DNA from: Sphingobacteriaceae bacterium
Lineage (GTDB): Bacteria > Bacillota > Sulfobacillia > Thermaerobacterales > RSA17
Length of the DNA stretch: 64,000 bases
Reading direction: 5' to 3'
Assembly (NCBI GenBank): GCA_035303785.1
Contig: DATGRI010000022.1
Coordinates: 6,913-70,912 of the forward strand
Under the pieces are notes generated by a model. That model worked only from the letters and a program-made list of their open reading frames with translations. It ran no database searches and had not been told where the DNA came from. Below are positions 1 through 64,000 of the stretch, in pieces. Position 1 is the first letter of the stretch. Each line of letters opens with the position of its first letter. Position numbers and translations under genes: made by a program.

Positions 1-1371
1 GATGCCCTCCCGCAGCAGATCACTGAGGGGCTTGCCGAAGATGTCCGACTCCCATATCTTGCGGGGATCGTCCTCGAACTTCTCCATCAAGTAGTTGACC
101 AGCTGCTCCGACTGCTTCTCGGTGCCGATGATGGGCGTCACTTCGCTGGACACGTCGGCCCGCATGAACTGGAAGGTGGCGGCGGTGGCCCGGAGGCGCA
201 CGCCGAACTGGTTGCCCTTGCGGATGAGTTCCGGCTCTTCGAAGGTCATGTCTTCTATGGAGGGCGTGACCAGGCCGAAGCCCGTTTCCCGGGCATCCCG
301 CAGGGCGCTGCCGAACTTCTCGTGATCCCGCTTGGCCTCGCTCAACTCCCGCAGGAGCCGCAGCAGCACCTCCTTGCCGCTGATGTTGAAGCCGGAAATT
401 TCCTCGGCCACCTGCCAGAACAGTTCCTCGGGGGCCGTCAGCACCACGCTGACCACGCCGGTGGCCATGTCCACGCCGGCCAGGGTGGCCTTTTCCAAGA
501 ACTCCGCCTGGTCCAGGGAAGCCACGGCGGCCTCCACGTCCCGGAGCCGCTGCACCCCCTGCACGGCCCCTGCTACGGCGTCCTCATAGCGCCGCCGCAG
601 CCAGTGGTCGGCATCCAGTTCCTGAAGCCACGGGGGCAGGTGGACGTTGAACTCCGTCACCGGGAATTCGTAGAGGAGTTCCAGCAGCACCATGGTCATG
701 TCGGCCTCGCCGGCGGTGGCCACGTTCAGGGGCAGCACCGGCGCCCCGTACCGGTCCGACAGTTCCTGGGCCAGCTCCCGCACGTAGGCCGTGCGGGGCC
801 GGATGGAGTTGAGGACGACCACGAAGGGCCGCCCCACCGCCTGGACTTCCCGCACCGTCCGCTCCTCGGCGTCCACAAAGGCGTCCCTGGACAGGTCGCC
901 GATGCTGCCGTCGGTGGTGACGATCACCCCCAGAGTGGAGTGGTCGGTGATGATCTTCCGGGTGCCCACCTCCGCTGCTTCTTCAAAGGGCATGGGCTCC
1001 TCGGACCAGGGGGTCATCACCATGCGGGGCCCGTCTTCCTCGTCATAGCCTTTGGCTCCCGGCACGGGAAAACCGACGGAATCGGCCAGGCGCACTCTGA
1101 CCGTAAGCCCCTCGCCCACGGTGATGGCCACCGCCTCGTCGGGCACGAATTTCGGCTCCACGGTCATGACCGTCCGCCCGGCGCCGCTCTGGGGCAGTTC
1201 GTCCACGGCGCGGCGGCGGGCGTCGTCGTCGGCAATGCGGGGAATGATCAACTGCTCCATGAACCTTTTGATGAAGGTGGATTTGCCAGTTCGCACCGGC
1301 CCGACAACGCCGATAAACACATCACCGGCAGTGCGCGTAGCCAGGTCTTGGATCACATCCATTGATGTCAC
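1..1371 (-). CDS. spoIVA: Stage IV sporulation protein A (spore coat morphogenetic ATPase); 3' end runs off the window
   Basis: Manual minus-strand translation: MDVIQDLATRTAGDVFIGVVGPVRTGKSTFIKRFME...DELPQSGAGRTVMTVEPKFVP, the SpoIVA N-terminus. AAGGAGG RBS precedes GTG at 1371. Not in the ORF track because it is truncated. Confidence 0.97.
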   Translation of the reverse strand, partial: MTSMDVIQDLATRTAGDVFIGVVGPVRTGKSTFIKRFMEQLIIPRIADDDARRRAVDELPQSGAGRTVMTVEPKFVPDEAVAITVGEGLTVRVRLADSVGFPVPGAKGYDEEDGPRMVMTPWSEEPMPFEEAAEVGTRKIITDHSTLGVIVTTDGSIGDLSRDAFVDAEERTVREVQAVGRPFVVVLNSIRPRTAYVRELAQELSDRYGAPVLPLNVATAGEADMTMVLLELLYEFPVTEFNVHLPPWLQELDADHWLRRRYEDAVAGAVQGVQRLRDVEAAVASLDQAEFLEKATLAGVDMATGVVSVVLTAPEELFWQVAEEISGFNISGKEVLLRLLRELSEAKRDHEKFGSALRDARETGFGLVTPSIEDMTFEEPELIRKGNQFGVRLRATAATFQFMRADVSSEVTPIIGTEKQSEQLVNYLMEKFEDDPRKIWESDIFGKPLSDLLREGI

Positions 1372-1446
1372 GCCCTCGTCCCTCCTTCGCAGGCACTACA
1401 GGCACTGCCTACGCGTCAATCATGCAGGCAAGCCCCCGACGCTTCC

Positions 1447-1476
1447 ATGTATATAGAGCCGGGATGGGGAATATAA
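1447..1476 (-). promoter_or_regulatory. Candidate sigmaE promoter for spoIVA
   Basis: Minus strand TTATATT-N14-TATATACAT resembles the sigmaE consensus; spoIVA is sigmaE-dependent in characterised spore formers. The -10 is imperfect. Confidence 0.45.
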
Positions 1477-1506
1477 CCGCTCGTCCGGGGTGCCGGGAGC
1501 GCCTTC

Positions 1507-2931
1507 TTACGAGGAGGAACGCAGGCGCAGGCGGATGGGGGTGCCCGTCAGGTCGAAGGCTTCCCGCAGGCGCCGCTCCAGGTAGCGCAGGTAGGTGGGG
1601 TCAGCCAGCCGGGGGTCGTTGACGAACAAGGTGAAGGTGGGCGGCTGCCGCCGGGTCTGGGTGGCGTAGCGGATTTTCAGGCGCCGCCCTTTGACGGCCG
1701 GGGGCTGGTTGTCGAACACCGCCTCCCCCAGGACCCGGTTGAGGGCCGCGGTTGATATGGTCTGCCGGTGGCCGGCGGCCACCGCCTGCATCAAGCCCGG
1801 CAGCCGGTCCACCCCCTGGCCCGTCAGGGCCGAGGTGGTGACTACGGGAGCGTAGGCGAAGAAGGGCGCATCCTTGTAGATCTGCTCCCGCACCTCATCG
1901 GGGTCGGCATCCTCGGGGGCCAGGTCCCATTTGTTGACCACGATGATGGCCCCCCGGCCCCGGCGGTCGATTTCGGCGGCGATGGTCTTGTCCTGGTCGG
2001 TGAACAGTTCCCGGGCGTCCAGCACCAGCAGGGCCAGGTCGGCCCGGCGCAAGGCGGCCAGGGCCCGCAGGGTGCTGTAGTACTCGATGGAATCCTTGAT
2101 CCTGGACCGGCGCCGCATGCCCGCCGTATCCACGAAGACGAACTCGCCGGCATCGGGATGGGTCCAGCGGACGTCGGCGGCGTCCCGGGTGGTGCCGGCG
2201 ATGGGGCTGACGATGAACCGGTCCTGCCCCAGCAGGCGGTTCAGGAGGGAGGACTTGCCCACGTTGGGGCGGCCCAGGACCGCCACCCGGATGGGGCCCG
2301 CCGGCCCTTCCTGGCCGTCGTAGACCGGCTCCTCCCCCTCTTCGTCTTCCAGGTCTTCGTCATCATCAGCCCAATGGAACTCGGCCTCGCCCTCGGGGGC
2401 TTCCGGCCCTTCGCCCATTCCCGGGGGGAACAGGGCGATCACCGCATCCAGCAGGTCGCCGGTGCCCGAGCCGTGCTCCGCCGAGATGCCCAGGAGATGG
2501 CCGAAGCCCAGGCTGTAAAACTCCTGGACGGCATCCTGATGGCTGGGGTGGTCGACTTTGTTCACCGCCACGATGACCGGCTTGCCCTGCCGGTGCAGCC
2601 ACTGGGCCAGTTCCATGTCGTGGGGCAGCAGCCCCTGGCGCCCGTCCACCACGAAGATGATGACGTGGGCTTCCGCCAGGGCCGCCTCCACCTGGCGGTT
2701 GATGGCGGAAGAAAAGGGGTCCTCTCCCCCGGGCACCAAGCCTCCCGTATCCACCAGGAGGAAGGAGCGCCCCTGCCACTCGGCCTCGGCGTAAATCCGG
2801 TCCCGGGTCACCCCCGGCGTCTTTTGGACGATGGCATGGCGCTGCTGGATGATGCGGTTGAAGAGGGTGGATTTGCCCACGTTGGGCCGACCTACGATGG
2901 CCACAACGGGCAGGGTGGATGCATTCGCCAT
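1507..2931 (-). CDS. der: Ribosome biogenesis GTPase Der (EngA)
   Basis: Two GTPase domains (GRPNVGKSTL, DTGG, NKVD; GRPNVGKSSL, DTAG, NKWD) and a C-terminal KH-like domain (PPTF). Confidence 0.98.
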   Translation of the reverse strand: MANASTLPVVAIVGRPNVGKSTLFNRIIQQRHAIVQKTPGVTRDRIYAEAEWQGRSFLLVDTGGLVPGGEDPFSSAINRQVEAALAEAHVIIFVVDGRQGLLPHDMELAQWLHRQGKPVIVAVNKVDHPSHQDAVQEFYSLGFGHLLGISAEHGSGTGDLLDAVIALFPPGMGEGPEAPEGEAEFHWADDDEDLEDEEGEEPVYDGQEGPAGPIRVAVLGRPNVGKSSLLNRLLGQDRFIVSPIAGTTRDAADVRWTHPDAGEFVFVDTAGMRRRSRIKDSIEYYSTLRALAALRRADLALLVLDARELFTDQDKTIAAEIDRRGRGAIIVVNKWDLAPEDADPDEVREQIYKDAPFFAYAPVVTTSALTGQGVDRLPGLMQAVAAGHRQTISTAALNRVLGEAVFDNQPPAVKGRRLKIRYATQTRRQPPTFTLFVNDPRLADPTYLRYLERRLREAFDLTGTPIRLRLRSSS

Positions 2932-2967
2932 CGGCCGGCCTCCTTTGCCCCAATCCCATATGCCTGT

Positions 2968-3171
2968 TCAATGAACTACAACCAGCAGGCAGCCGTTTTC
3001 CAGGTCGTGGACCATGGCCCCCATGATGCGGGCGATGAGCAGGGCCGTGTTCTCCGCCTCCTGCCGGTCGCCGGCCAGGAAGACGGGCACCCCGCCTCCC
3101 GTGACCTTCTCCTTGTCGGTGGTGACTACCGCCACGATCTTTTCCGCCCGGAGGGGGCCCATGTCAGCCAC
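2968..3171 (-). CDS. Small capping-complex subunit associated with YIEGIA proteins (YpzH-like)
   Basis: 67 aa with GGGVPVF and AMVHDLENG motifs; overlaps the YIEGIA gene and lies just upstream of der, as in Bacillus and clostridia. Confidence 0.75.
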   Translation of the reverse strand: MADMGPLRAEKIVAVVTTDKEKVTGGGVPVFLAGDRQEAENTALLIARIMGAMVHDLENGCLLVVVH

Positions 3172-4108
3172 GGCCGGCGTCCCCCGCCTTCTGCCGGGGA
3201 CCGGCCCCCACGGGGGCCGCCCAGCGGGGATGGCTGCCCCGGGCGCTCTCCAGCAGCGGCGTGTTGGCGGCGGCCTTGATGGCCACGGCCACGTCCCGGG
3301 TGAAGGGGGCCACTACAATGCCCAGGGCGCCGGTATCGGCATCCTTCCGGGCCATGGCCGTCAACTCCGGCTCGGCGATTTCCTGGTGGGTTCCCAGGGC
3401 CGCCGTCACCTCGTGGAGGATGGCCTGGCGCTGCCCCGGATGGGCCAGCTTGTCCCGACCGCTGGAACGGCGGGGCTCGATGATCAGGCCCATAGAGTAC
3501 TTTTCAATCTGCTCCCGCTGGGCCGCCGTGCCCACATTCATTAAAAAGATATGGTCCACGTACAAGGACGGACCTTCAAAGCGCAGGGCGGCCGGCCGCA
3601 CTTCAGCCAGGTCGCCCACCACTTTGCCCTGCCGCAGGGAGTAGATCCACGGCAGCACCACCAGGGCCGCCAGCACCCCGGCCCACCAGGCCCCCACCAG
3701 CACCGTGGCGGCGCTGACCAGCAGGGCCGCCGCCATGGCCAGGTAGTTGCGGGACTCGAAGACGACGGCTATGCCTTCGATGTAGTCGGCGCCCCTGGGC
3801 ACCAGCAGGTACGCCTCCAAGGCCTGGAGGGTCGTCCGCTCCATGTCCCGGATCTCCCGGAACTGGGTGGCGGCCAGGGCCAGAAAGGTGACGGCGGTGA
3901 ACTCCTTCTCCAGAAGGGCGGGCACCGCCACCGCGCCCACGGCGGCGGCGATGCCGCCGAAGGCCAAATGGCTCACATGGTTGTGGGGCAGACTGGGATA
4001 TTGGCGGTAATCAACCCGCAACAAGTACAGGCGAGCGGCGAAGCCTGCCGCGAACCCCAAGGCAATGCCGTGGAACAGAAGGGACTGGACCGTCACCGGA
4101 GGACTCAC
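3164..4108 (-). CDS. YIEGIA family membrane protein (YphB/SeaA-like)
   Basis: Contains the literal YIEGIA motif, DYRQYP and TFLALAATQFREIRDMER, plus N-terminal TM helices. Start estimated at GTG 4108; the ORF-track extension upstream overlaps rpsA. Confidence 0.9.
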   Translation of the reverse strand: MSPPVTVQSLLFHGIALGFAAGFAARLYLLRVDYRQYPSLPHNHVSHLAFGGIAAAVGAVAVPALLEKEFTAVTFLALAATQFREIRDMERTTLQALEAYLLVPRGADYIEGIAVVFESRNYLAMAAALLVSAATVLVGAWWAGVLAALVVLPWIYSLRQGKVVGDLAEVRPAALRFEGPSLYVDHIFLMNVGTAAQREQIEKYSMGLIIEPRRSSGRDKLAHPGQRQAILHEVTAALGTHQEIAEPELTAMARKDADTGALGIVVAPFTRDVAVAIKAAANTPLLESARGSHPRWAAPVGAGPRQKAGDAGRG

Positions 4109-4184
4109 CTGCCCATAGGGCAGTGTGCCCTCCCGGCGGGCCGTCCCATGCGGCCCCCGGCGACGGCGGGGGCCTCCCGGGCCC

Positions 4185-5894
4185 TTAAGCCTCGGTTGTT
4201 TCTTCTGCCTCGCCCGCGGGTTCGCTGTCGCCGTCTTCGGGGGCGGCGGCCGCCACCTCGGCGGCGGCGTCGCCGGCCACATCGCCGGCGGCTTCAGCCC
4301 CGGCGACCTCATCGGCGTCGTCCTCCGCCGCGGCCGCCTGCTGGTCGCCCTGGCCGGCGGCCTGCTCCAGGCGTTCCTTCGTCTCCTCCAGCAGGTCGCC
4401 GAACATCTCGCCCAGGGTCATGTTCTCGCCGCCGTTGTCCCTATGGGACACCTCCCGGGGCGCCGATACGGTCCGGGGCGCCGAACGGGGCTGGGACCGC
4501 CGCTGCGGTGCGCGGCTCTCGGCGGCGGGCTTCTGACCGCCCTCCTGGCCGGAGGCCCGCTCCCGCCGGGCCGACTCCAGCTGGCCCAGATCCCGCCGGG
4601 CTTCCCGCAGGCTCAGGCTGATGCGGCGTTCCTCGGGCTGCAGTTTCAAAATCTTGACGTGGACGACGTCGCCTTCCTTGACCACTTCATCGGCGGAACT
4701 CACCCGGTGGTCGGCCATCTGGCTGATGTGGACCAGGCCCTCTACGCCGGGCTCCACTTGGACGAAGGCGCCGAAGGGCGCGATGCGCTCCACCCGGCCT
4801 TGGACAATGGCCCCTTCGGTGTAGCGCTCCTCGATGCCGATCCACGGATCGGGCAGCACCTGCTTGAGGCCCAGGCTGACCCGCTCCCGCTCCCGGTCAA
4901 CCTTCAGCACCATCACCTGGATTTCTTGGCCTTCCTGCACCACATCCCTGGGGTGCTCCACCCGGCCCCAGGCCATCTCCGACACGTGGAGCAGGCCGTC
5001 CACGCCGCCCAGGTCGATGAAGGCGCCGAAGTCCGTCAGGCCCTTGACCACGCCGGTGCGGATCTGGCCCTCTTCCAGGTTGGCCCACGTTTCGGACCGC
5101 TGCTTCTGGTGCTCTTCCTCCAGCACGACCCGCTGGGACAGGATGACCCGGTTCTTGCTCTTGTCCAGCTCGATGACCCGGGCCCGCACATTCTTGCCCA
5201 CATACTGGGACAGGTCGCTGACGTAACCCCTGTCCACATGGGAGGCAGGCATAAAGGCCCGCACCCCTACGTCCACCACCAGGCCGCCCTTGACTTCTTC
5301 CACCACGGGCGCCGTGATGATGGTCTTTTCGTTCAAAGCCTCTTCCAGCACCTGCCAGGCCCGCTGGGCCCGGGCCCGCCGCTCGCTCACTAGGAGGGCG
5401 ACGCCGTCCCGGTCGTCGATGCTCAACACCTGGACGTAGATCTCCTGGCCCTCCTGGAAGCCGTCGGCCGGCTTCTGCCGCGGCCCCAGGGTCAGTTCGG
5501 ACAAGGGCACCACGCCGTCGGCGTTGATGCCCACGTCCACCAGCAGGTGGTCGTCCCGCACCTGGATCACCGTGCCCTTGAGCACGTCGCCGGTGCGGAT
5601 CTCCTTGACGTCGACCACCGGCTGCTGTTCCCCACTCTCTTCGACTTGGGCGGCGGTTTCTTCCGGCTGGTCAGCCTCGGCCGCAGGCGCTTCTACCGTG
5701 GTCTCGCTGCTGTCCGTCTCCGGGGCGGGAACCGCCTCCTCCGAGTGGACGACACCGGCATCACCACCGGCGTCCGGGGTCGTCGCCCCGTCAGCGGCAT
5801 CGGTTGCAGTAGCTTCCGCGGCTGCCGCGGATTCCTCAACCCCCTGCTGCTGCTCCACCTGGTCTTGACGGTCGTTTTCCATGTTGCCCTCCAT
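4185..5894 (-). CDS. rpsA: 30S ribosomal protein S1 with long acidic N- and C-terminal extensions
   Basis: Four S1 repeats ([55 protein letters not shown]); located downstream of cmk-plsC. Confidence 0.95.
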
Positions 5895-5973
5895 AGGACA
5901 AAAACCTCCCTTTCCCAACCCCGACGACGACTCATTCCGGCTTTTTTAACGGCCGAGCTTCCCGTTCGGGTGT

Positions 5974-6567
5974 TTAGGCATGCTCGTCGGCCAGCAACTC
6001 CTGGATGCGATCCATGATTTTTTGGCCGGCCTGTGCCAATTCGTTACTGTTCACCTTCTGACCGTAATATTCCTCTAATTCAAAGGGCTCACCAATGTAC
6101 ACCCGGACGGGCCGGAACAGCCGCCATTGGCCTTTGATGGCCACCGGCAAAATGGGCGCCCGCTGCCGGGTGGCCAGCCAAGCAGCCCCAGGATATGCAG
6201 GCAGCAGTTCGCCGGTGCGGCTCCGGGTTCCTTCGATGAACATGGCCACCGCTTTTCCCTCGGCCAGCTTGTTCAAGGCGGTGGACAAGGCCTGCCGGTC
6301 GGCGGTGCCCCGGTGCACGGGGAAGGCTCCCACCTTGGGCAGCAAGGGCCCGATGATAGGGTAGCTGAAAGCCTCCACCTTGGCCATGAAATAGAGGATG
6401 CGGGGCACGCCCACCCCCACGGCGAAGGGATCCCACCAGGAAAGGTGGTTGGCGCAGACCACCACCGGTCCGTCGGCCGGCACGTTTTCCCGGCCGTACA
6501 CCCGGAACCAGAAGAGCAGCCGCATTACTTTGTCCACCAGCCAGCGCACCGTCCGGTACAAGTACAC
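5974..6567 (-). CDS. plsC: 1-acyl-sn-glycerol-3-phosphate acyltransferase
   Basis: NHLSWWD (HxxxxD) and FIEGTRS motifs; follows cmk. Confidence 0.92.
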   Translation of the reverse strand: MYLYRTVRWLVDKVMRLLFWFRVYGRENVPADGPVVVCANHLSWWDPFAVGVGVPRILYFMAKVEAFSYPIIGPLLPKVGAFPVHRGTADRQALSTALNKLAEGKAVAMFIEGTRSRTGELLPAYPGAAWLATRQRAPILPVAIKGQWRLFRPVRVYIGEPFELEEYYGQKVNSNELAQAGQKIMDRIQELLADEHA

Positions 6568-6582
6568 GCCCTAGGGCCCCTC

Positions 6583-7272
6583 TCACGACGTATGGTTGGT
6601 CTGGGCCGTGCGGCAAAGGTCGATGATCCTGTCTACTACTTCGTCGATGCTCAGATGGGTGCTGTCGATGACATGGGCCCCCGGGGCCTGGACCAGCGGC
6701 GCCACCGCCCGGGTGGTGTCCAGCAGGTCCCGCTGGGCGATCTCCTGGGAAACCGTCTCCATATCGGTGCCGTATCCCCGGGCCTGGAGCTCCCGATGCC
6801 GGCGTCGCACCCGCTCCTCCGGGTCGGCCGTAAGAAAAATCTTCACATGGGCCTCGGGCACCACGTGGCTGCCGGTGTCCCGCCCCTCCAAAACGGTGCT
6901 CCCCCGCAGGGCCAGTTCCCGCTGCTTGCGGCTCAGTTCCCGGCGCACACCGGGGAACCCGGCGATGCGGGCCACGATGGCGCCCACCGCCGGATCCCGG
7001 ATTTGGTCGGACACATCCCGGCCGTCCATGAGCACCACCACCCGGTCGTCTCGGGCCGCCAGGCTGATCTCCGTCTCCCGGGCCAGCCTGGCCAGGGCCT
7101 CCTCGTCCTCCGGGTCCACCTTCGTCTGAAGGGCCTTGAGGGCCACGGCCCGGTACATGGCGCCCGTATCCAGGTACAAATAATTCAATGCCTGGGCCAC
7201 CCGGCGGGCCACAGTGCTCTTGCCGGCTCCCGCCGGTCCGTCGATGGCGACGATGAGGCCTTCCTTGACCAT
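6583..7272 (-). CDS. cmk: Cytidylate kinase
   Basis: IAIDGPAGAGKST-type P-loop, YLDTGAMYRA, EGRDTG. Confidence 0.97.
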   Translation of the reverse strand: MVKEGLIVAIDGPAGAGKSTVARRVAQALNYLYLDTGAMYRAVALKALQTKVDPEDEEALARLARETEISLAARDDRVVVLMDGRDVSDQIRDPAVGAIVARIAGFPGVRRELSRKQRELALRGSTVLEGRDTGSHVVPEAHVKIFLTADPEERVRRRHRELQARGYGTDMETVSQEIAQRDLLDTTRAVAPLVQAPGAHVIDSTHLSIDEVVDRIIDLCRTAQTNHTS

Positions 7273-7292
7273 GGCTCCTCAGCTTCCCAGCC

Positions 7293-7679
7293 CTAGGAGG
7301 TGAGGGTGCCCTGGCGTTCCGCCCAGTCGGGCCGCAACTGCCTGGCTTCCCTGAGATAAACGTGCACGATCGCTTCCGGGGGGATGTCCAAGTAGCAGTG
7401 GAGCAAAACGCGGATGATCCGCGGCGGGGCGCCCGGCACCGACATCTCCACGGCCCCCAGCATGGGCACCGATGTCCAGCCCAACTGCCGGGCGGCCATG
7501 GCCGGGAAGGTGGCGTTCAAGTCCGGGGTGGCGGTGAAAAAAACGCTGACCAGGTCGGACGGGTCAAACTTGTTCTTATCTTGCAGGGCTTGGAGCAGCT
7601 CCTTGGTCGCTTCCAGAATGTCTTCTTCAGTGTCGGAGGCGACGGAGGTGGCTCCCCGCAGGCCGCGCAAGATCTTCAT
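7293..7679 (-). CDS. aroH: Chorismate mutase, AroH class
   Basis: RGLRGAT, FTATPDLNATFPA, IRVLLH, HVYLREARQLRPD motifs; start moved to the RBS-supported ATG. Confidence 0.95.
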   Translation of the reverse strand: MKILRGLRGATSVASDTEEDILEATKELLQALQDKNKFDPSDLVSVFFTATPDLNATFPAMAARQLGWTSVPMLGAVEMSVPGAPPRIIRVLLHCYLDIPPEAIVHVYLREARQLRPDWAERQGTLTS

Positions 7680-7786
7680 ATCCAGTAGTCTCCCCCAATT
7701 CATGGCCGGTGGCGGCGGCAAACGCCAATGCACTTACCCCCATATGCTACCACCCGCCGCCGCGGCAAGGCAACCGGAGCCCCGCC

Positions 7787-8302
7787 CTAGGGCGGCTGCC
7801 GCTCCACCCGCCCCAAGGGGACGGCGCCCGCCTCGGGCAGCACCACCTGGGTGCCCTCCCGGGGCCAGCCCAGGCCGGGCGCGGCGTCCACCACCCGGAA
7901 GACCAGGGGTCCATCCCCCGGGGACCCGCCGTGGAGCCACAGTTCATCCCCGGCCCGGACCTGGATGGTCACATGGGGATCGGCGAAGGTGGCGGCGGTG
8001 ACGCCGTTGATGGCCAGGCGTGCCTCGGGGGCTGCCGGCCGGTTGACCAGCATGATGCTGACGGTCAGCACTTCCGCCCCCGCCGGCGACAGATAGGCCG
8101 CCGCCGCCGGGTCGTCGCCCCGGAGGGCGGGATCCACGCCCTCCAGCCAATGGCCGTAGCCGAAATACAGGCCGATTTCATCGTTGTAGGCCGCCCCTCG
8201 GATGACCACCAGCAGGAGCAGGCTGATGATGGCCAGCCGGAGGAGCCAGCTTTCCAAGCGGGCCGCCCAGAGTGCAGACGGCCGTGCCGCGCCGCCGCCC
8301 AT
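7787..8302 (-). CDS. Hypothetical membrane-anchored protein with extracytoplasmic beta-rich domain
   Basis: One hydrophobic segment (WLLRLAIISLLLLVVI) followed by a beta-strand-like sequence; no family recognised. Confidence 0.6.
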   Translation of the reverse strand: MGGGAARPSALWAARLESWLLRLAIISLLLLVVIRGAAYNDEIGLYFGYGHWLEGVDPALRGDDPAAAAYLSPAGAEVLTVSIMLVNRPAAPEARLAINGVTAATFADPHVTIQVRAGDELWLHGGSPGDGPLVFRVVDAAPGLGWPREGTQVVLPEAGAVPLGRVERQPP

Positions 8303-8366
8303 GCCGTCACCCCGCCGCCTTATGATGAACCCGGCCATACCCTAGGGTCCGGCCGGGTCCCTCTGT

Positions 8367-8396
8367 AGACATATGACGGCGGAAGCCGGCTATTAC
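8367..8396 (-). promoter_or_regulatory. Candidate sigmaE-like promoter for the 7787-8302 gene
   Basis: Minus strand GTAATA-N15-CATATGTCT. Confidence 0.35.
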
Positions 8397-9616
8397 ATCT
8401 GGGCGATGGCTTCCATCAGCTTCTCGCGGTTTTCCACCGGCTCCCGGGCCTTGATCATCTGCATGATGTCCCGTCGCGGCTTCATGTCGCCGATGAGGAC
8501 GGCGCCCACCAGGTAGTCGCCGTCGAAGAAGAGGCGCCGGTAGTTTTCCGTCTCGTAGTTCACCCAGGACAGGCTGTCCAGGTCGGGCTTGGCCTCGGTG
8601 GTCATGCCCATGGCCGTCATGTTGGAGTGGAACATGGTGGTGGTGTAGTGGGGCACGTCGTCGTAGATCTCGTTGGCCCCCATCATGTTCCGGGCGATGA
8701 CCCGGCCGTGGCCCTGGCTGTTGTTCCAGGTGCCCATGAGGTTGTGGTCCTGGAGGAACACGTCGAAGAACTCGGCGGCGTCGCCGCCGGCGTAGATGTC
8801 GGGGACGTTGGTGCGCAGGCTAGCGTCGGTGATGATGCCCCGCCGGGTTTCCACGCCGCTGCCTTCCAGGAATTCGGTGTTGATGATGAGGCCCAGGCCG
8901 GCGCCCAGCATGTCGCACTCGATACGGCGGCCGCCGGTGGTCACCACGCCGGTGATGGTGCCGTTCTTATGTTCGATCTCGGCCACTTCCTCACCGTAGA
9001 TGACGTCCACCCCGTGCTTGCGGGCGATGCGGTCCACCAGCTCGCCGCCGGCTTCGTCCAGCACCCGGTGCAGGAACCGCTTGCCCCGGATGAGCCACGT
9101 GGTGTGGAGACCCCGCTGGCGGAAGCCCTCGGTCAACTCGTAGGCGATGTAGCTGCCGCCCACGGAGAGGGCGCTCTTGGCCGTCAGGGTGCGCTCCACC
9201 AGGGCCTTGGTGTCGTCCAGCGTTTGAAAATAATAAACCCCGCCGGTATCGGCCCCCGGGACCGACAAATGGCGGGACCGGCCCCCCGGCGCCACCAGCA
9301 GGCGGTCGTAGGGCAGTTCCTTGCCCGTATGGAGCAGGACGGTCTTGTCGTCAGGGTTTACCTTCTCCACCACCGTCTCCAGCATAAGGTCAATGCCCTT
9401 TTCCTGGTGCTGCTCCACCGTACGCATCAGCACCCGGGATTCGGGGACTTGGCCTTTCAGGAAGCGGGGTAGGGCTACGCGGTTGTAGAGGGGATAAGGT
9501 TCTTTGCCTATGAGGGTAACTTCGGCGGAAGGCTCATTCTTCTTGATGGTCTCAGCTGCCGTGGTGCCTGTAATACCGTTGCCGACAATGACATAACGCG
9601 AGGGCCTATCCGACAC
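8393..9616 (-). CDS. NAD(P)/FAD-dependent oxidoreductase (rubredoxin/ferredoxin reductase-like, NasD N-terminal-like)
   Basis: VIVGNGITG FAD motif, YNRVAL, second Rossmann fold VGGSYIAYE, TNVPDIYAGGD; C-terminal LVGAVLIGD. Confidence 0.88.
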   Translation of the reverse strand: MSDRPSRYVIVGNGITGTTAAETIKKNEPSAEVTLIGKEPYPLYNRVALPRFLKGQVPESRVLMRTVEQHQEKGIDLMLETVVEKVNPDDKTVLLHTGKELPYDRLLVAPGGRSRHLSVPGADTGGVYYFQTLDDTKALVERTLTAKSALSVGGSYIAYELTEGFRQRGLHTTWLIRGKRFLHRVLDEAGGELVDRIARKHGVDVIYGEEVAEIEHKNGTITGVVTTGGRRIECDMLGAGLGLIINTEFLEGSGVETRRGIITDASLRTNVPDIYAGGDAAEFFDVFLQDHNLMGTWNNSQGHGRVIARNMMGANEIYDDVPHYTTTMFHSNMTAMGMTTEAKPDLDSLSWVNYETENYRRLFFDGDYLVGAVLIGDMKPRRDIMQMIKAREPVENREKLMEAIAQM

Positions 9617-9708
9617 GATTCCTGCCCCCCTGCTGGAGTTGGTTCTGATGATATGTGCGAAAACTTCAATAAAAAACGGCTCCGGGCGAGCCATGAAACG
9701 CCGGAAAA

Positions 9709-9737
9709 ATCTTACCCCACCGGTATGAAGGCGTCAA
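9709..9737 (-). promoter_or_regulatory. sigmaA promoter
   Basis: Minus strand TTGACG-N17-TAAGAT upstream of the oxidoreductase. Confidence 0.65.
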
Positions 9738-9852
9738 CTGTGCCGGCCGGGGGCTTCCGGGCGCCTTCCGGGTGTCATTTCGGGGGGGCCGGGCAGCCCG
9801 GCAGGAGATGGGACGCCTCGTGTGGGATTGGGCTTCTGAAGGAGGCGATGCT

Positions 9853-10563
9853 ATGGCACCCTTGGCGGATCGATCGGTCATCGTGACGGGAGCCAGCCGC
9901 GGCATCGGCCGGGCCATCGTCTCGGCCATGGCGGGAGCGGGCGCCCTAGTCTACGCTGCCGCCAGGAGCCGCGACGCCCTGGACCGGGCAGCGGCGGAGG
10001 CACCCGGGCCGGGCCGGGTGGTGCCCGTGCCCACCGATGTCACCGACCCCGGTCAAGTGGCGGCTCTGGTGAAGCGGGTTGAAGACGAGCACGGCCACGT
10101 GGACATCCTGGTCAACAACGCCGGCGTGGGCTACTACGCCCCGGTGGAAGAACTGGCCGTGGAGCATTGGGACCACATGATGGACGCCAACCTGAAGGGC
10201 GCCTTCCTGTGCTGCCGGGCGGTGCTGCCCAAGATGAAGGCCCGGCAGGACGGGCTCATCATCAACATCGCTTCGGTGGCGGGCCTGACCACCTTTCCCG
10301 GCGGCGCCGGGTACTGCGCCTCCAAGTGGGGCATGGTTGCCTTGACGGAAACCTTGCGGGAAGAACTTCGGCCCTTCGAGGTGCGGGCCTGCGTGGTCTG
10401 CCCGGGCTCGGTGCAGACGGACTTCGCCGGTACGCCGCCCAAGCCCTACGCCCTGCGCCCCGAGGATGTGGCGGCCACGGTGCTCCACATCGCCCAGGCT
10501 CCCCGGAGCGTCATCATCAACCAGGTGGTCATGCGGCCTTTGGTGCCCAGGGAATACCAGTGA
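9853..10563 (+). CDS. Short-chain dehydrogenase/reductase (SDR)
   Basis: TGASRGIG, NNAG, YCASK catalytic motif, PGSVQTDF. Confidence 0.93.
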   Translation: MAPLADRSVIVTGASRGIGRAIVSAMAGAGALVYAAARSRDALDRAAAEAPGPGRVVPVPTDVTDPGQVAALVKRVEDEHGHVDILVNNAGVGYYAPVEELAVEHWDHMMDANLKGAFLCCRAVLPKMKARQDGLIINIASVAGLTTFPGGAGYCASKWGMVALTETLREELRPFEVRACVVCPGSVQTDFAGTPPKPYALRPEDVAATVLHIAQAPRSVIINQVVMRPLVPREYQ

Positions 10564-10598
10564 TCCGAGCCGGCGGGGGGGCCGGGACCCCTTCCCAT

Positions 10599-10628
10599 TT
10601 GAACCTATGGGCGGTAAACAAGTACAAT
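10599..10628 (+). promoter_or_regulatory. sigmaA promoter
   Basis: TTGAAC-N18-TACAAT upstream of the DUF2203 gene. Confidence 0.5.
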
Positions 10629-10679
10629 GGGGTAGCATGGTTCGAGCCTACAGCCCTGGTCCCGGGCCCATGAGGAAGG

Positions 10680-11165
10680 ATGGACGCCATGCCCGAAGGA
10701 AAAGGTCGCGAGCAGCCCCAGGCTGCCGACGCCCGGCCCACCCATCGCCGGGCCCGGAAGTACTTCACCGTCGATGAGGCCAACGCCCTGCTGCCCATCT
10801 TGGAGCGGCAGCTGTGCGATCTCCAGGAACTGTACCGGGGCGCCCGGGAGAAGTATACGGAGATCCGCAAGCTGCAGGCCGTAGGCTACAAGGAAGACGG
10901 CACCTTGATCATGGAGTACGACTACCGGCAGGCCAAGAAGGCTTTCGACGAGATGGTGGACCGGATGAACGCCCTCATCGAGGACATCAACCGGCCCGGC
11001 TGCCTGCTGAAGGAGATCGAGACGGGGCTGGTGGACTTCCCCAGCATCATCCAGGGCAAGGAAGTTCTGTTGTGCTGGCGCCTAGGGGAGCCGATGGTGA
11101 CCCACTTTCATTCTTTTGAGGAAGGCTACACCGGCCGCCGGCCCTTGTTCCCCGACGAAAGATAG
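10680..11165 (+). CDS. DUF2203 family protein
   Basis: FTVDEANALLP ... GLVDFP ... LCWRLGE ... HSFEEGYTGRRP pattern. Confidence 0.85.
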   Translation: MDAMPEGKGREQPQAADARPTHRRARKYFTVDEANALLPILERQLCDLQELYRGAREKYTEIRKLQAVGYKEDGTLIMEYDYRQAKKAFDEMVDRMNALIEDINRPGCLLKEIETGLVDFPSIIQGKEVLLCWRLGEPMVTHFHSFEEGYTGRRPLFPDER

Positions 11166-11656
11166 TCCGTCAAGGCTTCGTTGGTGCTCCTAAAGGCCAG
11201 GTGCTGCCACGGCAGTTCCCTGGTGTCGAAGAGAGCCACATCCAGACATTCACGGCCCACCTGGGGCGTGCCCTCCACCATCCGGGCCGCGTAGACCACT
11301 ACCACCACCGCCGAATCGGGATATGAATAGGCATCCACCAACTGCTCCAGTTGGACCCGGACGCCCGTTTCCTCGTACGTCTCCCTGATGGCGGCCTCCC
11401 GCACCGTCTCCCCCAGATCCACATAGCCGCCGGGAATGACCCACAAGCCGTAGCCGGGCTCGATGGCCCGCTTCACCAGCAGGATGCGCCCGTCGGCGTC
11501 CACCGGGATGGTGCACGCCGCCACCTTGGGGTTCAAATAGGCGATCCACCGGCATGAAGGGCAGACCAGCCGCTCCCGCTCCTCTTCCATGATCCAGCGG
11601 GAAACCAGAGGTGTGCCGCATTGGGTGCAGTGGCGGGGAATATATTCGCTGAACAT
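11126..11656 (-). CDS. NUDIX hydrolase with N-terminal zinc ribbon
   Basis: CTQCG...CPSC ribbon, YLNPK, Nudix box GGYVDLGETVREAAIRETYEETG. Confidence 0.92.
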   Translation of the reverse strand: MFSEYIPRHCTQCGTPLVSRWIMEEERERLVCPSCRWIAYLNPKVAACTIPVDADGRILLVKRAIEPGYGLWVIPGGYVDLGETVREAAIRETYEETGVRVQLEQLVDAYSYPDSAVVVVVYAARMVEGTPQVGRECLDVALFDTRELPWQHLAFRSTNEALTDYLSSGNKGRRPV

Positions 11657-11691
11657 GACATCCCTGCTCCCGGGCGTCGTCCCGGCCGCCC

Positions 11692-12258
11692 TCAGGCTTC
11701 CGGCGGGGCCGGCTGCCACGATATGTCGCCGGTCCCCTCGGCCTGGTTGGCCAGCCTGGCCAGCACAAACAGCAAATCCGACAACCGGTTCAAATAGCGT
11801 ACGATCTCGGGGTTCAACGGGTGGGCGGCGGCGGCGGTCACCACCCGCCGCTCGGCCCGGCGGACGATGGTCCGGGCCATGTGCAGCCGGGCGGCCAGCT
11901 CCGTGCCCCCGGGCAGGATGAACCGGCGCAGAGGCTGAAGCCGGGCTTCCGTCTCGTCGATCTCCTGCTCCAGCCGCTCCACGTGCCGGGCGGTGATCAT
12001 GGGCGGCCGCTCCGTGGATCCCGGCACGGCCCTGGGGTCGGCCAGGTCGGCCCCGGCGTCGAACAGTTCCTGCTGGATCCGCCGCAGCTTCTCCGCCAAG
12101 GCTTGATGGCCGCCGGCGGCGGCCACGGCCAGGCCGATGGCGGCGTTGGCCTCATCCACGGTGCCGTAGGCTTCCACCCGCAGGTCGTCCTTCTCCACCC
12201 GCCCGCCGGCAAAGAGGGCCGTCGTTCCCTGGTCGCCTGTGCGGGTGTAGATCTTCAC
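11692..12258 (-). CDS. Cob(I)yrinic acid a,c-diamide adenosyltransferase, PduO type
   Basis: KIYTRTGDQG, YGTVDEAN, FILPGG, ARTIVRRAER, YLNRLSDLLF. Confidence 0.95.
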   Translation of the reverse strand: MKIYTRTGDQGTTALFAGGRVEKDDLRVEAYGTVDEANAAIGLAVAAAGGHQALAEKLRRIQQELFDAGADLADPRAVPGSTERPPMITARHVERLEQEIDETEARLQPLRRFILPGGTELAARLHMARTIVRRAERRVVTAAAAHPLNPEIVRYLNRLSDLLFVLARLANQAEGTGDISWQPAPPEA

Positions 12259-12435
12259 TGCCGCAGCCCTCCTCATGGCAAGCCATCCCGGCGGGATTGG
12301 TAGTGGTCATTTTACCACGGAGGGGTATGGGCGTCATCCATTTCCAATATGGCCCCGCCCTTGGACCGGCAGACTAAGGTGTGCCGGCCCAGGCCCCAGG
12401 CCGTTGCGACCGGGCCCGCCGGCGAGGTGAGGACT

Positions 12436-13461
12436 TTGCCGTCATGGCGTGAGTGGTGGGAGCAATATGTGGCCCGGCTGCAGCGCCGGGACCCGGCGGC
12501 CTGGGCCGCCACGGGGGCCGTCGTCCTGGCCTTGGGCCTGATGGTCTATTTCTCCGCCGCCCGGCGGCCACCGGCCCTGCAGCGGGGGCCCCTGCCGGCG
12601 GTGCCCGAGGCCGTCAGCCGGGGATCCGGCCGGGAGCCCCGCCTGCGGGTCTACTTCCACGAAACGGGCCGGGTGGAGGAAATGGACATGGAAGAGTACC
12701 TCAAGGGCGTGGTGGCGGCGGAGATGGAGCCCGCCTGGCCCCTGGCCGCCCTGGAGGCCCAGGCCATCATCGCCCGCACCTTCACCTTGGAGCGCATCGA
12801 CGCCGACGGCGGCGTGCCCGAGCGGAACGCCCACGCCTCCACCGACCACCGGGAGTTCCAAGCATATAACGCCCAGCGGGTCAACGAACAGGTGGAGCAG
12901 GCGGTGGCCAACACCCGGGGCCAGGTGGTGGTCCACGACGGCCGCTTCGCCCGCACCTGGTTCCATGCCTACAGCGGCGGGCAGACGACCACCCCGGCGG
13001 AAGGCCTGGGGGTGGACGCGGAACTGGACTATCTTCCTTCTGTAGTGGACCGGGAATTGGATGAAGACATCCCCGAAGAAGTGAAGTTCTGGACCATGCG
13101 GGTGCCCGGCTCCCGCCTGCGCCGGGCGGTGGAGCGCCTCAGCGGCAAGGATCCCGGGACCCCTCGCACGGTGCGGGTGTCCCGGTGGACCGACAGCGGC
13201 CGGGCGGCCACCATATCGGTCAACGGTGTGGACGTGGGCGGCAATGCCCTAAGGGCCGAACTGGGCGGCGAGCAGTTCAAGTCCACCATGCTGAGAGAGA
13301 TCACCGTGGAAGACGGCGCCGTGGTTTTCCAAGGCAAGGGCTACGGGCACGGCGTAGGCCTCAGCCAGTGGGGAGCCAAGGTCATGGCCGATCGGGGCAA
13401 GAGCGCCGAGGAGATCGTAGCCCGCTACTACCGGGGAACCTACATCGGCCGCCTCTGGTAG
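12436..13461 (+). CDS. SpoIID/LytB domain lytic transglycosylase-like protein, membrane-anchored
   Basis: EEYLKGVVAAEM (catalytic Glu), ALEAQAIIART, GYGHGVGLSQWGA; N-terminal TM helix; start set at TTG after GAGGTGA. Confidence 0.9.
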   Translation: MPSWREWWEQYVARLQRRDPAAWAATGAVVLALGLMVYFSAARRPPALQRGPLPAVPEAVSRGSGREPRLRVYFHETGRVEEMDMEEYLKGVVAAEMEPAWPLAALEAQAIIARTFTLERIDADGGVPERNAHASTDHREFQAYNAQRVNEQVEQAVANTRGQVVVHDGRFARTWFHAYSGGQTTTPAEGLGVDAELDYLPSVVDRELDEDIPEEVKFWTMRVPGSRLRRAVERLSGKDPGTPRTVRVSRWTDSGRAATISVNGVDVGGNALRAELGGEQFKSTMLREITVEDGAVVFQGKGYGHGVGLSQWGAKVMADRGKSAEEIVARYYRGTYIGRLW

Positions 13462-13484
13462 GCGGCGCCGGCTCCGGCGCCGTA

Positions 13485-14402
13485 TTAGGACATGGCCTCC
13501 TCCGCCAGGACATCTTCAGCCAGGGGCTCTTCCACCGGGCCCTCCTCCGGCGACCCTTCGTCCCCCGCCTGCCGGGAGTCCCGGAGCACCCCGGTGAAGC
13601 CCGCTTCCTCGATGGCCTCCTCCAGTTGGTCCTGCAGTTGGGACAGGAGGCTGTACAGGCGGTTTTGCCGGATATTAAGGGTGCCGCCCAGCAAGGCCAC
13701 ATCTCCCAGGTTGGTGAACAAGGTGAAGATGATGGGCCGGAGCCTGCGGCCCGTGGTGGTGCGCAGGCCTTCCTGCAGGAGCCACTTGCGCCCCACCGGG
13801 GGCCGCCCGTCCAGGTAGAAGCAGATGCTCAAGGCATGGTCCAGCAGGGAAGCCAGGTTCTGCAGGAGGACGAAGGGTTGGCCCCTGCGGAAATTCCACG
13901 CGATGGAGGCCCGGCGCCGACGCAGGCCTTGATAGCGCCGGCGCAGCAGTTCCACCAGCACGTCCTCGGGGTATTCCACGGGCCCGGCCACCAAGGTGGC
14001 GTACCGGTCCTGGGGATCGTATACCACGGGCGCCTGGGGATAGGTCACCATGGCGAAGTCCTGGTATTCCGCCAGTTCCCTTTCGGCTTCGGCGAAGGTG
14101 CGCAGGGTGAACATCACCCTGAAGCCCAGAGAGCCGGCCGCATCGGGCAGCACGGCAAAGCCGTCCCGGTCGAAGCGCACGTTGCCGGCTGCCAGCTGCC
14201 GGCGGATGGCCGTGATGGCCTCCTCGCCGCCCAGGATGACCAGGTCCACGCCCGAGTAGCGGTCGGCGTAAGGCGCCGCCGCCGAGCCTGAAAGAATTAT
14301 GGTCAGTTCCTCCCGGTAGGGAGCAAAGATGGGGTGGCCCAGCAAGAAGTCCTTGGTGATGGTCTGAGCCGCCGTCAATAGTTCCTGCTGCAATTTCCCC
14401 AT
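13485..14402 (-). CDS. Nucleotidyltransferase-fold / DUF4037-like protein with degenerate catalytic motif
   Basis: ILSGSAAAPYADRYSGVDLVIL resembles GSxAxGxADxxSDxDL; helical C-terminal domain with KWL. Confidence 0.55.
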   Translation of the reverse strand: MGKLQQELLTAAQTITKDFLLGHPIFAPYREELTIILSGSAAAPYADRYSGVDLVILGGEEAITAIRRQLAAGNVRFDRDGFAVLPDAAGSLGFRVMFTLRTFAEAERELAEYQDFAMVTYPQAPVVYDPQDRYATLVAGPVEYPEDVLVELLRRRYQGLRRRRASIAWNFRRGQPFVLLQNLASLLDHALSICFYLDGRPPVGRKWLLQEGLRTTTGRRLRPIIFTLFTNLGDVALLGGTLNIRQNRLYSLLSQLQDQLEEAIEEAGFTGVLRDSRQAGDEGSPEEGPVEEPLAEDVLAEEAMS

Positions 14403-14443
14403 GGCGATCCTCCCGGGCTCTCCTCCCCTGTTACCTTATCAAA

Positions 14444-14755
14444 TCAGCCGTACTTCCAGACCACCCCGAAGCCGCCCCGGGGATTGAGCCATTCGATGTT
14501 CAGGTAGGGGCAGCCGATGCGGCAGGTGCCGCATTCAATGCAGCCCTCGTACCCCACCATGATCTTGGCCACTTCGTCTTCCCACTCGTAGACTTCGGCG
14601 GGGCAGAAGCGGGTGCACCACTTCTCCTTGCATTCCGTCAGGCAGATGTCATGGTCCTTGATGATGAGATGGGACCGGTCATCGGGCTTGAACCGGTTGC
14701 TGTACAGTTTGTCCTTTACCGTCATCTGCTGGGTGACGGCGGCGGTTTCCGACAT
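14444..14755 (-). CDS. fixX: Ferredoxin-like protein FixX
   Basis: CxxxCPAEVY and CIECGTCRIGCP; NPRGGFGV ending; last gene of fixABCX. Confidence 0.93.
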   Translation of the reverse strand: MSETAAVTQQMTVKDKLYSNRFKPDDRSHLIIKDHDICLTECKEKWCTRFCPAEVYEWEDEVAKIMVGYEGCIECGTCRIGCPYLNIEWLNPRGGFGVVWKYG

Positions 14756-14779
14756 GTCGGCTTCCTCCTTGGCGGGAGT

Positions 14780-16081
14780 TCAAGGTACGCCCAGGGCACG
14801 GCTGAGCCGGACCATATCGCTGAGAATGCGCCAGAAAGGCCTCTTCTCCCTGATCATCTGCAGGATCTTGGCCTGCTTCTCCTTCTTCGGCGTGCCGTCC
14901 ACGATGCCGAATTCCTCGGCGGCCCGGTTGAGAAGCTCCGGGTACAGGGTGAAGAACTGGGTGTTCTGCTCGAAGAAGTCGGTGAAGTTCTCGTACTTGG
15001 CCAGGTCCTGCAGGATGAAGCTGGCCTTCAGCCGGTCGTGGTAGCCCTTCAGAACCCGGGCCGAGAAATCGTCCAGTTCCTTGGCCTCGATGACCGTCTC
15101 GGCCGCCATCTTCCCCGACATGAGGGCCAGGTTGGAGCCTTCCCGGTGGACGGCGTTCACCAGCCGGGCGGCGTCGCCCACAATGAGCAGCCCGTCGGTG
15201 TAGACCTGGGGCATGCTCTTGATGCCGCCTTCGGGAATGAGCTTGGCGCTGTACTCCTTGGTCTCGCCGCCCTCCAGCAGGGGCTTGACGGCGGGATGGC
15301 TCTTGAAGGACTCCAGCACTTCGTTGGGGTTGAGCCCCGACTGCACCAGGTGGGACACGGCGATGCCCACGCCGATGGAGACGGAATCCTTGTTGGTGTA
15401 AAGCCAGCCCATCCCGAACATGCCCCGGGTGGCCGCCCCCAGGGCTTCATAGGCGACCCCTTCGCCGTCCTCCAAGTTAAAGCGGTCCTCGATGACGCCC
15501 TTGCGCAGGGCGATGACTTCCTTTACGGCCAGGGCGGCTTCGTTCATCTTGAGGTCTTCGCCCAGGCGGTTCTTCTGGGTGATCAAGTTGTTGACGCCTT
15601 CGGCCAGGATGACCACGTCGGCGTACAGGTCGCCCTGGTCCCGGCTGGTCTGGACGCCCACCACCCGGCCGCCTTCCCAGATCAAATCGGTCACCGTCGT
15701 TTCGGTGATGAGGAAGGCGCCGGCCTCCTCGGCCTGCTGGGCGAACCATGGGTCGAACTTGGCCCGCAGCACGCTGTAGGCGTTGTAGGGCGGCTTGCTC
15801 CAGGAGCCGCCCTGGTACATGAAGGTTACGGCCGAATCTTCCGCCAGCATCCAGAGGCCCTGCTTGACGATGCCCCGCTCCACGGGGGCGTCGGCTGAGA
15901 AGTTGGGCACGATTTCTTCCGTGGGCTGGCGGTACATGATGCCGCCCATGACGTTCTTGGCGCCGGGGTAGTCGCCCCGTTCCACGATGACCACGTTCAG
16001 GCCGGCTCGGGCCATGGTGATGGCCGCCGCGCAGCCGGCGGGGCCTGCCCCGACCACTATGCAGTCGAATTTGTCAGCCAA
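14780..16081 (-). CDS. fixC: FixC FAD-dependent ETF-quinone oxidoreductase-like protein
   Basis: DCIVVGAGPAG, ERGDYPGAKNVMGG, LIPEGG, VGDAA, REGSNLALMSG. Confidence 0.95.
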   Translation of the reverse strand: MADKFDCIVVGAGPAGCAAAITMARAGLNVVIVERGDYPGAKNVMGGIMYRQPTEEIVPNFSADAPVERGIVKQGLWMLAEDSAVTFMYQGGSWSKPPYNAYSVLRAKFDPWFAQQAEEAGAFLITETTVTDLIWEGGRVVGVQTSRDQGDLYADVVILAEGVNNLITQKNRLGEDLKMNEAALAVKEVIALRKGVIEDRFNLEDGEGVAYEALGAATRGMFGMGWLYTNKDSVSIGVGIAVSHLVQSGLNPNEVLESFKSHPAVKPLLEGGETKEYSAKLIPEGGIKSMPQVYTDGLLIVGDAARLVNAVHREGSNLALMSGKMAAETVIEAKELDDFSARVLKGYHDRLKASFILQDLAKYENFTDFFEQNTQFFTLYPELLNRAAEEFGIVDGTPKKEKQAKILQMIREKRPFWRILSDMVRLSRALGVP

Positions 16082-17261
16082 GGGCCACGCCTCCCGTCAC
16101 CGGCTGCTGTCCCTGATCGTTTCCGGATGAGGAGCCGCCGGCACGGTCACCCAGCTTTTCCCGCAAGGCTTGGGTCAGCAGGGGCAGGATGGTGAACAAA
16201 TCCCCGACGATGCCGAAGTCGGCGGCGGCGAAGATGGGCGCAGCCGGATCCCGATTGATGGCGATGATCACATCTGAATTTTGCATGCCCACCAGGTGCT
16301 GGATGGCGCCGGAAATGCCTACGGCCACATACACCTTGGGCCGGACGGTGATGCCCGTCTGGCCCACCTGGTGCTCGTGGCCGATCCAGCCGGCGTCCAC
16401 CACCGGCCGGGAAGCGCCGATGACGGCGCCCATGGTGTCGGCCAGTTCCCGCACCAGGTCAAAATTGCGGGGTTCACCCAGGCCCCGGCCGCCGGCCACG
16501 ATGACGTCGGCCTGGGTCAGGTCCACGGAGCCGACCCCTTCGTCGTGGACCGCCAGGACCTTCATGGGAATGTCGTCGTCGCCCAGGGCAAAGGTTTCCT
16601 TGATGATCCGGCCCTGGCGGGAGGTGTCCCGAGCGGCCGGCTCCATGACGCCGGGCCGGACGGTGGCCATCTGGGGACGGTGCTTCTTGCACAAGATGAC
16701 GGCCAATTGCTTTTCCAGGAAGGCGGGCCGGATGGCGTCCAGCAGGCCCGTTTCGGGATCCACGTCCAACTGGGTGCAGTCGGCCGTCAGGCCGGTGCTC
16801 AGGCGGGTGGCCACGGTGCCGGCCAGGTCCCGGCCGGTGGAGGTGGCCCCCAGGAGGAAAATGGTCACCTTAATCTTGTCGATGACGGGCAGGATGGCCT
16901 CGGTATAGGCCCAGTTGCGGTAGGAGGCCAACTGCGGGGAGTCGATGACGTAAACTTCGTCGCAGCCGCGATAAATGGCTTCCTGGGCCAGGTCGTCGAT
17001 ATTGTGGCCGCAGATGATGCCGTAAAGCTTGCCCTGGATCTTGTCGGCCAGCCGGCGGCCTACGCCGCACAACTCCCACGCCACGGGGGCGATGCGGCCG
17101 TTGTGCTGCTCCAGGAATACGCCTACGCCGTGGTAGCCTTCAATCCACTCTGCGCCCTTGACCTTGCGGGGGCGCTCCTTCTTGGCGGTTTGCTCCTCTG
17201 TTTGGGCCGGCGCCCCGGGCTGGGAAGCCCCGCCTTGGGTCGCCTGCTCCTCATTGGCCAC
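16074..17261 (-). CDS. fixB: Electron transfer flavoprotein alpha subunit (FixB)
   Basis: GLTADCT, QMATVRPG, VAGGRG, QVGQTG, GISGAIQHLVGM. Confidence 0.95.
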   Translation of the reverse strand: MANEEQATQGGASQPGAPAQTEEQTAKKERPRKVKGAEWIEGYHGVGVFLEQHNGRIAPVAWELCGVGRRLADKIQGKLYGIICGHNIDDLAQEAIYRGCDEVYVIDSPQLASYRNWAYTEAILPVIDKIKVTIFLLGATSTGRDLAGTVATRLSTGLTADCTQLDVDPETGLLDAIRPAFLEKQLAVILCKKHRPQMATVRPGVMEPAARDTSRQGRIIKETFALGDDDIPMKVLAVHDEGVGSVDLTQADVIVAGGRGLGEPRNFDLVRELADTMGAVIGASRPVVDAGWIGHEHQVGQTGITVRPKVYVAVGISGAIQHLVGMQNSDVIIAINRDPAAPIFAAADFGIVGDLFTILPLLTQALREKLGDRAGGSSSGNDQGQQPVTGGVALG

Positions 17262-17263
17262 CG

Positions 17264-18112
17264 TCAGCCCTCCCCTTTCCCCTTAGCCATGACGGCCTCA
17301 ACAAATTTCGGTTCTTCCATCAGGAGATCCACCAATTCCCGCACGGCCTGCTCCGGGTTGGTGCGGCCGTCGATGATGCGGCCCTGGCGGGACTGGACGG
17401 GCGGGACGAAGCTCTTGGCTACGATGGTGGGCGACCCCAGCAGGCCCACTTCCTCCCGGGCCAGACCCAGATCTTCCCGGTTCCAGATGGTGATCTCGGC
17501 CTTGGCCGCCGCCATGAGGGACGGCAGCGAGGCGTAGCGGGGCGTGTTCAGTTCCTTCTCCACCGTCAGCAAGGCCGGCAGCCGGCTCCAGACCACCTGA
17601 CGCTGCCGCTCCATCTTGCGCTCGACGATGATCTCCTTCTGGTCGAAGTCCGCCTTTTGGATGGCGATGACCGAGGTGAGGACCGGCCAGTGGAGCCGGG
17701 CGGCCACGCCGGGCCCTACCTGGGCCGTGTCGCCGTCGATGGTCTGCTTGCCGCACACCACCACGTCCACCGGTTCGATTTCCTCGTTGATGCGCTCGAT
17801 GGCCCGGGCCAACACCCTGCTGGTGGCAAAGGTGTCGGCGGCCGCCATGCTCCGGTCGCTCAGGAGGATGGCCCGGTCGGCGCCCAGGGACAAGGCTTTC
17901 CGCAAGGATTGGATGAAGGACGGAGGACCCATGCTGATGACCGTCACGGACCCGCCGTGGTCGTCTTTGAATTGCAAGGCGCATTCCAGGGCATGTACAT
18001 CATGGGGATTGATGATGGAGGCTACCCCGGACCGAACCAAGGTGCCCGTCTCGGGATTGATGCGCAGCTCCGATGTGTCGGGCACCTGCTTAATGCAAAC
18101 TACCGCATGCAC
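17264..18112 (-). CDS. fixA: Electron transfer flavoprotein beta subunit (FixA)
   Basis: VCIKQVPDT, SMGPP, ADTFATS (group II/Fix-type NADH motif position), GKQTIDGDTAQVGP. Confidence 0.95.
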   Translation of the reverse strand: MHAVVCIKQVPDTSELRINPETGTLVRSGVASIINPHDVHALECALQFKDDHGGSVTVISMGPPSFIQSLRKALSLGADRAILLSDRSMAAADTFATSRVLARAIERINEEIEPVDVVVCGKQTIDGDTAQVGPGVAARLHWPVLTSVIAIQKADFDQKEIIVERKMERQRQVVWSRLPALLTVEKELNTPRYASLPSLMAAAKAEITIWNREDLGLAREEVGLLGSPTIVAKSFVPPVQSRQGRIIDGRTNPEQAVRELVDLLMEEPKFVEAVMAKGKGEG

Positions 18113-18177
18113 CGCCGTCACTCCCTTGGGGGGCCACCTGCTTCCGGCAGAGCGGGTGTTGCCCTGCGGCGCGAAGC

Positions 18178-18195
18178 TTGTGAAATTTATCACGA
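18178..18195. promoter_or_regulatory. Rex- or Fnr/Crp-type palindromic operator upstream of fixA
   Basis: TTGTGAAATTTATCACGA: 16/18 match to Rex TTGTGAA-N4-TTCACAA and fits TGTGA-N6-TCACA; lies between the promoter and the fixA start. Confidence 0.7.
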
Positions 18196-18238
18196 ATGAT
18201 GGTGCACTAAACCGCCTTTAATCAGCGAACCTGACAGC

Positions 18239-18247
18239 ATCATATCA
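18239..18247 (-). promoter_or_regulatory. Extended -10 promoter for fixABCX
   Basis: Minus strand TGaTATGAT; no good -35. Confidence 0.45.
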
Positions 18248-18274
18248 CACCCCGGCCAAGAAAGGGGTGTTGAG

Positions 18275-18314
18275 TTTTCAACCGGAATTTTCAACCCGCC
18301 GGAACTTTCAACCC
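18275..18314. repeat. Short imperfect direct repeats (TTTCAACC x3)
   Basis: TTTCAACC starts at 18276, 18289 and 18306; CCGGAA(T/C)TTTCAACCC 16-mer occurs twice with period 17. Confidence 0.7.
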
Positions 18315-29579: not shown

Positions 29580-30548
29580 CTAAGGGGCCGGGGGCCCGCC
29601 GGGTGACTTGGCCCGGGCCGGTCCCAGGCCGGCCAGGAGCGCCAGGGCCCGGTCCAGGGATTGGCGCACCGTGAGCAAGGAGTGGAAGGGGTCCGCGCCC
29701 GGCGGGATTTTGTGCAACAGGCCGGGCACCGTCTTGATGGTGAACTGCCGGGGATGGATTTGGGGCAGGTCCCGCCATGCCACGGGGAAGGAAACCGGGG
29801 CTCCGGGCAGGGGCCGGGGGCAGTAGGGAGCCACCAAGGTTTTGCCCCGGGCGTTCTGCAGGTAGTCCACGTACACCCTGCCCCGCCGCTCCGCCACAGG
29901 CCGGGCCAGGGTCACCAGCCCGGGCATCAGGTGGTGGAGCACCACCCCCAGGCGGCGGACGAAATCGGCCGTTTGGTCGTAGGTGTAGCGGGGCGCCACG
30001 GGGATGTACACGTGGAGGCCCGTGGCCCCCGAAGTTTTGACCCAGCCCCGCAGGCCCAGCTCTTGCAGCAGCCGGTGGAGCCCCTGGGCCACGGCGACGG
30101 CTTCGGCGAAGCCGCACCCTTCCCCGGGATCCAGGTCCACCAGGGCGAAGTCGGGCCTGTCGGGATGGGTATCGGGGGACGTCCACGGGTGAATTTCGAT
30201 GGCCGCCTGGCCCGCCAGCCAGACCAAGGTGGCGGCGTCGGCCCCCAGGAGGTAGCGGATGGTCCGCCCCGACCGCCGGCTGGGCACGGGCCGGTGCCGG
30301 ATCCACGGGGGCGCATGGTCGGGCAGGTTTTTCTGGTAGAAGGATTTGCCGTGGATGCCGTCGGGATAGCGGGTCAGCACCAGGTAGCGGCCCCGGAGGT
30401 GGGGCAGCGCCCAGGGAGCCGTGGCCAGCCAGTAGGCCGCCAGGTCGGTCTTGGTGATGCCGTCCTCCGGCCACAGCACTTTGTTGGGGTTGCTGAAGGC
30501 CACCGGGCGGCCGTCCACGGCCACGGTGATGCCGGTGCCCGTCTTCAC
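29580..30548 (-). CDS. ligD: LigD polymerase (primase-polymerase) domain protein, stand-alone
   Basis: SNPNKVLWP, ITKTDLAAY, RYPDG, FYQK, DLDPG, KTSGATGLH, DYLQN, APYCPR. Confidence 0.93.
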   Translation of the reverse strand: MKTGTGITVAVDGRPVAFSNPNKVLWPEDGITKTDLAAYWLATAPWALPHLRGRYLVLTRYPDGIHGKSFYQKNLPDHAPPWIRHRPVPSRRSGRTIRYLLGADAATLVWLAGQAAIEIHPWTSPDTHPDRPDFALVDLDPGEGCGFAEAVAVAQGLHRLLQELGLRGWVKTSGATGLHVYIPVAPRYTYDQTADFVRRLGVVLHHLMPGLVTLARPVAERRGRVYVDYLQNARGKTLVAPYCPRPLPGAPVSFPVAWRDLPQIHPRQFTIKTVPGLLHKIPPGADPFHSLLTVRQSLDRALALLAGLGPARAKSPGGPPAP

Positions 30549-31468
30549 CGCGGGTCCACCAGGCCCCGGTAGACGGGATGGCGGAGGCGGCCCCCGGGGG
30601 TGACGGCCAGATACTCCACCCGGCAGGCCAGCCGGGGCTCCACAAAGATGGTGCCGGGCCGCCACGGCACGTCGTCCCGGAAAGGGCTGTCCCGCCTTGG
30701 TGTCAGCCCGGCCAGGAGGCGCCCCAGTTCTCCTGCCGAAAACCCCGTGCCCACGGAGCCCACATAGCGCAGGCCTCCCCTGCCGTCCCAGGCGCCCAGG
30801 AGCAGGGAGCCGAAGCCGCCCCTCTCCCCCGGCTGGACGCCGCCGATGATGAAATCGCCGGTCCGCACCCGGCGCACCTTGCGCCAGCGGCGGCTGCGCC
30901 GGCCCGGGTGATACAGGCTGTCCCGCTCCTTGGCCACGATGCCTTCCAGGCCCAGGCGGGCGGCCCCCCGGTACAGCCGGCGGCCTTCCCCGGCCGTGGC
31001 TTCCGACAGGCCCACCAGGTGGGCTGCTTCCGGGGGCAGGCCGGCCAGCAGTTGGGCCAGCCTGTCCCGGCGGCGGTGCAGGGGCAGGTGGATCAAGTCC
31101 TCCCCCGCCCAGTGGAGCAGGTCGAACACCACGTACTTCACCGCCGCAGGCTCATCCCCGCCCGCGGTGCCCCGGCCCAAGGCGGCGAAACTGGGCAGGC
31201 CCCCCTGGAAGGCCACCACTTCCCCGTCCAGGATGGCCCGGTCCCGCCCCCAGGCCCCGGCCAGAACGGCCAACTGGGGAAACCGGGGCAGCAGGTCCCG
31301 CCCCGTCCGGCTCTGGAGGAACAGCCCTTCATCCACGAAGGCCAGGCAACGGTAGCCGTCCCACTTGATTTCAAACAGCCACTGGGGATCGTCGAAGGGT
31401 CCGGCCACGGGCGTGGCCAGCATGGGCCGCAGGGAGCCGGGACGCCAAAGGGTGTCCGGGGTGGTCAT
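30545..31468 (-). CDS. ligD: ATP-dependent DNA ligase (LigD ligase domain, stand-alone)
   Basis: PMLA, EIKWDGYR (adenylated Lys), LDGEVV, FDLL, EGIVAK, GSVGTGF, LRHPVY. Confidence 0.93.
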   Translation of the reverse strand: MTTPDTLWRPGSLRPMLATPVAGPFDDPQWLFEIKWDGYRCLAFVDEGLFLQSRTGRDLLPRFPQLAVLAGAWGRDRAILDGEVVAFQGGLPSFAALGRGTAGGDEPAAVKYVVFDLLHWAGEDLIHLPLHRRRDRLAQLLAGLPPEAAHLVGLSEATAGEGRRLYRGAARLGLEGIVAKERDSLYHPGRRSRRWRKVRRVRTGDFIIGGVQPGERGGFGSLLLGAWDGRGGLRYVGSVGTGFSAGELGRLLAGLTPRRDSPFRDDVPWRPGTIFVEPRLACRVEYLAVTPGGRLRHPVYRGLVDPR

Positions 31469-32286
31469 GGAGGCGGCGTGGGCTGGAGCTGCTGGGCCGC
31501 CCCCGCGGCCTGGGCCCCGTTCTCCAGGGAGGCCCGCAGGGCCGCCAGCAGGTCCGCCACCGGCGGCGAGACGGGGCCGCCCGCCGGCGCCCGGGTCACG
31601 TCCCGGCCTTGGATGCGGGCTTCGATGCGCTCCTGGAGGGCCAGGCGATACTGGTCTTGGTAGCGCTGGGGCTCAAAAGGCCCCGCCAGCCGCTGGATCA
31701 GGTGGATGGCCAGCTCCAGTTCGGCCTCTTCTACGGCCACCTGCTCCTGAAGGCCCGCCAGGGCCGTGGTGGGCCGGATTTCATCGGGATAGCGCATGGT
31801 CTCCAGGATGAGGGTGCGGTCGTCGAACACCCGCAGGCAGGCCAAGGACTCCCGGGCCCGGATGGCCACCTTGGCCAGGGCGGCCCGCTCGGTGCGGTGC
31901 ATGGCCTCCCGCAGCAAGGTGTAGGCCCGCTGCCCTCCTTCCGCCGGCTCCAAGTAGTAGCTCCGCTCGTAGTAGACGGGGTCGATGGCGCCCAGCTCCA
32001 CGAAGTTGTGGATTTGGATGGTGCGGGCCGTAGGCACCGGCAGGTCTTCGAAATCTTGGTCCTCGAGAATCACATATTGGTCGGGGGCGTAGGCGTAGCC
32101 CCGCACGATGTCCTCCTGCTCCAAGGCCGTCCGGCAATGGGGGCACCACCGCTGGTAGCGCACCCGGGAGCCGCAGCGCCGGTGCAGCAGGTTGAAGGAG
32201 ATGCTCTTGTCCTCGGTGGCGGCGTACAGGCGCACCGGTATGTAGACCAGGCCGAAGCTGATGGAGCCTTTCCAGATGCTGCGCAC
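31465..32286 (-). CDS. ku: Ku protein (NHEJ DNA end-binding)
   Basis: RSIWKGSISFGLVYIPVRLY, IDPVYYERSYYL, YQDQY, VADLLAALRAS; start GTG 32286. Confidence 0.96.
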   Translation of the reverse strand: MRSIWKGSISFGLVYIPVRLYAATEDKSISFNLLHRRCGSRVRYQRWCPHCRTALEQEDIVRGYAYAPDQYVILEDQDFEDLPVPTARTIQIHNFVELGAIDPVYYERSYYLEPAEGGQRAYTLLREAMHRTERAALAKVAIRARESLACLRVFDDRTLILETMRYPDEIRPTTALAGLQEQVAVEEAELELAIHLIQRLAGPFEPQRYQDQYRLALQERIEARIQGRDVTRAPAGGPVSPPVADLLAALRASLENGAQAAGAAQQLQPTPPP

Positions 32287-32291
32287 GGCGG

Positions 32292-32768
32292 CTACAATTC
32301 CAGCCCGTCGGTTCCCGGGCTGCTGGTGAACTCCAGCTCCTCGTCTTCGGCATCGTCGTCCAGGAAGTCCCCGTCGCCGGAGGTGTAGGCGACCCCGTTG
32401 CCCTGGATCATGGCGCCGATGCGGTCCAGCACCTCCGGCGCCAGGTCGATCAGCCGGTCGTACAAGGCCCGGTCGGTGACGGGGAGCAGCCGGACGCCGC
32501 TGCTGCTGACCACCAGGAAGGCCACGGGCTGGACCGTGACCCCGGCGCCGCTGCCGCCGCCGAAGGGCAGGGAGCCTTCGGCCCCCTGGGCCATGGCGCT
32601 GCTGTACTCCCCGCCGCCGGCGGCGAAGCCGAAGCTCACCCGGGACACGGGCACGATGACGGTGCCGTCTTTGGCCTCGACGGCATCCCCCACCACGGTG
32701 TTGACGTCCACCATCTCCTTGATGCTTTCCATGGCGGTCTTCATCAAGCCTTGGATGGGGTGGTCCAC
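32292..32768 (-). CDS. ytfJ: Sporulation protein YtfJ (GerW family)
   Basis: HPIQGLMKTAMESIKEMVDVNTVVGD, PVSRVSFGFAAGG, PFGGGSGAGV. Confidence 0.95.
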   Translation of the reverse strand: MDHPIQGLMKTAMESIKEMVDVNTVVGDAVEAKDGTVIVPVSRVSFGFAAGGGEYSSAMAQGAEGSLPFGGGSGAGVTVQPVAFLVVSSSGVRLLPVTDRALYDRLIDLAPEVLDRIGAMIQGNGVAYTSGDGDFLDDDAEDEELEFTSSPGTDGLEL

Positions 32769-33409
32769 GGTTCCACTCCTTTGTGCCGCCGCGGTTTGGG
32801 CTGCGCCCGGGCGGCCAGGGCGGCACGTATAATATCCCAGAGCCGCCAGACCAATATGCAGTGGCAGGCCGTGTCAAAGACTGCCTCGCGGAACCGGGGC
32901 TCCACCGTGATGCGGGGCCACTGCCCTCCGCCCCGGGAGCCTGCCAGGGCCCCTGCCACGGCGCCTTTGCAGGTCCAGGCCATGCCCGCCATGATCCCCG
33001 TCCAGGCGGCATCGCCGGCCCCTATGACGGTGTGCCAGCGGAGGGCTTCAATCTGCAAGGCAATTCTCCCGGAGCCCGTTCCCGGCAGGCTTTCCCGGGA
33101 GCCCGGCCCGGCCTCCCCGGGCCACCGGTGGCGCCGCTCCTGCTCCCGGCGGTAGAGGCGGCGGCCGGCCACATATATCTGTCCCAATGTCCTGACGGAC
33201 AAGGTGATCTCCCGGGCCGTGACCCGCAGGCCCGTAACCCGGAATTGGATGGAAATGCGCAGCAGCCGCCCCGGCGACCAGGTGAATGCGCCGCGGCCCG
33301 GCCAGCGGAAGCGGAAGGCCACCCGGACGGGCAGCCTGGTCACACCATAGGCGGCCGCCGCCAACACCGGCAGCACCGGCAGCAGCCGGACAAGATCAGG
33401 CATGTCCAC
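32744..33409 (-). CDS. DUF2953 family protein (YtfI-like)
   Basis: IGAGDAAWTGIMAG motif; position directly upstream of ytfJ. Confidence 0.75.
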   Translation of the reverse strand: MDMPDLVRLLPVLPVLAAAAYGVTRLPVRVAFRFRWPGRGAFTWSPGRLLRISIQFRVTGLRVTAREITLSVRTLGQIYVAGRRLYRREQERRHRWPGEAGPGSRESLPGTGSGRIALQIEALRWHTVIGAGDAAWTGIMAGMAWTCKGAVAGALAGSRGGGQWPRITVEPRFREAVFDTACHCILVWRLWDIIRAALAARAQPKPRRHKGVEPWTTPSKA

Positions 33410-33414
33410 CTGGG

Positions 33415-33444
33415 CAGTTTACCCAGGAGACACCGTCCCTATGT
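33415..33444 (-). promoter_or_regulatory. sigmaF (forespore) promoter for ytfI-ytfJ-ku-ligD
   Basis: Minus strand ACATA-N15-GGGTAAACTG matches GYWTA-N15-GGnnAnAnTR. Confidence 0.7.
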
Positions 33445-34011
33445 TTGGGGGGATGCCGGCGAAGAGGCCGGCTCCGGGGCGTCCCGGGGCGGGAAGTCTT
33501 CCAGGGCGGGGAGATCCTCCAGGCTGTTCAAGCCGAAGTAGACGAGAAACTCGGGGGATGTGCCGTACAGGATGGGCCGGCCGGGTCCCGGGCGGCGGCC
33601 CTTTTCCACCACCAGGTTCCGTTCCAGCAGGGTCTGCAGGGACCGCTCGCAGTTGACGCCCCGCAGCTGCTCGATTTCCGCCCGGGTGATGGGCTGCCGG
33701 TAGGCAATGACGGCCAGGGTTTCCAGGGCCGCCTTGGACAAGGTGGGCCGGCGGGTCTGGGTTAGGCGCTGCACCAGCCGGCCGTAGGCGGGCAGGGTGG
33801 CCACCTGCAGGCCCCCCGCCACCTGCCGCAGTTCGATGCCCCGATGGGGGCCTTGGTATTGTTCCCGCAGCACTTCGGCGGCGGCCAGCACCATGGGCTC
33901 GGGCACTTCCAGCACTTTGGCCAGGCGGGCAACGGGCAGGGGCTCGGCGCTGCTGAAGAGCAGGGCCTCCAGGCCGGCCACCAAGTCGGCGGGAAGGTCG
34001 CTGCCCCTCAA
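33439..34011 (-). CDS. scpB: SMC-ScpAB complex subunit ScpB
   Basis: LEALLF, LSKAALETLAVIAYRQPITRAEIEQLRGV, GRPILYGT, FGLNSLEDLP. Confidence 0.96.
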   Translation of the reverse strand: MRGSDLPADLVAGLEALLFSSAEPLPVARLAKVLEVPEPMVLAAAEVLREQYQGPHRGIELRQVAGGLQVATLPAYGRLVQRLTQTRRPTLSKAALETLAVIAYRQPITRAEIEQLRGVNCERSLQTLLERNLVVEKGRRPGPGRPILYGTSPEFLVYFGLNSLEDLPALEDFPPRDAPEPASSPASPQT

Positions 34012-34793
34012 GATGCCTGCCCCCCGCCCGGTGCCGGCAGGCGCTCCAAGTAGATGGGGCCCATGGCCTCCTCCTGCAGCACCTTGATCTGCCGGCGGCG
34101 CAGCAGTTCCAAGACGGCCAGGAAGGTGACCACCACCTCCAGCCGCGACGGTGTTCCCTTGAACAAATCGAGAAACACGATGCGGCCCCGGCTGCTCTTA
34201 AGCAGGCTTTGGACATGGCGGATGCGGTCGGCCACGGTTATGGCCTCGGGGGCGATTTCCGCCGGGGAGCCGTCCATCCCCCGCTGGGCCGCCTGCCGCA
34301 GCACCTCCTGGAAGACCGCCGCCAGGTCCGCCAGGGTGATGCCCTCCAGTTGGATGCCGGCGGCGAAATCCTCCATCTCCCCCGGGGTGCGGGGAAAGCG
34401 GGGCGCTTCCTCGGCTTCCCGGGCCTCCAGGAATTCGGCCACCGCTTTGTAGCGGCGGAACTCCTCCAGTTGCCGGATCAACTCGGCGGCGGGATCGTCC
34501 TCCTCCTCCACGGGAGGCTCCTCAGCAGGCTTTTGGGGCGGCAGCAAGGTGCGGGCCTTGATGTCCAGCAGGCGGGCGGCGGTGACGATAAACTCGCTGG
34601 CAATGGCCAGGTCCAGTTCTTCCATGGCCCGCAGGTAGGCCAGGTATTGGTCGGTGACGGCGGCCAGGGCCACTTCGGTGATGTCCAGCTGCTGCTCTTC
34701 GATGAGGTGGAGCAGCAGGTCCAAGGGGCCCTCGAAGTTGTCCAGGGTAACGGGATAATCGGCCAGCCGCTGGTGCCGCTCCTCCACGCCCAT
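34008..34793 (-). CDS. scpA: Segregation and condensation protein A
   Basis: FEGPLDLLLHLI, TDQYL, EFIVTAARLLDIK, VVTFLAVLEL. Confidence 0.96.
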   Translation of the reverse strand: MGVEERHQRLADYPVTLDNFEGPLDLLLHLIEEQQLDITEVALAAVTDQYLAYLRAMEELDLAIASEFIVTAARLLDIKARTLLPPQKPAEEPPVEEEDDPAAELIRQLEEFRRYKAVAEFLEAREAEEAPRFPRTPGEMEDFAAGIQLEGITLADLAAVFQEVLRQAAQRGMDGSPAEIAPEAITVADRIRHVQSLLKSSRGRIVFLDLFKGTPSRLEVVVTFLAVLELLRRRQIKVLQEEAMGPIYLERLPAPGGGQAS

Positions 34794-34800
34794 CCGCCCT

Positions 34801-35820
34801 TCAGCCTTTCAGGGACGCCAGCCCCCGCAGGGTGGCGCCCTGGAGCCCGGTGCGCTCCTTCACCTCGGCCATGGTGGCTTCGGCGATCTCCCGGGCCTTC
34901 CGGGCGCCCGTCAGGATGATCTCCTTAACGTAATCGGGCTTGGCCAGCAGTTCCTGCCGCCGCTCCCGGAATGGGGCGAAGGCCTGGCTGACGGCCTCCG
35001 CCAGGGTTTCCTTCAACTCCACGTAGCGCAGGCTGCCGTCGTTGTAGGCAACCAGGAGCCGTTCATGGGCCGCCGGGTCGAAAGTCTGCAGCAGGCCGAA
35101 CAAGTTGGCCACCCCCGGGGCCATGCCCTCGGCCCTGGGCCCGGTGTCGGTGACGGCCTTCATGATCTTCTCCCGGACGACCTGGGGCTCGTCGGACAGG
35201 GCGATGTAGCTGCGGGGCCCCAGGGACTTGCTCATCTTCTTGTCGGGCTCCGTCAGGCTCTTGACCCGGGCGGTGTCCTCGGTGACCAGGGCCTGGGGCT
35301 CGGGGAAGGTCTCGCCGAACATATGGTTGAAGCGGCGCACGATCTCCCGGGTCAACTCAACGTGGGGAACCTGGTCCTCGCCCACGGGCACCACTTCGGC
35401 CTTGTACATGATGATGTCCGCCGCCTGGAGCACCGGGTAGGCCAGCAGCCCCAAGTTCACGTAGTCGGGCTGCATGGCCGCCTTCTCCTTGTATGTGGGC
35501 ACCCGCTCCAGCCAGGCCACCGGGGTGATGGAGCCCAAGATCCACGCCAGTTCCGTGTGTTCCGGCATGAGGGACTGGACCAGCAGCAGGGAGCGCTCCG
35601 GGTCCACGCCGGCCGCCAGGAAATCGATGGCCAGGTTGATGGTCCGCTGGGACAGTTCCTCGGGCTCGAAGGGCGAGGCGATGGCGTGGTAGTCCACGAT
35701 GCTGTAGATGCATTCGTAGTCGTCCTGCAGCGTGATCCAGTTGCGGACGGCGCCCAAGTAGTTGCCCAGGTGCAGTTCCCCTGTGGGCCTCATGCCGCTG
35801 AACACACGTTTCCGTGTCAA
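34801..35820 (-). CDS. trpS: Tryptophan--tRNA ligase
   Basis: SGMRPTGELHLGNYLG (HIGH), YPVLQAADI, VPVGEDQ, KMSKS. Confidence 0.97.
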   Translation of the reverse strand: MTRKRVFSGMRPTGELHLGNYLGAVRNWITLQDDYECIYSIVDYHAIASPFEPEELSQRTINLAIDFLAAGVDPERSLLLVQSLMPEHTELAWILGSITPVAWLERVPTYKEKAAMQPDYVNLGLLAYPVLQAADIIMYKAEVVPVGEDQVPHVELTREIVRRFNHMFGETFPEPQALVTEDTARVKSLTEPDKKMSKSLGPRSYIALSDEPQVVREKIMKAVTDTGPRAEGMAPGVANLFGLLQTFDPAAHERLLVAYNDGSLRYVELKETLAEAVSQAFAPFRERRQELLAKPDYVKEIILTGARKAREIAEATMAEVKERTGLQGATLRGLASLKG

Positions 35821-35860
35821 TTGGCTTCCCCTTCCTCATACCGGGGCCCTGCCGGGCTGG

Positions 35861-36490
35861 TCAGCCCAGGCCCGTGACAGCCAGCAGGACTCCCGTCAAA
35901 TTCCGCAGGAGGGCGTCCAGCCAGCCCACCACCGGCAGCAGGAGGCGGCTGGTGATGCCCGTCCACAATAATATCACCAGAATGAGCCAGCCGTAGGTCT
36001 CCAAGGAATCGATGAATTCGGCCGTTTCCGCCGGCACCAGGCCCGCCAGGATGCGGGAGCCGTCCAGGGGCGGCACCGGCAGCAGGTTGAACACGGCCAG
36101 GTACAGGTTAATCAGGTAGGCGTACTGGAGGGCCTGGGGCAGATAGCCCCCAATCATCCACTGCCAGGGCAGCAGGCCCATGGCCAGGCGGATGATAAAG
36201 GCCAGGACGATGTTGGTGGCGGGTCCGGCGGCGGCCACCAGGAGCATGCCCCGGCGGGCATCCTTGAAGTAGTAAGGGTTCACCGGCACCGGCTTGGCCC
36301 AGCCGAAGCGGAAGATGAACAGCATCAACAGGCCGATGGGGTCGATGTGGGGTATGGGGTTCAAAGTCAGGCGCCCCATGTTCCGGGGCGTGGGGTCCCC
36401 CAGGGCGTCGGCCGTGCGGGCATGGGCGTATTCGTGGAGCACCAGAGCCAGCAGCAGGCCCGGCAGCGTTACCAGGGGATTGAACAGCAT
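35861..36490 (-). CDS. Site-2 protease family (M50) membrane metalloprotease
   Basis: HEYAH, GRLTLNP, GWAKPVP, FNLLPVPPLDG. Confidence 0.93.
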   Translation of the reverse strand: MLFNPLVTLPGLLLALVLHEYAHARTADALGDPTPRNMGRLTLNPIPHIDPIGLLMLFIFRFGWAKPVPVNPYYFKDARRGMLLVAAAGPATNIVLAFIIRLAMGLLPWQWMIGGYLPQALQYAYLINLYLAVFNLLPVPPLDGSRILAGLVPAETAEFIDSLETYGWLILVILLWTGITSRLLLPVVGWLDALLRNLTGVLLAVTGLG

Positions 36491-36526
36491 GATTTCCGGC
36501 TTCCTCTCCGGGCCGCTCCTCCCGGG

Positions 36527-37879
36527 TCAGGGGGCCGGCCGGCGCTGGAGCACGGCGGCTTCGGCCGTCAGGGGCTGGTGCCCCCGGAGCAGATCCCGGT
36601 ATTCTTCCCGGCGGATGATGACCCGGGCCCGCTCCTTGTTCACCAGGACCACGGCCGGCCGGGGCAGCAGGTTGTAGTGGCTGGCCATGCTGTATGTATA
36701 CGCCCCGGTGGAAAGGAGGACCACCAGGTCGCCGGGCTGGGGCGACGGCAGGCGGCAGTGCTTCACCAGCACGTCGCCGCTTTCGCACAATTTGCCCACG
36801 ATGCGGCAGTCTTCCAAGGGCCGGGGGGCCTCGCCCCCCCCCGTGGGCACCAGCAGGGCGGTGTACTGGGCGTCGTACAAGGCCGGGCGGGGGTTGTCGC
36901 TCATGCCCCCGTCCACGGCCACGAAGGCCGGCAGTCCCGGCACCCGCTTGATGCTGCCCACGGTGTAGACGGTGGTGCCCGCCTCGCCGATCAGGGAGCG
37001 GCCCGGCTCCAGGATCAAATGGGGCAAGGGCAGGTTCCGGGCTTCGGCTTCCCGCCGCACCCGCTCCACCAGGGCGGCCACCATCTCCTCCACCGCCGGC
37101 GGTTCGTCGCCTTCCAGGTAGCGGATGCCCAGGCCGCCGCCCAAATCCAATTCGGTCATGGGCCGGCCCGTGGTCCGGGTGGTTTCCCCGGCCAGGGCCA
37201 TGAGGCGGGACACCGTTTCCAAGAAGGGGTCCACCGAGAACAACTGGGACCCGATGTGGGCATGGAACCCGCGGAAATCCAGGCCGGGCGAGGCCGCCGC
37301 CTGCCGGGCGGCTTCCAGGGCTTGTCCCGAGGCCAAATCGAAGCCGAACTTGGTGTCCTGGGTGCCCGTCTGGATGTAGGAATGGGTTTCGGCCTCCACC
37401 CCGGGCGCCACCCGCAGCAGCACCGGCACCGGGCCTTGGGCCCGGCCGGCCACTTCCCGCAGCAGTTCCAGTTCGTGAAAATTGTCCACCACGATGCGGC
37501 CCACCTGGGCCAGGACGGCCTGCTCCAGTTCGGCCCTGCTCTTGTTGTTGCCGTGGAAAATAATGTGGGCGGCGGGAAAGCCGGCCGCCTGGGCCATATA
37601 CAGTTCCCCGCCGGAAACCACGTCCAGGCCGATGTCTTCTTCCGCCAGCAGTTCACAGAGGGCCATGGCCAGGAAGGCTTTGGCGGCGTAAACCACCTGC
37701 CATGAGGGATAGCCGGTGGCCGCCAGGGCGGCCCGGTAGCGCCGGGCCTGGCCGCGGATTTCCTCTTCGTTGAGGACCAGCAGCGGGGTGCCGAAGGACC
37801 GGGCCAGGGTGACCACGTGGTGGCCGGCTATGGTCAGATTGCCGGCTGCGTCTAAATCCAGCCCGCCCCAGAGCGCCAA
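36527..37879 (-). CDS. lysA: Diaminopimelate decarboxylase
   Basis: YAAKAF (PLP Lys), DVVSGGEL, HGNNKS, HIGSQ, LDLGGG, EPGRS, CESGD. Confidence 0.96.
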   Translation of the reverse strand: MALWGGLDLDAAGNLTIAGHHVVTLARSFGTPLLVLNEEEIRGQARRYRAALAATGYPSWQVVYAAKAFLAMALCELLAEEDIGLDVVSGGELYMAQAAGFPAAHIIFHGNNKSRAELEQAVLAQVGRIVVDNFHELELLREVAGRAQGPVPVLLRVAPGVEAETHSYIQTGTQDTKFGFDLASGQALEAARQAAASPGLDFRGFHAHIGSQLFSVDPFLETVSRLMALAGETTRTTGRPMTELDLGGGLGIRYLEGDEPPAVEEMVAALVERVRREAEARNLPLPHLILEPGRSLIGEAGTTVYTVGSIKRVPGLPAFVAVDGGMSDNPRPALYDAQYTALLVPTGGGEAPRPLEDCRIVGKLCESGDVLVKHCRLPSPQPGDLVVLLSTGAYTYSMASHYNLLPRPAVVLVNKERARVIIRREEYRDLLRGHQPLTAEAAVLQRRPAP

Positions 37880-37912
37880 AAGTCCTTCTCCTCCCGGGAT
37901 TTCTGCTGGCTA

Positions 37913-37942
37913 ACTATAGCACTTCCGTTCTTTGAGGGTCAA
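37913..37942 (-). promoter_or_regulatory. sigmaA promoter for lysA
   Basis: Minus strand TTGACC-N18-TATAGT with TG extension. Confidence 0.65.
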
Positions 37943-39709
37943 TTAAGACCGGTCGGGGTCCCGGGGGCGCAGGAAGGAAGGCCGGGCCTGCTCGGCGGTG
38001 GCCGTTTTGCGGAAGACCACGTCCACCAGGGCCCGGCCGTTGAAGGGCACCAGGGGCCACAAGTAGGGCACGCCGAAGGAGCGGGTGGACAGCATGATCA
38101 GCAGTACCGCCAGCAGGCCCACCCCCAGGGCCGGCAGGCCGCCGATGCCCGCCAGCAGCAGAAGGAGCAGCCGCTGGATGCGGATGGCGTTGCTCAACTC
38201 AACGCTGGGGGTGGCGAAGTTGCCGATGGTGGCCAGGGCCACGTACAGGATGACCTCGGGCACAAAGAGGCCAACGCTCACGGCCAGCTCCCCCAGGAGG
38301 ATGGCGCCGATGATACCCAGGGAGGAAGCCAGGGTGTTGGGGGTATGGATCAAGGCCAGGCGGATGAGGTCGATGCCCATCTCGGCGAAGATCAGCTGCA
38401 GGTAAAGGGGAATGGGCCCCGGCCCCTCCCGGGGCCCGATGAAGCGGAGCCATTGGGGCAAGGTCTCCACCTGCAGGGTGGCGGCCAGCCAGAGGGCCGG
38501 GCCCAGCCAGGACAGGAAGACGCCGAAGTAGCGCAGCAGGCGGATGTACATGCCGATGAGGGGATCCTCGTGGAATTCCTGGGCGTGCTGCAGGTGATGG
38601 AAAAAGGTGATGGGCAGCAGCATGACCGCCGGCGATGTGTCGGTGATGATGGCCAGGTGCCCTTCCAGCAGGTGGACGGCCGCCACATCGGGCCGTTCGG
38701 TGAACCGGACCGTGGGGAACAAGTTCCAGATGTGGCGCCGCCCCACGAGAAATTCCTGGATGGTCCGCTCCGCCATGGGCACCCCGTCGGTGGTGATGGC
38801 CTTCAGCTTGCTGCGGATTTGGTCCACCATGCGGGGATCGGCGATGTCCTTGATGTAGGTCAGGACCACGTCGGTCTTGGAGCGGGTGCCCACGGTGGTC
38901 ATCTCCATCCGCAGGCGGGGGTCCCGCAGCCGGCGGCGGATGAGGGCCGTGTTGTAAACCAGGGTTTCGGCGAAGCCGTCCCGGGGGCCCCGGATGACCC
39001 GCTCCAGGTCGGGCTCTTCCGTGTCCCGGGCGGGGTAGGTGCGCATGTCCAGCAGGATGGCCCGGCTGGAGCCTTCCACCAAGATGGCCGTCTGCCCCGC
39101 CAGGACGGCGTCCACTACCTGGTCCAAGGTGTCCGCCGCCTCGGTTTCGATGTAGCCGATGCCGGCCCGCTGCAGGTTCCGGCCGAACTCCTCCTCTTTG
39201 CCCTCCAGCAGCTGGGGGCCCTGGCTGTTGATGAACTGGACGACCCGCAGCAGGACGTCGTCCTTGACGAAGCCGTCCACCGCCACCAGGAGGCCCTGCC
39301 GCCCGGCCAGCTGCAGCGGCCGCATCAAGATGTCGAAGCTCTCGCCGTAGCCCAGCTCCCGGGCCAGGTAGTCCCGGTTGGCGTCCAGCCGGGTGCTCAC
39401 CTTCACCGGAGGCGCCTGGCCCGGCTCTTCCTGCAGGGCCGAGACGTCCGCCGGCGAGGTCCCTTGGTCCTGCCCTTGGTCCTGCCGGCTTTCATCCTTT
39501 TGGCCGCCCGCCGCCGGCCGGCCGTTGTCACCACCCAGCCGGACGGCTGCCCAGGTTTCCCTTGGGTGATCGCCGGCTTGCCCATTTTGGGGCCCGCGGC
39601 GGACACCTATGGCCAAGGGCCTGGATTTCAGGCGGCCGGGCTGCCTTGCTTTGGGCCGGAGACGGGACCGGCGGCGGGTGGCGGCGGGCCGCTGCTGGTG
39701 GTTGGTCAT
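37943..39709 (-). CDS. spoVAF: Stage V sporulation protein AF (GerA family)
   Basis: GESFDI, RTYPAR, RGPRDGFAETL, NTALIRRR, TERPD, HLLEG; follows spoVAC-D-E. Confidence 0.9.
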   Translation of the reverse strand: MTNHQQRPAATRRRSRLRPKARQPGRLKSRPLAIGVRRGPQNGQAGDHPRETWAAVRLGGDNGRPAAGGQKDESRQDQGQDQGTSPADVSALQEEPGQAPPVKVSTRLDANRDYLARELGYGESFDILMRPLQLAGRQGLLVAVDGFVKDDVLLRVVQFINSQGPQLLEGKEEEFGRNLQRAGIGYIETEAADTLDQVVDAVLAGQTAILVEGSSRAILLDMRTYPARDTEEPDLERVIRGPRDGFAETLVYNTALIRRRLRDPRLRMEMTTVGTRSKTDVVLTYIKDIADPRMVDQIRSKLKAITTDGVPMAERTIQEFLVGRRHIWNLFPTVRFTERPDVAAVHLLEGHLAIITDTSPAVMLLPITFFHHLQHAQEFHEDPLIGMYIRLLRYFGVFLSWLGPALWLAATLQVETLPQWLRFIGPREGPGPIPLYLQLIFAEMGIDLIRLALIHTPNTLASSLGIIGAILLGELAVSVGLFVPEVILYVALATIGNFATPSVELSNAIRIQRLLLLLLAGIGGLPALGVGLLAVLLIMLSTRSFGVPYLWPLVPFNGRALVDVVFRKTATAEQARPSFLRPRDPDRS

Positions 39710-39713
39710 GGGG

Positions 39714-40064
39714 CTACCCCTTGGGATTGAACAGGATGCTGGCGGTGAAGCCCAGCAGGATGGCGGCGGTGAGGCCCAGGGCCGTGGCTTCCAGCCCCCC
39801 GGTGATGAGGCCGATCCAGCCCTTGCCCTTGGCGGCCGTCAAGGAGCCTTGCACCAGGGCGTGGCCGAACCCCGTCAGGGGCACCGTGGCCCCCGCCCCT
39901 GCCAGGTTCACCAGGGGCTCGTAGAGGCCGGCGGCCGAGGCCAGGCCCCCCAAGCCGACGAAAAGCACCATGGTGTGGGCGGGGGTCAGGGGCGTCAAGT
40001 CCAGGACCAATTGGGCCAGCACGCACAGCAGCCCCCCCACGATGACGGCCCACAGGAAGCTCAC
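39714..40064 (-). CDS. spoVAE: Stage V sporulation protein AE (SpoVAEb)
   Basis: AVIVGGLLCVLAQL, AGAGATVPLTGFG, FNPKG. Confidence 0.95.
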   Translation of the reverse strand: MSFLWAVIVGGLLCVLAQLVLDLTPLTPAHTMVLFVGLGGLASAAGLYEPLVNLAGAGATVPLTGFGHALVQGSLTAAKGKGWIGLITGGLEATALGLTAAILLGFTASILFNPKG

Positions 40065-41203
40065 CGGCCCCGCTCCTTTCCGGCCCCCGGAGCCTCCATG
40101 GCGATGGCATGGGCGATCCCGGGGATATTTTCCCCTTGATGGGCGGAGGTCTTGCTGAGGAGGGCCCCCGTGGACACCAGGAGGAGCCGGCCGATGCGGC
40201 CTTCCTGCAGGTCACGGAAGACCTGGGCGGCGAACACCAGGGCCGACGAGGCGCAGCCGCTGGCGCCGGCCCCCACCCCCTGCTCCGGGTGGTACACCCG
40301 CAGGCCGCAGTCGTCCATGACGCCGCTCACGTCCAGGCCGTCCTCCGCCAGCAGTTCCATGGCGATGGGCAGGCCCACCCGCGACAGGTCGCCGGTCAAA
40401 ATCAAGTCGTAGTGGTCGGGTCCCACCTGGAGGTCCGCCAGGTGCCGGCGGATGGTGTCGGCGGCGGCGGGAGCCATGGCCGACCCCAGGTCAAAGGGAT
40501 TCTTGATGCCCATGTCCACCACCCGGCCGAAGGTGGCATGGGTGATGCGGGGCCGGGCGTCGTCATCGCCCCGGTATTCGCCGCTGCCGCCGGTGTCGCC
40601 GTCGTTGTCCCCGGCCGTAATGACCACGGCGCCCGCCCCCGTCACCGTCCATTGGGCCGTGGGGGGGCGCTGGACCGCCAGTTCCGTCGGGTAGCGGTAC
40701 TGCCGCTCGGCGGTGTCGTGGTGGCTGCAGACGGCAGCGATGGTCCGCCGGGCATAGCCGCCGTCCACGGCCATGGCGGCGATGCCGATGGCCTCGGTCA
40801 GGGCCGAGCAGGCGCCGAAGATGCCCAGGAAGGGGATGTCCAGGTGCCGGGCGGCGAAACTGCTGGCGATAATCTCGTTAAGCAGATCCCCGGCCACCAG
40901 CATGTCCACGTCCCCGACCGCCAGGCCCGCCTTATCCGCCGCCAGTTCCACGGCCTCGCACAGCATGCGGGTTTCGGCCAATTCCCAGCTTTTCTCCCCC
41001 AGCAGGCTGTCTTGGTAGACCACGTCCAGCAGCCGGCCCAGGGGGCCGTCCCCTTCCATGGGGCCCCCCACGGCAGCCGTGGCGGCGATGCGGGGCCGGG
41101 AGGAAAAGGCGATGGTCCGCTGCCCGATGCGGGGGCCGGTCCGGGTGCCCGCCCGGCCGGCGGCCAGGGTCGTGGTGGCCTGGGTTCCTTCCTGCACAGC
41201 CAA
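40061..41203 (-). CDS. spoVAD: Stage V sporulation protein AD
   Basis: EGDGPLG, SWELAE, AGDLLN, GIFGACS, AERQYRYP, GASGCAS, TGALLS. Confidence 0.96.
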   Translation of the reverse strand: MAVQEGTQATTTLAAGRAGTRTGPRIGQRTIAFSSRPRIAATAAVGGPMEGDGPLGRLLDVVYQDSLLGEKSWELAETRMLCEAVELAADKAGLAVGDVDMLVAGDLLNEIIASSFAARHLDIPFLGIFGACSALTEAIGIAAMAVDGGYARRTIAAVCSHHDTAERQYRYPTELAVQRPPTAQWTVTGAGAVVITAGDNDGDTGGSGEYRGDDDARPRITHATFGRVVDMGIKNPFDLGSAMAPAAADTIRRHLADLQVGPDHYDLILTGDLSRVGLPIAMELLAEDGLDVSGVMDDCGLRVYHPEQGVGAGASGCASSALVFAAQVFRDLQEGRIGRLLLVSTGALLSKTSAHQGENIPGIAHAIAMEAPGAGKERGR

Positions 41204-41218
41204 TGACCTCCTCCCCCC

Positions 41219-41671
41219 TTACGGCCCCCGGAGGGCGTAGCGCACCGCCGCCGCCAGGACCGATATGACCAGCCCGTAAACGATGACGGGTCCGGCCACG
41301 GTGAACATGCGGGCGCCCACCCCCAGGACCATGCCCTCCCGCTTGTACTCCATGGCGGGGGCCACAATGGAGTTGGCGAAGCCGCTGATGGGCAGGGAGG
41401 CCCCCATGCCGGCCCAGCGGCCCAGGCGGTCGTAGACGCCCAGGCCCGTCAGCAGGGCGCCTGCCAGGATGATGACGGCGGCGGTGGCGCCGGTGGCCTC
41501 CCGCAAGTCCAGGCCCCGGACCCGGAAAAAGGTGAGGATCATCTGGCCCAGGCCGGTGATGGCGCCCCCGGCGATGAAGGCGGTGACCACATTGCGCAGC
41601 ACCGGCGGCTTGGGGCGATGGCGGCGTGCCCGCTGTTCATATTGCCGGGCCTGTTCCTGGGAGCCTTTCAA
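41219..41671 (-). CDS. spoVAC: Stage V sporulation protein AC
   Basis: AFIAGG, GMGASLPISGFANS, EGMVLGVG, MFTVAGPVIVYG. Confidence 0.96.
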   Translation of the reverse strand: MKGSQEQARQYEQRARRHRPKPPVLRNVVTAFIAGGAITGLGQMILTFFRVRGLDLREATGATAAVIILAGALLTGLGVYDRLGRWAGMGASLPISGFANSIVAPAMEYKREGMVLGVGARMFTVAGPVIVYGLVISVLAAAVRYALRGP

Positions 41672-41692
41672 GCCGATCCCCCGCTCCCGCCG

Positions 41693-41947
41693 TCAAACCT
41701 GGGCCGGCACGCGGCCGGACGCCTGCCGCGTGGAATTGCGCCGGCTGTTGTCCACGGCGAAGGCCAGTTTCACGTTGGCCTTCCACTCGACGATCTTGCC
41801 GTCCTGGACGTTGGCGGTGAGATTGTAAACTTCCACGCCGCTGATGTTGTCGATGGTGCGGGCGGCCTCGGTGACCGCCTGCTCCACCGCGTCGAACCAG
41901 TCCTTTTTCGACTGGCCTACCAGTTCCACAACTTTGACCACTTCCAT
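41693..41947 (-). CDS. Dodecin family flavin-binding protein
   Basis: VKVVELVGQS..W..AV..AV..AA.T...I.GVEV ... DGKIVEWKANVKLAF dodecin pattern. Confidence 0.88.
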   Translation of the reverse strand: MEVVKVVELVGQSKKDWFDAVEQAVTEAARTIDNISGVEVYNLTANVQDGKIVEWKANVKLAFAVDNSRRNSTRQASGRVPAQV

Positions 41948-42022
41948 GGACGCTGCCCCCCGATGGTTGAGTGGGCTCGGCGGGAGCGGTCCAAAAGCAT
42001 CGGACGCCCGCGCCGGCGCCAG

Positions 42023-42029
42023 TAGTATG
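42023..42029 (-). promoter_or_regulatory. Candidate sigmaG -10 element for dodecin-spoVA
   Basis: Perfect CATACTA on the minus strand; -35 poorly conserved. Confidence 0.4.
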
Positions 42030-42094
42030 TGCCGAACGGTCAAAAAGCAAGGCAGAAAGGAGGTGGGGAAGCCTGTCAGGGGTGCCGGACCGTG

Positions 42095-42862
42095 TCATAT
42101 TTGGCCGGAACCGGCCGCCCGGCGCAAAATGTCCAAGGCCTGCCGCTCCAGGCGGGACACCTGCCCTTGGGACAGGCCCAAAGCCGCCGCCGTCTCCTGC
42201 TGGGTGCGGCCCGCGGCGTAGCGCAAGGCCAGCAGCCGCCGCATCCGCGGGGGCAGCCGCAACAACATGGCCTCCACGTCCAGCCGATGGATCACCGCCG
42301 CCGGCCCCTCCCCCGGGTCCGCCAGGCCGGCCAGGTCATCCAGGGATGCGGGCCGCCGCAGGGCCTCCTGGGCTTCCAGCACCCGGGCCACATCCACCTG
42401 GAGGTAGCGGGCCACGGCGTGGGCTGTCGGCTCCCGGCCGTGGCGGGCCCGCAGCACCTCCCGGGCCGCCTCGGCCCGCCGGGCCAGATCCGCCAGATCC
42501 CCCGCCGCCCGCACGGGCTGCTGGGACCGGATGAAGCGGCGCATCTCGCCCAGGATGAAGGGCACGGCGTAGGTGGCGAAGCGGTGCCCCCGGCGGGGAT
42601 CGAAGCCGTCCACGGCCTTGAGCAGGCCCACAACGCCGGCCTGCACCAAGTCGTCTTTGAAGGAGGGATCCCAAGGGAAGCTGCCGGCAAACCGGGCGGC
42701 GGCGCTGTGGACCAGGCCCAGATGAAGCTCCACCAGGTCATGGCGGGCTGCGGGGTCGCCGTTCAAGCGGCGCTGCCAGAGGGAGGCTTCGTGCGGGTCC
42801 AAGTGGGGCCACCGGCTGCCGGCTTCCTCCGGCTCCCGGGGCATTGCGGTCACCCCCCGCAT
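42095..42862 (-). CDS. sigF: Forespore sigma factor sigmaF
   Basis: DLVQAGVVGLLKAVDGFD, FATYAVP, TQQETAAALGLSQGQVSRLE; third gene of spoIIA. Confidence 0.9.
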   Translation of the reverse strand: MRGVTAMPREPEEAGSRWPHLDPHEASLWQRRLNGDPAARHDLVELHLGLVHSAAARFAGSFPWDPSFKDDLVQAGVVGLLKAVDGFDPRRGHRFATYAVPFILGEMRRFIRSQQPVRAAGDLADLARRAEAAREVLRARHGREPTAHAVARYLQVDVARVLEAQEALRRPASLDDLAGLADPGEGPAAVIHRLDVEAMLLRLPPRMRRLLALRYAAGRTQQETAAALGLSQGQVSRLERQALDILRRAAGSGQI

Positions 42863-42919
42863 ATCCGGCCTGCCGGGGCCGGGGCGCCGGGACGGGACGG
42901 CCTGCCGGCCTGAAGGCTC

Positions 42920-43369
42920 CTAGGACGGGCTGGGCACAGGGGCTTTGACCAGGTGCTTGCGCATGATGACGGTGGTGCCCTCACCGGGTGTAGATACAAC
43001 CTGCAGGTCGTCCATGAAGGTTTCCATGAAGGTGAAGCCCATCCCCATCCGTTCCGGGTCCGAGCTGTAGGCGGCCTGGCGGGCCTGCCCGATGTCGGCG
43101 ATGCCGATGCCTTCGTCGCTGACGGTCACCGTCAGCCCCTGCTCACCGATCTCCGCTTCCAAGGTGAGGAGGCCGGGACCGGCCGGGTAGGCGTGGACCA
43201 CCACGTTGGTGACGGCCTCGTTGACGGCGATCTTGATTTCCTCCAGATCGTGGAGGGTGAAGTCCAGCTGACCCGCCAGGGCGGCCACCGCCAGGCGGGC
43301 GATGCCCAGGTTCTCGGCCTTGGCCGGCATGCGCAGGACGAAGAAGTTGCTGGTGCCCCCGGACATCAT
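42920..43369 (-). CDS. spoIIAB: Anti-sigmaF factor / kinase
   Basis: NEAVTNVVVHAY, DEGIGI, ERMGMGFTFMETFMD, GTTVIMRK. Confidence 0.97.
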   Translation of the reverse strand: MMSGGTSNFFVLRMPAKAENLGIARLAVAALAGQLDFTLHDLEEIKIAVNEAVTNVVVHAYPAGPGLLTLEAEIGEQGLTVTVSDEGIGIADIGQARQAAYSSDPERMGMGFTFMETFMDDLQVVSTPGEGTTVIMRKHLVKAPVPSPS

Positions 43370-43719
43370 CGCCCGCCTCCCTGCCGGACCCCGCCCATGA
43401 GGGCTTGGCGCTGGGAGCGGTACAGGGGCATCAATCGCGGTATGCCCGCCATCTCCAGCAGTGCGCGGATATGGGGCGGCGGCGCCACCAGGCTCACCTG
43501 GCCGCCATGCTCCACAATGCGCCGGTAGCGGCCCATCAATACGCCCAGTCCTGAGGAATCAACGAAACGCAGGTCTTTGAGCACCAGGATCAGGTGCCGG
43601 CAGCCGCTGTCGATGGCCCCGTCGGCCCGCAGGCGGAAGTCGGCGGCGGTATGCTCGTCCAATTCTCCTACCAGCCGCATGATGCACGTGCCGCCGGCCC
43701 GCTCTTCGAAAATCTGCAA
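43366..43719 (-). CDS. spoIIAA: Anti-anti-sigmaF factor
   Basis: RLVGELDEH, FVDSSGLGVLMGRY STAS motif. Confidence 0.96.
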   Translation of the reverse strand: MQIFEERAGGTCIMRLVGELDEHTAADFRLRADGAIDSGCRHLILVLKDLRFVDSSGLGVLMGRYRRIVEHGGQVSLVAPPPHIRALLEMAGIPRLMPLYRSQRQALMGGVRQGGGR

Positions 43720-43754
43720 GGCCCCGTCGCCCCTCTCCCAACTGCTCTGGGGCC

Positions 43755-43820
43755 GTTTCGCCCGGGGCCGGTCCCCTTCCTGCCGGGAAATTTCGACCCC
43801 TGGGGACGACGGGTGTCGAA
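43755..43820 (-). promoter_or_regulatory. sigmaH promoter with Spo0A boxes for spoIIA
   Basis: Minus strand GCAGGA-N18-GAAAC; 0A-like GGTCGAA (minus strand, 43792-43798) and perfect TGTCGAA (plus strand, 43814-43820). Confidence 0.65.
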
Positions 43821-43831
43821 AGCCCGTGCGC

Positions 43832-45043
43832 CTACCGGAAGGGCCAGGTCAGGTGGATCAGGCGCAGCCAGAGGCCCACGGGCGTCAATTTGTCCACCCT
43901 TTGGGCCGCCACCAGGTCCACGCCGCCCGCCGGCCGCCCGTCATGGCGCACCGTCAGCCGGCCCAAGACCTGGCCCTTGTCGATGGGGGCCGTCAGATGG
44001 CCGGCCAGGGTGATTTCCTGTTCCAGTTGGTCCGCCCGGCCCCGGGGCACCACCACCCCCAGGTCGTCCCCGGCCACCACGTCCAGTTCCGCCACGTGGC
44101 CTTTATGGACCCGCAGGCGCTGGACCCTTTCCCCGGCGTCGATGATGGATACGGGCTCCCAGTTGGCGAAGGCCCAGTCCAGCAGCCGGGCCGCTTCCCG
44201 GTCCCTCTGGGGCCGGCTGGGATGGCCCATGAGCACCACCAAGAAGCGGGCGTTATCCCGCAGGGCCGTGGCGGCGATGCCGAAGCCGGCCCGGGAGGTG
44301 TGGCCCGTCTTCAGGCCATCCACGCCCCGGACGGTCCGCACCATGCGGTTGGTGTTGACCAGTTCGCAGCACTGGCCGGCGTCGGGGTCCCGCACCTTGT
44401 CCCGGTATATGGCCGTCAAGGACAGGATGTCGGGATGGCGGCGGATGAGTTCCCGGGCGGCGACGGCCACGTCCATGGCCGACATGTGGTGGTCTTCCAG
44501 TTCCAGCCCGTCGTCGATGCCGTGGGGATTGTGGAAGCGGGTGTTGGCCATGCCCAGTTCCCCGGCCCGCCGGTTCATCTCCGCCACGAAGCCGTCCACG
44601 CTGCCCGCCACGTGCTCGGCCAGGGCCGTGGCGGAGTCGTTGGCCGAGGCGACGGCCACCGCCTTGAGGAGATCCCGGAAGGCCATGACCTCCCCCGGGG
44701 CCAGGAAGATTTGGGTCCCGCCCCAGCCGGCGGCTTCCGCCGACACCTCCACCTGGTCGTCCAGGGACACCCGTCCCGCCGCCACAGCATCCAGGATCAC
44801 CAGCAAGGTCATGATCTTGGTCAGGCTGGCGGGAAAGCGGGGCGTGTGGGCGTCCCGCTCCAGCAGGACTGTGCCCGTGAGCACATCCATCACCACCACC
44901 GACGGCGCTTCCATGCCCGCCAAAAGGGCGGCGCCGCCGGCATCGGCCGCCGTCGCCGGGGACGGCAGCAGCAGGGCCCCCAAGAGTACGGCTGCCGCCA
45001 GGCGGCGGGGCCACCGCCCGGCCCTTCGGTCTCGTTCCTTCAC
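43832..45043 (-). CDS. dacF: D-alanyl-D-alanine carboxypeptidase DacF
   Basis: PASLTK (SxxK), SAND (SxN), KTG; directly upstream of spoIIAA. Confidence 0.93.
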   Translation of the reverse strand: MKERDRRAGRWPRRLAAAVLLGALLLPSPATAADAGGAALLAGMEAPSVVVMDVLTGTVLLERDAHTPRFPASLTKIMTLLVILDAVAAGRVSLDDQVEVSAEAAGWGGTQIFLAPGEVMAFRDLLKAVAVASANDSATALAEHVAGSVDGFVAEMNRRAGELGMANTRFHNPHGIDDGLELEDHHMSAMDVAVAARELIRRHPDILSLTAIYRDKVRDPDAGQCCELVNTNRMVRTVRGVDGLKTGHTSRAGFGIAATALRDNARFLVVLMGHPSRPQRDREAARLLDWAFANWEPVSIIDAGERVQRLRVHKGHVAELDVVAGDDLGVVVPRGRADQLEQEITLAGHLTAPIDKGQVLGRLTVRHDGRPAGGVDLVAAQRVDKLTPVGLWLRLIHLTWPFR

Positions 45044-45192
45044 CCGGAGAATCCCTCCCATGAAGCCACGCCCATGGCCCGCTTGGTCACAGCGGTCTCT
45101 GGCCCTAGGGTCTCCCCATCGGGCCGGGGGAAGTGAAGGAGTTTTATGCCTGCCCTGGCAGGCGGTGGTTCAGGAGAAGGATGGGGTTGCCG

Positions 45193-46077
45193 TCAGGCGT
45201 GGGGATGGGCCCGGGAGTATTCTTCCCGCACCCGGTGGCGGCTGATGAAAGTGTAGATCTGGGTGGTGGAGATGTCGGCATGGCCCAGCATGGCCTGGAT
45301 GGAGCGCAGGTCGGCGCCGTTGTCCAGCAGGTGGGTGGCGAAGGAATGGCGCAAGGTGTGGGGCGTGATCTTCGTCTCCAGGCCGGCCTGGTCCGCGTAC
45401 TTCTTCAAGATCTTCCAAAAGCCCTGACGGGTGAGGCGCCGCCCGTGCTGGTTGACGAAGAGGGCCTTGACCCCGGGATCCCGGATCAAGGCGTTGCGCC
45501 CCTTAGCCAGGTAGGCGGCAACGGCCACCGAGGCCATGGACCCCAGGGGCACCATCCGCTCCCGGGAACCCTTGCCCATGCAGCGGATGTAGCCCCGGTC
45601 CAAGTTGACGTGGTTGACGTCCAGGGTTACCAGTTCGGAAACCCGCAGCCCTGTGGCGTAAAGCAGCTCCAGCATGGCCCGGTCCCGCAGCCCCGCGGGG
45701 CGGCTGGTGTCGGGCTGGGCCAGAAGGCGCTCGATTTCCTCCACCGTCAGCACGTGGGGCAGGCGCTTGGGCGGCTTGGGCGACTCCAGGTTGGCCGTGG
45801 GATCCGACTGGATTCGGTCTTCCCGCACCAAGTATTGGAAAAAGGATTTCAAGGCGGCGGAGCGGCGGGCAATGGTGGCGGGAGACCGTCCTTCCCGCTG
45901 GAGGGTGCTCAGGTAGCTGGTGATGGTTTGCTCGTCGATCTGGGACAGGCTTTGCTGCTGCTCCTGCAGGAATGCGTTGAAGTGGGCCAGGTCGCGGCCA
46001 TAGGATTCCAAGGTGTTGGCCGCCAAGCCTCGCTCCACGTCCAGATAGGCTAGGAACTCCTGCAGTTCGGCATGCAA
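45193..46077 (-). CDS. xerD: Tyrosine recombinase XerD (RipX)
   Basis: RDRAMLELLYATGLRVSEL, GKGSRERMVP, HTLRHSFATHLL, LGHADISTTQIY. Confidence 0.96.
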   Translation of the reverse strand: MHAELQEFLAYLDVERGLAANTLESYGRDLAHFNAFLQEQQQSLSQIDEQTITSYLSTLQREGRSPATIARRSAALKSFFQYLVREDRIQSDPTANLESPKPPKRLPHVLTVEEIERLLAQPDTSRPAGLRDRAMLELLYATGLRVSELVTLDVNHVNLDRGYIRCMGKGSRERMVPLGSMASVAVAAYLAKGRNALIRDPGVKALFVNQHGRRLTRQGFWKILKKYADQAGLETKITPHTLRHSFATHLLDNGADLRSIQAMLGHADISTTQIYTFISRHRVREEYSRAHPHA

Positions 46078-46121
46078 TGCCAGCCACCCCTCTTGCGGCC
46101 GGACTCCTGAGACCCAGATTG

Positions 46122-46403
46122 TCACCCCGCCGGCGGGTTTATGCCGGCGGGGCGACATAAGATGCTTCTACAACTTGCCAGCGATTCCTCCACTTGGGTG
46201 TTGCCCATGGGAAAGCGAGGCTCCGGCACCGGCTTGGGTCCCAGCATCCAGGCCAGGGCCTCCAGGAGCCGGGGCAGGACCAAGCCCAGGATGATGAGCA
46301 GTACCACTATGCGCGCCACCGTCCACAGCCGCTGCAGGGGTTCCGTCAGGCCGACGATCCGGATCCGGACCCGGCGCCGCTGCTCCATGGCCACCATCTC
46401 CAC
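46122..46403 (-). CDS. Small membrane protein (positional equivalent of YqzK)
   Basis: Single TM segment; lies directly upstream of xerD like yqzK in Bacillus; sequence homology not established. Confidence 0.55.
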   Translation of the reverse strand: MEMVAMEQRRRVRIRIVGLTEPLQRLWTVARIVVLLIILGLVLPRLLEALAWMLGPKPVPEPRFPMGNTQVEESLASCRSILCRPAGINPPAG

Positions 46404-46472
46404 CCGGCGAAATGAGGGAGCATGGTAATGAATACGGCGCCGGCCGTCTCCTCAGCACTCCCCGCCTGCCCG

Positions 46473-47597
46473 TCAGCGGGCCGGCGTCAGCAGGCCGTCC
46501 AGGGGCTGGTAGGGCAGGCCGTGGGCCTCGGCTACCCCGGGATGGGTGATGTAGCCCCGGAAGCAGTTGACCCCTTTGGCCAAAGCGGGGTCGTCGTGGC
46601 TGGCCGCCTCCACCCCTTTGCCGGCCAGGGCCATGACATAGGGCAGGGTGGCGTTGGTCAAGGCTATGGTGGACGTGCGGGGCACCGCCCCAGGGATGTT
46701 GGGGACGGCGTAGTGGAGCACGCCGTGCTTCACGTACACCGGGTCGGCATGGGATGTGACCCGGTCGCAGGTTTCGATGCAGCCCCCCTGGTCGATGGCC
46801 ACGTCGATGATGACGGAGCCCGGCTTCATGTTCTGCACCATTTCCTCGGTGACCAAGGTGGGGGTGCGGGCCCCGGGCACCAGGACGGCGCCCACCAGCA
46901 GATCGGCTTGGGCCACGGCTTCGGCTATGGACATGGGATTGGACATGAGGGTGACGATTTGGCGGCCGAACATGTTGTCCAAATAAGTAAGACGGTTCAG
47001 GTTCACCTCGAACAACGTCACCTGGGCCCCCAGGCCGCTGGCGATGCGGGCGGCGTTGATGCCCACTATGCCGCCCCCCATGATGACCACCTTGCCGGGG
47101 GCCACGCCGGGCACGCCCGCCAGCAGGATGCCCCGGCCGCCGGCGTTCTGCTCCAGGAGGCGGGCGCCGATCTGGGGCACCATGCGCCCCGCCACCTCGC
47201 TCATGGGCTTGAGCAGGGGCAGGGTCCCATCTTCCAGCTGCACCGTTTCATAGGCCACCGCCGACACCTGGCGTTCCTGCAGGAGACGCGTCACTTCGGG
47301 CTGGGCGGCCAAATGCAGGTAGGCGAAGAAAATCTGCCCGGGCCGGAGGAGGTCAAATTCCTCGGGCTGGGGTTCCTTGACCTTGACGATGAGTTCAGCG
47401 CCGTAAACTTCCGCCGGGTCGGCCACGATGTCGGCGCCGGCGGCTGCATACTCGGCATCGGGAAAGCCGCTGCGCTCGCCGGCCCCCTTCTCCACCAGCA
47501 CCCGATGGCCCGCCTGGACCAGGGCGGCGGCGCCGAAAGGTGTCAGGCCGACTCGGTTCTCATTTGGCTTTTTCTCTCTGGGAACGCCGATAAGCAA
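46473..47597 (-). CDS. ald: Alanine dehydrogenase
   Basis: [53 protein letters not shown]. Confidence 0.97.
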
Positions 47598-47723
47598 TGA
47601 TGAATCCCCCCTGTGGGGACAGTTTGTCCCTCCAGCCTACAGCCTTGGCGACCGGTAACAATATGCCGGCCGTCAAAAAGCATATCCCGTTTTGTTTGCT
47701 TTTGCAGGCGAGTTTCCTGCTTT

Positions 47724-48359
47724 TTATGGCCGCCATGCCGAAATCAGTCGGAGAAGGACCGGCGCCAAGTAGCCTTCCATGAAGCTGGCCAGGGTCACCG
47801 CCAGCAGGGACAGGACGGTGATCAGGGCCAGGCGTCGCCCCGCCCCCATGATGGCGGCGGCATCCCGCCGGCCGTGGCGGGCCACCGCCAGGGCGAAGGC
47901 CACGGCCGCCCCCGCCGTGAGCACCACCGCGGGGACGGCCAGCAGATTTTGGGGCAGGACGGCCAGGAGGCTGATGAGGAGCCCGGTCCAACTGAAGTGG
48001 GACACCAGGAAACCCACGGCGAAGCCCAGGATGAAGCCCCGCAGGAAGACCACCACGGGCACGGCCCAGGCCGCCACCACCGTCAGGCCCAGGGCCAGCA
48101 TGATGCCCATGGTGCGCAGGTAGACGGCCAAGGCGGCCCGGAAAATCTCCGGCGCCGGGGGCGCCGGCTGCTCTCCTTCAAAGGCGGCCAGGAAATGCTC
48201 CAAGTACTGGACCAGTTCCCCCCGCTGGTCGGCGTCCAGGGCGCCGGTGGCCAGGGCGCCGAAGGCGGCGCCGGCGGCGAAGAGGACGATCAGGAAGACG
48301 TACAGGCCCGGGTGGCCGGCCACCTGCCGCCAAAGGATGGTCTGTGTCTGCTCCAGCAA
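47724..48359 (-). CDS. spoIIM: Stage II sporulation protein M
   Basis: FLRGFILGFAVG, LPQNLL, EGYLAP; downstream of the yqxK homolog. Confidence 0.92.
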   Translation of the reverse strand: MLEQTQTILWRQVAGHPGLYVFLIVLFAAGAAFGALATGALDADQRGELVQYLEHFLAAFEGEQPAPPAPEIFRAALAVYLRTMGIMLALGLTVVAAWAVPVVVFLRGFILGFAVGFLVSHFSWTGLLISLLAVLPQNLLAVPAVVLTAGAAVAFALAVARHGRRDAAAIMGAGRRLALITVLSLLAVTLASFMEGYLAPVLLRLISAWRP

Positions 48360-48389
48360 GGAAGGCGCTCCTCCACAAAGGTTTGTTCC

Positions 48390-48419
48390 AACCTATGCGG
48401 GGGGCTCCGGGGGCATGTC
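48390..48419 (-). promoter_or_regulatory. Candidate sigmaE promoter for spoIIM
   Basis: Minus strand GACATGC-N15-CATAGGTT. Confidence 0.45.
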
Positions 48420-49685
48420 TTTCCCTATCCGGCCGTAGCGCCCGCCCCCGCCGGCCGCCGCCGGCAGCAGGCCGCCCCGGGCCGCCACGATGCGCCGGGC
48501 CGTATCTTCCCCCACCACCGCCGCCAGTTGATCCTCGGTGGCCCGGTGGAGCACCTGCATCTCGGTGCCGAAGGCCCGGAGCAGTTTCTCCCGGCCCCGG
48601 GGGCCCAGGCCGGGCACGAAGGCCAGGGGCACCTGGTGGATGTAGGGAGGATCGTGGACTGCATCGTCGACCTGCTCCGGCGGCAGGCCGTCACCTTCTT
48701 GCTTCGCCAGGAGGGTAATCCGGTCCAGCACCCCCGGCACGAAGTCCCGCCCCGCCCCGCCGCAGCGGGGGCAGGCGGTGACCGGGGGCGGCCCCTCGGC
48801 CGTCAGGTGGCACCGCCGGCAATGGCTCCGGTAGTACTTCCCCAGGCGGGGGTCCAGGCCGTAGTTGGCGGCGATGCGGCGGCCCCGGCGGCCGGCCAGG
48901 GCCAGGACCAGCTCGTCGAAGGTGGGCTCCGCCAGGAGAAAGGCGGTGTACTCCCGGGCGATGCGGTCCAGGGAATGGGCGTCGGAACTGCTGATGAAGG
49001 CCATGCCCGCCAGTTCCGGGATGGCCGTGGCCATGGCCCGGTCGGCGCTGAGGCCCAGCTCCATCGCCGCCGGCGGCCGGGGCAGCACCGCCCGCCACGA
49101 AGGGGCGCAGCGGCCGTACAAACTCTTGAAGGGAGTAAACACATGGGCAGGGATGAACAGCCCGTCCAGGTCCCGGGCCAACTGCTGCAGGTCGGCGGCC
49201 GAAGCCTGGGCCCGCTGGCTGCTCAATTGGGGGTTGGTTACGTGCCCGGCGTACCAGCGGCCCAGTTCCTGCAGGCGAGCCAGGTCGGGAACCAACACCA
49301 GGAAATGGGCCGGCCCCCCTCCCCCGGGCACCTCTTCCACCGTTTCGATTTCCGCCCCGGGGATCAAAGTGACGGGGGCATGGCCCGCCCCGTCATCCCT
49401 TGCGGGCTCCCGCCCGTCGCCTTTATAAACCAGCCCGCCGCCCGCCAGGGGGGTCAGCAGGCCCTCATCCCATAGCCGCTGGATTTCCGCCAGGCCGCCC
49501 GTGGTCTGGGCGTCCACCAGGCCCAGGATGTGAATGCCCTTGCGGCGGCGGCTCTCCTCCAAGGCACCAGCCGCCGTAAGGCCCGCAGCGGCGGAGATTT
49601 TCACGGGCCCGCCCCAGGGGCTGCGGCCCAGATGGACATGGAGGTCGGCGTAATAAACGTGCAGGGGCGGCGGCAAGGTCATCAC
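48393..49685 (-). CDS. Endonuclease Q family PHP-domain protein (YqxK-like)
   Basis: ADLHVHLG, PAHVFTPFKS, LGLSAD, SDAHS, GKYY..HC..C, GGGGRYG. Confidence 0.88.
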   Translation of the reverse strand: MMTLPPPLHVYYADLHVHLGRSPWGGPVKISAAAGLTAAGALEESRRRKGIHILGLVDAQTTGGLAEIQRLWDEGLLTPLAGGGLVYKGDGREPARDDGAGHAPVTLIPGAEIETVEEVPGGGGPAHFLVLVPDLARLQELGRWYAGHVTNPQLSSQRAQASAADLQQLARDLDGLFIPAHVFTPFKSLYGRCAPSWRAVLPRPPAAMELGLSADRAMATAIPELAGMAFISSSDAHSLDRIAREYTAFLLAEPTFDELVLALAGRRGRRIAANYGLDPRLGKYYRSHCRRCHLTAEGPPPVTACPRCGGAGRDFVPGVLDRITLLAKQEGDGLPPEQVDDAVHDPPYIHQVPLAFVPGLGPRGREKLLRAFGTEMQVLHRATEDQLAAVVGEDTARRIVAARGGLLPAAAGGGGRYGRIGKDMPPEPPA

Positions 49686-49750
49686 CTGAACCTATCCTAC
49701 CTCACCGCCGCCCCGGGTCTACGCCGGGTCTATATGCCGGGTTGATCCTG

Positions 49751-50275
49751 TCAGTTCACAATCTCCACGGCCCGTTCCACCCGCACCCCGTTGGCGATGC
49801 TCTCCACCATGGGGGAATGCTCATGGGCCTCGGCGATAAGCTGGTTCAAAACTTCCGGATCGGCGTCGCTTTCGATGCGCACGGTGTAGCGCAGGTTGGC
49901 GAAGCCCGGCCGCACCTGGGGATCCAGGCCCAGGTAGCCCCGCAGGTCCAGGTCGCCTTCGGTGATGACTTCCAATTGCTTAAAGTCGATGCCCCGCCGG
50001 GCCGCCCGGGTGGTCAGGCCGGCCACGAAGCAGGTAGCCACGCCCGCCAGCAGGAGTTCCACCGGATTGGGGCCGGAATCGCCGCCCCCCAGTTCGTCGG
50101 GCTCGTCGGCCTGGAGAACGTAGTCCCGGGCCCTGGTCTCCGTGGCGGCGCCGCCCTTCCAACCCGTCACGGTGCGGAAGGTGACATTGCCGGTGGCCGG
50201 CTCCTCCTCCACCTTCCGTACGAACTCGTTGAAGTTGCCGATGTTGATGCTGAAGCAGCTGCGGGCCATTGGCAC
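49751..50275 (-). CDS. OsmC-like family protein
   Basis: ADEPDELGGGDSGPNPVELLLAGVATC, GDLDLRGYLG. Confidence 0.85.
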   Translation of the reverse strand: MPMARSCFSINIGNFNEFVRKVEEEPATGNVTFRTVTGWKGGAATETRARDYVLQADEPDELGGGDSGPNPVELLLAGVATCFVAGLTTRAARRGIDFKQLEVITEGDLDLRGYLGLDPQVRPGFANLRYTVRIESDADPEVLNQLIAEAHEHSPMVESIANGVRVERAVEIVN

Positions 50276-50379
50276 CCACCCTTTCCCAATTAAGTTGATG
50301 GGTTTACTATGCTATAGTTCGGACCCCCATGTCAATGACTAATTTTCCGTCGCAAAACTGCATATGCATGCCGGGGGGT

Positions 50380-51192
50380 ATGGCCGTGGGGCGGTTTTTC
50401 GTCGTAAAGCGCCGGCGGGCATGGGGGCTGGTCCTGGTGGCCGTGATGGTGCCCTTGCTGGTGGCGGGCTACTGGGCCTGGCCCGTCGTCGAAGCCCGCA
50501 TGGAGCGGGTGATCCGGGCCATTGCTGCGGGGACGGCTTCCCGCCGGCTGCCCATCTACAGCGTCTGGACCGAGGAAAAAATAGCGGCCATCTCCTTCGA
50601 CGCCGCCTGGGGCGCCGACAAGACCCGCACCATCCTGGACATCCTGGACGAGTACGGCATCAAGACCACCTTCTTTCTGGTCACCTTCTGGGTGGAGAAA
50701 TACCCCGACGAAGCCCGGGAGATGGTGGCCCGGGGCCACGAGATCGGCCTCCACTCCTCCACCCATCCCGACTTCACCGCCCTGACCAATGCCGCCATCC
50801 GGGAGGAGTTGACGGAAAACCACCGGGTCATCAAGGAGATTACCGGGGTGGAGCCCCGGCTCTTCCGTCCCCCCTTCGGGGCCTACAATGACCGGGTCCT
50901 GTCGGTGGTGGAGGATGAACTGGGGTACCTCACCATCCAGTGGAGCGTGGATTCCCTGGATTGGCGGGACGTGACCCCCGATGACATCACCCGGCGCATC
51001 CTGTCCCGCATCCATCCCGGCGCCATCGTCCTGTTTCACAACAATGCCGAGAGTACCCCCGCCGCCCTCCCCCGCATCCTGTCGGCCCTCCAGGCCGGGG
51101 GCTGGCGCATCGTGCCCATATCCCAATTGCTGCACCCGGGCCCCTACACCATCGACCACGAAGGGCGCCAAATCCCTAAAACGAAGGAATGA
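50380..51192 (+). CDS. Polysaccharide deacetylase (PdaB-like)
   Basis: SFDAAWG, TFFLV, HEIGLHS.TH, FRPPFG, WSVDSLDW, GAIVLFHN; N-terminal TM; sigmaE-like CATATGCAT at 50361. Confidence 0.9.
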   Translation: MAVGRFFVVKRRRAWGLVLVAVMVPLLVAGYWAWPVVEARMERVIRAIAAGTASRRLPIYSVWTEEKIAAISFDAAWGADKTRTILDILDEYGIKTTFFLVTFWVEKYPDEAREMVARGHEIGLHSSTHPDFTALTNAAIREELTENHRVIKEITGVEPRLFRPPFGAYNDRVLSVVEDELGYLTIQWSVDSLDWRDVTPDDITRRILSRIHPGAIVLFHNNAESTPAALPRILSALQAGGWRIVPISQLLHPGPYTIDHEGRQIPKTKE

Positions 51193-51215
51193 ACATCATA
51201 TATTGATATGGTTGT

Positions 51216-51245
51216 TTGACCTGCATGGGGGAAAAATGTTAGGAT
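51216..51245 (+). promoter_or_regulatory. sigmaA promoter upstream of the asparagine-synthetase homolog
   Basis: TTGACC-N18-TAGGAT with TG extension. Confidence 0.6.
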
Positions 51246-51260
51246 AATTCAACAAATTCC

Positions 51261-51366
51261 AACCTGCCGTTGATTCTTTCAATTAGGGAAGCAGACACGT
51301 CCCCGCATCGGGGCGCGACGGCTTCCTTTTGTTTTTGGCAGGAACTCTTTACCTCCGAAGGGAGTT
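51261..51366 (+). promoter_or_regulatory. Structured 5' leader with terminator-like hairpin and RBS-sequestering hairpin (candidate attenuator)
   Basis: GGAAGC(51287)/GCTTCC(51321) stem enclosing CCCCG/CGGGG, followed by TTTTGTTTTT; CCTGCC/GGCAGG outer stem; AACTC/GAGTT hairpin over the GGGAG RBS. Confidence 0.5.
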
Positions 51367-51375
51367 GGTTGCATC

Positions 51376-52911
51376 ATGGCCGGCATTGCCGGCTGTATCG
51401 GCCACGGGCCGGCAGAAGTCCACGAGATGCTTTCGGCCTTGGCCAACCGGGGCTCAGGCAGCGCTACAGTAACCGTCCATCAAGGAATCACCCTGGGGTG
51501 CATCGGCACCCCCGACACAGCCATGTCCGCGTGGGATGAATACCGGGGTGTCATCGACGGGGAGTTCTATCCCCCCGAGGAGCCCCAGGCAACCGTGGAA
51601 ACGCCCGGTGCGGCCCCGACGCCGGGTTCCGCCGACGTCGCCCCCGGGGAAGGAGATGTACCCGGCGGCTACGATTGGCTCCACAGGTACGCCCTGCAGG
51701 GACCGGCCGTGCTGGAGAAGGTGCAAGGGGTCTTCGCCCTGGCCGCGGTAGGCCCCGACGGCTTGTGGCTGGCCCGGGATCCCTTGGGCGTCAAGCCCCT
51801 CTACTACGGCTTCGACGATCAGGGAAGGCTTTGGTTCGCTTCCCAGATCAAGCCCCTCCTGGGCCGGGTCGCCCGGCCCCGGGAATTCCCGCCCGGGCAT
51901 TATTACGGCAGCAAGGCAGGCTTCCGGCAGTATTACGATCTGCCGGCGCCCACGGGCAACCTGCAGGATCTGGACCAGGCCAAGGGCACCTTGCGCCGCA
52001 GGCTGCAGCGGGCCATCCGGCGCCGGCTCCAAGGCCCCGAAGAGGTAGGGGTGATGCTCAGCGGCGGCCTGGACTCCAGCCTGTGCGCCGCCATGGCTAT
52101 GGAAGCCCGGGAAGGCGAGCCACTGCCCAGCTTCGCCATGGGCATGACGGGCAGCGACGACCTGGTGCAGGCCCAGGCCGTGGCCCGGGATCTGGGCACC
52201 CGCCACTTCCAGCGGGAGGTCCAGCCCCAGGAGATCATCGCCGTCCTGCCCACCATCATCGAAGACCTGGAATCCTTCGACGCCGCCGTGGTGCGGGGTG
52301 CCGTGGCCAACCATTTCGCGGCCCAGCTGGCCCGGGAGCACGTGGATGCCGTCATCACCGGCGAGGGGGCCGACGAGCTGTTCGCCGGCTACCATTACTT
52401 GAAGCACCCCCGCATCAGGGAGCGGCTGGAAAAGGAACTGCAGCGCATCGTCCGGGGCGGCAGCCGGACCACCCTCCAGCGGCTGGACCGGATGAGCAGC
52501 CGCCACCAGTTGATGGCCCGCCTCCCCTTTTTGGACTTGGATGTGGTAAATTTCGCATGGCGGGTGCCTTCCCGGTGGAAGCTCAACCCCCGGGAAGAAA
52601 TCGAGAAATGGATTCTAAGGCATGTGGCCGAAGCATATTTGTCGCCCGACATCGTGTGGCGCACCAAGGCCAAGTTCGCCCTGGGCACCGGGGTGGGCCC
52701 CTTCCTGGCCGCCTACGCCGCCGACGTCATTTCACCCGCCGAATACCAGCGGGAGCGGGAGCCCCTGCCGGGACTGATCCTGCGCGACCGGGAAGAACTG
52801 CTCTATTTCCGCATCTTCCGGGACATTTTCGGCAGCCGCGTCAAGGACATCGTGCCCGTCATGGGCCGCAGCCCCAGCCTCAATGACGAGGTGGCGGGCA
52901 CGCCGGTCTGA
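51376..52911 (+). CDS. Asparagine synthetase B homolog with non-functional glutaminase (Ntn) domain
   Basis: Synthetase motifs intact (LSGGLDSS, TGEGADELFAGY, LDR, PFLD, KWILR); N-terminus MAGIAG lacks Cys1. Confidence 0.88.
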   Translation: MAGIAGCIGHGPAEVHEMLSALANRGSGSATVTVHQGITLGCIGTPDTAMSAWDEYRGVIDGEFYPPEEPQATVETPGAAPTPGSADVAPGEGDVPGGYDWLHRYALQGPAVLEKVQGVFALAAVGPDGLWLARDPLGVKPLYYGFDDQGRLWFASQIKPLLGRVARPREFPPGHYYGSKAGFRQYYDLPAPTGNLQDLDQAKGTLRRRLQRAIRRRLQGPEEVGVMLSGGLDSSLCAAMAMEAREGEPLPSFAMGMTGSDDLVQAQAVARDLGTRHFQREVQPQEIIAVLPTIIEDLESFDAAVVRGAVANHFAAQLAREHVDAVITGEGADELFAGYHYLKHPRIRERLEKELQRIVRGGSRTTLQRLDRMSSRHQLMARLPFLDLDVVNFAWRVPSRWKLNPREEIEKWILRHVAEAYLSPDIVWRTKAKFALGTGVGPFLAAYAADVISPAEYQREREPLPGLILRDREELLYFRIFRDIFGSRVKDIVPVMGRSPSLNDEVAGTPV

Positions 52912-52946
52912 ACAGGGCCGCTCCCCCGTTTGAGGAGAAGTGATGG

Positions 52947-53684
52947 ATGCGCTGTGACGTAGTCGCCCGCTGGCAGGACGCCGACGAGTCCCTGCTGGCG
53001 GGCCGCCGGGTTGTGGTCATCGATGTGCTGCGGGCCACCTCCACCATCGCCACCGCCTTGGCCGCCGGTGCCGCTGCCGTGTGGCCCGTGGCCGAAGTGG
53101 AAGAGGCCTTCGCCCTGGCCGACCGGCTGCGCCGGGAAGGCCACCAGGTGCTCCTGGCCGGGGAGCGGAAAAACATCAAGGTCGAGGGATTCGACCTGGG
53201 CAACTCGCCCCTGGCCCTCACCCCCCAGTTGCTCAAGGAAGCCCAATTGGTGCTCACCACCACCAACGGGACGCCGGGGCTGGCCAAGGCCAAGGCCTTC
53301 GGGGCCGCCGCCGTTTACGCCGGCGCCCTCATCAACGGGCCCGCGGTGACCGCCGCCCTGGCGGCCCAGCCCGACGGGCCCGACATCACCTTGGTTTGCG
53401 CCGGCACCAAAGGGTATCTGGCTCTGGAAGACTTCTTCTGCGCGGGACTCATAGTGGATGGGCTCACGGCCCGGTGGCCCGATATGGCCGTCAACGACAC
53501 GGCCCGGGCGGCCCGCCTGGCCTTCGCCGCCGCCATGGGCTGCTGGCCCGAGCCCCTGGTCAACTGCAGCCACGCCCAAAGCCTGGCCCGGGCCGGCTTC
53601 CGCGACGACATCGGCTACTGCGCCCGCATCGGCACCAACCAGGTTGTTCCCGTCATGATGGGCGACCGGCTGGTTCCCGCTTAA
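52947..53684 (+). CDS. comB: 2-phosphosulfolactate phosphatase family protein
   Basis: VIDVLRATST, LAGER, GFDLGNSP, TTTNGT, ED..CAG. Confidence 0.9.
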   Translation: MRCDVVARWQDADESLLAGRRVVVIDVLRATSTIATALAAGAAAVWPVAEVEEAFALADRLRREGHQVLLAGERKNIKVEGFDLGNSPLALTPQLLKEAQLVLTTTNGTPGLAKAKAFGAAAVYAGALINGPAVTAALAAQPDGPDITLVCAGTKGYLALEDFFCAGLIVDGLTARWPDMAVNDTARAARLAFAAAMGCWPEPLVNCSHAQSLARAGFRDDIGYCARIGTNQVVPVMMGDRLVPA

Positions 53685-54766
53685 GGCTCCACCGTCAAGG
53701 CAGGATCGTCCACGCTGTCGGCGTCGGCCGGCAGGGGCAGCAGTTGGTCCAGGAAGGCCTGGTCCAGCCCCCGCTGGGCCAGCAGGTGGCGCACGATCTT
53801 GATGCCGTGGAAGCGGCCGTTTTCGATGAAGATCTGGTTGGCGTCATAGCCCGCCGCCAGGACCCCCGCCACGTACAGGCCCGGCACGTTGGTCTCCATG
53901 GTGTTCCCGTTCCAGCGGGGGCGGCCCGTGGCCGGGTCGATCTCCACGCCCAGCCGCTGCAGCAGGCTGTGGTCGGGCCGGTAGCCCGTCAGCAGGAAGA
54001 CGAAGTCGGCCGGCAGGCGCTCCCGGCCCTGGGGCCCTTCCACCGTCAACCCTTCTTCGTCGATGGCCGTGACCCGGCTGCCGAAGCGGCTGTCGATCTC
54101 CTGCTTGCTCAGCCGGGTGCGGATGAAGGGCAGGATCCACGGTTTGACCCGGTCGCTCAAGTCCTCGCCCCGGTGCACCAAGGTGACCCGGGCGCCGGCC
54201 CGGTGCAGTTCCAGGGCCGCCTCCACCGCGGAGTTACGCCCCCCCACCACCACGACCCGCCGGCCGTAGTAAGGATGGGCGTCGTCGAAATAGTGGGATA
54301 CGTGGGGCAGGTCTTCCCCCGGCACCTGGAGGCGGTTGGGGTTGTCGAAGTAGCCGGTGGCGATGACCAGGGCGTTGGTGCGGCAGCGCCGCTCCCCCCT
54401 GCCGGTCCGGCTGTCCACCGTATCCACCACGAAGCCGTCCCCACCGGCCCTTTCCACCCGGGTCACTTCCCGGTAGGTCAACACCTTCAGGGCCAGGGCG
54501 TCGGTCACCTGGCGGTAGTAGGCCAGAGCTTCCTGCCGGGTGGGGTTGGGCTTCGGGGTGATGAAGGGGATGTCCCCGATGGCCAGGCGCTCGGAAGTGC
54601 TGAAGAAGGTCATGTTCACGGGGAACCGGGCGATGGAGTTGGCGATGCAGCCCCGCTCCACCACCACGTAGTTCAGGCCCGCCTTCTGGGCGGCCGCGGC
54701 GCAGGCCAGCCCGCACGGGCCGCCGCCTACGATGAGCAAGTCCAAATTGTCCTGCATACCCATCAC
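53681..54766 (-). CDS. ypdA: YpdA family putative bacillithiol disulfide reductase
   Basis: GGGPCGLA, ERGCIANSI, MTFFSTSERLAIG, ATGYFDNP, HYFDDAHPY, FIENGRFH. Confidence 0.92.
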   Translation of the reverse strand: MMGMQDNLDLLIVGGGPCGLACAAAAQKAGLNYVVVERGCIANSIARFPVNMTFFSTSERLAIGDIPFITPKPNPTRQEALAYYRQVTDALALKVLTYREVTRVERAGGDGFVVDTVDSRTGRGERRCRTNALVIATGYFDNPNRLQVPGEDLPHVSHYFDDAHPYYGRRVVVVGGRNSAVEAALELHRAGARVTLVHRGEDLSDRVKPWILPFIRTRLSKQEIDSRFGSRVTAIDEEGLTVEGPQGRERLPADFVFLLTGYRPDHSLLQRLGVEIDPATGRPRWNGNTMETNVPGLYVAGVLAAGYDANQIFIENGRFHGIKIVRHLLAQRGLDQAFLDQLLPLPADADSVDDPALTVEP

Positions 54767-54865
54767 CCACCCTTGGGCCTTGTATCCCCCATCCTACAGC
54801 AAAGGCCCGGCGGCGGCGCCCCGGGCCTCAAGGGAAAGTGGTACGGCGCGTTGCCGTCCATTAAT

Positions 54866-55951
54866 TTACGTCATGGGCACCTGCCGGACAATGCGGCCTT
54901 CCAGCCGGTCGAAGATGTCGTCCAGGCTGCGGCCCGTCACCGTCAGGCCGTGGTTCCGCAGGCCGATGACCGCCTGGCTGGGGTCGGGCGCCTGGCGCAC
55001 CAATTCCGCCACCGCCTCCGCCAGTTGGCGGGTGCCGCACGGGTAGTTGACCTCGGTGGAGGGGATGCCCTCCATCCAGGCGTGGACGTGGACGATGGCC
55101 CCCACTTCCGGGTGCTCCTTGTAGATCATCCAGTGCTCGATGGCGTCCACCGAAACCCGCCGGGGCTTCACGTGGGGCGGCACGCTGAGGATCATAGCCT
55201 TGTTCTCAGGATCGTAGCCCGTCACCAGCAGGATGTCCCGCCCGATCTCCTCCAGCTTGGCCTTGTTGACGCCGCTGGCGCTCATCCAGAAGGTGTCGGT
55301 GTCCCTACGGGCGCTCAAGTTGCCGTAGCTCAGGCCGCCCAGGCCGTAAAGCCGCTGGACGTGGCGGAAATCCTCGGGCGGCAGGATTTCCTCGATGGGG
55401 AAGGGCGCCGGCAGCAAGTCCAAGGCGTCCAGCCGCTGTCCGGCCAGGGTAAGCTGCCGGGTGATCTCATCCCCTTCCCACAATTCCTCCGGCAGGTCGG
55501 GGACGAACACGTTATTGACCACCAGTTCCGAGGTGGCCAGGGGCGCCAGCCTCTTGATCAAAGTCCGGAAGAAGGCGTCCTTGTCCTCGGGCCGGTATTC
55601 CACCGGGTAGGCCCCCTGCTCCAGGGTGATGAAGTGGAACCGGGGATCGCCGCTGCTGCCCGAAACGTACAGGAGCAGATTGGACAAGGACCGCACCAGC
55701 AGCGGGTAGCCTGCCCGCAGCACATCCTCGGGAACCTGGGGCACGGCCACCACCCCCACTACAAAGGTGGCCTGCCCCCGCCGGCGATAAGGCCGGGGAT
55801 CCTCAGGGTCAAAAAAATTGAAAACCAGACGAATGTCGGGTACGGGTTCGGGCACGTGCTCGTAGCCCTGGGCAGTCAGGTGCTCCCGCAGCCCGTCCGC
55901 CAGCCACGCCAGGGCAGGCTGCCGGTCCACACCGACAAAAGTGAATTGCAT
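54866..55951 (-). CDS. Class II aldolase/adducin family protein with an additional N-terminal domain
   Basis: GNLSAR, SASGVNK, EHWMIY, HVH, NHG Zn ligands in the C-terminal half. Confidence 0.85.
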   Translation of the reverse strand: MQFTFVGVDRQPALAWLADGLREHLTAQGYEHVPEPVPDIRLVFNFFDPEDPRPYRRRGQATFVVGVVAVPQVPEDVLRAGYPLLVRSLSNLLLYVSGSSGDPRFHFITLEQGAYPVEYRPEDKDAFFRTLIKRLAPLATSELVVNNVFVPDLPEELWEGDEITRQLTLAGQRLDALDLLPAPFPIEEILPPEDFRHVQRLYGLGGLSYGNLSARRDTDTFWMSASGVNKAKLEEIGRDILLVTGYDPENKAMILSVPPHVKPRRVSVDAIEHWMIYKEHPEVGAIVHVHAWMEGIPSTEVNYPCGTRQLAEAVAELVRQAPDPSQAVIGLRNHGLTVTGRSLDDIFDRLEGRIVRQVPMT

Positions 55952-56088
55952 AGCCGTATTCCCCTCTTTCAAATCCGTGGTCGGCTCCGGCGTACCATCA
56001 CGTTACATATTAACACCAGTTCCACGCCTTATTGCCATGGAACCACGGCCTACTGACTTCTATGCCCGGGAGCCGCAGGGCAACAACG

Positions 56089-56113
56089 CAAATAGACCCC
56101 CGGCCTGGGGGTC
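56089..56113 (-). terminator. Intrinsic terminator after nifU-like gene
   Basis: GACCCCC/GGGGGTC stem followed by TATTTG on the minus strand. Confidence 0.6.
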
Positions 56114-56177
56114 CGAAAGGCTGCCGGGCGGCGCCCCGTCCGGCGGGCACAGCCCGGCCCTTCGTTTTCCAAGGCGG

Positions 56178-56426
56178 CTACACCGCCATAACACCCTTGA
56201 TGTCGGGCACTTCCCGTCGAATCATGCGTTCGATGCCGGCCTGCAAGGTCAAGGTGGACATGGGGCAGCCGACGCAGGCGCCCAGGAGGCGGAGCTTGAC
56301 CACCCCGTCCTCGTAGTCGACGAACTGGACGTCGCCGCCGTCCGCCTGGATGGCCGGCCGGATTTGCTCGATCACGCGCTCAATGGTGGCGTTCACTTCG
56401 TTGTTGCGTTCTTGGACCTGGTCCAT
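56178..56426 (-). CDS. NifU/Nfu C-terminal-domain Fe-S carrier
   Basis: IRPAIQADGGDV, LLGACVGCPMSTLTLQAGIE (CxxC). Confidence 0.95.
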   Translation of the reverse strand: MDQVQERNNEVNATIERVIEQIRPAIQADGGDVQFVDYEDGVVKLRLLGACVGCPMSTLTLQAGIERMIRREVPDIKGVMAV

Positions 56427-56433
56427 GTCCCGT

Positions 56434-57684
56434 TCACCTCCCACCATCGGGTTCTTCATATTGTACCATACCGGCCCCGCCGGCAGGCGAACCGGCGCCC
56501 GCCGGGGCAGCGGGCTCGGTGGGCGGCAGGGTCCTGCTCACCAGGGCCGCCAGGATGGGCAGGGCCGCCGCCACCGTCAGCACCGGCAGCAGGCCCCATG
56601 TGTCGGCCGCCATGCCCGCCAGGGCGGCGCCCAGCCCGCCCAGGCCGATGTTGGCCCCGGCGTTGAGGCCCGACACCAAGGCCAGGTTGCTGGGTGCATA
56701 TTCCTGGCTCAAGACGATGGATATGGCCATGGTGGAAACCAGCATCCCGCCCTGGACCATGAGCAGGAAGGGCTTCAGGGCGGCGGGAGCCGCCAGGGTC
56801 AGGAAATGAGTGGGCCCGATCAGGGCCAGGCTGCCCGTCAAATACCTGCGCAGGCCGATGCGATCGGCCAGGGGGCCGCCGATGAGGGTGCCCACCGCCC
56901 CGCCCAGCAGGTACAGGCTGGTGAGGAAGTTGCCGCCGGTGAGGCTGCCGCCCAGAACGCCCGTTACGTACAAGGGCAGGTAAGTGATGACCGTCATTTG
57001 GAACATGGCCCGCAAGGTGACTACGGCCAGCACCCGTATCTGGCCGGACCAGTTCACCGGCACCGGCCCAGCCTCCGTTTTCGCCTCTTCCGGCCGTTCC
57101 CGGGGCCGGGACCACAGGCTGCGCAGGGCCGGCAGCAGGCGGGCCAGCAGGACGAAGGCCGCAAAGGACGGGACCGCCGCCAGCAGCAAGCCCGGCAGGC
57201 CGAAGGCCGACATGCCCAGGGCCGCCGTGACGGGCCCCAGGGCGATGCCCAAGTTGCCGCCCACCAGGAAGAGGGACATGCCCGTGGCCCGGCGGTCCCC
57301 CGTGGTGAAGTGGGCCGCCCGCATGCCGTCGGGGTGGAAGACGGCCACGCCCGCCCCCGTCAAGGCCACGCCCAAGGTGATGGCCAGGGTGGACGCAGGG
57401 GAGCTTAAGGCCGCCAAGAGCAGGCCCGACCCCGTCAACAGCAACCCCAGGGGAATCATGATGCCGTTGCGGGCCCGGTCGCCGTAAGCCCCCGCCAGGG
57501 GCTGCAGGGCCACCGACGTCACCGACGTGATGAGGGCCAGGGACCCCACCTGGGTGTAGCTCCAGTTGTGGAAATTTTCCATGTAGGAACCCAGGGCGGG
57601 CACCGCCCCCTGGGTCAGGTCGATGCACAGATGGGCCGCGATGAGGGCGGCCAGTATGCCTCTTGTATTGGGCTGCCCACCCAT
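56434..57684 (-). CDS. MFS transporter (Fsr-like)
   Basis: About 12 hydrophobic segments; QPLAGAYGDR, GVAVFHP, MSLFLVGGNLG..LGP, GGPLADRIG. Confidence 0.9.
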   Translation of the reverse strand: MGGQPNTRGILAALIAAHLCIDLTQGAVPALGSYMENFHNWSYTQVGSLALITSVTSVALQPLAGAYGDRARNGIMIPLGLLLTGSGLLLAALSSPASTLAITLGVALTGAGVAVFHPDGMRAAHFTTGDRRATGMSLFLVGGNLGIALGPVTAALGMSAFGLPGLLLAAVPSFAAFVLLARLLPALRSLWSRPRERPEEAKTEAGPVPVNWSGQIRVLAVVTLRAMFQMTVITYLPLYVTGVLGGSLTGGNFLTSLYLLGGAVGTLIGGPLADRIGLRRYLTGSLALIGPTHFLTLAAPAALKPFLLMVQGGMLVSTMAISIVLSQEYAPSNLALVSGLNAGANIGLGGLGAALAGMAADTWGLLPVLTVAAALPILAALVSRTLPPTEPAAPAGAGSPAGGAGMVQYEEPDGGR

Positions 57685-57874
57685 TGCCCCGGCTCCTTCT
57701 ACAAAAATTGCCCTGAAACTGCCAGCGGCGCCGGCCCGGTACATTGGCGCCTTGCGGCACATAAAGAATCAACAAGAAGGGTATCAATCTGACAAGGACA
57801 TCTTCCAACGGGTGCAGCGAACCTCTGCGTACACATATCTGCATAACCTACAGGGGAAGAGGAGGCAAATTCCC

Positions 57875-58351
57875 ATGGCAGACAACCAAGGAGCCGCTCT
57901 GGCCGACACCGTGGACATGGCGGCGCCGGCCGCCTCTCCGGCCGTGGACTTCAGGCGGCTGAGCCGGAGCGAGCAGCGCCGGGTTTTGGTGGCTTTGATC
58001 CAAGCGGGCCGCAACGACGAGGAAATCGGCCGCATGTATGGTCTCAGCCAGTGGCAGGTGCGCAACATGCGCTACCGCCTGGGCATAAAGAAGGACCGGG
58101 GTGGCAATGTACATGTGGATCAGGCCGACGGAGCCGCCGCGGCCGGCCCCGGCGCCGGAGCCCTGTTGGAAACCTTTCCGGCGGCGGAAGCGGCCGGCAG
58201 CCTGTTGGCCTTAACCATGGCCGGCACTGTGACCGCCCGGCAGCTGGCCCAGCGGCTGGAGGGACTCCACGCCTTCTTCAGCAGCGTCAATCCCGACCGT
58301 CCCTTCGACGTGCGCCTGCAGATCACTGAAGGCGCTGCCGAACCTGCTTGA
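57875..58351 (+). CDS. Hypothetical helix-turn-helix protein
   Basis: GAGGAGG RBS; DEEIGRMYGLSQWQVRNMRYRLG HTH-like segment; overlaps the 3' end of ruvB. Confidence 0.7.
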   Translation: MADNQGAALADTVDMAAPAASPAVDFRRLSRSEQRRVLVALIQAGRNDEEIGRMYGLSQWQVRNMRYRLGIKKDRGGNVHVDQADGAAAAGPGAGALLETFPAAEAAGSLLALTMAGTVTARQLAQRLEGLHAFFSSVNPDRPFDVRLQITEGAAEPA

Positions 58352-59330
58352 GGTGCTCGTAAGCCGCCGGCGTGGCCTTGCGCCCGCTGGGGGTCCTGAT
58401 CACCAAGCCCATTTTCAATAGGAAGGGCTCCACCACTTCCGCCAAGGTGTCGGGCTCTTCATTGAGGGTGGCGGCCAGGGCCTCGATGCCCGCGGGACCG
58501 CCGTCGTAGACATCGATGAGGGCTTGGAGGAACTGCCGGTCCAAGCGGTCCAGGCCCAGGTGATCCACCCCTTCCAAGGCCAGGGCCGCTTGGGCGGTGG
58601 TCAAGGTGGCGGTGCCGTTGCCCCGCACCTGGGCGTAGTCCCGCAGCCGCTTCAGGAGGCGATTGGCCACCCGGGGGGTTCCCCGGGAGCAGCGGGCGAT
58701 GGTGCGGCAGGCCTCCGGCTCCAAGGGCAGGCCGATGATGCGGGCCGAGCGCTGTATGATCTGCTCCAAGTCCTCGGGGCTGTAAAAGTCCAAATGGTAG
58801 AAGAGGCCGAACCGCTCCCTCAGGGGCGAGGTCAAGGCGCCGGCCCTGGTGGTGGCGCCCACCAAGGTGAAAGGCTTCAAGTTCACCTTGATGGTGCGGG
58901 CGAAGGCGCCCCGGTCCACCACGAAGTCCACCCGGAAGTCCTCCATGGCGGGATAGATGAACTCCTCCACCGCCCGGGGCAGGCGGTGGATTTCATCGAT
59001 GAACAGGACGTCGCCGTACTCCAGGTTGGTCAAGATGCCCATCAGATCGCCCGTCCGCTCGATGGCCGGCCCCGAGGTGGCCACCAGCCGGGCTCCCATC
59101 TCGTTGGCCACGATGTGGGCCAGGGTGGTCTTCCCCAAGCCCGGAGGGCCGTGGAGGAGGAGATGATCCAAGGGCTCCCCCCTGCCCCGGGCGGCCTCGA
59201 TGGCGATTTCCAGCTTCTCCAGCACTTCCCGCTGGCCGATGTACTCCGACAGGGAGCGGGGCCGCAGGGTGGGCTCGTGCTGCAGGTCTTCCCCCTGGGC
59301 TTCGCCCCCCACCAGGCGTATGCGGTTCAT
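58323..59330 (-). CDS. ruvB: Holliday junction branch migration helicase RuvB
   Basis: LRP..L.EYIGQ, GPPGLGKTT, TSGP, FIDEIHR, PLRERFG, RGTPRVANRLL. Confidence 0.98.
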   Translation of the reverse strand: MNRIRLVGGEAQGEDLQHEPTLRPRSLSEYIGQREVLEKLEIAIEAARGRGEPLDHLLLHGPPGLGKTTLAHIVANEMGARLVATSGPAIERTGDLMGILTNLEYGDVLFIDEIHRLPRAVEEFIYPAMEDFRVDFVVDRGAFARTIKVNLKPFTLVGATTRAGALTSPLRERFGLFYHLDFYSPEDLEQIIQRSARIIGLPLEPEACRTIARCSRGTPRVANRLLKRLRDYAQVRGNGTATLTTAQAALALEGVDHLGLDRLDRQFLQALIDVYDGGPAGIEALAATLNEEPDTLAEVVEPFLLKMGLVIRTPSGRKATPAAYEHLKQVRQRLQ

Positions 59331-60007
59331 GACCCGACACCGCCCTTCGCGCGCCGGAAGATGGCTTGAATGACGTTTTCAGCCGTGGCCGGGCCTTCCA
59401 GCCTGGCGCCGGCGGCGGCCACCATGCGCTGGGCTTCCCGCTGCTGGTAGCCCAACTGCTCCAGCACCGCCAGCACTTCGTCCACCACCTCCGCCGGCAG
59501 GCCGGGCACGCCGTTGGCCCCGGCGGCCCCGGGCACCCCCGCGGCTTGCGGCGCCGGGCCGGCTCCGGCCTCCACCACGGGGAGGAAGGCGGCCACCTTG
59601 TCCTGGAGCTGCTGGATGATGGCGGCGGCCCGCTGGGCGCCCACCCCCGGCAATTGCTGCAGGAAGGCCTTGTCCCCGGCGGCGATGGCCTGGGCGATGG
59701 CCGCCGGCGGCCGGCTGAAGGCCCGCAGGGCCCCCCGGGGCCCTAGGCCGCTCACCTGCAGCAGGAGGCGGTAGAACTCCCGCTCCTCGGACTGGAGAAA
59801 GCCGATGAGGGTGGGCGTCAGGCTCACGCTGCCCACCCCTCCCTGGAGATAGTAATGGGTGTACAGGCGGACCGTTTCCCCCACCCGGGGGACCAGGGCT
59901 TCCGCCGCCACCGGCGGCAGGAGCACGCCGTAGCCCACGCCGCCCACCATCACCACGGCCTCCTCCCCGGCCAACGTATGCAGCTCCCCTACCAGGCGCT
60001 CGATCAT
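59327..60007 (-). CDS. ruvA: Holliday junction DNA-binding protein RuvA
   Basis: GGVGY, LLQVSGLGPRGA, PGVGAQRA, LEQLGY. Confidence 0.93.
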   Translation of the reverse strand: MIERLVGELHTLAGEEAVVMVGGVGYGVLLPPVAAEALVPRVGETVRLYTHYYLQGGVGSVSLTPTLIGFLQSEEREFYRLLLQVSGLGPRGALRAFSRPPAAIAQAIAAGDKAFLQQLPGVGAQRAAAIIQQLQDKVAAFLPVVEAGAGPAPQAAGVPGAAGANGVPGLPAEVVDEVLAVLEQLGYQQREAQRMVAAAGARLEGPATAENVIQAIFRRAKGGVGS

Positions 60008-60534
60008 GTCCTCTTCCCTCTCAGGCCGGCGGTCAAGGGGCCCAGGTGGCCCCAGGCCAGGGCCACGGCCATGGCGTCGGCCACATGGTCCGGACGGGGC
60101 AGTTCCCGCAGGCCCAAGTAGTTCTGCACCATGTGCTGGACCTGGGCCTTGCCGGCATCGCCCCGTCCCGTCAGGGCCTGCTTCACCCGGGCCGGGGGGA
60201 AGGACTCCACCGGGGTCCCCGCCTGGGCTGCCGCCAGCAGCACCACCCCCCGGGCGTGGGCCATGAGGAGGGCCGTGGGCGGATGCCGGTAATTGGTGTA
60301 CAAATCTTCGACGGCCACCCAGTCCACCGGATGCTGGTCCAGGATGCCGGCCACCCCGCGGTAGATGTCGTCCAGGCGCCGGGCCAGGTCCTGCCCCGGA
60401 GCGGTGCGGATGATGCCCGCCTCAACGACCCGGGGACCGGCGTCCCTTTGCCGGCCGCCCGGGAACCGCAATATCGCGTAGCCCGTGACGGCCAGCCCGG
60501 GGTCTATGCCCAGCACCACCCGGGCTTCATCCAT
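60004..60534 (-). CDS. ruvC: Holliday junction resolvase RuvC
   Basis: LGIDPG..TGY, AVE, KQALTGRGDAGKAQV, DHVADAMAVA. Confidence 0.95.
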   Translation of the reverse strand: MDEARVVLGIDPGLAVTGYAILRFPGGRQRDAGPRVVEAGIIRTAPGQDLARRLDDIYRGVAGILDQHPVDWVAVEDLYTNYRHPPTALLMAHARGVVLLAAAQAGTPVESFPPARVKQALTGRGDAGKAQVQHMVQNYLGLRELPRPDHVADAMAVALAWGHLGPLTAGLRGKRT

Positions 60535-60578
60535 GGCCCACCAGTCGCCTCCCATCCAGGGACCGGGGATTCCGGCAC

Positions 60579-60592
60579 CGAATTCATGTTCG
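60579..60592. promoter_or_regulatory. LexA (SOS/Cheo) box upstream of ruvCAB
   Basis: Minus strand CGAACATGAATTCG, close to CGAAC-N4-GTTCG, 45 nt upstream of ruvC. Confidence 0.65.
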
Positions 60593-60685
60593 CCCAACTT
60601 CTTCTTGCCCTACCGGACCACATCCTCCTTTCCCCGGGCCATCCCCCGGCCCCGGCGGGCCGGAACGGGCGCCCGCAACCTGCCT

Positions 60686-60713
60686 TTGCCGGTCATGGGG
60701 GCTATGGTATACT
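60686..60713 (+). promoter_or_regulatory. sigmaA promoter
   Basis: TTGCCG-N16-TATACT with TG extension. Confidence 0.5.
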
Positions 60714-60789
60714 GGTGCGGGTTTTCTATAAAACTTGCTAAAAACTCGATAATGGCCGCCGTCGGCGGTCATTGGATAGGAGGAGAAAT

Positions 60790-61083
60790 ATGGCCGAACC
60801 GGTGAAGGGCGTGGAAGAGCGCTTCGCCGAACGGCAGGCCGAATTGTTTGGTGGGCCGCCGGCTGTATTCCCACTGCCCATTTACGTTGCCGCGGCGTCT
60901 TACATCATTGGTCTATTGGTTCCCTTTGCGGGCTGGCTGATAGGAAGCCTTCTGCTCCTCAACCGGGAGGAGTCGGCGCAGCGGGTAGGCAAGCGCACCT
61001 TGGAATTCGCTACTTTGGGCACCTTGGTGATCCTCATCCGTCTGCTGGCCAACCGCACCTGGACCTTTACCCTTTTCGGCTAG
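60790..61083 (+). CDS. Small hypothetical membrane protein (about 2 TM)
   Basis: AGGAGA RBS; hydrophobic segments YVAAASYIIGLLVPFAGWLIGSLLLL and FATLGTLVILIRLL. Confidence 0.75.
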   Translation: MAEPVKGVEERFAERQAELFGGPPAVFPLPIYVAAASYIIGLLVPFAGWLIGSLLLLNREESAQRVGKRTLEFATLGTLVILIRLLANRTWTFTLFG

Positions 61084-61132
61084 GCGCAGGGCACCCATTC
61101 CGGCAGGCGCATTGGGAAAGGAGGTAGCTGCC

Positions 61133-61405
61133 GTGAGTCCCGTAAACGTAACACCGCAACCCACTCCCAATCCCAACAGTGTGAAGTTCACCCTGGACCG
61201 CCCGGTAGTGGTCGGCGACAGCAAGTCCTACTTCAGTCCTGAAGAGGCCGACACGCCTTTGGCCAAGATGCTGTTCGAGGTGGAGGGTGTAGCCGGGCTG
61301 TTCTTCCTCAACAACTTCATTACGGTTACCAAGAGTCCCGATGCCGACTGGAACACCGTAGTGCCCGACGTAGAAGAACGGATCAAGAAGTACTTTTCAG
61401 GCTGA
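61133..61405 (+). CDS. Stand-alone NifU/Nfu N-terminal (scaffold Nfu_N) domain protein
   Basis: QPTPNPNSVKF, TPLAKMLFEVEGV..LF...NFITVTK...DW; AGGAGG RBS. Confidence 0.9.
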   Translation: MSPVNVTPQPTPNPNSVKFTLDRPVVVGDSKSYFSPEEADTPLAKMLFEVEGVAGLFFLNNFITVTKSPDADWNTVVPDVEERIKKYFSG

Positions 61406-61418
61406 GAGCAACGGTGCC

Positions 61419-61450
61419 GCCGCCGGCCGGCGGTCCTGCCGGCCGGCGGC
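61419..61450. terminator. Hairpin between convergent genes
   Basis: 13-bp stem GCCGCCGGCCGGC/GCCGGCCGGCGGC. Confidence 0.55.
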
Positions 61451-61459
61451 AGGCTGGGA

Positions 61460-61744
61460 TCAGGCGGTTACTTCCGACGGCTCCTCCGCCGACGAAGCCT
61501 CGGCCGGCTCCTCAACCGGCTCATCTTCTTCCTGGACAAACTCCGGCAGGCAATAGGGACACGGCTTATAGCCGACGGACAAGGCGTATTCCAGCCGGTC
61601 CGGCGTGAACCGCTCCCCTTTCCCCTTGGCGATGATTTCCAACGCCTGGCACTCTTGTTTTTCCCGCAGCAAATCGTGAACGGTCTTGGTGGCGGCGTCG
61701 CCGAGATAGCGCTGGGCCTGACGGGAAGGTGTGGGCAACGGCAC
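61460..61744 (-). CDS. Small His/Cys metal-binding protein (Ada Zn-binding-domain-like)
   Basis: YLGD..TKTVH...C...I...F...A...GYKPCPYC pattern followed by an acidic tail. Confidence 0.6.
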   Translation of the reverse strand: MPLPTPSRQAQRYLGDAATKTVHDLLREKQECQALEIIAKGKGERFTPDRLEYALSVGYKPCPYCLPEFVQEEDEPVEEPAEASSAEEPSEVTA

Positions 61745-61925
61745 CGCTAACCCTCCTTACCACCGGGCTGCTGGACGTCCCGGTGCTTTGATGGGGACAT
61801 TTCCTGCACAAAAACGCAAAGATGAATGCCAGAAGGTATTCTAGCACATTCCAAGGCCGGCGGGCCCGGCCCCTGCTCCTGGTGTATACTATATTGGTGA
61901 ACATTGACGGCAGGGAGGGGCTTCG

Positions 61926-62819
61926 GTGGAAGTTGTACGCATCACCCCCAGGGGTTACTGCTACGGCGTCGTGGATGCCATCAACCTGGCCCGCCAGGTG
62001 GCCCGCCGCCCTGATGTGCCCCGGCCCGTCTACGTACTGGGCATGATCGTCCACAACCATCACGTGGTGGAGGACTTGGCCGCCGAGGGCATCATCACCC
62101 TGGACGGCGAAAACCGCCTGGCCCTCCTGGAAGAAATCCAGTCGGGCACCGTCATCTTCACCGCCCACGGCGTATCCCCCGCCGTCAAGGCCAGGGCCCG
62201 GGAGAAGGGGCTCCTGTGCTTCGACGCCACCTGCCCCGACGTCACCACCACCCACGACCTCATCGTCAACAAGGTGGCCGAGGGCTTTGAAATCATCTAC
62301 ATCGGCAAGAAGGGCCATCCCGAGCCGGAAGGGGCCATCGGCCACGCCCCCGACCACGTGCACCTGGTAGAAACGCCTGAGGATGTGGATCAGCTGAACC
62401 TGCCCCAGGGCACCCGGGTGTGCGTCACCACCCAGACGACCCTCAGCCAGTGGGACACCCAAGGTGTCATCGAGCGGGTATTGGAGTTGTATCCCGACGC
62501 CGAAGTCCACAACGAAATCTGCATGGCCACCCAGGAGCGGCAGGAAGCCGCGGCCACCCAGGCCCGGGAGGCCGATGTGGTCATCGTGGTGGGCGATCCC
62601 CGGTCCAACAATTCCAACCGGCTGGTGCAGGTGGTGCGGGAAATCGCGGGGCGTCCCGCCTACTTGGTGGACAATGTGCACGAAATCGACCCCGCCTGGC
62701 TGAAGGGCGCCCGCAAGGTGGGCGTCACCGCAGGCTCATCCACCCCCAGCCAGATCACCCGGGAAGTGATCCGCTGGCTGGAGGCCTACAACCCCGAGGA
62801 GGCTGTGGCCGGCGGGTAG
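61926..62819 (+). CDS. ispH: 4-hydroxy-3-methylbut-2-enyl diphosphate reductase
   Basis: [52 protein letters not shown]. Confidence 0.97.
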
Positions 62820-62822
62820 GCC

Positions 62823-63761
62823 CTAGCCTTCCTCCTGCCCGGCGGCCCCTTGGCCGCTCATCTGCTGCCGCAACAGCTGCCATTGCTGGCGGGCCAGCCT
62901 GGACACGGCAGGCTCGGTGGACAGGTCCTGGCTGCTCACCAGGCGGCTGAGCCAGCGGCGGGCCTCCTCCAGGTCACCGGTGCGCCGCTTCAACTCGCCG
63001 ATCAAGTACATGACCTTGAGGCGGCTCATGCCCCCGGTCAACTCGACATCGCCTTGGTAGGCCGCCACGTAGGCTTCCGTCGCCTCCCGCAAACAGGCTA
63101 TCTCCTCTTCCTGCCGGTCGTTTTCCCGGTAGAGCCAGGCCAGGCGCAGCCACAAGGCGCCGTTGATCAAGTCGGCTCCGTAGCGGGGCAGGCGGAAGCG
63201 GGTGGTGTAGAGGGCCAATTTGAAGGCCTTCACCGCCAGGTCCAGATCCCGTAGGCCGGAGAAATCGTCCTTGGGCCGGCGGCCGCCGAACCCGTCCTTG
63301 ATGGCCTGCCGCTCCAGGGCCGTAACCTCCCGGAAGGCCTGCAGGGGCGCCGCGTAGCTGCAGTGGCTGCACACCCAGACGGTGTACGGGTAAGGGCTGA
63401 AGTCGGTATAGCGGGTGTAGAAGTCGGTGTCATGGCTTTCCACCTTCAGGCGGGACCAGTTCACCTTGGCCTGCTGGAAGGTTTGATCGCAGACGGGGCA
63501 AACCTCCCCGGCCACATACAGGTACTCGTTGAGCCGGCGGCTGGTGGCCGCCGTGGTGCGGGTGTAGGTGCGCAGCCGGCCGGATGTCCATCGATCCTTG
63601 AGGCGCTGGGTTTCGGCGCTGGCGTGCTTCTCCCGCAGTTCGGGCAGGGCTGAGTAGATTTCCCGGCGCAGTTTTTCGGCGCAGTGGCGGCAGTAGCCCG
63701 ATGGTCCGGCGGGAGCACTGCCGCATAGACGACAGCGGGTATCGTCGGTGGTCACAGCCAT
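62823..63761 (-). CDS. DUF2225 family protein with an extra N-terminal C4 zinc ribbon
   Basis: CPVC, DTDF...Y....PY.Y.VWVCSHCSYAA, LRLAWLYR, YLIGELKRRTG; N-terminal CRLC...CRHC. Confidence 0.85.
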   Translation of the reverse strand: MAVTTDDTRCRLCGSAPAGPSGYCRHCAEKLRREIYSALPELREKHASAETQRLKDRWTSGRLRTYTRTTAATSRRLNEYLYVAGEVCPVCDQTFQQAKVNWSRLKVESHDTDFYTRYTDFSPYPYTVWVCSHCSYAAPLQAFREVTALERQAIKDGFGGRRPKDDFSGLRDLDLAVKAFKLALYTTRFRLPRYGADLINGALWLRLAWLYRENDRQEEEIACLREATEAYVAAYQGDVELTGGMSRLKVMYLIGELKRRTGDLEEARRWLSRLVSSQDLSTEPAVSRLARQQWQLLRQQMSGQGAAGQEEG

Positions 63762-63844
63762 CTCTCCCCCACTGCCGCAGACCTTTCCGGCAAGCGGCGT
63801 TGCATCCAGTAATCTCTCCCATTATCGGGCGCCGGGGGGAATTG

Positions 63845-64000
63845 TTAAGGGGCGTCCAGCCTGCCCAGGGCCTCCATCAACTGCCGGGTGACGGGGAAGG
63901 GGTCCGGCACCCGCTCTTCCAGGGCCTGCTTCAAGGGCAGGAAGTACGTGTTGCCCAGCTTGATCTCCATGATCACTTCCATATAAGCGGCTACTACGGC
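63845..64000 (-). CDS. 3' end of a CDS entering from the right edge, possibly an HD-domain (YfbR-like) protein
   Basis: Manual translation AVVAAYMEVIMEIKLGNTYFLPLKQALEERVPDPFPVTRQLMEALGRLDAP*; resembles the C-terminus of HD 5'-nucleotidases. Confidence 0.45.
   Translation of the reverse strand, partial: AVVAAYMEVIMEIKLGNTYFLPLKQALEERVPDPFPVTRQLMEALGRLDAP

What the first reader, a model, noticed from the sequence alone, without database searches (positions are those of the whole stretch)
51376..53684. Glutaminase-dead AsnB homolog co-transcribed with phosphosulfolactate phosphatase, next to pdaB
Verified in DNA: the N-terminus is ATG GCC GGC ATT (MAGI), so the Ntn nucleophile Cys1 is Ala. HRGPD has become NRGSG, and the oxyanion NGEIYN has become DGEFY with a Pro/Gly-rich insertion. 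The ATP/adenylation site (SGGLDSS, GEGADELFAGY) is intact. Known: Cys1-less AsnB folds are repurposed as amide-bond ligases (beta-lactam synthetase, lasso cyclases) or can use free ammonia. B. subtilis uses ComB-like YitC for sporulation sulfolactate. Inference: an ammonia- or amine-dependent amide ligase acting with ComB on an unknown acid (e.g. sulfolactate or a cortex/peptidoglycan carboxyl), under attenuation control. This is the best candidate here for an undescribed small pathway.
Basis: partly seen in the sequence, partly recalled or inferred. Interest (0 to 1): 0.7.

Follow-up and report, generated by a model that had tools for sequence, protein, structure and literature searches.

The report
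Glutaminase-dead asparagine synthetase in glutamine-free bacterium
This gene is an asparagine-synthetase-type enzyme that has lost its glutamine-splitting site, not because it joined a new pathway with its neighbour comB, but because this compost bacterium lacks glutamine synthetase and has disabled or deleted the glutamine-using part of all but one of its amidotransferases, so they probably run on free ammonia.

Summary
Window 51376-52911 encodes a 511-aa AsnB-type protein that starts MAGIAG (Cys1->Ala). HRGPD has become NRGSG, the Arg49 loop is gone and NGEIYN has become DGEFY. There is a disordered 27-residue Pro/Gly insert. The PP-loop and the GEGADE/Arg/Lys adenylation site are intact. 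The gene is under purifying selection (dN/dS 0.13), including the dead N-domain.

The proposed AsnB-ComB pathway is not supported. comB is adjacent only in this genus. In the sister genus 4.4 kb of unrelated genes lie between them, and only 2 of 95 homologous loci have comB nearby. ComB also has its normal partners elsewhere in the genome: ComA and an APS/PAPS reductase.

The better explanation is genome-wide. This 1.64-Mb genome has no glutamine synthetase, although all 12 relatives tested have one. Its second AsnB paralogue is also Cys1->Ala. PurF is Cys->Ser, PyrG is Cys->Ser, GuaA and GlmS lack glutaminase domains, and PurQ, CarA and TrpG were not found. Only GatA keeps its catalytic triad.

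The protein is most likely an ammonia-dependent Asp->Asn synthetase. What free Asn is for remains open, because the genome has no AsnRS.

The parts
50329..51192 (+). PdaB-like polysaccharide deacetylase gene (upstream neighbour; context only).
   Evidence: PF01522 at 2.7e-37. TIGR02764 pdaB scores 206 bits, below its 237-bit cut-off. It lies near the AsnB orthologue in the congener and in the sister genus only.
51216..51245 (+). Sigma-70-like promoter: TTGACC, 18-nt spacer, TAGGAT, with a TG extension.
   Evidence: Consensus scan. Both hexamers are nearly unchanged in the congener L102.
51285..51340 (+). Terminator-like hairpin (AGGGAAGC...GCTTCC) followed by a T-run, inside the 5' leader. It could be an attenuator or the pdaB terminator.
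   Evidence: (MFE -44 kcal/mol, z -2.35). It is conserved in L102. No Rfam family matches it.
51376..52911 (+). AsnBL: a 511-aa short AsnB-type synthetase with a dead glutaminase site.
51379..51381 (+). GCC = Ala at the position of the Ntn nucleophile Cys1. Other strains of the same species carry Thr here.
51586..51666 (+). Pro/Gly-rich insert (residues 71-97), predicted to be disordered.
   Evidence: pLDDT below 50. It is absent from relatives and is the most variable part of the protein versus the congener.
52060..52077 (+). PP-loop SGGLDS (ATP pyrophosphatase motif).
   Evidence: Invariant in alignment A3. Aligns to E. coli AsnB S234-S239.
52360..52392 (+). GEGADELFAGY. [quoted passage not shown]
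   Evidence: The roles of the residues are taken from PMC6748925.
52513..52515 (+). Met380, at the position of the interface Glu (E. coli E398 / human E414) that sits beside the glutaminase pocket.
   Evidence: PMC6748925.
52932..52937 (+). GAGGAG ribosome-binding site of comB.
52947..53684 (+). comB, a 2-phosphosulfolactate phosphatase family gene. It is probably co-transcribed with AsnBL but is functionally tied to ComA elsewhere in the genome.
   Evidence: PF04029 at 225 bits. All NCBIfam equivalogs score below their cut-offs. ComA and an APS/PAPS reductase lie on contig C12.
53681..54766 (-). ypdA-type putative bacillithiol-disulfide reductase gene. It converges on comB and overlaps its end by 4 nt (context only).
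   Evidence: TIGR04018 at 433 bits, above its 340-bit cut-off.

Best explanation
AsnBL is this lineage's orthologue of the short (about 500 aa) AsnB-type asparagine synthetase found in Thermaerobacter- and Symbiobacterium-related bacteria.

Shown:
- Its Ntn glutaminase site has been dismantled: Cys1->Ala, the Arg49 loop deleted, Asn74->Asp, and the interface Glu lost.
- The whole protein, including the remnant N-domain, is still kept by purifying selection.
- All adenylation and amide-forming residues are present.
- The same genome lacks glutamine synthetase.
- The genome has also lost, truncated or mutated the nucleophile of the glutaminase part of its second AsnB paralogue, PurF, PyrG, GuaA, GlmS and PurL (PurQ/PurS are missing from the pur operon and no PurQ motif was found in the genome), and no CarA or TrpG was found. 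The sister genus keeps glutamine synthetase and the catalytic Cys in its short AsnB, CarA, TrpG/PabA, GuaA and PyrG.

Inferred:
- The enzyme adenylates the beta-carboxylate of aspartate with ATP and captures free ammonia to give asparagine, as the E. coli AsnB C1A variant does. The old N-domain would serve only as a structural cap or as an entry route for ammonia.
- The adjacency to comB arose from genus-specific gene loss between two genes that already lay in the same neighbourhood. ComB works with ComA and an APS/PAPS reductase, encoded elsewhere, to make sulfolactate.
For: Anatomy.

Closest sequence and fold matches are true asparagine synthetases:
- 1CT9 at E 3e-51, against beta-lactam synthetase at 1e-12.
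- NF006949 'asparagine synthase B' at 344 bits.
- AF2 model with pLDDT 90.2. TM 0.82-0.85 to 1CT9 and 0.80 to human ASNS, against 0.70-0.75 to beta-lactam synthetase.

The equivalents of E348/D351/E352/Y357/R387/K449 are retained (residue roles from PMC6748925).

Purifying selection against the congener: omega is 0.13 for the whole gene, 0.13 for residues 1-100 and 0.12 for residues 171-511. Neighbouring genes give 0.07-0.15.

Orthology and repeated loss of Cys1:
- The gene falls in a starred clade with the Cys1-bearing Thermaerobacter and sister-genus proteins.
- At least 7 changes of Cys1 state are needed among the 105 cluster representatives whose N-terminus could be read.
- An Ala/Thr polymorphism at residue 2 exists within the species.

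Genome-wide pattern:
- No PF00120 hit and no tblastn hit with relatives' glutamine synthetase. All 12 of 12 relatives have the enzyme.
- The second AsnB starts MAGIAG. Only it and its congener have Ala among the 120 nearest cluster representatives; one other has Ser and 111 have Cys.
- PurF reads SGLFAVFGH.
- PyrG reads GISFGLQ, the GuaA glutaminase domain is truncated, and GlmS begins at its isomerase domain.
- purC is fused to purL and the operon has no purS or purQ.
- The genome has 2 class-I GATase domains, against 7, 9 and 6 in three relatives, and those relatives keep the GxCxG nucleophile elbow.

The comB linkage is not conserved. ComA is present elsewhere.

Habitat: the stretch is found in compost, soil and anaerobic-digester metagenomes from ten or more studies.
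Against: - No enzyme assay exists. The substrate is inferred only from conserved residues.
- The genome has no AsnRS but has GatB, so free Asn cannot be charged directly to tRNA. The reason for making it is unexplained.
- The sister genus also lacks AsnRS yet keeps a glutamine-dependent copy.
- 34 of 149 positions that are at least 90% conserved in Cys1-bearing homologues are changed. These include L362G/H363S/N366T, which from their spacing probably lie on the same helix face as Arg369 (the R387 equivalent).
- The synthetase domain sits on a long stem of 0.91 substitutions per site. This could reflect a change of substrate rather than a remodelled ammonia tunnel.
- Scores are below the curated AsnB cut-offs.
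- The genome is a MAG (97.9% complete), so absences of single genes carry some risk.
- Cys1 loss in this family also occurs in genomes that keep glutamine synthetase (G008, G029). The genome-wide pattern is therefore not the only route to Cys1 loss.
Confidence: 0.6

Rival explanations
1. AsnBL is an ammonia-dependent amidotransferase for a cell-wall carboxylate. The candidate reaction is amidation of meso-diaminopimelate in peptidoglycan precursors, as done by B. subtilis or Listeria AsnB, L. plantarum AsnB1 and C. glutamicum LtsA. It would not make free asparagine.
For: - The genome lacks AsnRS, so free Asn is not needed for tRNA charging. The sister genus also lacks AsnRS and keeps the orthologue.
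- AsnB-family enzymes are known to amidate mDAP and can be promiscuous (PMC8554201, PMC5485061, PMC7920481).
- The gene lies next to a PdaB-like cell-wall deacetylase gene within this family of bacteria.
Against: - Known mDAP amidotransferases are long (about 630 aa) and form clades separate from E. coli AsnB. AsnBL is 511 aa, and its best matches are E. coli AsnB and human ASNS.
- The acidic pocket that binds the alpha-amino group of Asp is intact.
- In Thermaerobacter-type relatives the orthologue sits beside what looks, from its N-terminal sequences, like a branched-chain amino-acid (Liv-type) ABC transporter operon, not beside wall genes.
Confidence: 0.17
2. AsnBL is a repurposed amide-bond ligase that acts with ComB on sulfolactate or a related acid, forming a small undescribed pathway.
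For: - The gap to comB is 35 nt with no terminator, and the arrangement is shared with the congener.
- Cys1-less AsnB folds such as beta-lactam synthetase are ligases.
- The helix carrying the R387 equivalent has changed.
Against: - The adjacency is found only in this genus. In the sister genus 4.4 kb of genes absent from this genome lie between the two.
- ComB is present in only 2 of 95 loci surveyed.
- ComA and an APS/PAPS reductase lie at another locus and explain ComB.
- The Cys1-bearing orthologues are ordinary-looking AsnB proteins.
- Similarity to ligase-type members is much weaker than to AsnB.
Confidence: 0.04
3. AsnBL has shifted to a longer substrate and amidates glutamate to glutamine, replacing the missing glutamine synthetase.
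For: - Glutamine synthetase is absent, yet GatA still has an intact triad that needs an amide donor.
- Two AsnB paralogues are retained.
- L362G/H363S/N366T put smaller side chains next to the substrate-binding Arg.
- The synthetase domain sits on a long stem in the tree.
Against: - No AsnB-family enzyme is known to make Gln (my own knowledge).
- The same helix also lines the ammonia tunnel, and the N366 position varies in other Cys-less lineages that live in genomes with glutamine synthetase.
- The pocket size could not be measured here.
Confidence: 0.05
4. AsnBL is a decaying relic with no catalytic role.
For: - The N-domain is degenerate.
- The genome lacks AsnRS.
- Scores fall below the curated cut-offs.
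Against: - Omega is 0.13 over the whole gene and every catalytic motif is intact.
- The AF2 model is confident.
- RNA-derived contigs from four compost or soil metatranscriptome runs match the 5' part of the gene at 99-100%.
Confidence: 0.05

Closest known systems
E. coli asparagine synthetase B (AsnB, PDB 1CT9, which is itself the C1A variant) and human ASNS (6GQ3)
   Same: - Two-domain fold (TM 0.80-0.85).
- PP-loop SGGLDS.
- Equivalents of E348/D351/E352/Y357/R387/K449.
- From my own knowledge, the engineered C1A enzyme keeps ammonia-dependent synthesis. That is the activity proposed here.
   Different: - This is a natural Cys1->Ala, not an engineered one.
- The Arg49 loop is deleted and Asn74 is Asp.
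- The interface Glu (E398/E414) is Met.
- D384 is Thr.
- There is a 27-residue disordered insert.
- The protein is about 40 residues shorter.
- Scores fall below the NF006949 and TIGR01536 cut-offs.
Short (about 500 aa) AsnB orthologues of Thermaerobacter, the sister genus and Symbiobacterium (P0007-P0009, P0044, P0047)
   Same: - 43-48% identical over the full length and in the same starred clade.
- Same synthetase motifs.
- Several of these lineages have also lost Cys1 (to Gly, Ala or Ser) independently.
   Different: - Thermaerobacter and the sister genus keep Cys1, HRGPD, the RLSIID loop and NGEIYN.
- None of them is next to comB.
- Their genomes keep glutamine synthetase.
AsnB-fold amide ligases: beta-lactam synthetase (1JGT), carbapenam synthetase (1Q15) and lasso-peptide cyclases
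   Same: - They lack Cys1.
- They keep the adenylating domain and a non-catalytic N-domain.
   Different: - Much weaker similarity (E 1e-12 and 2e-11; TM 0.63-0.75).
- NF033535 scores 81 bits against a 525-bit cut-off.
- There is no biosynthetic-cluster context.
mDAP-amidating AsnB/LtsA enzymes (B. subtilis AsnB, Listeria AsnB, C. glutamicum LtsA)
   Same: - AsnB family.
- From my own knowledge, the actinobacterial members (C. glutamicum LtsA, M. tuberculosis AsnB) occur in organisms that lack AsnRS and use the tRNA-dependent route to Asn-tRNA.
   Different: - They are glutamine-dependent, about 630 aa long and form separate clades (PMC8554201).
- No reference sequences were available here for a direct comparison.
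B. subtilis YitB-YitC-YitD (PAPS-reductase-like protein, ComB, ComA), the spore sulfolactate genes
   Same: This genome also encodes ComB, ComA and an APS/PAPS reductase.
   Different: Here comB is separated from comA and cysH and sits behind the AsnB-type gene.

Membership tests
Glutamine-hydrolysing asparagine synthetase AsnB (EC 6.3.5.4) | N-terminal nucleophile Cys1 exposed after removal of Met | tested here: not met
   The N-terminus is MAGIAG, with GCC = Ala at 51379-51381. A Thr variant exists in other strains.
Glutamine-hydrolysing asparagine synthetase AsnB (EC 6.3.5.4) | Glutamine-binding and oxyanion network (Arg49, Asn74-Gly75-Glu76, Asp98; HRGPD) | tested here: not met
   The Arg49 loop is deleted, Asn74 is Asp and HRGPD is NRGSG. 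14 N-domain positions that are at least 90% conserved in Cys1-bearing homologues are changed.
Glutamine-hydrolysing asparagine synthetase AsnB (EC 6.3.5.4) | PP-loop and beta-aspartyl-AMP site (SGGxDS; E348, D351, E352, R387, K449) | tested here: met
   S229-S234, E330, D333, E334, R369 and K431.
Glutamine-hydrolysing asparagine synthetase AsnB (EC 6.3.5.4) | Score above the curated family cut-off | tested here: not met
   NF006949 scores 343.8 against a cut-off of 499. TIGR01536 scores 221.6 against 267.1. Pfam Asn_synthase is met at 204 bits.
Glutamine-hydrolysing asparagine synthetase AsnB (EC 6.3.5.4) | Converts Asp to Asn | not testable with these tools
   This needs an enzyme assay or a complementation test.
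AsnB-fold amide ligases (beta-lactam or carbapenam synthetase; lasso cyclase) | Closer in sequence and fold to ligase members than to AsnB; curated model passed; cluster context | tested here: not met
   E 1e-12 against 3e-51. TM 0.70-0.75 against 0.82-0.85. NF033535 scores 81.5 against a cut-off of 525. The neighbouring genes are pdaB, comB and ypdA.
mDAP amidotransferase (AsnB Bsu / LtsA type) | Membership of the mDAP-amidating clades; about 630 aa architecture | tested here: inconclusive
   The length of 511 aa does not fit. The best matches are the E. coli-type AsnB. No reference sequences were available for a tree (one search gives only the published clades).
2-phosphosulfolactate phosphatase ComB (the neighbouring gene) | PF04029 domain; curated equivalog; ComA partner in the genome | tested here: met
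   PF04029 scores 225 bits. ComA scores 319.8, above its 280-bit cut-off, on contig C12. All NCBIfam ComB equivalogs score below their cut-offs, so this is a family-level assignment only.
Conserved asnB-comB operon (the pathway claim) | Adjacency conserved across lineages, especially among Cys1-less homologues | tested here: not met
   Adjacent only in the congener L102. In the sister genus the genes are 4.4 kb apart. ComB is absent from the 93 other loci, including Cys-less ones (P0010, G008, G029, G018).

The most novel reading that the evidence does not exclude
In a cell with no glutamine synthetase and no AsnRS, asparagine made from free ammonia by the glutaminase-dead AsnB enzymes replaces glutamine as the cell's only self-made amide carrier. 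Its main use would be to feed GatA, the one glutaminase-type subunit that keeps its catalytic triad. GatA is nevertheless changed at 25 of 136 near-invariant positions, several of them in motifs I take to be active-site loops. GatCAB could then make both Asn-tRNA and Gln-tRNA. AsnB plus GatA would form an ATP-driven ammonia-delivery cycle analogous to glutamine synthetase plus a glutaminase.
Probability: 0.15. Interest if true: 0.85.

Novelty: new variant of a known kind. Interest (0 to 1): 0.6.

Why it matters
Glutamine made by glutamine synthetase is described as the primary route of ammonium assimilation and the primary amide donor in all free-living organisms (PMC2330236). This free-living, spore-forming bacterium is widespread in compost. 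It appears to have dropped that system. Glutamine synthetase is absent, and every amidotransferase found except GatA has lost its glutaminase chemistry by a different lesion.

The AsnB-type gene in this window adds two things to that picture:
- It extends the pattern to amino-acid amide synthesis. Both AsnB paralogues are affected, and PyrG brings in pyrimidine synthesis.
- It poses a sharp and testable question: what is free asparagine for in a cell that cannot charge it to tRNA?

It also shows that natural Cys1-less AsnB proteins have arisen at least seven times in this family and are still annotated as 'glutamine-hydrolysing'. For annotation in general, it is a warning against reading a pathway from a tight gene pair that exists in only one genus.

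Tried and rejected
It returned distant AsnB genes from many phyla instead of close relatives. I used those loci only for the comB survey.
- The Rfam scan of 49.5-56.5 kb at E<=1 found nothing relevant, so the leader is not a T-box or any other known riboswitch.
- Metatranscriptome contigs cover only 51180-51752 in short pieces. They do not reach the asnBL-comB junction, so co-transcription and attenuation could not be tested. One read-length contig spans the pdaB end and the leader, but it could be DNA carry-over.
- PROSITE-style patterns for glutamine synthetase and my first N-terminal patterns for GlmS and PurF found nothing. I did not treat that as evidence. HMM searches replaced them.
- My first tblastn with 'longest ORFs' from relatives' glutamine synthetase loci picked wrong-frame high-GC ORFs. 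I repeated it with the correct frames.
- I considered that the real start might lie upstream and supply a Cys. I rejected this because no start codon precedes 51376 in frame after the stop, and homologues align from residue 1.
- I considered relaxed, neutral decay of the N-domain. I rejected this because omega is 0.13 for residues 1-100, and residues 1-62 differ from the congener at only two positions.
- I considered that Cys1 loss tracks AsnRS loss. I rejected this because the sister genus lacks AsnRS but keeps Cys1, while Symbiobacterium-type genomes have AsnRS and Ser1.
Full report
**The observation**

Window 51376-52911 (+) is a 511-aa ORF. Its first in-frame start codon is ATG GCC GGC ATT, giving MAGI, and an AAGGGAG ribosome-binding site lies upstream. 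Pfam finds Asn_synthase (6.6e-60) but only the last third of the class-II glutaminase domain. NCBIfam places it nearest 'asparagine synthase B' (NF006949, 344 bits), but below that cut-off and every other one.

I aligned it with 19 and then 62 homologues:
- HRGPD has become NRGSG.
- The Arg49-Leu50...GGxQP segment is deleted.
- NGEIYN has become DGEFY.
- Residues 71-97 are a Pro/Gly-rich insert.
- The PP-loop SGGLDS and GEGADELFAGY are intact.
- Arg369 and Lys431, the equivalents of E. coli R387 and K449, are intact.

The roles of the E348/D351/E352 pocket and of the Lys are taken from PMC6748925. That paper describes an 'absolutely conserved' interface Glu next to the glutaminase pocket (human E414, which is E. 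coli E398). Here it is Met.

**Whether the gene is alive**

I compared the gene with a congener that is 89% identical and lies on a 22.7-kb contig with the same gene order. dN/dS is 0.13 overall, 0.13 for residues 1-100 and 0.12 for the synthetase domain. Neighbouring genes give 0.07-0.15. Residues 1-62 differ from the congener at two positions.

An AlphaFold2 model is confident (pLDDT 90.2, pTM 0.89), and only the insert and the C-terminal tail are disordered. The model superposes best on E. coli AsnB (TM 0.82-0.85) and human ASNS (0.80), ahead of beta-lactam synthetase (0.70-0.75). Residue 2 is Ala in the window and Thr in other strains of the same species, which argues against any role as a nucleophile. 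Short RNA-derived contigs from four compost or soil metatranscriptome runs match the leader and the 5' part of the gene.

**The comB linkage**

comB (PF04029) starts 35 nt downstream with its own ribosome-binding site, and no terminator lies between the genes. Co-transcription is therefore plausible.

The pair exists only in this genus:
- In the sister genus (G001) the order is pdaB, a threonine-dehydratase-like gene, asnB, then 4.4 kb, then comB. By sequence inspection only, those 4.4 kb hold what look like an EamA-type transporter, an acetyltransferase-like gene and an enolase-superfamily gene.
- The transporter-like and acetyltransferase-like genes have no counterpart anywhere in this genome, and the enolase-superfamily gene has only a weak (27% identity) match on another contig. 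The adjacency is best read as the result of deletion in a reduced genome (1.64 Mb against 2.0 Mb).
- In the Thermaerobacter-type genomes the orthologue sits divergently from what looks, from N-terminal sequences only, like a branched-chain amino-acid (Liv-type) ABC transporter operon.
- Other Cys-less homologues (P0010, G008, G029, G018) have no comB nearby.
- Across 95 loci and 1.28 Mb, ComB turns up only in the congener and the sister genus.

ComB also has its expected partners on contig C12. These are ComA (319.8 bits, above the 280-bit cut-off) and an APS/PAPS reductase, beside a SleB-like spore cortex hydrolase gene. This matches the B. subtilis yitBCD set, which I recall from my own knowledge. 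The pathway reading is therefore not supported.

**Why the glutaminase is dead**

There are two layers.

The first is a tendency of the protein family. On a tree built from the synthetase domain only, the 105 cluster representatives whose N-terminus could be read need at least 7 changes of Cys1 state. Their first residues are Ala in 8, Ser in 5, Gly in 4 and Cys in 88. Some of these losses lie in genomes that keep glutamine synthetase (G008, G029).

The second is specific to this genome:
- It has no match to the glutamine synthetase catalytic domain.
- It gives no tblastn hit with relatives' glutamine synthetase.
- All 12 relatives tested, including the sister genus, have the enzyme.

Other amidotransferases in the genome are affected too:
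- The second AsnB paralogue (614 aa, contig C38) also starts MAGIAG. Among its 120 nearest cluster representatives only it and its congener have Ala, one other has Ser and 111 have Cys. Its dN/dS is 0.20.
- PurF reads SGLFAVFGH where CGxFG is expected.
- The PyrG nucleophile elbow reads GISFGLQ.
- The GuaA glutaminase domain is cut down to about 100 residues and has no nucleophile.
- The GlmS homologue begins at the isomerase domain.
- purC is fused to purL, and purS and purQ are absent from the operon.
- The genome has 2 class-I glutaminase domains: the PyrG one and a stand-alone C26 peptidase. Relatives have 7, 9 and 6.
- The sister genus keeps the catalytic Cys in CarA, TrpG/PabA, GuaA and PyrG.

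I reached the PurF, GuaA, GlmS and PurL results before opening the scan's earlier notes. Those notes report the same four genes, plus a HisF fusion without HisH. New here are the absence of glutamine synthetase and AsnRS, both AsnB paralogues, PyrG, and the glutaminase-domain counts against relatives.

The organism is found in compost, soil and digester metagenomes from ten or more studies. From my own knowledge, such habitats can be rich in ammonia.

**Most likely mechanism**

What is shown is an intact adenylating and amide-forming site in a two-domain AsnB fold with no glutaminase chemistry, kept by selection.

I infer that Asp + ATP gives beta-aspartyl-AMP, which is attacked by free NH3 to give Asn. 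From my own knowledge, the engineered E. coli C1A enzyme, the very protein in PDB 1CT9, behaves this way. The retained N-domain would act as a structural cap or as an ammonia entry route.

Several changes may reflect remodelling at the domain interface and ammonia tunnel rather than a new substrate:
- The interface Glu is lost.
- The D384-equivalent position varies in several Cys-less lineages.

This is not settled. L362G/H363S/N366T, from their spacing, probably lie on the same helix face as the substrate-binding Arg, and the genus sits on a stem of 0.91 substitutions per site. The path from the clade's base to this genus is less than twice as long as the paths to its sisters.

**The open problem**

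The genome has no AsnRS; the best hits are AspRS and LysRS at about 80 bits. It does have GatB, and so, as far as tested, does its pattern extend to the sister genus, which also lacks AsnRS. Free Asn therefore cannot enter translation directly.

Possible answers are that the real substrate is a wall carboxylate, as for the mDAP-amidating AsnB/LtsA enzymes, or that Asn has another use.

GatA is the only glutaminase-type subunit that keeps its catalytic residues (AVKDN, GGSSGGS, DTGGSVRQP). It is changed at 25 of 136 positions that are at least 95% conserved in 118 homologues. The congener shares 24 of these 25 changes, and dN/dS is 0.22-0.26. GatCAB enzymes can use Asn as donor, and some use it as efficiently as Gln (PMC2330236). 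This leaves open the reading that Asn has become the cell's amide carrier for tRNA-dependent transamidation. I give that 15%.

**The leader**

A sigma-70-like promoter (51216-51245) is followed by a hairpin and a T-run (51285-51340) before the ribosome-binding site. The region is about 89% identical in the congener, where synonymous sites have dS of about 0.5. It folds modestly better than shuffled sequence (z -2.35). No Rfam family matches it. It may be an attenuator or simply the pdaB terminator. I could not decide between these, and another note of this scan covers it.

**Verdict**

The glutaminase-dead reading is supported, and the AsnB-ComB pathway is not. The gene is best understood as one more ammonia-dependent enzyme in a lineage that has given up glutamine as nitrogen carrier. 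It is a natural variant of a known enzyme type. On its own it is of moderate interest. It is more interesting as part of the genome-wide pattern and for the question of what free Asn is for in this cell.

Noticed in passing
genome contig C38:5293-7137 (+) = L001:787-2631: A second AsnB-family gene (614 aa) passes the TIGR01536 cut-off but also starts MAGIAG, with Asn74->Asp and the RRLxVVD/GGxQP motifs lost. Among its 120 nearest cluster representatives only it and its congener have Ala1; one other has Ser and 111 have Cys. dN/dS against the congener is 0.20.
   Followed up: yes
whole genome G000 (1.64 Mb, 97.9% complete): No glutamine synthetase was found by HMM or by tblastn, although all 12 relatives tested have one. 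No AsnRS was found, but GatB is present. A motif scan found only one Glu/Gln-tRNA synthetase-like gene.
   Followed up: yes
genome contigs C6:1-1314 and the end of C64 (pyrG): The glutaminase nucleophile elbow of CTP synthase reads GISFGLQ (Cys->Ser), while the His-Glu context is kept. C6 (2.2 kb) and the end of C64 overlap with a few amino-acid differences, which suggests two strains in the assembly.
   Followed up: partly
genome contig C58, gatA (514 aa, minus strand): GatA keeps its Lys/cis-Ser/Ser triad but differs at 25 of 136 positions that are at least 95% conserved in 118 homologues. Examples are FAMGSS->MGMGAT, SSLDQ->GSMDT and SSNL->SSTM. 24 of the 25 changes are shared with the congener, and dN/dS is 0.22-0.26. 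This could be a change of amide donor or a loosening of the glutaminase function.
   Followed up: partly
genome contig C12:27953-33377 = L105: One locus holds a SleB-like spore cortex hydrolase, an MFS transporter, ComA (phosphosulfolactate synthase, above its cut-off), a D-2-hydroxyacid dehydrogenase and an APS/PAPS reductase. It is probably the rest of a sulfolactate pathway whose phosphatase (comB) lies in the window.
   Followed up: partly
genome contig C58:22958-37031: The pur operon runs purE-purB-(purC-like~purL fusion, 949 aa)-purF(Ser1)-purM-...-purH-purD and has no purS or purQ. A GuaA with a truncated glutaminase domain lies at 35802-37031. A GlmS lacking its glutaminase domain lies at about 55.3-56.5 kb. 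A stand-alone C26 peptidase with an intact GICRGLQ elbow lies at about 52.3-53.0 kb.
   Followed up: partly
window 51180-51375: The 5' leader of the AsnB-type gene has a promoter and a long hairpin followed by a T-run. It is conserved in the congener and matches no Rfam family. One RNA-derived contig covers 51180-51330.
   Followed up: partly
window 54866-55972 (-): A 368-aa protein matches the class II aldolase/adducin domain only in residues about 208-360. Its N-terminal 200 residues match no Pfam family. It lies next to the YpdA-type reductase gene and is 93.5% identical in the congener (dN/dS 0.07).
   Followed up: no
window 51379-51381: There is a within-species Ala/Thr polymorphism at the former nucleophile position of AsnBL. 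The cluster representative P0001, seen on 5 contigs, has Thr.
   Followed up: yes
L092 (G029, Symbiobacterium-type), L094 (G018) and clusters P0111/P0112/P0120: Other lineages of the short AsnB family have Ser1 or Ala1 and N-domains reduced to varying degrees. One clade of 466-471-aa proteins sits on a stem of 1.15 substitutions per site. All are annotated as glutamine-hydrolysing asparagine synthases.
   Followed up: partly
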